From positions 1 to 37,487 of IMG/VR virus record IMGVR_UViG_3300038315_000952: a stretch of 37,487 nt of DNA. The stretch is one strand, 5' to 3'. Every line of letters begins with the position of its first letter. The stretch's first letter is position 1. The DNA comes from a virus (Duplodnaviria; Caudoviricetes). The notes beneath the pieces were generated by a model. That model was not told the DNA's origin and did no database searches. It was given only the letters and a program-made list of their open reading frames with translations. Below are positions 1 to 37,487 of the stretch, in pieces. The position numbers and the translations under genes were made by a program.

Positions 1-77
1 GTCCAACTATGGTTGCTGTAACCGAAGTCCTTTTCTGTAGTCGCTCGATAAAACAAGCCACTGCAAGCGGCACTCGG
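1..77. repeat. Terminal direct repeat identical to 37411-37487 (circular assembly overlap)
   Basis: The first 77 nt match the last 77 nt exactly and the TerL frame reads continuously across the join. 77 is a common assembler k-mer size. Confidence 0.95.
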
Positions 78-677
78 AGTCCCAATCATAGCCAACGTAC
101 CATTGTGGTCCACTAAAGCCGGTTCAAGTACCTCTTCAACCAAGGCATCCATATGCGGGCCAAAGCTGGCCGCTTCGTCAAGTACAACCAAACGGTAAGT
201 GGAACCCCGTAGTTTATCAATATCTGCCTCATCGTTTGCCCCCGTCAGAATAATCTGCGCCCCATTAGTAAACGTAGCCACCAACTCCGAGTTGTTGAAC
301 TTAATACCAAGCATATACTTCCGGTTTGCTCGCTTCATCTCCTGCCACATCAGCCGCTTCGCACTACGGCGGGATAAACCAATGTAGGCTGACAAACTAT
401 CGGGATGCTGGGTGGCTATCTCAATCAGGTAATAACAACAAGCATAAGTCTTGCCCGAACGACGAGAACACAAAGCAGTCTTGAAATGCGATGGGTCATC
501 AATAAAATCCCGCTGAAATTGGAATAAATCCTCCTTCCAACGATAAGTCCGTTCGGGCAAAGACTCATCATCCACCTTGGGGGTATCACCAAAGCGTTTG
601 ATGTATTCGCGGATTACCGCCCTGCTGTCATACTCCTTTTTGGCGTTGTTTTTCTTCTTCTTCTTCATCCTGGCCAT
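1..677 (-). CDS. terL: Terminase large subunit, N-terminal ATPase part (continues at 37410 down to 36612; about 491 aa in total)
   Basis: Manual translation from ATG 677 (or 668) gives Walker A-like CSRRSGKT, Walker B LVVLDEA and motif III IGTP. The frame joins ORF 36612..37466. Missed by the ORF track because it crosses the end. Confidence 0.92.
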   Translation of the reverse strand, partial: MARMKKKKKNNAKKEYDSRAVIREYIKRFGDTPKVDDESLPERTYRWKEDLFQFQRDFIDDPSHFKTALCSRRSGKTYACCYYLIEIATQHPDSLSAYIGLSRRSAKRLMWQEMKRANRKYMLGIKFNNSELVATFTNGAQIILTGANDEADIDKLRGSTYRLVVLDEAASFGPHMDALVEEVLEPALVDHNGTLAMIGTPSAACSGLFYRATTEKDFGYSNHSW

Positions 678-987
678 CCCAATAATCTAGGATCATCAGT
701 CTCCTTTCTTTGGCTAAATCGTGGTAGACCTCCGCCACATTTGGGATTTCGGCCCACTTAGTGAGTTCTTTGAGGGAATACGGGACCGTAAAACAACTGG
801 GACAGCTACTCCCTTCTGGAAAATTCTCAACGTTAATGACGGTATAATCTAGCCCCGGAATTATCCTTCTTTGGCGGCTTTGCCAGTCCACCGGCGCACA
901 ATAAATAACCTTATCCATATTAATAACGTTAATTTCGGCATCGCAATCGCCGCTAAAATCGCAAACGACCAACTCTAAAAGCGCCAT
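628..987 (-). CDS. Hypothetical protein
   Basis: Co-oriented ORF packed between its neighbours; likely start ATG 987; overlaps the terL start region. Confidence 0.6.
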   Translation of the reverse strand: MALLELVVCDFSGDCDAEINVINMDKVIYCAPVDWQSRQRRIIPGLDYTVINVENFPEGSSCPSCFTVPYSLKELTKWAEIPNVAEVYHDLAKERRLMILDYWDGQDEEEEEKQRQKGV

Positions 988-988
988 A

Positions 989-1291
989 TCAATTACTTGC
1001 CGATTGAAGGGTGGCCTTTTCAATTACAGGGGTCTTGCGAGGACGCCCGCGACCACGCTTGACCGGAGGCTTCTGCCCCAAAGTATATCCAGCCGATACA
1101 GGGTCAGGCTGAAACCACGAGATTGAAGTCAAAGGAATGATATAGGCCCCAAAAGTAGGGTGAACGACCTCTATATTCTCCCCATTCAAAACCATCTCAA
1201 ACTTCTCATGCTGCTTTAAGCTTGTGTTTATATAAGTGTTGTTAAGCAATGGCTTCACATTAGCGTTCAACTGTAGCATCATTACGCGCAT
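989..1291 (-). CDS. Hypothetical protein with C-terminal AT-hook
   Basis: KRGRGRPRK AT-hook motif; ATG 1291 preceded by GGAGA. Confidence 0.65.
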   Translation of the reverse strand: MRVMMLQLNANVKPLLNNTYINTSLKQHEKFEMVLNGENIEVVHPTFGAYIIPLTSISWFQPDPVSAGYTLGQKPPVKRGRGRPRKTPVIEKATLQSASN

Positions 1292-1838
1292 TATAAATCT
1301 TCTCCATGTGTGAAATCCCACCAGCCTGCTGGAGGTGGGGGATGTATAAGAAATTATACCTATCCTTCAAATCCTTACAAATATAGCTCTTATGAGAAAT
1401 AACCAACGGTTCCCCAGGGCAATAATCAAATGCAGCCAATAATGAGCGAGCTAACCCAAAACGGCGAAAAGGAGCCTTCATATAACAATAATGCACTACC
1501 AGGAACTTCGGGGTCCGCTGGGCACATAACCAACCAAGAACTTGGTCAGGGTCGTCATCCATACAAGCGACCAAAGTAATCCCGCTCTCCAATAATCGGG
1601 TCACTACCTCACGGTGCATCTCATAAAGCGCTATCTTAGGCTGGTCCTTATTCTGAGCCGCATAACTCTTTAACCAACTAGAATAAATAAAAGACGCATC
1701 GCCCTCATCTGCCTGACGAATACGAACAGGCAACTTCTTAGAATCACGAATAGGATTAAACTTAGGACCTGACTCAGTAACACCTTCACCCAACTTACCC
1801 ATCAAATGAGACTCAGCCTCTTTGTGTAAACGGTTCAT
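1260..1838 (-). CDS. GNAT-fold acetyltransferase-like protein
   Basis: IRQADEGD start typical of GNATs; acetyl-CoA-binding-like motif YMKAPFRRFGLARSLL. Confidence 0.7.
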   Translation of the reverse strand: MNRLHKEAESHLMGKLGEGVTESGPKFNPIRDSKKLPVRIRQADEGDASFIYSSWLKSYAAQNKDQPKIALYEMHREVVTRLLESGITLVACMDDDPDQVLGWLCAQRTPKFLVVHYCYMKAPFRRFGLARSLLAAFDYCPGEPLVISHKSYICKDLKDRYNFLYIPHLQQAGGISHMEKIYNARNDATVER

Positions 1839-2791
1839 TCCTCCTCCGGTCCCATGTCACACAGACCCCACATTCCACACCCCCGCTCTTCTTTGGATGG
1901 TAGGAATAACTCGTATTGCTTCCCTCCATGTTTTGTATAGGACCACTTAACGACATCATCAATTGGCCACATTGACCCGTCGCCTTCCCTAGACTGAAAA
2001 AAAGTTGGCGGAGAGTACCCCAGGCTCTCGAATGTCTCCCCTTTTGCCGCATATCGCTCCCGCGCCTTATCAGCTACCAGAGTTTCAAGGGCTTGAATCT
2101 GTTGAATTCTTGCCGGGTCTGTTTTTGCGACTGCGCGGATTTCCTCTTTGCGGCTCATAATGCACGGCCAGCATCCAACACGGCTTGCGGGCAACTCATC
2201 GCGTAAGTATAGCGGGCAAGGTCGGACCTGATTTTTCGTATGGATATCCACAACATCCTGCACAACCCATGTAATCAAGGGCCGCCAAGTGTCACAAAGG
2301 GTTGCCGCTCTAGGCCCGCGCTCTAATTTCGTACCCGGCTCAAACTCCAGCATCGTAGACCGGGCCTTAGACTCAGCCGCCCGAATACCTACCGCATTAA
2401 TCGGCTTCTCGAGGTCAGGGTATTGCTCCCGAATTTCCCTTACAAAGTCCCGAATCGGGAAGATTTTTAATTCCTGTGTGCAGAGCCTAATTTTTCGGCT
2501 CGGGAACATCCCGCGCTTTTCAACGAGTTCCGGCATTCCTCCGGGGTATTTTTTCGATTTAACGGTGTGAAGCTTTCCATCAAAAACCCGCTCATTCAGA
2601 TAGTCGTAAATATAGGTGTATAATTCAGCGTGTTCCCACCCGGTGTCGGCAAAAACGAAAAATAGCGGGTTGGTTTCATGTAACCCCTGCTCTTTTAGCC
2701 AGAGCGCCATTGCCGTGCTGTCTTTACCGCCCGATACAGAGCAGACAATAGGACGGCCCGAATCCCGAATCTCATTTAGCATTGTGTTCAT
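1835..2791 (-). CDS. Phosphoadenosine phosphosulfate (PAPS) reductase family protein (PP-loop, probable Fe-S)
   Basis: SVSGGKDS PP-loop, FADTGWE, CTQELK, GIRAAES and RVGCWPC motifs. Confidence 0.9.
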   Translation of the reverse strand: MNTMLNEIRDSGRPIVCSVSGGKDSTAMALWLKEQGLHETNPLFFVFADTGWEHAELYTYIYDYLNERVFDGKLHTVKSKKYPGGMPELVEKRGMFPSRKIRLCTQELKIFPIRDFVREIREQYPDLEKPINAVGIRAAESKARSTMLEFEPGTKLERGPRAATLCDTWRPLITWVVQDVVDIHTKNQVRPCPLYLRDELPASRVGCWPCIMSRKEEIRAVAKTDPARIQQIQALETLVADKARERYAAKGETFESLGYSPPTFFQSREGDGSMWPIDDVVKWSYTKHGGKQYELFLPSKEERGCGMWGLCDMGPEEE

Positions 2792-3240
2792 TCCTCCCCC
2801 TCCTTCAACTTACCGCCTATCCGCTTAAAAGCACGGTCCGCCAACTCCTGTAACTTATCATCCGCCATATACTCCAACTCATTCTGCTCCTTAATCCCCA
2901 TCTCCAACTGAGCCAACTGACACAAAGAACGAGTGAGTGTGCCCAAATGACGAGATTGGAAATTATCTAAGCCACTACCATTGGAAGAACGGAGCAAACG
3001 ACGCACCTCACCATCAATAACAGAGTAAGTGTTCGTCATAATGCTGTGGAGAGAAGGGAGATAAGTAATGTCTACAGCAGAACTAATGTTACGATTGACC
3101 TCAACTGTAGAACCCTCAACCTCTATCAACTCGTCAGCCTCTGCCAATACCTCGCGCCGAACAAGTTTAGACGGCCTCTTGGTTAAAGCCTCATCGTATT
3201 TTACCGCCAACTTCTTGGCATCGAATATTTTCTTGGCCAT
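2788..3240 (-). CDS. Hypothetical protein, possible terminase small subunit
   Basis: Helical ~150 aa protein at the head of the operon leading to terL; C-terminal MADDKLQELA resembles TerS tails. Start ATG 3240 follows GGGGGG. Function is a weak inference. Confidence 0.45.
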   Translation of the reverse strand: MAKKIFDAKKLAVKYDEALTKRPSKLVRREVLAEADELIEVEGSTVEVNRNISSAVDITYLPSLHSIMTNTYSVIDGEVRRLLRSSNGSGLDNFQSRHLGTLTRSLCQLAQLEMGIKEQNELEYMADDKLQELADRAFKRIGGKLKEGEE

Positions 3241-3413
3241 TAGGCCCCCCTTGTAAGCGAAAACCAGGATGCTCCTCGGTTGAAAAGAACATCCCGGCTG
3301 GGGAGAATTATAATTACAAGCCAAACGCCAAACAAAACGTATAACTCGCTAAGTTAAAATTACGAGATTATTATAAATACATTATTGAGAGCAGAGCAAA
3401 TAACTCGGAATAT

Positions 3414-4139
3414 TTAAGCGCCCATTACCAGAATCTCGGCCTCGGAAGCTCCACCAATACCCCAGATCTGCATCTCATGTTGCTCAGTCTCAAAGAGTGA
3501 CCCCGGAGCCACCGCCGTCGAAGCAAACGTTGTGGATGCTATAGAGAACAATTCGCCGGGAATTATCATTGAGCCACCAGCACCAAGCTTGAACTCGTTA
3601 CGCTGCAACCGCTTAAATGTAACATTGGTATCGCCACCATCCGCTACGAAAGCAGCAAGATAATGTTGGGCGAGGACAATATGGTTAGGGAAATCTTCGT
3701 GATGCTGAGAAACAAGAACTAGCCGATTATTAGCAGCCTCGTCAGCATTCTCCACCAATAGAAAAGTGCCGATATGACAGTTAGCGAAACTACCGTTCCC
3801 TGATTTATCCCTTAACTCGTTACCCAGAATCTCAAAACTACCGGGGCCAATGGTCTCCAGCAATGTCCAATACTCAACGCCAATAGGATTCTCGCCCTTA
3901 TTGGTAAGGAGTATCTGGTCTACCGAAGTCATACGAAGGCCACCAATATCAATGCCTTGGAAATCCAAAGAGATACTAGGGGCATTAGAGCCAGGGTTAC
4001 CCTGCGGGATTGCTAGGTAATTGTGGACCCAAGCGGTAGGGGTCCCTGTGATTAAAGCCGTGCCGAATTCTAAACGCTTATCTAAGTAAGCACTGTCGGA
4101 GGCTATGTCTGCGTCCAACCTGATGCGGGAAAAAGCCAT
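3414..4139 (-). CDS. Hypothetical protein (beta-rich, possibly virion-associated)
   Basis: 241-aa ORF; upstream TTGACA-17-GATTCT and GAGGA. Confidence 0.65.
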   Translation of the reverse strand: MAFSRIRLDADIASDSAYLDKRLEFGTALITGTPTAWVHNYLAIPQGNPGSNAPSISLDFQGIDIGGLRMTSVDQILLTNKGENPIGVEYWTLLETIGPGSFEILGNELRDKSGNGSFANCHIGTFLLVENADEAANNRLVLVSQHHEDFPNHIVLAQHYLAAFVADGGDTNVTFKRLQRNEFKLGAGGSMIIPGELFSIASTTFASTAVAPGSLFETEQHEMQIWGIGGASEAEILVMGA

Positions 4140-4263
4140 GGGAAAAGAATCCTCGATTCAATAGAGTATGTCAACAACGCAGTGCGTTATGAGTGAATTG
4201 GGGGGAATGGTGTTGGTGGTGATTAATATTAAACCGAAGGCGGGCATCGGGGGGGTGGGGGGG

Positions 4264-4559
4264 TGAACAAGTGTCCAGTGAACAGGCGTTCAGTACTGCG
4301 CAAGTGTCCAGTGAACAAGTGTGTAGTACTGCACAAGTGTACAGGGTGAACAGGTGTTCAGGGTGAACAAGTGTACAGTGTGAACATTTGTACAGTGAAC
4401 AGGCGTGCAGGGTGAACATTTGTACAGTGAACAAGTGTACAGTGAACGGGTTTTCAGTACTGAACGTCTGTACAGTGAACAAGTTTTCAGTATGAACAAG
4501 TGTTCAGTGTTTGGGCAATGTTTCACGTGAAACACAATTTAGTACTGCACAAGTGTTCA
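4264..4559. repeat. Array of 16 degenerate 14-bp palindromes TGAAC-N4-GT(T/A)CA (LexA/SOS-box-like)
   Basis: Units start at 4264, 4279, 4297, 4312, 4330, 4347, 4364, 4381, 4396, 4413, 4428, 4443, 4461, 4476, 4493 and 4546. The first 15 are separated by 1-4 nt spacers that begin with G. Confidence 0.9.
4519..4534. promoter_or_regulatory. parS: parS site (TGTTTCACGTGAAACA)
   Basis: Perfect match to the canonical chromosomal ParB/Spo0J binding palindrome. Confidence 0.8.
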
Positions 4560-4666
4560 GTCACGATCTTTTTGTTGTCTCTAGTGTCGATTTAGGTGCC
4601 GATTTAGTTGCTATTGCGTACAACAACATGCTAAACGTAGCGCTCACAACAACAACGGAGTTACAC

Positions 4667-4840
4667 ATGTTAAGACAAGACAACCCGAAGCAATCCGAAG
4701 CCCTGCTAGATAGGCTAGCCAAAGCGCAAAACCACCCCGAAAACTCGATGGTGGACATTATGACGATAACGGGCTTTATGAAGACTATAGAAGAGCTGAC
4801 GACGCACGTAGAACACTATGAAGAGCAAGCACAAGGCTAA
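4667..4840 (+). CDS. Small hypothetical early protein (57 aa)
   Basis: Leader TCACAACAACAACGGAGTTACAC directly before ATG 4667. Confidence 0.75.
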   Translation: MLRQDNPKQSEALLDRLAKAQNHPENSMVDIMTITGFMKTIEELTTHVEHYEEQAQG

Positions 4841-4849
4841 CCAATAGCT

Positions 4850-4872
4850 AGGGGTCTTCGGACCCCTCTTTT
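4850..4872 (+). terminator. Hairpin with c(UUCG)g tetraloop and short U tract
   Basis: AGGGGTC-TTCG-GACCCCT-CTTTT just after the stop codon. Confidence 0.65.
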
Positions 4873-4896
4873 CACAACAAATCGGGAGTTTACATT

Positions 4897-5142
4897 ATGT
4901 TAGACAAGACTATTTTGAAAGAAGTTTATTTGCTACTCAAAACGCGCGAAATCCACCCCTCGGGTAGGTTTGACAATGGCGGCCGGTGGCATGCAAAACA
5001 CGCGGAGCTGGTATCAGTCCGCACACCGTCGCGCGCGTATCCCTACAGCGAAATGACGCATTGCCGAACACTCAAATATGTCCGAAACGTTGCTGAGCAT
5101 TTTGAAGTCACCAATAAGGCCGAGCTTTTAAAGCTAGTGTAA
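4897..5142 (+). CDS. Small hypothetical early protein
   Basis: Leader TCACAACAAATCGGGAGTTTACATT before ATG; 81 aa. Confidence 0.8.
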   Translation: MLDKTILKEVYLLLKTREIHPSGRFDNGGRWHAKHAELVSVRTPSRAYPYSEMTHCRTLKYVRNVAEHFEVTNKAELLKLV

Positions 5143-5167
5143 AACCCAACCGCTAAACCGACGAATT

Positions 5168-5195
5168 AGGCTCCATTATGGGGCCTCTTTTGTTT
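5168..5195 (+). terminator. Intrinsic terminator
   Basis: AGGCTCCA-TTA-TGGGGCCT followed by CTTTTGTTT. Confidence 0.7.
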
Positions 5196-5621
5196 CTGGG
5201 GTGATGTTTAGGGCTAGTGGGGTTTTAACGGGCTAGTTATTTCTCCCCACCAGCCCCAATTATAAACGTTACGAATAGTCTAAGCACACTTAACCATCTT
5301 TAAGCAAGCTCCCAAGATCGTGGTGTACTTGTGTACATAGTGTACGTCTTTTGAAAACTTTTGAGTTCCTACGATAGGCTACTCTATAGATAAGTTACTT
5401 ATTAGATGCATCTATATACACTAACCCTACTACCTTAGTATTATCAACGGCTTACACGATGCACTTCATAATTGGTACTCTTAAAAAGACCGTTTGAAGT
5501 ACATAAATGGGTCCTAAATGGTCCAAGTACATCCAACCCAAACGAAAACAGGAGCCGTGAAAGGCTCCTATTCTCTAAATCAGCTGTTTTGAAGTACATT
5601 ATCGGCTTAAAAATGTTGTTG

Positions 5622-5855
5622 CTAGTCATTGAAAGAAAGTAGGCGCGCGCGATATCGCCCAAGGCTGATGCCACAATTCCATGATTCGATTTGCTCCGCG
5701 ATATCGTGAGCGAGCGCTTCCGCTTGAGAGTCGGTTAAACCCATTTGAAGCTTGCCACATAACCAGGGGACAATTGTCATATCGTGCTTTGTGGCGATTA
5801 GCCGAGCTTCATAAGGCGATAGGTTGCGAAATATATTCCTCGTTAGTTTATCCAT
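5622..5855 (-). CDS. Small hypothetical early protein
   Basis: Conserved leader TCACAACAAACAAAGGAGC and upstream TTGACT-16-TATACA. Confidence 0.8.
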   Translation of the reverse strand: MDKLTRNIFRNLSPYEARLIATKHDMTIVPWLCGKLQMGLTDSQAEALAHDIAEQIESWNCGISLGRYRARLLSFND

Positions 5856-5978
5856 TGTGTTGCTCCTTTGTTTGTTGTGAACCCCACGTGTATACCATTG
5901 TTGCCATGATAGTCAACAATGCAGTGAAAAGAATCAAACTAATCGGGAAAGAAAGGAAGAAAGGAAAGGAAAGGAGAG

Positions 5979-6410
5979 CTAGTCCATTTGGGCAATTGTC
6001 AATTGCAACTCGTTGCGTTTAACGTACTCTGTCGTTAGTGGTCCTAAGTACTCATGATAACCGACCCACACGATACCGGTTCCAGTTGCGTTAGATTGCA
6101 GCTCGTACCCTTCGCCCAATTTTGGATAGTCGCCAGTTGCCAAAATCGCATCCAACTCGGCTTGGTTTTCGCAGTCGTACGCTTCGGGAACGTCTTCTGG
6201 CTCTATCGGCTCTAGCTGGTCAATCACTGCCTCATAAACTGACTGGTGATCACTACCTTGTCCGATTGCGGTTAATCCACCTAAATCGTGATTCTCGTAG
6301 ACCCAAAGCTCAGGCCAAAAGCTCTCATCGATCAACATGATCTCACGCCCATGACGATTTTTAACAGTGGTTAATTCGGTATCTGACTTGAGGGTTATTT
6401 GATTTTCCAT
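5979..6410 (-). CDS. Hypothetical acidic early protein
   Basis: Start reassigned to ATG 6410 from the leader TCACAACAATTTTTTGGAGTTTACA. Confidence 0.8.
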   Translation of the reverse strand: MENQITLKSDTELTTVKNRHGREIMLIDESFWPELWVYENHDLGGLTAIGQGSDHQSVYEAVIDQLEPIEPEDVPEAYDCENQAELDAILATGDYPKLGEGYELQSNATGTGIVWVGYHEYLGPLTTEYVKRNELQLTIAQMD

Positions 6411-6519
6411 TGTAAACTCCAAAAAATTGTTGTGAGATAAACCACTATAGGATGTTGCTCTGATAGTCAACAACGGGAGCAAACTAAATCGTAAATGGCA
6501 GGAAATGGCAGGAAATGGT

Positions 6520-6984
6520 CTAGCGTTCGCCTAGTCCATTAATCACCACCCCGCCATAGTCAACCCGTTGTTCAATAAGCCAATTCTCATGAGTTGATTC
6601 GGCACAATCTGAGCAAAGCTCCGGATAATCGCCATTACCAGTAGGTTCACAAGAATAGTCATCACGCGCGTGATTAATGCTGATGCAATCATCATCGATA
6701 GCATTAGAACAAACCGCTCGGTAGATACTCAGGCAAACAGTGTCCAAATCCGAAATCGAAACTTGATATTGAAAACCCTCGTCTATGGAAACAATGTATT
6801 CTTTCGTATTCGTCCCAAATCTAACGTTCTCTGTATAGACTGGTGAATGAAGCGATTCATGGCCGAAATCCCATTGTCCCAGATACGCCAAAAGAGAATC
6901 AAAATCGCGCTTTTTGATTTGCGCTTGTTGCTCTTCAGGCAATTCAAAATCGTGACGATAAGCTATAGTGTGTAATTCGAACAT
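6520..6984 (-). CDS. Hypothetical early protein with Cys-rich C-terminus
   Basis: Start reassigned to ATG 6984; promoter TTGTAA-17-TAAGGG plus the conserved leader. Confidence 0.8.
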   Translation of the reverse strand: MFELHTIAYRHDFELPEEQQAQIKKRDFDSLLAYLGQWDFGHESLHSPVYTENVRFGTNTKEYIVSIDEGFQYQVSISDLDTVCLSIYRAVCSNAIDDDCISINHARDDYSCEPTGNGDYPELCSDCAESTHENWLIEQRVDYGGVVINGLGER

Positions 6985-7088
6985 TGTGAAAGCTCCTTTG
7001 TTTGTTGTGAAGCTATCCCTTAAACCACAGCGGCAACAATTACAAGAAAAAACGTCATCGGGAGAGGAAAGGAGAGGAGCGGGAACGA

Positions 7089-7445
7089 TTAACCTAGAAA
7101 CAAATCCCAAAACTTATCGGTGTCGTCTAACTGCTCAAGACGTTCCAAGTCGATTAGGAAAATATCGCCTTCCCTACAGCATACCGAATACCGCCTACCG
7201 CCTACCACGATAGCATCCAATTGCTCGATTTCGTCCCATGCATCGAAGTAGTCCTCATGGTCTGGCCCAGCATCAATTATATCAATTGTATCGCTCGTTA
7301 ATTGGGTCCCGAGTAACTCGCTTAACTGTTGGCGATAATGGAACACAAACGACTGTGCCCCATAAATCCCGGCTTGACTGCTGACGACACAAGACGCAAT
7401 AGAATCCAATAAGATAATCTCATCACACACGCTCGATACTAACAT
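7089..7445 (-). CDS. Hypothetical acidic early protein
   Basis: Start reassigned to ATG 7445; promoter TTGCAA-17-TATGCG plus the conserved leader. Confidence 0.8.
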   Translation of the reverse strand: MLVSSVCDEIILLDSIASCVVSSQAGIYGAQSFVFHYRQQLSELLGTQLTSDTIDIIDAGPDHEDYFDAWDEIEQLDAIVVGGRRYSVCCREGDIFLIDLERLEQLDDTDKFWDLFLG

Positions 7446-7507
7446 TGTAAATCTCCTAAAAAATGTTGTGAAGGCATCGCATAACCCACAGCGGAAACAA
7501 TTGCAAA

Positions 7508-7984
7508 TTAATAGTTCATCGCTTCTGCTGAATAATCGCGGTGACGTTCGTCTTCCGTTTCCCAATCTGGCGTTTTCGGGCAAGCGTAAGCCTCTGGTAA
7601 TCCTTGGTATGGCTGCCAAGCCTGCAAGCGGTTAATTGGACAATAATCGGTTTGGGCACTACTGTATCTACCGTCACAGTCTCTACTAGCAGATGCTAAA
7701 TCACGGCGAACAAACCACCCCCATGCATCGCCAATACAATCATGCTCTAACGTATATTGTTCGCCCCACCAAGCGTACCCCTCTTCATTGGGACCACCTC
7801 CGCACAAATCAACAACGTTCCCCCGAATCCCTTCTTCCGGTACTTCCCCATTGCGTTTCAAATCAAACCGGCTCACATTTGGCCGCAGCTTGATTTTGAC
7901 CCATGAATCATTGTGGGAAATCCAAAATCGGACATTCCTGCGACTGCCACCGATAGGTAAATAATGGGCTAGATGTTTTTGCAT
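7508..7984 (-). CDS. Hypothetical early protein
   Basis: Start reassigned to ATG 7984; promoter TTGCAA-17-TAAGGA plus the conserved leader. Confidence 0.8.
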   Translation of the reverse strand: MQKHLAHYLPIGGSRRNVRFWISHNDSWVKIKLRPNVSRFDLKRNGEVPEEGIRGNVVDLCGGGPNEEGYAWWGEQYTLEHDCIGDAWGWFVRRDLASASRDCDGRYSSAQTDYCPINRLQAWQPYQGLPEAYACPKTPDWETEDERHRDYSAEAMNY

Positions 7985-8054
7985 TGTAAAAGCTCCCTTG
8001 TTTGTTGTGAGACTACTCCTTAAACCACACTGGAAACAATTGCAAGCACCTATT

Positions 8055-8372
8055 TCATTCTTCAACGTCCCATTGTTTCTTGAACACTTTGTTGTATGTG
8101 TCGTTCTGCCCTTTGAGAGCTTCTCTCATCTTTCCAAGTGTAGCAGAAGGAACACCAGGCATGTTCACGCACGAAACAAATGTGCGAGCAAGTTTCACCA
8201 GGCTGTCAACCGATTCTTGTTTGCGTCTTATCGTTTCCTCGTAAACCGCCAATAATTCTTTCTCGGTCACCCTATACGGGCGATTGCATCGGTGACATAT
8301 TCGGGCATCACCCTGTTGTGCTTCTGTCGGCTCGTTGCAATGCACGCATTTGGTCATGATGTGGGTTTGCAT
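8055..8372 (-). CDS. Hypothetical protein, N-terminal Zn ribbon plus helical region
   Basis: CVHC...CHRC motifs; leader CACAACAAACAAAGGAGC. Confidence 0.8.
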   Translation of the reverse strand: MQTHIMTKCVHCNEPTEAQQGDARICHRCNRPYRVTEKELLAVYEETIRRKQESVDSLVKLARTFVSCVNMPGVPSATLGKMREALKGQNDTYNKVFKKQWDVEE

Positions 8373-8404
8373 TCGAAAGGCTCCTTTGTTTGTTGTGTTC
8401 GCTC

Positions 8405-8470
8405 CTTTTATCGCCTTGTTTCCTCCCTGTCAACTTAAATGTTGACATCCACACCAACAACTCGTAAAAA
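8405..8470. promoter_or_regulatory. Back-to-back divergent sigma70-like promoters
   Basis: Minus strand TTGACA(8433-8428)-17-TAAAAG; plus strand TTGACA(8442-8447)-17-TAAAAA. Confidence 0.7.
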
Positions 8471-8497
8471 GAGAAATCACAATTTAAAGGAGTTCAG

Positions 8498-8800
8498 ATG
8501 ATTACTGTTGAACAATTTGATACGTTAAAAACGCGGCAACCCGTCAAAATAAAACTTGATGCTTGCATGGGAGGCTTGAAAGAGCGAGTTCTATATGTAG
8601 GCCGCCGCACCAAATCTAAAAACGGGCGCACCGTATCCCTCACACTGAATCGCGAACCGGGAAAAGCAGCCCCAGCACACTTGAGAAATCTGGTGAAAAT
8701 CACGCTCTACAAGCGCAAACGGTACGAGGACGATTCTTGGTACATCTCAGCGGCTATCGGCAACATGGGCGCAACGATCCCATTCTTTGAAGCCCTCTAA
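8498..8800 (+). CDS. Hypothetical basic protein
   Basis: AAAGGAG RBS; 100 aa. Confidence 0.8.
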   Translation: MITVEQFDTLKTRQPVKIKLDACMGGLKERVLYVGRRTKSKNGRTVSLTLNREPGKAAPAHLRNLVKITLYKRKRYEDDSWYISAAIGNMGATIPFFEAL

Positions 8801-8817
8801 CAACAGAAAGTAAGACA

Positions 8818-8973
8818 ATGAAAAAAAAATCAGAACTTGAAGAGAAAAAAGAAGCAGAAATCCAGCGAGGTCTAAACCTTGTGCGCGTTTTGCATGACCG
8901 GGAACCAACAGAAGACGATCGGGTCAAAATCGCAGCCGAGGTGGAGAAGCTAGCCCGAGAAGCGGGGCACTAA
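8818..8973 (+). CDS. Small hypothetical protein (51 aa, below the ORF track cutoff)
   Basis: Manual translation MKKKSELEEKKEAEIQRG...AREAGH; fills the gap and is followed by a hairpin. Confidence 0.6.
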   Translation: MKKKSELEEKKEAEIQRGLNLVRVLHDREPTEDDRVKIAAEVEKLAREAGH

Positions 8974-8980
8974 TTGTTTC

Positions 8981-9002
8981 GGCCCTCTTACGAGGGCCTT
9001 TC
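8981..9002 (+). terminator. Probable terminator hairpin
   Basis: GGCCCTC-TTAC-GAGGGCC followed by T and a pyrimidine tract. Confidence 0.6.
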
Positions 9003-9099
9003 CTTCCCCTCTTACTGCTTTTTCTTGACCTCTCCTCCCTATTTCGTTATTGCTCCAAACAACAACAAAGGCCCAACGGCCACAACAAAAGGTTAAAAA

Positions 9100-9759
9100 A
9101 TGTTATCCAATAAAGACCGCGCTTCACTCAGAAGCTACGAAGACCGGCTAGAAAATGAAGCTAACGACCCCGAAGCAATCCCCGAGCGATATTGTATTGT
9201 TTGTGAAGAAGACACAGAACACAAACTGGACGATGAAAAGATCTGCAATGATTGTTTTTTGCCCTATTCCGACGATTTACGCACAGTTATTGATTTTCTC
9301 TCCAACAAAGTCTCTGACTTGACGGATATTGCTAGTGGTTCGCTGAAACAAACAGAGGAAGTGATGGAGCAACACGTAGAAGGTGTTAACTTGCTCGAAA
9401 AGCTAACGGCTCAATTATCAGAACAAATGGACCGTGGAGACTTTTTCCAACACCAATTTTTGCAACTGGCGAATGCCCTCAAAAGTCCTGAGCTAGCGAA
9501 ATTGCCGTATAGGGTTGAGCGTTGTTTGGTTAAAGCGCTGGAGGCTGTTGCGTCTGACAATGAGGCGATGAAAACAGACTTGGTGCAAAGCCATGCGGGT
9601 CAAATCGCATTGATACTGGCCTCACACCATTACGCTGTCAATGACGCAGATGATGAAAACGCGCCTTGTGTTATTTGCAAAACGAAACCGAGTCTGGACA
9701 AATCGCTTTCTTGTGGAGATTGCGTGGCTCCGACCATCGAATCGAAAGACCTAAACTAA
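9100..9759 (+). CDS. Hypothetical protein with two CxxC...CxxC Zn-finger-like ends and a central coiled coil
   Basis: CIVC..CNDC and CVIC..CGDC motifs; promoter TTGACC-17-TATTGC at 9025-9053. Confidence 0.8.
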   Translation: MLSNKDRASLRSYEDRLENEANDPEAIPERYCIVCEEDTEHKLDDEKICNDCFLPYSDDLRTVIDFLSNKVSDLTDIASGSLKQTEEVMEQHVEGVNLLEKLTAQLSEQMDRGDFFQHQFLQLANALKSPELAKLPYRVERCLVKALEAVASDNEAMKTDLVQSHAGQIALILASHHYAVNDADDENAPCVICKTKPSLDKSLSCGDCVAPTIESKDLN

Positions 9760-9893
9760 TGGCCACCCGAATAAGACAAATCCTAGAGCTTGTGCGGGCT
9801 GTCAGAATCCGACGTAACAGATACCGGCGACTCTACCGCCAACCTTGGTATAAGCTGTTTTGGATCGTGCTGCTGGATGGTGGACCGCGATGA
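9759..9893 (+). CDS. Small Arg-rich hypothetical protein
   Basis: TAATG overlap with the upstream gene; MATRIRQ... Confidence 0.5.
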   Translation: MATRIRQILELVRAVRIRRNRYRRLYRQPWYKLFWIVLLDGGPR

Positions 9894-10069
9894 TTTACGA
9901 ACGATGGTACCGTGACAAGCCCGATTTAGGGGGCAACGCATTGCGTCAATCCAACCTCGAGTTTGACCGCAAACTGCGTTGTAAAACGCTTGTGCGTCAT
10001 TTCCTCATTGCCGGGGCTGCTTTTGTCGCTACCGCCGTCGTCGTCGCCGCAATGCTCCTGCCCCATTAG
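9890..10069 (+). CDS. Small protein with C-terminal transmembrane helix
   Basis: ATGA overlap; hydrophobic FLIAGAAFVATAVVVAAMLL. Confidence 0.55.
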   Translation: MIYERWYRDKPDLGGNALRQSNLEFDRKLRCKTLVRHFLIAGAAFVATAVVVAAMLLPH

Positions 10070-10166
10070 TTCCGCAGCGGAACAAATAACTTTAGAAGAT
10101 TCTTGACCGGCCCCCGAACCTTGCCGTAAGGTAGGTATTCACCAAATAGCTAGGCTAGGGGGCCTC

Positions 10167-11597
10167 ATGAATCTCATTGACTTACCGACATTTATTGACG
10201 CGATACGCAACTTTGTGAGTGAGTCTCCCCCTGATTTTGACAGTGAAACCACATTAGCACGTAATGTAGCTCTGGCCGTTGACCAGGCTGGCAAGGCTTT
10301 GGGTCTATCCTCCGAGCCTTTATTAAGCGCCGATGGTTTCTTGTGGCTGTACGTTAACGACATTGGAATCTGGCAGCGTGTGGAAATTAACCAGTTAATC
10401 ACAATAGCCCAGCTTTTCGATGGCATTTTCACCACGGAGAACAAACCGAGCAGAATCCGAATAGGGTGGCAGCGGGCGGGCAATATCGCCAAATCGATCC
10501 ACCGATTGCATGAACTCCAAGCACCTGAATTTTTCAAGCGGCCAAAACCGGGGATAGCGTTTACGAATGGTTTTGTTGTGGTGAGTGAATACGGCCCTGA
10601 ATTGGAGGATCATGATTCGGAAAATGCGGCGACCATAGCCTATGATTTTGATCTAGATGAAGATTGCGAACCTCCAATCAACTGGTTAGCGTTTCTTGAT
10701 TCGCTATGGCCAAACGATGATGACAAAGAATCGAAAAAGAATGTCCTCCAAGAGTTCATTGGGGCGTCGATTGCGAACATTGCCACCCGCTATCAGAAAT
10801 GCCTTTTGTTAATCGGCACCGGCTCAAACGGTAAATCGCTATTATGCGACCTAATTGGTGAGCTGTTATTTCCCGAGGGTACAACCACTTATGTAAGTCC
10901 TCGACGTTGGGACCGGGATTATTCGCTTGCGAGTCTTAAAGAATCGAGAATCAACCTAGTGAGTGAGCTACCTGAAACCAGCGTCTTAGAACAAACGGAC
11001 GTGTTCAAGGCGGTTGTTGCTGGAGATTTGATCGAAGCGCGTTTACCCTACCAGCCACCGTTCTATCTAAGGCCATCGGCGGGGCATATATTCTCGGCGA
11101 ATGAAATACCCCGAACGGGGGATACTAGTGACGGATTTTTTCGACGGTTTAGGATTATGACCTTTAACGAATCCTTCGAGGATTCCCCTTTTAGACGAAC
11201 AAAAGAAGAGATTATTGCCGATTTAGAGCATGAGAAGGCTGCCATTATATCTTGGGCATTGCACGGGGCTGCGCGATTAATCCGCAATGGTGACTACACT
11301 AGAGCTTCCTCACATAAAACTGTCCAAGATGATTGGCGCAAGGATTCCGATTCCGTCTTCGATTTTGCCTCTAGCTGCCTGCAATTCCCATCAGATTCTT
11401 TCACCCCACTCAACGAAATCCGGGAAGCTTTTCAGGATTGGGCTGGTAGGGTGGGCCGCCACCCGGACCTGGCGAGCCGTACACTAGCCAAGCGGTTAAG
11501 GAACATCCGTGGCTTGGCAGATAAACGCACAAGCACCGGAAAGTCCTTTGGATGTGAGATCTTACCGATACACGCTTGGTCTGATACGTCCAATTAA
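10167..11597 (+). CDS. D5/P4-family SF3 helicase (primase-associated)
   Basis: Walker A GTGSNGKS, INLVSE Walker B, IFSANEIP and GFFRRF; promoter TTGACC-18-TAAGGT at 10103-10132. Confidence 0.92.
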   Translation: MNLIDLPTFIDAIRNFVSESPPDFDSETTLARNVALAVDQAGKALGLSSEPLLSADGFLWLYVNDIGIWQRVEINQLITIAQLFDGIFTTENKPSRIRIGWQRAGNIAKSIHRLHELQAPEFFKRPKPGIAFTNGFVVVSEYGPELEDHDSENAATIAYDFDLDEDCEPPINWLAFLDSLWPNDDDKESKKNVLQEFIGASIANIATRYQKCLLLIGTGSNGKSLLCDLIGELLFPEGTTTYVSPRRWDRDYSLASLKESRINLVSELPETSVLEQTDVFKAVVAGDLIEARLPYQPPFYLRPSAGHIFSANEIPRTGDTSDGFFRRFRIMTFNESFEDSPFRRTKEEIIADLEHEKAAIISWALHGAARLIRNGDYTRASSHKTVQDDWRKDSDSVFDFASSCLQFPSDSFTPLNEIREAFQDWAGRVGRHPDLASRTLAKRLRNIRGLADKRTSTGKSFGCEILPIHAWSDTSN

Positions 11598-11662
11598 GTG
11601 TCAGATTTTGCAGAAAACCTGCAACTTAACCGGCAGCTTAATTAATACGGTCGGCGAACCTC

Positions 11663-11905
11663 TCAATTCTCTAACCATGCTGGCATCGGAATGTCGGCGA
11701 TGACAAACATCTTGTACATCGCTTTAGCTTCTGGCTTTCGGACACCGTTGACGTACCGGGAAATGCGCTCCTTGGGATACCCGAGCAACTCCCCAGCCTT
11801 GGTGTAGGTTAGATCTTTCTCGTTGATCCACTCGAACAGCATCCGGCAGCCTTTGGATTTTCCCGGTCCCAATGGCTTTCGCCCAATTCGTTTATTCTCA
11901 CTCAT
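11663..11905 (-). CDS. XRE/Cro-type helix-turn-helix regulator
   Basis: LTYTKAGELLGYPKERISRYVNGVRKP HTH signature; start ATG 11905. Confidence 0.8.
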   Translation of the reverse strand: MSENKRIGRKPLGPGKSKGCRMLFEWINEKDLTYTKAGELLGYPKERISRYVNGVRKPEAKAMYKMFVIADIPMPAWLEN

Positions 11906-12225
11906 TACGGTACCTCTTCTATGATGGGGGCGCGTTGATAATCCTTCCAAATCCAAACCTCTTTTGTGACTGTCAGCGTATCCCCGGTTTTTAGGTGAAA
12001 CTCTCTAATTGCCTCCATCTCGATAGGTGGAGGTCGCCGGTTAGATTTTACTTGTATTAATCGCAAACTTCCTGGTCGCATCATTACAAGGTCAAATTCT
12101 CCCAAGCTCCCCCCGGCTTTAACCCCGGTGTACCCCGAGTCTTCAAGGCGATGTTTTGTTTTTAATTCTCTTCTTGATCCTTTCGCTTTTGCGTTTATCC
12201 GAATCGTCGGCTTCTTCTTTTCCAT
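11905..12225 (-). CDS. Hjc-like Holliday junction resolvase (PD-(D/E)xK)
   Basis: KGSRRE...LEDSGY...SLGEFDLV...LIQVKS. Confidence 0.8.
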   Translation of the reverse strand: MEKKKPTIRINAKAKGSRRELKTKHRLEDSGYTGVKAGGSLGEFDLVMMRPGSLRLIQVKSNRRPPPIEMEAIREFHLKTGDTLTVTKEVWIWKDYQRAPIIEEVP

Positions 12226-12372
12226 CTTTTCGGTCCTCCTCCCGTTTTTTCTCAAACTTCAATAGCGCCTCTCGAATTCTTGATTTGTAGTCCATTTTCC
12301 GCCATCCTTTCCTCACCTTCTTCTTGTGTGAAAAGGCGGTGGGGGGGTGGCTTCAGTCTCGTGGCTATCTCC

Positions 12373-13191
12373 TCACCTTTGAAACCTTTGCAGACTCCTC
12401 AACAGACACCGCACTTCGGAATCTCTCAATGGTGGTTGGCAGCGGGTGGCGTTCATTTCCACCACTAGGCTCTCAACCTCACCCCAAGGTTTATCTTCCC
12501 AAACCCACCGGGCACCTGCACGTAAAACCCCATCGTTCCTTTTGCCTTCACCGAGTATGGGCATTTCACTCACCGGTTTATGTGGCTTTGGCCGGTCATA
12601 ATCGCTGAGGGTGTGCGGGGTTGGTATCACTTTGGCTTTGAGCAATTGCCGAAGCATTAGAGGGGCGGTCTCTATTTTCCCCTGATTCGCCCATGTGTAC
12701 CGTTTTCCCGAAACGTGCATTGATGGAGCTGCGACCACATAGCCGCCATCCCCTCTAACGTCGATACCTGGGTGCCACCCCGCTCGATTGCGTATAGAGT
12801 CTGTGCATCGAAAAAAGATGTGTTCCCCTTTTCCTGTTTTGGCGGTAGCTGTTTTTGGGAGTTTGCCACATCGCCGTTGTAGCTGCTTTAAGCTCTGGTA
12901 GCCTTCTTCTCCATCGATATCGATTACCAACAGTTTGCTCTTTGGTCCGGTAGCTAAACCTATGTTTGCAGTGGGCCACTTGTGCCACCAACGCTTAATT
13001 AAATCTAAGTCCGTGGTCGCATCCGATACACCCGCTTCCAATGTTTCAGGTTCCCAACGTGGGTGTTTCCCTGGACTAGAACAATCTTGTTTTTTCGAGC
13101 AGGTACACCGGCCAAAGTAAATGGAGTGCAGGGGAAACACAGCAATCCCTTGACCGGCGTACACGTTAGCCCAATCACCCATCGAGGTCAT
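12373..13191 (-). CDS. Bifunctional DNA primase/polymerase (Prim-Pol) with PriCT-1-like C-terminus
   Basis: CTC..C..PGKHP, WP.ANIGLATG, VIDIDG, GEHIFF, IDVRGDGGYVVAAPS.H.SG, EGKRND and CQPPL..SEV. Confidence 0.93.
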   Translation of the reverse strand: MTSMGDWANVYAGQGIAVFPLHSIYFGRCTCSKKQDCSSPGKHPRWEPETLEAGVSDATTDLDLIKRWWHKWPTANIGLATGPKSKLLVIDIDGEEGYQSLKQLQRRCGKLPKTATAKTGKGEHIFFRCTDSIRNRAGWHPGIDVRGDGGYVVAAPSMHVSGKRYTWANQGKIETAPLMLRQLLKAKVIPTPHTLSDYDRPKPHKPVSEMPILGEGKRNDGVLRAGARWVWEDKPWGEVESLVVEMNATRCQPPLRDSEVRCLLRSLQRFQR

Positions 13192-13972
13192 GGGCTAGCC
13201 TTTCTTTCAATGTTTGGTGAGGTGCAGGAATGGGCTGCTCGTCCAGCTCTACCTTGGCGTCGATATACTCCTCCACCTGGTCAACGTGCGGGTCTGAAAA
13301 ATCCCCGTCCATGGCTTTGTGTTCAATCGCCGCCGCTCTAGCTAACTTCTCACCGAGGGGGAGGGTTTTCACTAGCCGCTTGATAGCCACCTTCTTGCCC
13401 ATTTCCTCTTCCCACATTGCCCATGCTGGGTTTACTTTGTTCCCTCGTTTGGACAATTGTTTCGCTTTTTCGATATCGGACCACGGAACAACCTCAAAGC
13501 GGGCGTAACCACTTTTAAAAAGAGCGACCGCGTAAACATAGGTGGGGACTCCCCGAACGGCTTTACCACCTACCGCAATCTCGTGAACTAAATCCGGGTG
13601 CAATCCTTTTTTGACCTGGAATTTATCATTCTCACAAACTGTTTCAGCGTAAATATCCTGTAACTCCCCTGATTCTCTAGCGAGTTTTAACCAACCTCGG
13701 TAGCCAACCTGTAGGGTGCAGTCATCACCATAGGGGATTAGGTGGGCTTCGTTTAGCACGGGGCTAAGGGACAAACCCATCTGGCATGTTTGGACCAGTG
13801 ACCGGTAGATTGACGTATTGCTGCAAGATAGCAATCGGCTGTTATCCGTCACCGCGATTAGGGCCATCTTTAAAGCCTCGTCCACCCGCAAATGTGGAGG
13901 GACCACTTTCTCAACTTCCCCTTTTTTAGACTCCAAGTAATTCGCTAATTCTAATGCTTTTGACTTATCCAT
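13175..13972 (-). CDS. recT: RecT-family single-strand annealing protein
   Basis: AHLIPYG, LQVGYRGWLKLA, VCENDKF and EEMGKKVAIKRLVKTLP. Confidence 0.92.
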   Translation of the reverse strand: MDKSKALELANYLESKKGEVEKVVPPHLRVDEALKMALIAVTDNSRLLSCSNTSIYRSLVQTCQMGLSLSPVLNEAHLIPYGDDCTLQVGYRGWLKLARESGELQDIYAETVCENDKFQVKKGLHPDLVHEIAVGGKAVRGVPTYVYAVALFKSGYARFEVVPWSDIEKAKQLSKRGNKVNPAWAMWEEEMGKKVAIKRLVKTLPLGEKLARAAAIEHKAMDGDFSDPHVDQVEEYIDAKVELDEQPIPAPHQTLKERLAHDLDG

Positions 13973-14894
13973 GATTGACCTCACCTTTTGGTTTTAAGCG
14001 CCGGAGCACTCGGTTACCTTCTGTTATTGTTGTGTGTTTCTCGATCATCTCGGGGGCTGGCGCTAATTCCCTAACGATAGCCTGGTAGTTGACCACCACT
14101 TTTGGACGATTCGCCTTGTGGCTGTAGCGGAATGTTTCACCTTCAATGGCTACGCTAGAGCCTATGCGTTCACGGAACCAATTCCCCAGCTCAGTTTTTT
14201 CAGCCGTCAGCGCCTCAATCGCTTCATTGATTTCTAAATAGCGCCGATCTTTCGCTTGGTCTTTCTCTCCACCAACCACCACCAAGTCATCGGATTGCGC
14301 TATCCGTGACAACAAACCCGCGCATATCTCTGAGCCGTCCACGGGGGGCATCTCTTTGGGAACAACGTGGTTCTGCCAAAACTGTTTGCACTTTTCGTGT
14401 ATCAACGCCCACATTTCGGCATCTCGGTAAACCGTGTAAATCTGAGGACGCTTCACCCCAAAGAAAGCGATCACTCTGCACGAATCTTTATTGTTCGCCT
14501 CGCAGTGCATTTGACATTGGACCGCAATCCTATCCGGCACTTGTGAACCAAACTCTTCCCCGTATTCTTTCTCCATCCATGTCGAATGAGATTTCACTTC
14601 ACAAAGGAACTCTTCCCCGTCTACGTTTAAGCCGATAAAATCCGCCGTGTCTCGATACGGTACCCCGTCTTGTTCCCACCGCACGGTGTCTATTTTGCGA
14701 AACGTCCACCCGTTATTATCAGCAGCCCACTGCATGATAGGTTCCTCGAAACGCAAACCGCGTTCCATTGGGTCATTTACTTTGACGCGCTCTTTAAGCA
14801 CCAGCGATTTGTAAGCCTCATACCCACCCTCGAAACAAATACCGTATGCCATGCTAGAGCCTATGCGTTCTGATCGGTCATTAAGGTCGCTCAT
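13965..14894 (-). CDS. YqaJ/lambda-type exonuclease
   Basis: RSERIGSS, MERGLRFEEPI, D...EVK and QCQMH; adjacent to recT. Confidence 0.88.
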   Translation of the reverse strand: MSDLNDRSERIGSSMAYGICFEGGYEAYKSLVLKERVKVNDPMERGLRFEEPIMQWAADNNGWTFRKIDTVRWEQDGVPYRDTADFIGLNVDGEEFLCEVKSHSTWMEKEYGEEFGSQVPDRIAVQCQMHCEANNKDSCRVIAFFGVKRPQIYTVYRDAEMWALIHEKCKQFWQNHVVPKEMPPVDGSEICAGLLSRIAQSDDLVVVGGEKDQAKDRRYLEINEAIEALTAEKTELGNWFRERIGSSVAIEGETFRYSHKANRPKVVVNYQAIVRELAPAPEMIEKHTTITEGNRVLRRLKPKGEVNHG

Positions 14895-14934
14895 TTTCTT
14901 GCACTCCTCCTCGATTGTTGTTATTTCTCTGGAA

Positions 14935-14964
14935 ACTATACCCGAGCTTGAATAGGCTCGTCAA
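14935..14964 (-). promoter_or_regulatory. Sigma70-like promoter of the recombination/replication operon
   Basis: TTGACG-18-TATAGT, followed by a CAACAA leader and GAGGAGG. Confidence 0.7.
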
Positions 14965-15010
14965 CCAAATTAAGCTTATTAGGTGATAGGCAGAGAAAAA
15001 GGTGGAACTA

Positions 15011-15226
15011 ATGGCGGCAACCCAACCCAGCGCAATGCACGAGATCGCAGCACTCTGGAAAGCACAAACCAAAACGGGAAAAACTTATTTAAAAGGGAGA
15101 CTTGGTAATTCGCAAATAATGGTAATGGCCAACGAATTCAAAACCGAGGGGAGCAACCAACCGGATTATAGGGTGCTGGTAGCAGCCAAGCCGCAAGAAA
15201 AAGAAGGCGGCTACAAACCGGGCTGA
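15011..15226 (+). CDS. Small DUF736-like protein (possible ssDNA binding)
   Basis: IAALWKAQTKTGKTYLKG...NQPDYRV pattern; start uncertain (15002, 15011 or 15035). Confidence 0.65.
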   Translation: MAATQPSAMHEIAALWKAQTKTGKTYLKGRLGNSQIMVMANEFKTEGSNQPDYRVLVAAKPQEKEGGYKPG

Positions 15227-15284
15227 GTTTCTCCTTATCTTGTCCCTGCTTTTGGCAATAACCTTTTCACACAAGAGGATTACG

Positions 15285-15647
15285 ATGATGAAACAACTAC
15301 CACCCTCCGTGATCGATGTAGAGCACGAGGACCTAGTTCCATGGTCGGTATATGACCGGCTGCATAAACAAAATACTTTCAACCGGCGCATGAAAAAGCT
15401 CTTTGCAGCGGCGGCCTGCTTTGGACTTGTCGCTTCCGGGATGGGAATTCACATGGATTGGGTGGACCTCCGGGTCGCTGTAGCAGAACGGTTTTTGGCC
15501 CTTGACCAGCTCAAAGCCCAGGAGAATGACGCGGCACATCGAAGCACAAGTCCCTGCGGTCATGACCGTTTTGAGCGCGAAAGCCTTGATTGGACGATAC
15601 TCAAAGCGATTGCTAAGAACAGGAGCCCTTTTGATGGACGCGAATAA
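15285..15647 (+). CDS. Hypothetical membrane-anchored protein
   Basis: GAGGA RBS before ATG 15285; one hydrophobic segment. Confidence 0.65.
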   Translation: MMKQLPPSVIDVEHEDLVPWSVYDRLHKQNTFNRRMKKLFAAAACFGLVASGMGIHMDWVDLRVAVAERFLALDQLKAQENDAAHRSTSPCGHDRFERESLDWTILKAIAKNRSPFDGRE

Positions 15648-15915
15648 AGCGGTGTTCGGAGTAGGGAGGTGGTTAGCAGATAGCTTCTGGCCATGGGTGT
15701 GCTGGTTTATCGGGAGCCTGTTTAATGGGGTGATGCTCATCTTGCTGTTGGGTGCCGCGTTTTTCGGTGGTGCCGTCTACAATTCCAATATGGAAGAGCG
15801 TCTTACATTGCAGGAGCTTTGCACGAAAGTGATATCGCTCAACGGAACCCTTGAGCTACCTATGAGCACGGTAAACGACCCCCCGTGGACAAAGGGGAAA
15901 AAACGGAAGAAATAA
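15634..15915 (+). CDS. Hypothetical membrane protein
   Basis: AGGAG before ATG 15634; long hydrophobic stretch. Confidence 0.65.
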   Translation: MDANKAVFGVGRWLADSFWPWVCWFIGSLFNGVMLILLLGAAFFGGAVYNSNMEERLTLQELCTKVISLNGTLELPMSTVNDPPWTKGKKRKK

Positions 15916-15968
15916 GCGGCAAAAAAGCGGGGGACTTGCAATTAATCCTTTTTTTGCTATTTTAATAT

Positions 15969-16033
15969 TGGGGCCGGTGCTGTGTAAACTCCTTTTGTTG
16001 TGAAAAGACCTCAGCTTAGTATCGGCCCCATTT
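15969..16033 (+). ncRNA. Candidate structured small RNA or riboregulator, with loop antisense to the early-gene leader
   Basis: 13-bp closing stem 15969-15981/16018-16030 with two G-U pairs that form only on the + strand; upstream TTGCAA-16-TATTTT at 15936-15963; T run after the stem. Confidence 0.55.
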
Positions 16034-16039
16034 AATTCC

Positions 16040-16441
16040 ATGACGAGATTGACTAAAAATTTCTCCTCTTGGGAGTTTGCTTGCAATTGTGGCTGTGGTC
16101 AGGGTGCTATGTCCGATACCCACATCGCCCTACTTCAGAAGCTCCGCACGATTGTCGGCCCGTTAACCGTTACATCAGGAATAAGGTGCAAGGATTACAA
16201 TGCGCTATGTAAGGGTGCCCCCAGCTCCCACCATATCCCACGGGACGGGGTTTGCACTGCATCGGATATAACTTTTACGCTAGGGGCTAAAAGTAACAGC
16301 CGGATGCTGTACCTGTACACCATGGCCGACCAGCTACACTTTAAAGGGTTGGGGCTATATCGAGGGCGCATACACGTTGATTCCCGCAAAGGTCGCCGCG
16401 CCAGATGGGTGGACCATTTGTGGAGTTGGAAAGACTCTTAA
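16040..16441 (+). CDS. Peptidase M15 family endolysin
   Basis: NFSSWEFACNCGCG, TSGIRC..YN, SSHH, ASD and IHVD Zn-peptidase motifs. Confidence 0.9.
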   Translation: MTRLTKNFSSWEFACNCGCGQGAMSDTHIALLQKLRTIVGPLTVTSGIRCKDYNALCKGAPSSHHIPRDGVCTASDITFTLGAKSNSRMLYLYTMADQLHFKGLGLYRGRIHVDSRKGRRARWVDHLWSWKDS

Positions 16442-16651
16442 TCACCACCGCACTTTTAGACCTGCCATAGCCGCCACATCATCTAAGGTTGCGGTGGCCT
16501 CCACGAACGCACTGACACCGCCACCGATGCGCGTATTGACTTCAAGAAATGCCTCGAGGTTTGCCCTATCCATAGGTAAAGCCCATTGATTATTAAAGCG
16601 GATACCAGCAGCAAGTATATTTTCCTCCAAGCCATCTAGCCGGAGGAGCTT
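16442..16651 (-). CDS. Probable -1 frameshift extension of the holin: amphipathic beta-strands ending AGLKVRW
   Basis: The frame is open from the A8 run in the holin 3' end to TGA 16442, and the ORF-track TTG start has no RBS. Confidence 0.6.
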   Translation of the reverse strand, partial: KLLRLDGLEENILAAGIRFNNQWALPMDRANLEAFLEVNTRIGGGVSAFVEATATLDDVAAMAGLKVRW

Positions 16652-16878
16652 TTTTTTAGAAGCGTTTCGGCCACAATTTTCGCATTCGCCTGGGTCGCTT
16701 CCTTTTTACCTTTGGCCCATGATCGAGAGGTTATGTAACTGGGACCGGCAACCGCCGCGAGGACCCCCCCGATTATTTGGGTAAGAGGGTTATCCGGGGC
16801 TACCGATAGGAGCAAACCGCCAATCGTCCCTATCACTGCCAGCAAAAACTCTGTTGTCTTCCATCCGGGTTTATCCAT
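16636..16878 (-). CDS. Putative holin (2 TM)
   Basis: MDKPGWKTTEF followed by two hydrophobic helices and a basic C-terminus; 80 aa; at the end of the late operon beside the endolysin. Confidence 0.75.
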   Translation of the reverse strand: MDKPGWKTTEFLLAVIGTIGGLLLSVAPDNPLTQIIGGVLAAVAGPSYITSRSWAKGKKEATQANAKIVAETLLKKSSSG

Positions 16879-17101
16879 CGTTGTCTTCCTTAGCCCACTT
16901 GATGCGAGCTTCCTCCCGAAATTCGAAGAACCCTCTCTGGAAGTCATGGACCTTAGACTTCAGCTCTTCTATTTGTTTTTCTAGCGCAGCTAATCGAAAC
17001 TCAACTGAGCCCCCGTTAGCCTTAGCCATGCCCTTTTCGATGAGCTTGACCAGAGCCATGACAATGCCAACAAGGGCAGCAGTGGCAGCGCTCTCCTCCA
17101 T
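16871..17101 (-). CDS. Small TM plus coiled-coil protein (lysis-cassette associated)
   Basis: N-terminal hydrophobic helix then heptad pattern; lies between tail fibre and holin. Confidence 0.65.
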   Translation of the reverse strand: MEESAATAALVGIVMALVKLIEKGMAKANGGSVEFRLAALEKQIEELKSKVHDFQRGFFEFREEARIKWAKEDNDG

Positions 17102-19422
17102 CACTTGTCCTCGATATAGCTATTCCCTGTCAGAGCTTCGATGTCTTTAATCATTCGCTCCATATTAATCCTGACGGTCTTCCCCGTGCTCTTATTCCTC
17201 GAGAAATATTCCCATTCTCCTGCTGCATTGTGAGGTGAGATCTTAGTCTGGTTGTCGTCACCATCAAGCACATACATCTCTGCTTGTCCGTGGATAGTCG
17301 TCGGAGCTGGGAAACTCGCGCCGCCGCCGTACCTGGCTTTGCCTACCGAGATTTGCATGTTGTCGATCCACCCCCGGAAAGGGTAACGCGACACACCGAT
17401 CGCACTTTTACCCAGCCCCCACAAAAGAGGCCCAGTGCCTGATGCAATCGTTTTGGTGGCGATCGTGTGCGCCGTTCCTTTTTGGGTGCCGTCAACGTAC
17501 AGCTTCAGCTCTGTGCCGCTTCGCTCTGCGACTATGTGGTACCAAACATCCTCAATAGCGATCCAATCGACCTCGTACACGGTCGCCGCCTGCCCTACTT
17601 CGACATAGCGAAAGGTCAATTTGTCGGTGTCTTCGACGTAGTACATTTCGAAAGAAACATCTTGCACTCTGTCTATGTCGGTCGATTTGTAAACAAAGTT
17701 GCGTCGGTTATCGATCGCCGTCAAAGCCGAGTTGATCCTAAAATGCCCCTCAATTGTGAAGTCGTTGCTACCTAAAACCCAATCAGCGTGATTGTCCACC
17801 TCGACATGAGCGAAAACCGTTCCGTCAAACTCCTCGTTTAGGCTAATTGAGGTGCCAGCTCCAAAAACCGTTTGAGCGCTGTCTTCCTCCGCCCCAATTT
17901 TCAACTCTACTGTATGGTTAGTCGTCCCGTCCAGAAAATCGTCCGTGTCGCCGTCGCTGCCGCTGGCCTTGACGTGTAGCTTAATCGTATCTTCGTACGC
18001 TAGCGCGAAAACTTTACCGTACTGGTGATCTACGTCCGGCGAACCTTCCGCCCTACTTTTCATCGCCATCGCACCTTGCAACGACAACCGGTCAACCGGT
18101 TCTACGATCCCAATACCGATGCGCCCGTTATCCTTAATCACAAGCTGGTCAGAGTTCTGCGTTTGAGCGTTCAGAGTAATGGCGTCTTCGGTGTTGTCAT
18201 AGCGAATCTCACCCTGAAATACCCCAGTGCTCGTTGGAAGCCCGCTATTGAAAGTTATGCAACAATCCTCATTTGCCCCCGTCGCGGCATTATCGGTGTC
18301 AGCAAACATTTCGATATTGACTTTAGCCTGGTCGCTCGCAATCATCATCGAGCACGCGGTTGCTGCGGCATCTTCTCTTATGTGGAGCTTGCGGTTCGGA
18401 GACTTGTTACCAATGCCCAACCTGCCTCTATCACTGAGCATCAAGAGCGGGCTGCTGTCACTAGCGATGACCGACAAAGGAGCATGTTTGACTAAGATCG
18501 TTTGCCCCGGATTACCGTCACCGAGGCCAGCACCAAGAGTTATTGTCGTGTCGTTAGTGATGCCTTTTATTGTTGCGTATTTTACTGCATCTGAAGATAA
18601 TGCGACCCGGTCACCAATGCCGAGATCTAGGAGCGCTTGTGCATTGGCACTTAGATTAAGCGTTGTGGCAGCAGGGCCGGAGTCAGTCGTAACATTCGCA
18701 TCATCGCTACCTTTGAGGGCGGTGATGTCTGCAAATTGCTTAACCGTGAACCCAGTCAGCTTTGTGGATGTGTTAACGCCAATCGCGCCCGTTTGTCCGA
18801 TAACAAAATGCTTAGGGCTGCCATCACCCGTTGCCAAGAAAAACTGCCCGTTGCTTCCGTCTGTTCCTATCTCAGCCGTTTGAGTAGCACCGTCAAAAAA
18901 CTGGATTAGTCCGTCTTGGTCGGACCCTGCATTCGGAGGCGTTGCTGGGTCAGAGTTAGAGATTAAACGTAGCTGCGCTTGGTTATCCTTAGAGTCAACA
19001 ACGATGCGGCATTGGCCTCCGTCACGCGCCACTTGAGCATGGATTTTACCCAAAGCACCCAGAGGTTTACCTGTCCCGTCTAGCACCCCAACAAGAAAGT
19101 TCTCGTCTGCGTTTCTAATCCACGTTCGGATTCCGTCCGTTTCGGTACCACTCGGCGTCTGAAAGCCCCAAGTATCAGGGATTGGAGAGTACTCTAGGAC
19201 TAGTTGTGTAGTAACGTCCTCGCCAGAAGCAGTCGCAACACTAAAGGGATCGCCAGTGACGGCCTTCCCTTTAAGAAACATACCGGCAGTCTCATTCTCC
19301 CATTTCCCGGTAGCCGTATCGTAGAGGAGTGTTTCATTATCAGCTGGAGTCGTTGCGTCGAATGGCTGGCCCCCCGCCTCTGCGACTGCCGCTCCTGCGG
19401 CCCCAATTCGTTTTATTCCCAT
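17101..19422 (-). CDS. Tail fibre / receptor-binding protein with LamG (ConA-like) domain
   Basis: GRLGIG/GRIGIG fibre repeats; DFTIE, WYHIVAERSG..LKLYVDG and FRGWIDNMQIS LamG motifs. Confidence 0.85.
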   Translation of the reverse strand: MGIKRIGAAGAAVAEAGGQPFDATTPADNETLLYDTATGKWENETAGMFLKGKAVTGDPFSVATASGEDVTTQLVLEYSPIPDTWGFQTPSGTETDGIRTWIRNADENFLVGVLDGTGKPLGALGKIHAQVARDGGQCRIVVDSKDNQAQLRLISNSDPATPPNAGSDQDGLIQFFDGATQTAEIGTDGSNGQFFLATGDGSPKHFVIGQTGAIGVNTSTKLTGFTVKQFADITALKGSDDANVTTDSGPAATTLNLSANAQALLDLGIGDRVALSSDAVKYATIKGITNDTTITLGAGLGDGNPGQTILVKHAPLSVIASDSSPLLMLSDRGRLGIGNKSPNRKLHIREDAAATACSMMIASDQAKVNIEMFADTDNAATGANEDCCITFNSGLPTSTGVFQGEIRYDNTEDAITLNAQTQNSDQLVIKDNGRIGIGIVEPVDRLSLQGAMAMKSRAEGSPDVDHQYGKVFALAYEDTIKLHVKASGSDGDTDDFLDGTTNHTVELKIGAEEDSAQTVFGAGTSISLNEEFDGTVFAHVEVDNHADWVLGSNDFTIEGHFRINSALTAIDNRRNFVYKSTDIDRVQDVSFEMYYVEDTDKLTFRYVEVGQAATVYEVDWIAIEDVWYHIVAERSGTELKLYVDGTQKGTAHTIATKTIASGTGPLLWGLGKSAIGVSRYPFRGWIDNMQISVGKARYGGGASFPAPTTIHGQAEMYVLDGDDNQTKISPHNAAGEWEYFSRNKSTGKTVRINMERMIKDIEALTGNSYIEDK

Positions 19423-19434
19423 TGTACTACTCTC

Positions 19435-19764
19435 CTACCTAATTGGTTTTGGGGTTAAAACTGACCGTAGAGTACCATCGTTGGTATTAGCCGGTGTGTA
19501 TCGAAAAATGGCCGAAGCTATTGGGAAATCGAAGGCGATTGTATCGGCCACATTACTAGCAATAGTCCCATCATCCTCCAGGTCCACTGGGATCTCAGTC
19601 CCATCTGCCATGAGAATAATCAGTGCGGCTGTGCCACCAACAGCGTCCTCGTCCTCAGGGACATCGTGAACTGTCCAAACAACTCCAGCGTTATTCTTGT
19701 TATTCCAAGCGTGGTCTATTACGGCCACTGAATTGTGGGTGGTGCTTTTTTCGAGCGTTCTCAT
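19435..19764 (-). CDS. Hypothetical virion protein
   Basis: In the late operon, with GGGA RBS; beta-rich. Confidence 0.65.
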   Translation of the reverse strand: MRTLEKSTTHNSVAVIDHAWNNKNNAGVVWTVHDVPEDEDAVGGTAALIILMADGTEIPVDLEDDGTIASNVADTIAFDFPIASAIFRYTPANTNDGTLRSVLTPKPIR

Positions 19765-19841
19765 TAGATTCCCTATCTATCACCGTTACCCGCCCCATCG
19801 GTGTCCGGCATCTGAAATCGGCTGTTGGGGTATGCCTTTAG

Positions 19842-22800
19842 TTAGCTTAACATTAGCTTATTAACGGCGCTATGTTCAATTCCGGGGTGCTGAATTAAAG
19901 GTGAAGCCGCGATTTTACTGCCTTTTTTCTCTTCTTGTTTGTAAGAGGCTTGAAGGATTCCGATATTCTCTAGTTTATATGAAGGGTCAAACGGGCGTTG
20001 GAACAGAATACTTGCCTGAGCTTTTGCACTTAAAGGGATATAGGTTCCCTTCTCCCCTAGCTCAATAAAGCGTTCCATTATCCCCATTATTATTTGCGCG
20101 TGTATTTGGGGGTAGACATTTTTAAGTGTTTCTACATGGGTAACGGTGCAAGTCCCTGCTTCTAAATTATCACAAACAGTGCTTATCGGGTCCTCTATTA
20201 CAGCAAGCCGCTGATCCTGAAGGCTCAATTCCGTATCGGTCGGTTGCCGCTCTTTCTTCCCTATAGCCTTTTCATCCATCGTGCGGTTATCTGTGTTGAA
20301 GCCTTTTTTTGCTTCAGCGAAACCACGGCTTAGGGTTCCCCGCATAGCCATAGCAACATTCGGGGCTGTGCCTTCAAGAGGCTCCAAGATTTTGTCCATC
20401 GTGTTGGTTAAGCTCTCAGGGCTGGCTAACTTATTAAATCGGGCTTTAGCTACCGCATAATCCTCTTGTTTAGTGGTTCCCCCCTTAGAGCTTTCTTCAC
20501 CAAGATGCTGGGCCAAAGGAGCGAGAAAGCCTTTTAGGACATTCCCCCGAACAGGGATTGTACCGCCGGGGCCACCTTTAACCATGTTCTCGATAACCTT
20601 ATCTAACTTCGGGCCTATCTTCCCTTTTGTCTTAGCAACAACGGCCTCCAACTGAGCCAGCTTTCTTGCGGAGGATGCCCCTTCAGCTAGTCCCCCCATA
20701 AGAAGACCCGCCGCCGCTCCGGGCAAACCAAACGCCATGTGTCCCAATGCGGTCCCGCCCAACATGCCTCGCCCAAAACGCCTAAGCAGATAAGCGGAAT
20801 AACGAGGGTGGAACCCTTGGCCACCACTGCCCTCGTTTATAAATCGCGTTTCGCGCATATCGTTTACGGCTTTATCAACAGCGTTCCGAGCAGAGGAGAA
20901 CCGTTTTTTTGCGCTTGCGGCTGCTTTCTTTGCTTCTGTACCGGCCTTGAACTGATATTGCTTTGCCGCAGTTCTTGAAAAATCTTCGGACGCATCAATA
21001 AACTCGTCGAAATGCTGCTTCCTCTCCATGCCCCAACTGGCTTCCATCCTAAAGTCATCGGCACCTTCAAGATTTTGCAGGTATTTGCCCACAGTCTCAG
21101 TGCTTACCCACTCATCAGACCATTCGTTTTTGCCTTTATGTTTTCGGTATTTAAATTCACTGCGGAAATTCCCAAGAGCATCAATAAAGCGAGAAAATTT
21201 AGGGTTTACTATCTTTTGGGTAAGAGCTGCTTGGCCCCAAACATCGGTATCTTCAAGCAATCCGTGGATACCGGCCCATACACTTTTCAATGGTACTTGC
21301 GCATTCCACGCCATTTGATTGCGTGCTTCAGTCCCGAAAGCCCATTGCCCGAGCCATTTCTTATAATCATCTAAGATGTTATAAATATCCCGCATATTTT
21401 TCACCATAACTTCGGGTTCCAACACTTCGGTAATCTTGTATTCGCCCGTCTGTACTTTCGGTTGTTTATACCCGGAATGGAATTTTACGAGAATGTCTTC
21501 GGTTATCGCATGCGGCCCCTGAAGGGTTTCCAGAAGCTCCCTGCCTCCTTCGCTTAAATTCTTAACCTGGCCTCCCCACGAATAATCCGTGGCGACTTGT
21601 CGCAAATTATTAAGGTCGTCTATAGTGTTCTGAAGCATCTCAAAAGTCTTATGCCAAGCAGTATTGGCCAAAGCCGCCTGGTCCTGAATAGACAGCTCTT
21701 TTGCTCCCGGTTCGTGAGCGTGCTTTAGTAGGAATGCTTTTTTGCCTTTTGACGGCGCGGTAAAAACTTGGCCGTGCATTGCACCGGCTTTATTCACGCC
21801 CCGCGAATTTTTCGCAACAGTCGCCATGTCGTCTAAAATACCGTTTAGGTTGGCAACAATGTCGTCTTGCTGCCCTCGCAGAGTTTCTTCTTTGAGGATA
21901 GCTTGCGCTCTACCCTTAGCCATATCATCCCATAAGCCCATTTGCCTCTGTAGCGTTTCGCTTTCAACGCCCAGCAATCCGCCCGTTACATCAAAGAACT
22001 TCTTCTGTGCTGCAATAGACATATCCGCATTAACGGTTTTCTTGTACAAAGAGGCGATACCTTTACCCACCTCTTTCGAAGCCGCTGCACCACCCATAGC
22101 CAAAGCGTTAATTCCCGTAGGAAGGGCAAAGCCAAAGGCAGCACTCAGCCCCACATTAGATAGCCATAAATCAGCAACATCTTCCGGGTCGCCAAGCATC
22201 GATTCAGTAAGAGCCGTTCCAGCTCCAAAAGGGATACCCTCTAAAGCGCCACCAATACCTTTAGGTAAGGAGCTACTGAGGATCTTTAGGGCCAACCCTT
22301 TATCGGCCCCTTTTGCCAATAGCGCACTTTCGGCCATCGCCTTTTCCGCTATTCTGCCACCTTTATAAACGTATCTGGCCGGGGTGTATTTGGTTGCTAC
22401 GTCTAGCCCCTTCTTTACCCCACCGGCACCACGGATTATCTTACCAGCTAAACCGGCTCTAGCAGCTACCTGGCCCCCAGTAACTGCTGCACTACCACCA
22501 CCCGAAAAGAAAGCGGGCAGTACCGCGCCCGTCAATTCAGCCCCGGTGCTTAGGCCGCTAAACTCCTCGCGCCAAGTCTGCATTCGGTCTTTGCCGATAA
22601 TCCCCCGTAAAGCAACATCTGACAGACCAAGCGTTGCACCCCTAGCTACCCCTGTTGCGGCAGCACCTAAGTAGTTTTCCCAGGAATCTCCCCCGTACTC
22701 TTCTTTGCGCCCTATCCGCGCCCAGTCTTCAGTGCTTCCGTAATCACCGCCTCGTCCAAATGCTTCGAGGGCATTCTGCCCAGGAACTAAATGCCTACTA

Positions 22801-22931
22801 CCGTCTGGCGCTATTACGGGAACTTTTTCCGAGTCAGAGAACGCATAGCGTTTTGATAAGACAAGCTCACGTACCTTATCTTCTGGAACCTCCTCATAGG
22901 AATTACGCTCAAAGTTATAAAGTCTAGGCAT
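19842..22931 (-). CDS. Large internal virion (DNA ejection) protein
   Basis: 1029 aa with Gly/Ala-rich helical segments (GATLGLSD); position typical of podovirus ejection proteins. Confidence 0.7.
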   Translation of the reverse strand: MPRLYNFERNSYEEVPEDKVRELVLSKRYAFSDSEKVPVIAPDGSRHLVPGQNALEAFGRGGDYGSTEDWARIGRKEEYGGDSWENYLGAAATGVARGATLGLSDVALRGIIGKDRMQTWREEFSGLSTGAELTGAVLPAFFSGGGSAAVTGGQVAARAGLAGKIIRGAGGVKKGLDVATKYTPARYVYKGGRIAEKAMAESALLAKGADKGLALKILSSSLPKGIGGALEGIPFGAGTALTESMLGDPEDVADLWLSNVGLSAAFGFALPTGINALAMGGAAASKEVGKGIASLYKKTVNADMSIAAQKKFFDVTGGLLGVESETLQRQMGLWDDMAKGRAQAILKEETLRGQQDDIVANLNGILDDMATVAKNSRGVNKAGAMHGQVFTAPSKGKKAFLLKHAHEPGAKELSIQDQAALANTAWHKTFEMLQNTIDDLNNLRQVATDYSWGGQVKNLSEGGRELLETLQGPHAITEDILVKFHSGYKQPKVQTGEYKITEVLEPEVMVKNMRDIYNILDDYKKWLGQWAFGTEARNQMAWNAQVPLKSVWAGIHGLLEDTDVWGQAALTQKIVNPKFSRFIDALGNFRSEFKYRKHKGKNEWSDEWVSTETVGKYLQNLEGADDFRMEASWGMERKQHFDEFIDASEDFSRTAAKQYQFKAGTEAKKAAASAKKRFSSARNAVDKAVNDMRETRFINEGSGGQGFHPRYSAYLLRRFGRGMLGGTALGHMAFGLPGAAAGLLMGGLAEGASSARKLAQLEAVVAKTKGKIGPKLDKVIENMVKGGPGGTIPVRGNVLKGFLAPLAQHLGEESSKGGTTKQEDYAVAKARFNKLASPESLTNTMDKILEPLEGTAPNVAMAMRGTLSRGFAEAKKGFNTDNRTMDEKAIGKKERQPTDTELSLQDQRLAVIEDPISTVCDNLEAGTCTVTHVETLKNVYPQIHAQIIMGIMERFIELGEKGTYIPLSAKAQASILFQRPFDPSYKLENIGILQASYKQEEKKGSKIAASPLIQHPGIEHSAVNKLMLS

Positions 22932-22947
22932 CCATCAAATCCTTGCG

Positions 22948-23637
22948 CTATACTTTCGCGCCAAACCGTCTTAGTTTCCGTTGAAAATCCCCGTAAATCT
23001 CCTGCAATGTTTTTGCCCGTTTGCCTGCATAAAACACGTCTTCATTGTATCGTGCCGACTTTGGTAGCAGATCCTTTGCTATTGCCTTCGGGTTCTTGGC
23101 TTTGGCCGCATAGAACTTTCTTGCGTTCCCCATCCCCAGAAAATGAGCCATATAGTCGTCCGTTGCGGTGAAGCTTTTTGGGACTCCTGACTTGTTTTTG
23201 AGATAAGCTCGATTACCCTTCATATACTCTATCGCCAGCAGGATATTGGCTGTTTTGTCGTAAGGGCTTGTATCTGGCGGGATACCTAATCGTTTTCCGT
23301 GCTTCTTCAATTGTTCGCTCCATGTCCCGTCCACAAACTGAAACAAACCTTTAGCCGACCCCTTTCCCGGCTTGGCCTTATTATCTAAACCAGACTCCAC
23401 CATCCCTATGGCGACAAGAGAAACCGGGTCTACCCCTTGTGATTTCGCTATATCACCTATGAGCTTCACCTTTTCTCTGTGTCGCATATTGCGAACCCCT
23501 TGGCCGCTAAAAGCGGTATAGGCGGCTTTAGGCGCGGCAGCTACTATCTCTGGCTGGCTACTCATCGCCATCTCTGGCTGGCTACTCAGTATTTGCGGTT
23601 CGGACGAAGGGCTTGGGACAGCCCCCGCCCCTAATAC
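22948..23637 (-). CDS. Lytic transglycosylase (SLT) domain, probably translated as a -1 frameshift fusion to the upstream protein
   Basis: VES catalytic Glu, SAKGLFQF..GTW and YMAHFLG motifs; the frame stays open upstream of ATG 23571 up to the slippery site. Confidence 0.85.
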   Translation of the reverse strand, partial: VLGAGAVPSPSSEPQILSSQPEMAMSSQPEIVAAAPKAAYTAFSGQGVRNMRHREKVKLIGDIAKSQGVDPVSLVAIGMVESGLDNKAKPGKGSAKGLFQFVDGTWSEQLKKHGKRLGIPPDTSPYDKTANILLAIEYMKGNRAYLKNKSGVPKSFTATDDYMAHFLGMGNARKFYAAKAKNPKAIAKDLLPKSARYNEDVFYAGKRAKTLQEIYGDFQRKLRRFGAKV

Positions 23638-25373
23638 TTTTTTCCGCCTGCCCCTCCAGGCGATTGGCTATCCAGGTAGTTCCCCAAGTTACGCGTATCT
23701 TGGTCTGTGAGGCCCGAGCTAACCGTTTCACCCCCCAAATCCCTATATGTATTGGTCATTACCGAACCACGGCCATCTTTTCCCGCGAAGAGATTATACA
23801 CCCATTGTTGAATGCGGCGGTCTTTCTCTTCACGGGTGGCGTTAGGGTCCATCATCCACATCAATTCAGGGTTTACTTCTCCCAGTCTCTTTTGAACGTG
23901 CGGCGGTTCCATCGGTAACCAAGAACCACCCCTAGCAACCATTAATCGCATTAGCCGCGTTAATTTTGCTCGCCTCAAATCCATTGACTCATGTGCTTTT
24001 GGTGTCCAGCGGTCAAACTTTTCGTGCTCAAATTCCGTCATCGTTAAGCCACTAAAAGCGTTAATAATAGACAAAACCAATTGCTCAGAAGTATCCTTAA
24101 ATCTTTTCGCATCCGTATCGAGCGGTAAAATTGAATTTATCCATGTCAGGAGTGGTATAAACTCGCCAACCTCCTCACTTGCTGCACCTAGCTGCGGGGC
24201 TAATGCCTGCACCGCGCCAGCACCAGCAATAGCGGCACGAGCTTCTTTGGACATTTTGGCTCGCTTACCATCTACGTTAGTTAGTTTTTGCTCCTCAAGA
24301 CGAGTCTTTTCTTCCAATTCCTTATACTTGAAGTCAATATTCATCTCGTCGGTTATTTGCTTCATCTCGCTCGTTAAAGTCTGATAAGCCAAGGTTCGAG
24401 CAGCCTGCATCCCTCTTTGTTCGTTGCCAAGCATATCTATTGATTGCGCCACAACATTCCGCTGAGTATCAACAAGCCCTTGGAGTTTTTGGTACTCTAA
24501 CTTTTGCGCCTGTAAATCTCTCTCAATCGCATCGTTCATTATCTGAAGCGCCGTATTTTTTAGCTTTCCGCCGGACAAACCTTCGGCGTATGCGCCCATA
24601 CCTACGCTAATAACAGCCATTAACTTTGAAAACGCATTCGGGTATGCCCGTTTGGGGTCAATCTCAAAATTTAAAGTCTTTTCCCTTAGAGCTGCTAAGG
24701 TCCTTCTACCTGTCCAAACTTCATCACGCGCAGCCCCTATCGCATCATCCGAGGCTAGGAGCGCATTTCGATAGTTCGTATTTGCAGTATTTCTTCTCGC
24801 GTCAAAGGGCTTGCGCCATGCCCTCTCCGCTTGCTTCCTTGCCGTGTCTTCCAATACAGCATTACCGTCTGGGTCACTCGGGTAACCTGGGTCGGTAGGG
24901 GGAGCACTCGAGGGAGCACTCGGGGGAGCAGGCGCGACGGGTGGCTGAGTGCTTACCGTAGCAGGGTCAACACCTTCCGGGGCGTCTGTTCCACGATACC
25001 CTACATCCGGGTCACTGCTTACAAGCTCAGGGTCAATATAATCAACATCTAAAGGAGGGGTAGACTGGCCCCCAGTCCTCCAAATACCCTCTTGGGCCTC
25101 TTTCACTATTTGCGCCCGTTCGGTGTCGCTTTTTGCCTTAGATAAACGCTGTTCAAGCATTTCTCGGTTACGCGCAGATTCTGGTTGCCGGAGTCGGTCC
25201 CAGAACAACTCAAGATTATCGCTAACAGCGTCCCCAAAATAGTCCAATTGCGCTATTAGGCCATGCGGTTTTGCTCTTATAGCCGCATCCCACCACGAAT
25301 TAGGGTCCTTTTCATCTGCCCGAACTCTCGGTGCAGATTGCCCTATCTGCCCTATCTTATACGGTGATACCAT
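23631..25373 (-). CDS. Internal virion (ejection) protein
   Basis: 580 aa, Pro-rich linker and coiled coil; located in the ejection-protein block. Confidence 0.7.
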   Translation of the reverse strand: MVSPYKIGQIGQSAPRVRADEKDPNSWWDAAIRAKPHGLIAQLDYFGDAVSDNLELFWDRLRQPESARNREMLEQRLSKAKSDTERAQIVKEAQEGIWRTGGQSTPPLDVDYIDPELVSSDPDVGYRGTDAPEGVDPATVSTQPPVAPAPPSAPSSAPPTDPGYPSDPDGNAVLEDTARKQAERAWRKPFDARRNTANTNYRNALLASDDAIGAARDEVWTGRRTLAALREKTLNFEIDPKRAYPNAFSKLMAVISVGMGAYAEGLSGGKLKNTALQIMNDAIERDLQAQKLEYQKLQGLVDTQRNVVAQSIDMLGNEQRGMQAARTLAYQTLTSEMKQITDEMNIDFKYKELEEKTRLEEQKLTNVDGKRAKMSKEARAAIAGAGAVQALAPQLGAASEEVGEFIPLLTWINSILPLDTDAKRFKDTSEQLVLSIINAFSGLTMTEFEHEKFDRWTPKAHESMDLRRAKLTRLMRLMVARGGSWLPMEPPHVQKRLGEVNPELMWMMDPNATREEKDRRIQQWVYNLFAGKDGRGSVMTNTYRDLGGETVSSGLTDQDTRNLGNYLDSQSPGGAGGKKY

Positions 25374-25376
25374 ATC

Positions 25377-25964
25377 CTATTTCCCTCCGCTTCCTGTTAC
25401 CATACTGCCGACAGTACCCAGAATGTCCCCGGCAACCTTAAAGCCCAAGGAACGACGTTGTTGGGTTCCTTCTCGTTCGCCGCGTGTTAGTTCGTTTCTA
25501 GCCCCATCGAGCTGCCTTTTGAACTCTTCATCACTCATTGCGAGTAACCCCGCCGCCGCCGCTTCTTGGCGCGTATAACCAGCGATTTCCGCCTCTTTTA
25601 TTAACGCCACATAAGGAGCTGCTTCTACTTGCGATCTTGCACCGGCTTCCATTCCGGCGCGGAGTTCCGAACCCCCTCCACCAAGGCCCCGGCCCATGCC
25701 TACCTGCCCAGCGGCTTGCGCTTGCTGGATAGACCTAGCTTGGCGCGTTGCTTCGCCTCCCCGCTGCTGCATACCGCGCAGCCGCGTAAGGTCTTCCTCT
25801 ATTTGCTGCCGCCCAACGTTCTGCCCTAAAAGTTGCCCAGCAGAGGGTGGTTTTAGGTGGCCATAATCGACCGTTGTTGCTTCCTCCCAGAAATCTCGTG
25901 GGTCTTGAAAAGGCGTATCAGCCAATCGGCTAGTAGCCTTTTTTATCTGGTCCCAATAGCCCAT
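25377..25964 (-). CDS. Probable pilot/ejection protein
   Basis: Gln/Gly/Ala-rich helical protein; AAAAGGAG RBS. Confidence 0.65.
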   Translation of the reverse strand: MGYWDQIKKATSRLADTPFQDPRDFWEEATTVDYGHLKPPSAGQLLGQNVGRQQIEEDLTRLRGMQQRGGEATRQARSIQQAQAAGQVGMGRGLGGGGSELRAGMEAGARSQVEAAPYVALIKEAEIAGYTRQEAAAAGLLAMSDEEFKRQLDGARNELTRGEREGTQQRRSLGFKVAGDILGTVGSMVTGSGGK

Positions 25965-25981
25965 AATCTCACTCCTTTTTT

Positions 25982-26683
25982 CTAGGTCAATGCCTGACCG
26001 CCTGTATTGGTCGTATTCGGATAATCCCCCATGCCTGTATTCGGAGATGACACTGAACTCGCCGGGTCCGCTGAATCCGAAAGAAACGACGCCCCTGTAC
26101 TTACAATGGCGCTGCCCATCAGCAATTTCGCCGTAGTCTCATTGAGCGCAATTCCCTCATCCGAGAAAGCCTTTTTTATCCGCTCCAATAAATCGAACAG
26201 CACCCGCCCACTAATTAAACTCGACGTTGCTTGCTTCGCCTTTAAGCCCACCTCAAAACGCTGAACGGCTTCATTGGCCATCCCAGGGCCATGCTGCCCC
26301 AATACCTTAGCACCTAGACCGGCACCGGCTTGTAGAGCCGCGTACTGCCGCTCCGGGGTAGCGCCGCCCTGCATAGCAACGTTTTGCTGTCTCAATATAT
26401 CCCCACCCGCAGCCCTGGCCTGCATACCCGAGAGTAAAGGGCCAGTCCGCAACCGCTCTCCTGCCGAAATCGCCCGGTTAAGCTGCTCCATTGTTTCCGG
26501 GTCTAGACGCCCCTCTTGGCTCCACCTATTCTGACCTTGTACACTCGGCGCATCCTTACCAGCATAGCCGTAGGTTGCTTCCCCGGCAAAGTCTTGCGGC
26601 AATAATGCGGTATTCCGCCCGTATTGGTTATAGCGGTCTTCCGCCGATAAGTCATCAATTGTAGGATTACCGTAAACGTCCAT
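25982..26683 (-). CDS. Probable pilot/ejection protein
   Basis: Gln/Gly/Ala-rich; GGGGAGGG RBS; follows the nozzle gene. Confidence 0.65.
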   Translation of the reverse strand: MDVYGNPTIDDLSAEDRYNQYGRNTALLPQDFAGEATYGYAGKDAPSVQGQNRWSQEGRLDPETMEQLNRAISAGERLRTGPLLSGMQARAAGGDILRQQNVAMQGGATPERQYAALQAGAGLGAKVLGQHGPGMANEAVQRFEVGLKAKQATSSLISGRVLFDLLERIKKAFSDEGIALNETTAKLLMGSAIVSTGASFLSDSADPASSVSSPNTGMGDYPNTTNTGGQALT

Positions 26684-26695
26684 AATACCCTCCCC

Positions 26696-29600
26696 TTATG
26701 GGACAATCTGTTGAGTTGTCGGCAATTTGGAGCTTGCGCCCTCTTCCTTCAATCCGACTAACAGCGCAATACTCTGAATGCGCCAATCGAAGGCGCTTAA
26801 CGCCCCCGGCTTCTCATAAAATAGAAACTGCAATGCCTTCAGTTTTTGTTTCGGGAGTTTAGCGACCAATTGAAAAACAGTCGTCCCTGCCGGAGCGCTT
26901 TTCTCAATCGCAACTAACGACCCATCATCATAATCCGTCCCCACAACGAGGAAAGGCGTTGAGGTATCCCCAAACTCACCCACGAACATAATCCGGTAAA
27001 CTCGACCAAGCCGCTGCAATGTCCCTAAGCTTATCCATCCGGTTGCAATGCTTACCCCGTAAGTTCGCGGCACTCCGTCAGCGATATCAAACCACGCCGC
27101 TGCTTGCTGTTGGTGAGCAATACCATCGACAGCTAGCCGATAATGCGTCCCATTTTGGACTATGGACCCAACACTATTCAACGAGGCCATTGGCATTATC
27201 CACCGTGCCCATTGGTCAAAGAGGTAGTTATAAATAAGTAGCTGCCGTGTCCCTTTTTGCGTAAACCGAACCTCGTGTTCTGCCTCAACAACCACCCCAT
27301 CAGCAAGATAGTTCGCGCTCGTGCTTAAAGCTGCCCCTGCCTGGTCAACATTCGATATGTACTCTTCTGCCTTTGCCCCTTTATACTCGACGGACATATC
27401 TCTGCGGGCGAGCATCAGCCCTTGCCGTGTCTGAAAAAACACGCCCTCTGGAGTTTCCACCCTGCAACCGCCCTCCAATAATCCCTGCCCCGGAGAGAAT
27501 ATGCGTAAAGGGGAGAATGACGCCCCTACACCCGCGTCATTAGGTCCCTCCCCAGAGAGGTAATAGCCATCATGTTCGCCAAATACTAAAAGGTGTTCTA
27601 AATTGGGACAAATCCCGTGTACCTTCTCTGCCCTATTCGCAACGGGCCGCACAAAAAAGTCACTAAACTCTGTTTCCACATCCTTAGCGAACTCCTTAGA
27701 AAACCAAAGGGTGTTCTCTGTTGTCGCTAAAAACACACGGCTCTTCCATAAAGCGATATCATATTGCGACGGCGGGCAGATATTCCCGAAATTGCCCCCA
27801 TTAGTGTACAGCGGCCCATTATCAGACAGTTTAGCATCTGAGAGATTGTCTACTATCGTTTGAAAGCGCTCACTCCTGTCTAAAAGAGCCTCCGCACAAC
27901 GCAGATAACCAGTTGTGATCGTCTCAGTCGCTTCCCCACCGAGGTTCAATGTCCGATAAAGTACAATTTTCACCTCTGAACGAGCACCCCAGTTTACTGC
28001 AACCGCCCTATTCGGATATTGTAACGTCGTCGCATCCTTCTTGTACGTTGCCGTCAAAGTATAGACTGATAGGGATACCTGCTTCCCGGGTGCTTCTAAC
28101 TCCTGCGTAGACACAGGGAGTGAAGGATTTGACTGCTGCACTTGCCCATTTTGGTCTGTCCATTCATAGACAGCTCTATAAGCATAATACCCTTCTAAAT
28201 CCCCGCCGCTTCCCACATCCACCCCTTGGATTTCTGGGTACCAAAAGAAGTTATCTTCTTTGAAGTAATCGCCAGAGTAATCCCACAAAATACCACCGGC
28301 AATCTTTAATGACCCATTAGCCTCGACGCTAGGCAAGTAACGGCGCGGGTCATAGTCTAACTCCCCCACACCCGCATCCATGGCAGTTAACGTCGTCCCA
28401 TTTCGGTCTATAGTCACCCCATTATATATAGATGTCCCATACCGGAACATTGTCGGTGTTTCTGTTACCACCCGAGTAACCCCATACATGAAATGGAGCC
28501 GCGCAAACTCGGAATACGTAAGAAAGCGGAAGTCCTTCTCTTGGGACCAAGGCCCTGCACCCGTCGCGGTTTTTGCGATCACCTCTCCCTGGTGGGTCAT
28601 GAGTAAACCGACCGAGTTATTAAACGCCGAAACCCCCGCATCCCCAGTACCAATACTGTTCGACCTCATTGCGTAGCCGACCCCAAACAATAGGTCTTTG
28701 CCATTCGGAGAAAAACAGTCTGTTGTTACGGTGCAACCGTGCAGATTAAGGTTCTTATCGGTAATTCCGGCGGCAGTGTTATAATCGTATGCGTTTACAA
28801 ACCATTTAGGAGCGCGGCTTCGATTATTCCCGTGGTTTGCTGAGATCGTAAGGAAAAACCGTATCATCCCATCCGCCAGAACAGCAGTGCTTCCCCCCGC
28901 TGTCCCATTCACCAAAAGATACCCTGGATTATCAGCATCCTCAAAAGCAGTTGAGACACCACCAAAAGACGCTTCTTGTTCTCCGCTAAATGCTAGGGAG
29001 AGGGCGTTATTATACACCCGTAGTTTTATCCCATTCGGTTCATCTGAAGAGCCGCCATCCCCTACTTTACTCGCGGATTGCGTATAACCGATAGAGATAT
29101 AGTCTTGGTTGCTCCCGGCCTCTCCCTCCCGAGTTACAGCTTTCAACATCAAATCACCGACTAGCTGCATACTCTGTTTAGCCGTTGCCGAAGGCCCAAC
29201 ATAGCCTTCCTCGGGGAATCCGACAGCGGTAGAACCAGGGAAAGGGAAATGCACGGCAGGAGCGAAGATTACCGGAGCGCCAGGAGCGCCAGCCTTTTCT
29301 GCGATAGCACCAGTGCCCGCGTTTACCGTAAAATAAGAAAGTCGTAGATTTTCCCCGCCACCACCGTCATCAGTTATATGGCGAAAGACACAAAGGCCAT
29401 TTGTAAGTGACGCATTATTTACCCCCTCGATAACCCAAACCGGGTACTCAACATCGACTAAAAATGTCTCACCCGGACTATTTGTCAATAATGACGGGTT
29501 TAGCGCCGCGCTTATTGCCCCCGTTGCACCCGTATCAATTGTTGTATGCTTAACTCGGCCTGAACCTACATGCACAAAGATAAAGACATACCGCCCCGAT

Positions 29601-30751
29601 GCACATACTTGCGCTCTCGGGATGTTGTACATGCTGTTACCTGTGGGGAAGACATTGATTAATGTCTTAGCGATAACCTCTGTTTTTGTAGTTTTATCAA
29701 TAACCTTTGCATAAGTTCGCCAGAATATGGCCTTGCCTACAGGGATAGTGGCCACCCCACCGGCAGGGATTACAGCAGGGTCAAATTCTACTGGCTCACT
29801 TACTTCCACGGTTGCTGTATCTTTGCTCGGGACCGCTGTTATTCGAGCAGCTTCATCGGTCCAATCAGCCTCCGTGAAGTTAAGCTCTAGCTGTCCGCCA
29901 ATACTAAAATTGTGGTCAGTCATCCCATTAAGGGTAAACCGTGGGGAGCCTGCCGGAACTGAAAACGTCCACTGGGCGTCTTTATCGTGCCCGGTCGTTG
30001 AACCAAAAGCGATCTGCACCCCATCATTTAGTGCAATCTCAGATGTACCGGGGATAGCGACCGGAGCAGGTATACCCTCCTCCTCCGCCTCGCCCGCATC
30101 CGTAAAAAACCATTTGTATGTATCCGCAGGTCCGGCATCGTCAATGATTAGGATTCTATACGTTCTTGCAACAGTCCCAGTGTACCATCCCAATGAATCC
30201 ACATCATCATTGCCGCCCCCAACAAAAACGGGGTTAGTCGGGATTGTCGAAACCTCTGGAGTAATGCCGGAGAACGTACCATCATTAAATGCCGCCTCCG
30301 TTGGGTCAACCTCAGACCACACTTGTACTTCAAAGTTATTCGCTTGCGCTATGTGGGCAGAAGTCTGGACTAGGCTCGTACCAGCTTCGATCCTATCTAC
30401 CGCGAGAGTACAGCCTGTAATCGCGCCCTTATTTACCCACTCGTCATCAACAGATGTTTTAGAATACCCATGCCGCCCATCGAAAACCACAAGCTCATCC
30501 TTATAACTTGCGATTGCCTTCCCCGCGTCCACTGTACTCGCGGTATCACCGGGGACAATAGCGGGGACAGTATTAGAGAGTTCATGGAACCCTTTACGCT
30601 TTCGTATCTCTCCGGCGAGGGTAAATTGCCCATCAGCGACCTCGTTCAATTCCCCAAAAGGCAATACTTGGTCCGCAACCTTAGTATTCATACCTTTGAC
30701 TAATGGGATTGCTACGAGCTTCTTTTCTAATGAATACGACCTTGATGCCAT
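26696..30751 (-). CDS. Tail nozzle / stabilisation protein (P22 gp10 / T7 gp12 position)
   Basis: About 1350 aa, beta-propeller-like; N-terminal GEIRKRKGF and C-terminal IATGWI..G..QRLGRV; TAATG-coupled start at 30751. Confidence 0.7.
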   Translation of the reverse strand: MASRSYSLEKKLVAIPLVKGMNTKVADQVLPFGELNEVADGQFTLAGEIRKRKGFHELSNTVPAIVPGDTASTVDAGKAIASYKDELVVFDGRHGYSKTSVDDEWVNKGAITGCTLAVDRIEAGTSLVQTSAHIAQANNFEVQVWSEVDPTEAAFNDGTFSGITPEVSTIPTNPVFVGGGNDDVDSLGWYTGTVARTYRILIIDDAGPADTYKWFFTDAGEAEEEGIPAPVAIPGTSEIALNDGVQIAFGSTTGHDKDAQWTFSVPAGSPRFTLNGMTDHNFSIGGQLELNFTEADWTDEAARITAVPSKDTATVEVSEPVEFDPAVIPAGGVATIPVGKAIFWRTYAKVIDKTTKTEVIAKTLINVFPTGNSMYNIPRAQVCASGRYVFIFVHVGSGRVKHTTIDTGATGAISAALNPSLLTNSPGETFLVDVEYPVWVIEGVNNASLTNGLCVFRHITDDGGGGENLRLSYFTVNAGTGAIAEKAGAPGAPVIFAPAVHFPFPGSTAVGFPEEGYVGPSATAKQSMQLVGDLMLKAVTREGEAGSNQDYISIGYTQSASKVGDGGSSDEPNGIKLRVYNNALSLAFSGEQEASFGGVSTAFEDADNPGYLLVNGTAGGSTAVLADGMIRFFLTISANHGNNRSRAPKWFVNAYDYNTAAGITDKNLNLHGCTVTTDCFSPNGKDLLFGVGYAMRSNSIGTGDAGVSAFNNSVGLLMTHQGEVIAKTATGAGPWSQEKDFRFLTYSEFARLHFMYGVTRVVTETPTMFRYGTSIYNGVTIDRNGTTLTAMDAGVGELDYDPRRYLPSVEANGSLKIAGGILWDYSGDYFKEDNFFWYPEIQGVDVGSGGDLEGYYAYRAVYEWTDQNGQVQQSNPSLPVSTQELEAPGKQVSLSVYTLTATYKKDATTLQYPNRAVAVNWGARSEVKIVLYRTLNLGGEATETITTGYLRCAEALLDRSERFQTIVDNLSDAKLSDNGPLYTNGGNFGNICPPSQYDIALWKSRVFLATTENTLWFSKEFAKDVETEFSDFFVRPVANRAEKVHGICPNLEHLLVFGEHDGYYLSGEGPNDAGVGASFSPLRIFSPGQGLLEGGCRVETPEGVFFQTRQGLMLARRDMSVEYKGAKAEEYISNVDQAGAALSTSANYLADGVVVEAEHEVRFTQKGTRQLLIYNYLFDQWARWIMPMASLNSVGSIVQNGTHYRLAVDGIAHQQQAAAWFDIADGVPRTYGVSIATGWISLGTLQRLGRVYRIMFVGEFGDTSTPFLVVGTDYDDGSLVAIEKSAPAGTTVFQLVAKLPKQKLKALQFLFYEKPGALSAFDWRIQSIALLVGLKEEGASSKLPTTQQIVP

Positions 30752-31077
30752 TAAAACACCCACAAGCTAACGGTACCGGCGATTGTAGCATTCAGCGTTA
30801 AAACCTGGCCCGTATTAGCATTTTCGGCTTGTTTATCATAAATGACAATTGGGCCACTTTTCCGAACGATAAGCCATCCCTGCAATATGCGCCCTAACTT
30901 ATGGGCCACCGTATTATCGCCTACCGCAAGGTTAATATCTCTGAGCAAGTGCCCGTCGAGCAACAAGCACGATTGGATAGAGCGGAAAGAGTTCTCTAGG
31001 CTATTTTGTACCCGCTCAAGTCCCCCGTCTGCTGACGTTTTTCGAACATACGGTTCAACCAATGATGTGCGAGCCAT
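30751..31077 (-). CDS. Small virion protein
   Basis: VAHKLGR...GWLIV pattern; lies between adaptor and nozzle. Confidence 0.65.
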   Translation of the reverse strand: MARTSLVEPYVRKTSADGGLERVQNSLENSFRSIQSCLLLDGHLLRDINLAVGDNTVAHKLGRILQGWLIVRKSGPIVIYDKQAENANTGQVLTLNATIAGTVSLWVF

Positions 31078-31085
31078 TACAAAGC

Positions 31086-31802
31086 CTAGTTATAAAAGTT
31101 TATATACGAGCCGCTATTTGTCCCTACTGTAACATCTACAATCTTATGGGGATGCCCCGCATCCTTACGTGGAGCCGCCCCCTCAATCCGCTTTTGTAAA
31201 TCGGTTTTCTCGGCTAACAGCATCCGCACATCCGATTCTTCTTTAAGGAGGCATCTAATCGCCGTAGCAACCACCAAATATTCCTCATAGCCTTTTGCGA
31301 CACTCTTCGCCTTAGACGCTATGTTTAGATGGTCATCTGCCCCAGCTACGTCGAATTGTTGGCACTCTGGAATATAGTGCAAAGTTACAGTCCCCGATGG
31401 AGGAGTCTCGGGGATAAACTTAATCTTATCGTCTTGGATATTGTACCGCAAAGAGGCCACATTGCCCGAAATAATCCCGGCATTGCTTTGGTACATATTC
31501 CGCTCTTGGAATGAATAGGGCTTTACAGTGTGAGTAATCCCGCCAGTGTTAAAATCGACACCAACGGCCTTATAGAAATCTGCCGGAAGTGTCCCCGGAT
31601 TATCCCCCGGTAGCGTATAGGTCTGCCCAGAGTTTACATAATAATCCTCGAAAGTGAGCACCATAATATCGTGCAATTCTGCCAGTGCGGAGTTTAGCCA
31701 TGTCCGAATTTCCAAATCCGAGACAAACGTGGAGTTTTCCATATCCGCACGTTGGCGCACCCTCGACATAAGCACAGAGAAATCGACCACGTTATTAGGC
31801 AT
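31086..31802 (-). CDS. Head-tail adaptor protein
   Basis: VRQRADM..STFVSD.E...WLN and LPADFYK motifs; GGAGGAG RBS; synteny. Confidence 0.75.
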   Translation of the reverse strand: MPNNVVDFSVLMSRVRQRADMENSTFVSDLEIRTWLNSALAELHDIMVLTFEDYYVNSGQTYTLPGDNPGTLPADFYKAVGVDFNTGGITHTVKPYSFQERNMYQSNAGIISGNVASLRYNIQDDKIKFIPETPPSGTVTLHYIPECQQFDVAGADDHLNIASKAKSVAKGYEEYLVVATAIRCLLKEESDVRMLLAEKTDLQKRIEGAAPRKDAGHPHKIVDVTVGTNSGSYINFYN

Positions 31803-31813
31803 TACACTCCTCC

Positions 31814-31842
31814 AAAAAATAGGGGGGTTTTTACACCCCCCT
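31814..31842 (-). terminator. Intrinsic terminator after the head genes
   Basis: Minus strand AGGGGGG-TGTAAAAA-CCCCCCT followed by ATTTTTT. Confidence 0.75.
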
Positions 31843-31848
31843 TAATTC

Positions 31849-32079
31849 TCAATACCCTTCTTTTTCTTCCGGGTTCCCTTGGTAGTCCATAGCAATATGA
31901 ACAAAATCCAAAAGAGCCTCGCAAGCCGCTTCTTCCTCTTCAGGAGAAAGCTTCAAGCCCATCGAACTAGCAAAAGTTCCACAGGCTGCTAGAAGAGCCT
32001 TTTTATCATCTTTATCGTCCTTGGGTTTTTTCTTACCCCCGGACAATATCATCAGAGCAAGCCCCTTTTTTTTAGGCAT
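31849..32079 (-). CDS. Small hypothetical protein
   Basis: AGGAG RBS; 76 aa. Confidence 0.7.
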   Translation of the reverse strand: MPKKKGLALMILSGGKKKPKDDKDDKKALLAACGTFASSMGLKLSPEEEEAACEALLDFVHIAMDYQGNPEEKEGY

Positions 32080-32092
32080 GGCTTAACTCCTA

Positions 32093-32464
32093 TTAGGTTA
32101 ATGAACTATTCTTCAAAAACGCAATGAACTGAACTTCTTGGTCAGCGTCAGCATCGGCAGTTACGGCATTATCGCCCTGGTCGTTAGACACGAACGAAAG
32201 CGTTTTAGCGCTTGATACATCATGCGCGGTGCATTCGATGTAACGTTCAGGCCCACCAGCCCCTACTGTTGTTGCGTGGCAATACAAAAGGTCATTGTAT
32301 TTATCACTCAGGGTGACGGTGAAAACGCCAGAGGCCATATCCGAGCAAGTAAAGCCCGTACCTTCTGAAACCGTGGCGGTTCCATTAGTGAACGAAACAC
32401 GCCCACCAATAATTACCACCTCGCGCTCTAGCGCCCTTACAGGCTTAAAATCTCTATTCGCCAT
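32093..32464 (-). CDS. Probable head decoration / minor capsid protein
   Basis: Directly after the capsid gene with a strong AAAGGAG RBS; beta-rich. Confidence 0.55.
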   Translation of the reverse strand: MANRDFKPVRALEREVVIIGGRVSFTNGTATVSEGTGFTCSDMASGVFTVTLSDKYNDLLYCHATTVGAGGPERYIECTAHDVSSAKTLSFVSNDQGDNAVTADADADQEVQFIAFLKNSSLT

Positions 32465-32490
32465 ATCTAGGCTCCTTTCCTAATTAAGGT

Positions 32491-33708
32491 TTAAGCCAAG
32501 GCAATTCGGCAATTCCAACCAGGAGCAACAGTGGCACAGTTTCCGTAAAAACCCATGCGAACCTCGTAAGCATCAGCAGAAGCTTCTCGAAGCATGTTGT
32601 TTCCATCAAGGTCTAGAATTTGCGGGGCTTCACCCAAGCTATTCAAGGACCAAGTATCTAGTTGAAGCGCCCAAGCAACATTTGGCTGACAGTTAATGTC
32701 AGGAATAACGTCAACCGTTCCAGCGGGACCGTGAATCTTCAAAGACGTAAAACCAACATTGGCATCGGAAGCCTTTAGCTTGTCATACTGGACCTTAGAC
32801 CCAAGGGCCTTTTCAAGATTTGCATAGGTAGCATAATCCACAAAAATATGACTTGGAGCCCCACCGTTACGCGCTGCCAAACTCAAGCCGTCAATCAACG
32901 CCTCTTCAATTGGCTTTGCGCTACCATCAGAACGATTGCCACCTAAGCGGCTCGTGTCCGTTGTACGATCAACACCAAAGAAAGATGTCGCGCCCGGAGC
33001 CGATGCAGGGCACCAAGCCTCTAGGCCGCTAATCTTTGCATCCAAATCGCCCGCCTGAACAAGGTGGTCTTGGTAAGCAACGTCCACGGGGGGCGCTACT
33101 GAAAAAGTTAACGACTTAAGAGTAGCAGATCGGTCAATCGCACTAATTACGCGGGTTGCGCTTCTGGCTGTACCTGGGCCGTTACCAGTTCCGTCGTTAT
33201 CGTAGAAAGCAATTTCCATCCCAACTTCAAAATTGGATACATCCTCTTCATCGATGAGAGTCATATCCGTAACAACGCCATCCGGGTTATCCTCAGTCTG
33301 GCCAATAGAACCAGAACCGTCCCGATACAGCCCAACAGCCAAAGAACGCTTAAGGCTATGAATAGCCCCGTCGATTTCCATAGTGGCGTATCGAATAAAC
33401 GCATCAGCATTGCCCTGGCTCGCCTTGATTGCCTCATGCGAGATTGACGCAAAGGAATAATCACTAACACGAGTTAAGAGGAACTGCTTCAGGCTGGAGG
33501 TTGAAGTATTGGCTTGCCCAGTGGCAAACGTAGCCGAACGTCGTTGTGGTCCGGTGGTGATAATCGGCATTGGCATATTCTCGCCGCCGAATTTCGTGTA
33601 TTTGGGGATTAGAGCAAGGAGAGGGTTATTCTTATAAACCATCTCTTTGATTCGTTGGGGTTTGTAGTGTTCTTTGAGAGCTTCGGTAACTGCTGTAGTT
33701 AAGGCCAT
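32491..33708 (-). CDS. Major capsid protein
   Basis: 405 aa after portal and scaffold; LKEHY...VYKNNPLLA and YEVRMGFYGN...APGWN HK97-like termini. Confidence 0.88.
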   Translation of the reverse strand: MALTTAVTEALKEHYKPQRIKEMVYKNNPLLALIPKYTKFGGENMPMPIITTGPQRRSATFATGQANTSTSSLKQFLLTRVSDYSFASISHEAIKASQGNADAFIRYATMEIDGAIHSLKRSLAVGLYRDGSGSIGQTEDNPDGVVTDMTLIDEEDVSNFEVGMEIAFYDNDGTGNGPGTARSATRVISAIDRSATLKSLTFSVAPPVDVAYQDHLVQAGDLDAKISGLEAWCPASAPGATSFFGVDRTTDTSRLGGNRSDGSAKPIEEALIDGLSLAARNGGAPSHIFVDYATYANLEKALGSKVQYDKLKASDANVGFTSLKIHGPAGTVDVIPDINCQPNVAWALQLDTWSLNSLGEAPQILDLDGNNMLREASADAYEVRMGFYGNCATVAPGWNCRIALA

Positions 33709-33743
33709 AATTTCCTCGCTATAAGGGCGAGAAAACTACAAGT

Positions 33744-34646
33744 TTAAATCTCGCCGCGCATAATAGCAGCCGCTCTAGCAAGTGACTCTTCCCTCGATAA
33801 AAGTTCTTCGTCACGCGCAGGCGTCTGCGACGTTAATTGATTAGACAATGTTTTCGGCCTGGGATTTCCCGTTGCTCGCTGGCTAGGCTTAACGTCTTGC
33901 GCTGTCTCTGGCTCAGGTTGCCAGTGTCCCTTATATCTGTCTCTCAGCTTGCTACTTTTAAAGTAACGTTCGGCTTCCTTCTCATAATACTGTTCCACCA
34001 GATTAGCCGCTTGATCGTACTCAAGCACGGTCCCATCATGCGCGAATTGTTCTTGCATAACTTCGTAAACAGTCTGATACGCATTATTAGCCTTAATCAG
34101 CTCATATTTAGGATTATTCTCGACGAATTCGGATATTTTGTCAATAAATCCTTTATACGTAGTCTCATATTCGGTCTTTTTCTCCTGGTTTTCTCGGTCT
34201 TCTATGCCTTTTCGGTTTATTTCCTTCAAAGCAGCGATTTCTTTAGCTTGCTGGGCAACCACATCCTCGATGGAAGCATTCCCGTCGTTAATAACCCGGC
34301 GAGTTAGAGCGTCGTAATTAATACCAAACTTATCCAAGAACTTTATTGGGTCGGCACTCGCCATTTCTTGAAGGCTCTCTAGTTCAGTAGCCTTTTTCTT
34401 TATTCCCTTAAACTCCTGTTTTTCTTCTCTAAATCGGCGCTCTTGTCGGGCCAAATTTGCGAATTGCCGAGAAAACGCAGCTCGTTCAGCTCCGTTTTTA
34501 GGCTCTTCCACCACTTCACCCTCATTTGAAGCGGGTTCTTGGACTGCTGTCCCACTTTTAATAGGTTCCGTAACTTCCGTAGGAGTCTCATCCGCCCCCC
34601 TTTGGGATTGTTCCATTATCTCACTCGCTAATACTTCTTCAGCCAT
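33744..34646 (-). CDS. Capsid scaffolding protein
   Basis: Acidic N-terminus and coiled coil; lies between portal and capsid; AAGGAG before ATG 34646. Confidence 0.75.
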   Translation of the reverse strand: MAEEVLASEIMEQSQRGADETPTEVTEPIKSGTAVQEPASNEGEVVEEPKNGAERAAFSRQFANLARQERRFREEKQEFKGIKKKATELESLQEMASADPIKFLDKFGINYDALTRRVINDGNASIEDVVAQQAKEIAALKEINRKGIEDRENQEKKTEYETTYKGFIDKISEFVENNPKYELIKANNAYQTVYEVMQEQFAHDGTVLEYDQAANLVEQYYEKEAERYFKSSKLRDRYKGHWQPEPETAQDVKPSQRATGNPRPKTLSNQLTSQTPARDEELLSREESLARAAAIMRGEI

Positions 34647-34669
34647 GTCTCTCTCCTTGTGTGTCAAGT

Positions 34670-36577
34670 TTATTGCATTCCTGCTATTGCATCTGTTCCC
34701 GGCGGCGGTAATGCCCCCATTTCACCCGGAGGTGCCCCCTCTTCTGGTAGTGCTAACCCCTGTTCTGGTAATGGCCCGCCCTCCATAGGCATCTCGCCCG
34801 GAGCACCGCCCGGAGCCACTTGCGGAGCACTCGCCTCGGCCAAAGCCTGTTGATTAGCCTGCTCTGCCATTTTACGCATCTCCATTACCCTAATTGCATC
34901 ATCCATATAGCGCCTAAGCAATTCGAGCCGTTCTTCTGGAACGTTGTCCACTTTTGCGCGTAAATATGCCGATTGAATCCGCTGAACAGCAAATTCGAGA
35001 TTAGAGAATGTTTCAGGGGGGTGATAATGACCCTTTTCAACCATTTCTTCGATTAAAAGGTCCACATCATCAACAAAAGCCGTAGCTAATTGGTTTACCG
35101 CCTCCAAATCGGGGAAATCCAAGAGCGCACGGGCTTCTGTAGGATTCAACAGCCCTGTTTGAGCCATCTCCTGAATCGTTTGAAGTCTGGCCGCCGGAGT
35201 AGTCGATAATAGTGCCGTCGGATAAATCTGCATAACGTACTGGTCTTCTTCAAGGTCAATCTCTTTCCACTCAATCCGCTCAATATACTTATCACCATGA
35301 CTAATCACACCGTAGCTATCACCTCGTTTCGAGATATCCCTAGCGAGGTCAATCATTAACCGCGATGCAGTTAAGAAGAGATTCTCATACCCCTGAGCGA
35401 CCAACATAAAACGCTCGGATTGAATGTCGGAGAACTCACGGATAGCAACGCCAGAATCCAAACCAGCAGGTTTTTTCGCCTGGGCAGCCATCTCCGAAAT
35501 ACCAGCAACCTCATAAGCACGACCAAATAAGCGGTCCAAATGAGAGAACACCTCCCCCGTAGTCGTTCTAGGCACATGGAAGTCAGGCTTGGTCCCCGTG
35601 TACTCGATTACACCCCAAACCTCATTGTTGATATGAGCCTTGGATATCTTCGACCCCGCTTCAATAAATACCTTGGGCGTCGCCAAGTGCATCTGTTCCT
35701 GAATCCGATTAAGGAGCTTATTAATCTCTACCTGCACACCTAGCAGTTGTTCGGCCAAGCCTTGGCCCCAAAATCCAAGCAGATTCTCAGTCCAACGAAT
35801 AAAGACGAAGGGGAAAAAATCTTTATCATAAGTCTCATCCATAAGGGTAACGTTGTCCAAACATATGCAGTGGCGACCATCACCGGCATCTTTTCGAGAA
35901 GCCAAATGCCAAGCCTCCACGCACTCCACTTGATTCGACGTAGACCCCTCGGAGTGATTATCATACTCTGCCTTCGACGCGTTTAAGATCTCTTTTTCAA
36001 ACTCCGGGTATGCCGCAATCAACACCTCCCGAGAGATAACCTTGCGCTGGAACATCTGCCGGGGCTTGCCATAGAAGCTCTCTGCATCATCCACCACTAT
36101 CTCATTAGGGAAAATACGTTCCGCGACAACACGTTCGCCATCCTCGTAAATCTTCATAACCCCAGTGCCGAATACAGACGCATCTAAGAAGACCTTGGGA
36201 GCTACCATATAGATATCGGTGGCGTAAAACTGCCCATTCACGAACTTATCAAGCAACTTGGCCCTGCGCTTCAAAGAGTAGTTGCCCCCAGAGGTTAGAA
36301 ACGTGACCTTGGGCCGATTCTTCGCAATCTTACTCGTGACTGTCGTACACATTGAATGAACAATGTTTAACGTCACATCGTTAGAACGCGACCCGCTTCG
36401 CCGTGAATAACTAGCCTGCGTTAAACCATTCGTGTTCGTGTTCGAGAATAGACGCATCCAATTAAGGTTATCGTCGGCCCGGTGACTCTGGTCATCGGCC
36501 AGCGTCTTTATTGAAGAGAATACATCCTCGTGAATATCAGAACCCTTTTGCCACCAGAATTCATTCGCCTTATACAT
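34670..36577 (-). CDS. Portal protein
   Basis: 635 aa directly after terL; FGTGVMK, FWGQGLAEQL and SGVAIRE motifs; Pro/Gly/Met-rich tail. Confidence 0.88.
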   Translation of the reverse strand: MYKANEFWWQKGSDIHEDVFSSIKTLADDQSHRADDNLNWMRLFSNTNTNGLTQASYSRRSGSRSNDVTLNIVHSMCTTVTSKIAKNRPKVTFLTSGGNYSLKRRAKLLDKFVNGQFYATDIYMVAPKVFLDASVFGTGVMKIYEDGERVVAERIFPNEIVVDDAESFYGKPRQMFQRKVISREVLIAAYPEFEKEILNASKAEYDNHSEGSTSNQVECVEAWHLASRKDAGDGRHCICLDNVTLMDETYDKDFFPFVFIRWTENLLGFWGQGLAEQLLGVQVEINKLLNRIQEQMHLATPKVFIEAGSKISKAHINNEVWGVIEYTGTKPDFHVPRTTTGEVFSHLDRLFGRAYEVAGISEMAAQAKKPAGLDSGVAIREFSDIQSERFMLVAQGYENLFLTASRLMIDLARDISKRGDSYGVISHGDKYIERIEWKEIDLEEDQYVMQIYPTALLSTTPAARLQTIQEMAQTGLLNPTEARALLDFPDLEAVNQLATAFVDDVDLLIEEMVEKGHYHPPETFSNLEFAVQRIQSAYLRAKVDNVPEERLELLRRYMDDAIRVMEMRKMAEQANQQALAEASAPQVAPGGAPGEMPMEGGPLPEQGLALPEEGAPPGEMGALPPPGTDAIAGMQ

Positions 36578-36593
36578 TACAGAATCTCCCTAA

Positions 36594-36613
36594 AGTGTTT
36601 CACGTGAAACACT
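36594..36613. promoter_or_regulatory. parS: Second parS site (core 36596-36611) within a 20-bp perfect palindrome
   Basis: AGTGTTTCACGTGAAACACT in the terL-portal intergenic gap. Confidence 0.8.
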
Positions 36614-37487
36614 AATGAGCTATTTTTTCCCACCATAACTGACCTTCCCCTTGCTCTAGTTTGCGTAACGCCCGCTGTTCCATTCGGTCGCATTCCCGCT
36701 TGTAGTATTCATCAGAACCGAACTCCGGTTCAACCTCTCTTGGAGTGCTTGCATAATGCCTTGATTCTCGCCAAGCATACAAAGCCGCATCCGATAAGTG
36801 ATTCTCAAAACGGTCGTCTTCCTTGGGACGGTCCTCATCCCACTGAAGCAAACGCCACTCATCAATAACCCCGCAACCCTCCAGAACCTTGATTCGCCCC
36901 GCCACTAAGTCTGAATTCATTAACTCAATGTAACTGAGCTTGTTCCGCTTCTCCGCTGCCCGTATCGCTAGACCATGCCGGTAGCGAAACTCCTCTACAA
37001 TACTCTTTCCCAAACCACCGGTATCAGCGACCATAACGCGGAAACTATACTCGGCATCATACTGCTTAATCTTCTCGGCTATGTCCGAAGGCAGCATTTT
37101 GCTGCTCTTATAGTCATCCACGATATAGAAATCCGGCAAGTCCTCACAAAACGCCCCAATGATAAAAGCTGTGGCGTCCTCGTAACCTAAATCCACACCA
37201 AGGATATAATGCCAATCATGCTCGTCCCATGGCAAAGTATTCGCCAGGTTCCTGTCTTCGTTAAAATGATAAACAATCGAGTCGTTGCTGCGTATCCATC
37301 GACCGCGCCACTCACGCTGGTAAATCGGGTTTTCGTCTGTCCAACCCTTCTGCTTCATGCGTTTAGCTAACCACTCCTTCGCATGAGGGATGAAAGGGTT
37401 CTCCAATATCGTCCAACTATGGTTGCTGTAACCGAAGTCCTTTTCTGTAGTCGCTCGATAAAACAAGCCACTGCAAGCGGCACTCGG
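36612..37487 (-). CDS. terL: Terminase large subunit, C-terminal nuclease part
   Basis: ENPFI, YQREWRG, ILGVDLGYED and NHLSDAALYAWR (RNase H-like nuclease motifs). Confidence 0.92.
   Translation of the reverse strand, partial: PSAACSGLFYRATTEKDFGYSNHSWTILENPFIPHAKEWLAKRMKQKGWTDENPIYQREWRGRWIRSNDSIVYHFNEDRNLANTLPWDEHDWHYILGVDLGYEDATAFIIGAFCEDLPDFYIVDDYKSSKMLPSDIAEKIKQYDAEYSFRVMVADTGGLGKSIVEEFRYRHGLAIRAAEKRNKLSYIELMNSDLVAGRIKVLEGCGVIDEWRLLQWDEDRPKEDDRFENHLSDAALYAWRESRHYASTPREVEPEFGSDEYYKRECDRMEQRALRKLEQGEGQLWWEKIAH

What the first reader, a model, noticed from the sequence alone, without database searches (positions are those of the whole stretch)
15936..16040. Candidate small RNA whose loop is antisense to the leader/RBS shared by about 10 early genes
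Seen: a promoter-like TTGCAA-16-TATTTT precedes a 13-bp stem (TGGGGCCGGTGCT/AGTATCGGCCCCA). Its two G-U pairs form only in the + strand RNA. The enclosed sequence GTGTAAACTCCTTTTGTTGTGAAAAGA has reverse complement TCTTTTCACAACAAAAGGAGTTTACAC, which is the early-gene leader consensus (for example 4897: TCTTTTCACAACAAA-TCG-GGAGTTTACA; also 4667, 5855, 6410, 6984, 7445, 7984, 8372, 9100). No start codon follows it on that strand. An inner hairpin CTTTT/AAAAG would display GUUGUG, complementary to the most conserved leader core CACAAC. Inference: one trans-acting RNA could block the RBS of the whole early cassette array at once. Alternatively, since the SD-less endolysin ATG is 9 nt after the stem, early mRNAs could bind this leader and gate endolysin expression.
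Basis: partly seen in the sequence, partly recalled or inferred. Interest (0 to 1): 0.85.

Follow-up and report, generated by a model that had tools for sequence, protein, structure and literature searches.

The report
Phage anti-leader RNA before endolysin
An uncultured marine phage carries, just before its cell-wall-lysis gene, a sequence predicted to fold into a 60-base closed-stem RNA, conserved in shape among relatives, whose interior in this phage alone is complementary to the shared leader of ten of its own putative early genes, so it likely acts as an RNA off-switch for early protein synthesis, which is untested.

Summary
In this complete 37.5-kb marine phage genome, 15970-16029 (+) folds into a 13-bp closing stem (z -5.3). 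Its interior pairs with ten early-cassette leaders far better than chance (z -6.3; best genome-wide).

The element is a member of an RNA family with no Rfam match. It sits directly before the same endolysin in 20 of 24 clade members. Shared features: a TAnnnT promoter box about 6 nt before the first base, a covarying stem (11 of 14 pairs; 15 G-U, 0 A-C) and an anti-Shine-Dalgarno motif RCCUC(C) (9 of 12 lineages).

The extended anti-leader match is not conserved. Five of six relatives with early genes show no preference for their own leaders, and one shows only a weak preference. Loop/leader co-evolution was therefore not found.

Best reading (0.45): a stable, RNA-OUT-like anti-RBS small RNA, retargeted in this lineage to repress its own early mRNAs. 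Main rival (0.25): a cis leader that throttles or stabilises endolysin mRNA, with an incidentally captured interior. Transcription and repression are untested. New variant of a known kind; interest 0.6.

The parts
15936..15963 (+). sigma70-type promoter of the RNA/endolysin unit: -35 TTGCAA (15936-41), extended TG, -10 TATTTT (15958-63)
   Evidence: the T and A of the -10 box are invariant and its last T is >=90% conserved in 21 aligned sequences, about 6 nt before the stem; 8 of 12 match, not called by the scanner
15970..16029 (+). candidate small RNA (60 nt; 5' end predicted at G15970; 3' end unknown, at or shortly after 16030)
15970..15982 (+). closing stem P1, 5' strand
16017..16029 (+). 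closing stem P1, 3' strand
15984..15994 (+). seed 1: complement of the SD and SD-AUG spacer of the early leaders; opening cost 4.2 kcal/mol, duplex -7.6 to -15.1 with 9 of 10 leaders
15995..16003 (+). seed 2: complement of the TCACAACAA block at the predicted 5' end of early mRNAs, displayed in the loop of inner hairpin P2 (15992-96/16003-07); duplex about -10 with 9 of 10 leaders
16008..16012 (+). family-conserved single-stranded RCCUC (anti-SD-like) motif
16040..16441 (+). endolysin, Peptidase_M15_3, with no SD before its AUG
4846..4896 (+). best target: leader of gene 4897 plus the upstream terminator-like hairpin (4851-4866); the whole 34-nt interior can pair here, looping out the hairpin's 3' half; possible template of the interior
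4644..4666 (+). early leader of gene 4667
5856..5881 (-). early leader of gene 5855
6411..6435 (-). early leader of gene 6410
6985..7010 (-). early leader of gene 6984
7446..7471 (-). early leader of gene 7445
7985..8010 (-). early leader of gene 7984
8373..8397 (-). early leader of gene 8372
9081..9099 (+). leader of gene 9100 (CACAAC block, weak SD)
15011..15915 (+). upstream + strand genes (weak DUF736-like 15011-15226, an ORF ending 15647, a hydrophobic ORF 15634-15915); the minus-strand ORFs at 15391 and 15740 are probably shadows
16636..16878 (-). conserved small hydrophobic protein at the end of the late operon, convergent with the endolysin; candidate holin (inferred from position and hydrophobicity)

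Best explanation
The stretch 15970-16029 likely makes a stable small RNA from its own predicted host-polymerase promoter, and its interior, which is complementary to the leaders of ten of the phage's putative early genes, would pair with those short leaders and so block their translation. Shown: the promoter-like box, the covarying closing stem, the RCCUC motif and the position before the endolysin across the clade, and the complementarity to ten leaders in this genome. Inferred: (1) transcription starts at the first G, so the 5' end is buried in the stem and the RNA is long-lived. (2) It acts as a terminated or processed ~60-70-nt species, or as the 5' end of the endolysin mRNA. (3) The early mRNAs begin at about CACAAC, 7 nt after their -10 boxes, so their free 5' ends can nucleate on the GUUGUG loop and extend over the SD, as the RNA-IN 5' tail does on the RNA-OUT loop. 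(4) Because it is made from the start of infection and accumulates, it works as a timer that ends the early burst, while the SD-less endolysin is not a target. The ancestral family member is a generic anti-SD RNA with a variable interior; the early-leader specificity is a lineage-specific retargeting.
For: Fold and strand polarity (15 G-U versus 0 A-C in 12 lineage stems). Stem covariation: 11 of 14 pairs, 87% of cells paired versus 74% shuffled and 35-58% in slid controls. -10 box at a fixed distance from the stem. RCCUC in 9 of 12 lineage-reduced interiors versus 1.1 expected, maximum 6 in 1000 shuffles. All 10 early leaders rank in the top 13 of 45 starts; z -6.3; best of 1,924 scored windows. 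Both seeds are largely accessible. The match covers both conserved leader blocks, including the SD-AUG spacer, in antisense. CACAA lies 7 nt after the -10 box in 4 of the 5 early promoters the pattern found, and 9 nt in the fifth. Five or more T's in the first 9 nt after the stem in 8 of 16 members. Precedents: RNA-OUT (PMC4737173, passages), GcvB on ACA enhancers (PMC3879156, abstract), StxS (PMC7547250, abstract).
Against: No own-leader preference in 5 of 6 relatives and only a weak one in G010 (z -2.4, 3 of 200). No other anti-leader element stood out among the top genome-wide hits in G010, G003, G034, L232 or G033 (hits inspected were mostly antisense strands of real leaders or G/U-rich coding stretches). 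The RNA always sits immediately before the endolysin and follows the endolysin tree rather than the capsid: it is present in G034 (capsid 38% identical) and undetected in G004, G008 and G027 (capsid 65-67%), which suggests a cis role. This member has no clear terminator tail. One target (4897) is much better than the rest (net -23.0 versus -5 to -13), as a single copying event would give. A closed 34-nt interior cannot host a 27-bp helix without opening the stem (inference), and full opening gains only about 4.7 kcal/mol.
Confidence: 0.45

Rival explanations
1. A cis-acting 5' leader of the endolysin mRNA: the closing stem protects the 5' end and/or attenuates transcription or translation so that an immediately transcribed endolysin stays low. 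The anti-leader interior is an inverted copy of the 4846-4894 junction captured by recombination or template switching, without a selected trans role.
For: Single copy, 10-38 nt before the endolysin start in 16 of 16 measured members. Lost exactly where the endolysin appears to lie at the end of another gene's operon (L119/L202, L208-L210). U-rich tails. The interior equals 4846-4894 with the hairpin's 3' arm deleted between two TCTT repeats, a typical slippage product (inference). The phage encodes RecE/RecT-like proteins.
Against: It does not explain the conserved unpaired RCCUC motif. No interior/downstream pairing covaries (z -2.1 to +1.3 in 16 members). An endolysin without a signal sequence normally needs the holin, which here lies in the convergent late operon, so tight repression is not required (established knowledge, recalled). 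A neutral 27-nt antisense copy of ten RBSs in a transcribed RNA would still be expected to act on them.
Confidence: 0.25
2. The RNA mainly silences foreign mRNAs: early genes of superinfecting related phages, or host genes with strong SD sequences. The match to its own leaders is a by-product of clade-wide leader similarity.
For: Interiors differ between lineages but read like antisense RBS regions. The L204 interior pairs with G034 leaders (z -3.4) and with this phage's leaders (z -2.5), although L204's own early region is missing. Precedent for cross-genome repression: SviR (10.1101/2022.04.08.487710, abstract) and STnc6030 (PMC12197685, section 4).
Against: This RNA pairs much better with its own leaders (-23.9) than with those of six relatives (-12.0 to -14.4). 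The L204 z-values are the best of 28 comparisons. The host is unknown, so host targets were not tested.
Confidence: 0.13
3. A molecular-beacon switch: early mRNAs bind the interior and open or remodel the stem, gating endolysin translation or read-through.
For: Co-folding with the 4897 leader replaces P1. The endolysin AUG is 9 nt from the stem and has no SD.
Against: The net gain is only about 4.7 kcal/mol even for the best leader. The AUG region is not sequestered by P1 in the unbound fold. Opening by early mRNAs would switch lysin on early. The input sequence is not conserved in relatives.
Confidence: 0.1
4. A DNA-level element: an inverted operator or start-site box for a protein that acts on early promoters, a decayed minus-strand cassette, or part of a minus-strand promoter.
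For: CACAAC sits at the predicted early start sites. The scanner finds a minus-strand TTTACA-18-TAAAAT (10 of 12) overlapping the element.
Against: G-U polarity and compensatory changes point to + strand RNA. There is no minus-strand start codon here; in relatives, SD-led minus-strand ORFs are 1-38 codons except one of 86 codons in G034, which is 14 and 11 codons in its relatives L222 and L201. The scanner found 3 promoter-like sites versus 2.0 +/- 1.3 by chance.
Confidence: 0.07

Closest known systems
IS10/Tn10 RNA-OUT acting on RNA-IN (PMC4737173, passages read)
   Same: About 60-70-nt hairpin RNA with a large loop. [quoted passage not shown]
   Different: RNA-OUT is cis-encoded with one fully complementary target. 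This RNA is encoded 7-11 kb away, pairs imperfectly with ten leaders and heads a lysis gene.
GcvB of enterobacteria (PMC3879156, abstract read)
   Same: A multi-target repressor pairing with ACA-rich enhancer elements just upstream of the SD; the phage leaders are ACA-rich and the RNA displays a G/U-rich seed.
   Different: No sequence or family relationship (no Rfam hit). GcvB is a chromosomal Hfq-class RNA (recalled). This RNA is 60 nt, has paired ends and also covers the SD.
StxS / short PR'-tR' transcript of lambdoid phages (PMC7547250, abstract and opening read)
   Same: A short RNA from a promoter placed directly before lysis genes that has gained a trans-regulatory role.
   Different: No Q-like antiterminator was found among 45 ORFs scanned against PHROGs, and there is no canonical terminator. 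StxS targets rpoS and stx1AB, not an early-gene set.
Cuckoo RNAs of Alphaproteobacteria (PMC4615179, abstract read) and other C-rich-loop anti-SD sRNAs (recalled)
   Same: An unpaired CCUCC-type motif conserved while the stems vary.
   Different: Cuckoo RNAs have 2-4 adjacent hairpins each with CCUCCUCCC; this family has one closing stem around one (sometimes two) shorter motifs.
Start-Associated Sequences of Cluster K mycobacteriophages (PMC3203893, passages read)
   Same: A phage-specific RBS-overlapping motif on many non-structural genes, with a single copy in the opposite orientation in several genomes; binding by RNA or protein was left open.
   Different: Different motif and phage group; there the inverted copy was not described as part of a structured RNA in the passages read.
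Candidate structured RNA DNAVirus_7098 (Fremin et al. 2023, PMC10690425, supplement rows read)
   Same: 52 nt, 16 marine viral sequences, 9 within 25 bp upstream of Peptidase_M15_3 genes, no terminator call; it may be this family or a part of it.
   Different: Its sequences and structure are in files that could not be read, so identity is unresolved; the rows seen give no function.

Membership tests
Any Rfam family | Covariance-model match | tested here: not met
   0 at gathering over the window; 0 at E<=10 over 15800-16200; 14 related loci at E<=5 gave one irrelevant hit elsewhere
Trans-acting base-pairing sRNA | Own promoter and conserved structure on one strand | tested here: met
   (comparative evidence only)
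Trans-acting base-pairing sRNA | Accessible seed complementary to target RBSs beyond chance | tested here: met
   for this genome
Trans-acting base-pairing sRNA | Seed/target pairing conserved or covarying in relatives | tested here: not met
   5 of 6 relatives none, 1 weak
Trans-acting base-pairing sRNA | Discrete transcript with a defined 3' end, and repression of targets | not testable with these tools
   needs infection RNA data or reporters
RNA-OUT-type cis antisense RNA | Encoded opposite its target, fully complementary | tested here: not met
   targets lie at 4644-9099; pairing is gapped
RNA-OUT-type cis antisense RNA | Loop pairs with the free 5' end of the target | tested here: inconclusive
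   CACAA 7-9 nt after a -10 box in 5 of 10 leaders by pattern; start sites not mapped
Cuckoo RNA | 2-4 adjacent hairpins each with CCUCCUCCC in the loop | tested here: not met
   folds of 16 members; no Rfam hit
GcvB | Sequence/structure homology to GcvB | tested here: not met
StxS / PR'-tR' short transcript | Intrinsic terminator after the promoter and a Q antiterminator | tested here: inconclusive
   no terminator called at the element; T-rich tails in 8 of 16 members; no antiterminator family among 45 ORFs
Y RNA | Rfam Y RNA match and a linked Ro60/TROVE gene | tested here: not met
   no TROVE in 5 of 5 genomes; no Rfam hit
DNAVirus_7098 (Fremin 2023) | Match to its alignment or model | not testable with these tools
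   files too large to read; context agrees

The most novel reading that the evidence does not exclude
The family is a natural re-programmable antisense scaffold. A conserved promoter, closing stem and anti-SD anchor hold a 24-52-nt guide that is swapped between lineages by capturing inverted copies of ribosome-binding regions, here from the phage's own 4846-4894 junction. One RNA shuts off a whole early-cassette array, and other lineages aim theirs at competitors or the host.
Probability: 0.15. Interest if true: 0.88.

Novelty: new variant of a known kind. Interest (0 to 1): 0.6.

Why it matters
Many phages put a shared RBS-overlapping motif on their small early genes, and why is open (for example the Cluster K start-associated sequences, PMC3203893). 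One trans-acting RNA that reads such a motif would explain both the motif and early shut-off in a phage with no recognised RNA polymerase or sigma factor gene among the 45 ORFs scanned. It is directly testable with leader-GFP reporters in a laboratory strain, without the unknown host. The family also offers a natural scaffold with fixed ends and a variable interior, in which only one lineage so far has an identifiable target set.

Tried and rejected
Expression: no RNA holder was listed for 15300-16700; this is no evidence either way. Eight DNA runs were laid; X5 and X8 cover the element and list no changed letter inside it, and the other six do not cover it or cover only its 3' end; uninformative for selection.

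Host: not identified. No match in the GenBank phage collection for capsid or portal. Only two weak partial capsid hits (E 2e-4) in genome contigs, not used. The Atlas gave only viral clusters.

More close relatives with complete early arrays: single-protein scans with endolysin and RecE found none. The RecT-alignment scan returned only G010 and G003 as close relatives. The exact loop pattern gave 0. Two leader-pattern scans gave 10 and 66 single hits; these 76 loci gave only three distant tblastn matches at E<=1e-15.

Alternative conserved targets: holin start (14 members, diagonal effect -0.1, off-diagonal sd 2.4; the L200 start was probably mis-picked); the gene after primase-polymerase (7 members, -0.9, sd 1.9); the endolysin's own downstream 110 nt; all SD-led starts. 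None was supported.

A cis pseudoknot with the endolysin SD was rejected because most members lack an SD there. A minus-strand ORF or promoter is not conserved. Y RNA, Hfq/Sm partner and tRNA: none found. The target list included two probable shadow ORFs and some uncertain starts, and omitted the + strand genes at 15011-15915.

Full report
Setting. The window is a whole viral record with direct terminal repeats, found in runs labelled marine metagenome. It encodes terminase, portal, capsid, RecE/RecT-like proteins, primases and an endolysin (Peptidase_M15_3). It has no match in the GenBank phage collection and the host is unknown. Between 4640 and 9760 lie ten small genes without family hits, apart from two weak ones. 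Each has a C/A-rich leader (TCACAAC...GGAG...ATG), and most lie behind TTG-type -35 boxes. 'Early' is inferred from this cassette layout.

Observation. All stated features are present. The + strand folds at -29.8 kcal/mol (z -5.3, 0 of 200 shuffles) against -22.6 for the minus strand. The interior ranks the ten early leaders within the top 13 of 45 starts; a late or middle acetyltransferase-like gene is fifth. The mean duplex is -23.9 versus -12.2 +/- 1.8 for shuffles. It is the best of 1,924 seed-filtered windows out of 14,358. Only the 4897 leader matches almost completely; net energies after opening costs are -23.0 for 4897 and -5 to -13 for the other nine. Two short seeds, one against the SD and spacer and one against CACAAC, each cost about 4 kcal/mol to open and each bind 9 of 10 leaders.

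It is a conserved RNA family. Endolysin relatives were collected, and 52 loci were read upstream of the gene. In an endolysin tree of 31 rows, 20 of the 24 rows of the close clade carry a closed-stem element. Three lack it and one has only 124 nt upstream; these four form one subgroup, and the seven more distant rows lack it. In 21 aligned sequences the T and A of a TAnnnT box are invariant, about 6 nt before the first base of the stem, so the predicted start is G15970. On a sequence-only alignment of 19 members, 11 of 14 stem pairs change on both sides; 87% of cells pair versus 74% in shuffles (0 of 500) and 35-58% in slid controls. RNAalifold finds the same helix. These sequences are related and one row (L120) is misaligned, so the shuffle count is not a probability. 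Twelve lineage-reduced stems hold 15 G-U and 0 A-C oppositions, which fixes the + strand. A covariance model finds one copy per genome, always before the endolysin, in 94 sources (19 match by construction), and none in 85 further loci. Rfam has no match. Interiors are 24-52 nt and very variable, but RCCUC occurs near their 3' end in 12 of 16 members, and in 9 of 12 lineages versus 1.1 expected. This phage has it at 16008-16012, unpaired.

The anti-leader match is lineage-specific. G010, G003, G034 and L232 have their own C/A-rich early cassettes, and L218 and L221 show part of theirs. In the own-versus-foreign matrix only this phage shows a diagonal. Against shuffles the relatives score z -2.4, -0.3, -0.4, 0.0, -1.1 and +0.2. 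No second anti-leader element stood out in the relatives, and no other conserved target was found. L204 has the most similar stem, and its interior reads like two clade-typical RBS spacers in antisense; it pairs with G034 leaders at z -3.4, but its own early region is not in the contig, and this is the best of 28 comparisons. The whole 34-nt interior of this phage pairs with 4846-4894 if the 3' half of the intervening hairpin is looped out (-42.4). That suggests, by inference, that it arose as an inverted copy of this junction; convergence from the ancestral anti-SD motifs cannot be excluded.

How it most likely works. Shown: promoter-like box, stem, motif, position, complementarity. Inferred: the RNA is made by host polymerase from the start of infection, and its paired ends make it long-lived. 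Early mRNAs begin at about CACAAC (7 nt after the -10 box in four leaders, 9 nt in one, no pattern match in five). Their free 5' ends can therefore enter the loop and extend over the SD, as described for RNA-IN on RNA-OUT (PMC4737173, passages). That covers both the ACA-type enhancer that GcvB silences in its targets (PMC3879156, abstract) and the SD. Accumulation of the RNA would end the early burst; the SD-less endolysin escapes. I put this at 0.45.

The main rival (0.25) is a cis leader for the endolysin with an incidental interior. The RNA follows the endolysin and not the capsid: present in G034 (capsid 38% identical), undetected in G004, G008 and G027 (capsid 65-67%). It is lost where the endolysin seems to be the last gene of an operon. 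Silencing of competitors or host (0.13), an early-mRNA-gated beacon (0.10; only about 4.7 kcal/mol net) and a DNA element or decayed cassette (0.07) are less likely.

Comparison with what is known. It works like RNA-OUT in shape, like GcvB in target type, like cuckoo RNAs in its motif (PMC4615179, abstract) and like StxS in position (PMC7547250, abstract and opening). It meets the membership tests of none. A review of phage sRNAs (PMC12197685, parts 1-2 of 6 read) lists cis antisense RNAs such as sar, OOP, aQ and the endolysin-associated PAK_P4as15, and trans RNAs aimed at host genes; in those parts I saw none that targets a shared early leader. Searches (listings only, unless named here) showed no such case; the library lacks most subscription papers. 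One catalogued candidate, DNAVirus_7098 (52 nt, 16 marine sequences, 9 before Peptidase_M15_3; PMC10690425 supplement rows), may be this family. Its alignment files could not be read, which bears on the claim that the family is undescribed. Earlier AI notes from this scan report similar anti-leader hairpins in unrelated phages. They are unchecked leads, not support, but they mean the idea is not unique to this genome.

Verdict. A real and previously uncurated phage RNA family. The strong, testable case for early-gene shut-off applies to this lineage only, with no conservation of that pairing and no expression data. New variant of a known kind; interest 0.6.

Noticed in passing
L122:10001-10399 (also L123, L213, L216, L217, L222, L223, L224, L228): In 9 of 36 endolysins translated, all from one lineage, an in-frame TGA stands at the first Cys of the conserved CxCxC motif near codon 16. 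The rest of the frame is intact and ends in TAG. TGA is an ordinary stop elsewhere in G034, and no tRNA genes were found. Candidate selenocysteine or read-through throttle on a lysis gene; these members also have an SD before the gene. A paper search (listing only) showed no such case.
   Followed up: partly
window 12296-12365, minus strand: A second conserved non-coding element lies between the primase-polymerase stop and a conserved gene starting MDYKSRI (ATG 12295): C-rich tract, CACACAA-type core, purine-rich RBS region, in 7 of 7 genomes checked. Folding is weak and inconsistent. In relatives the gene continues into a WCHVPNEG nuclease-like motif; here it stops after about 50 codons and a PD-(D/E)XK-like ORF follows in another frame.
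   Followed up: partly
window 4640-9100: Four of the five early promoters found by pattern have a good -35 box but a -10 box lacking the final T, whereas the RNA family's promoter keeps TAnnnT with a variable -35: two promoter classes.
   Followed up: no
window 4270-4545: An array of short imperfect repeats rich in GTGAACA, TGTACA and AGTACT, flanked by GTTTCACGTGAAAC palindromes (one at about 4520, another before the portal gene start at 36577); possible origin or packaging region.
   Followed up: no
window 15011-15915: The real genes here appear to be on the + strand (DUF736-like, an unknown ORF, a hydrophobic ORF); the longer minus-strand ORFs at 15391 and 15740 look like shadows.
   Followed up: partly
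window 16063-16075: A small hairpin early in the endolysin coding region contains GGGAGUUUGC, which can pair 10 of 10 (with two G-U) with seed 1 of the RNA. It is not enriched over shuffles (z -0.6) and not conserved in relatives.
   Followed up: yes
G033 (L259/L260) and L208-L210: A different phage lineage carries this endolysin and the convergent holin-like pair without the RNA, with an SD-led start directly behind an upstream ORF; G033 has its own CAACC-AAAGGA early leaders.
   Followed up: partly
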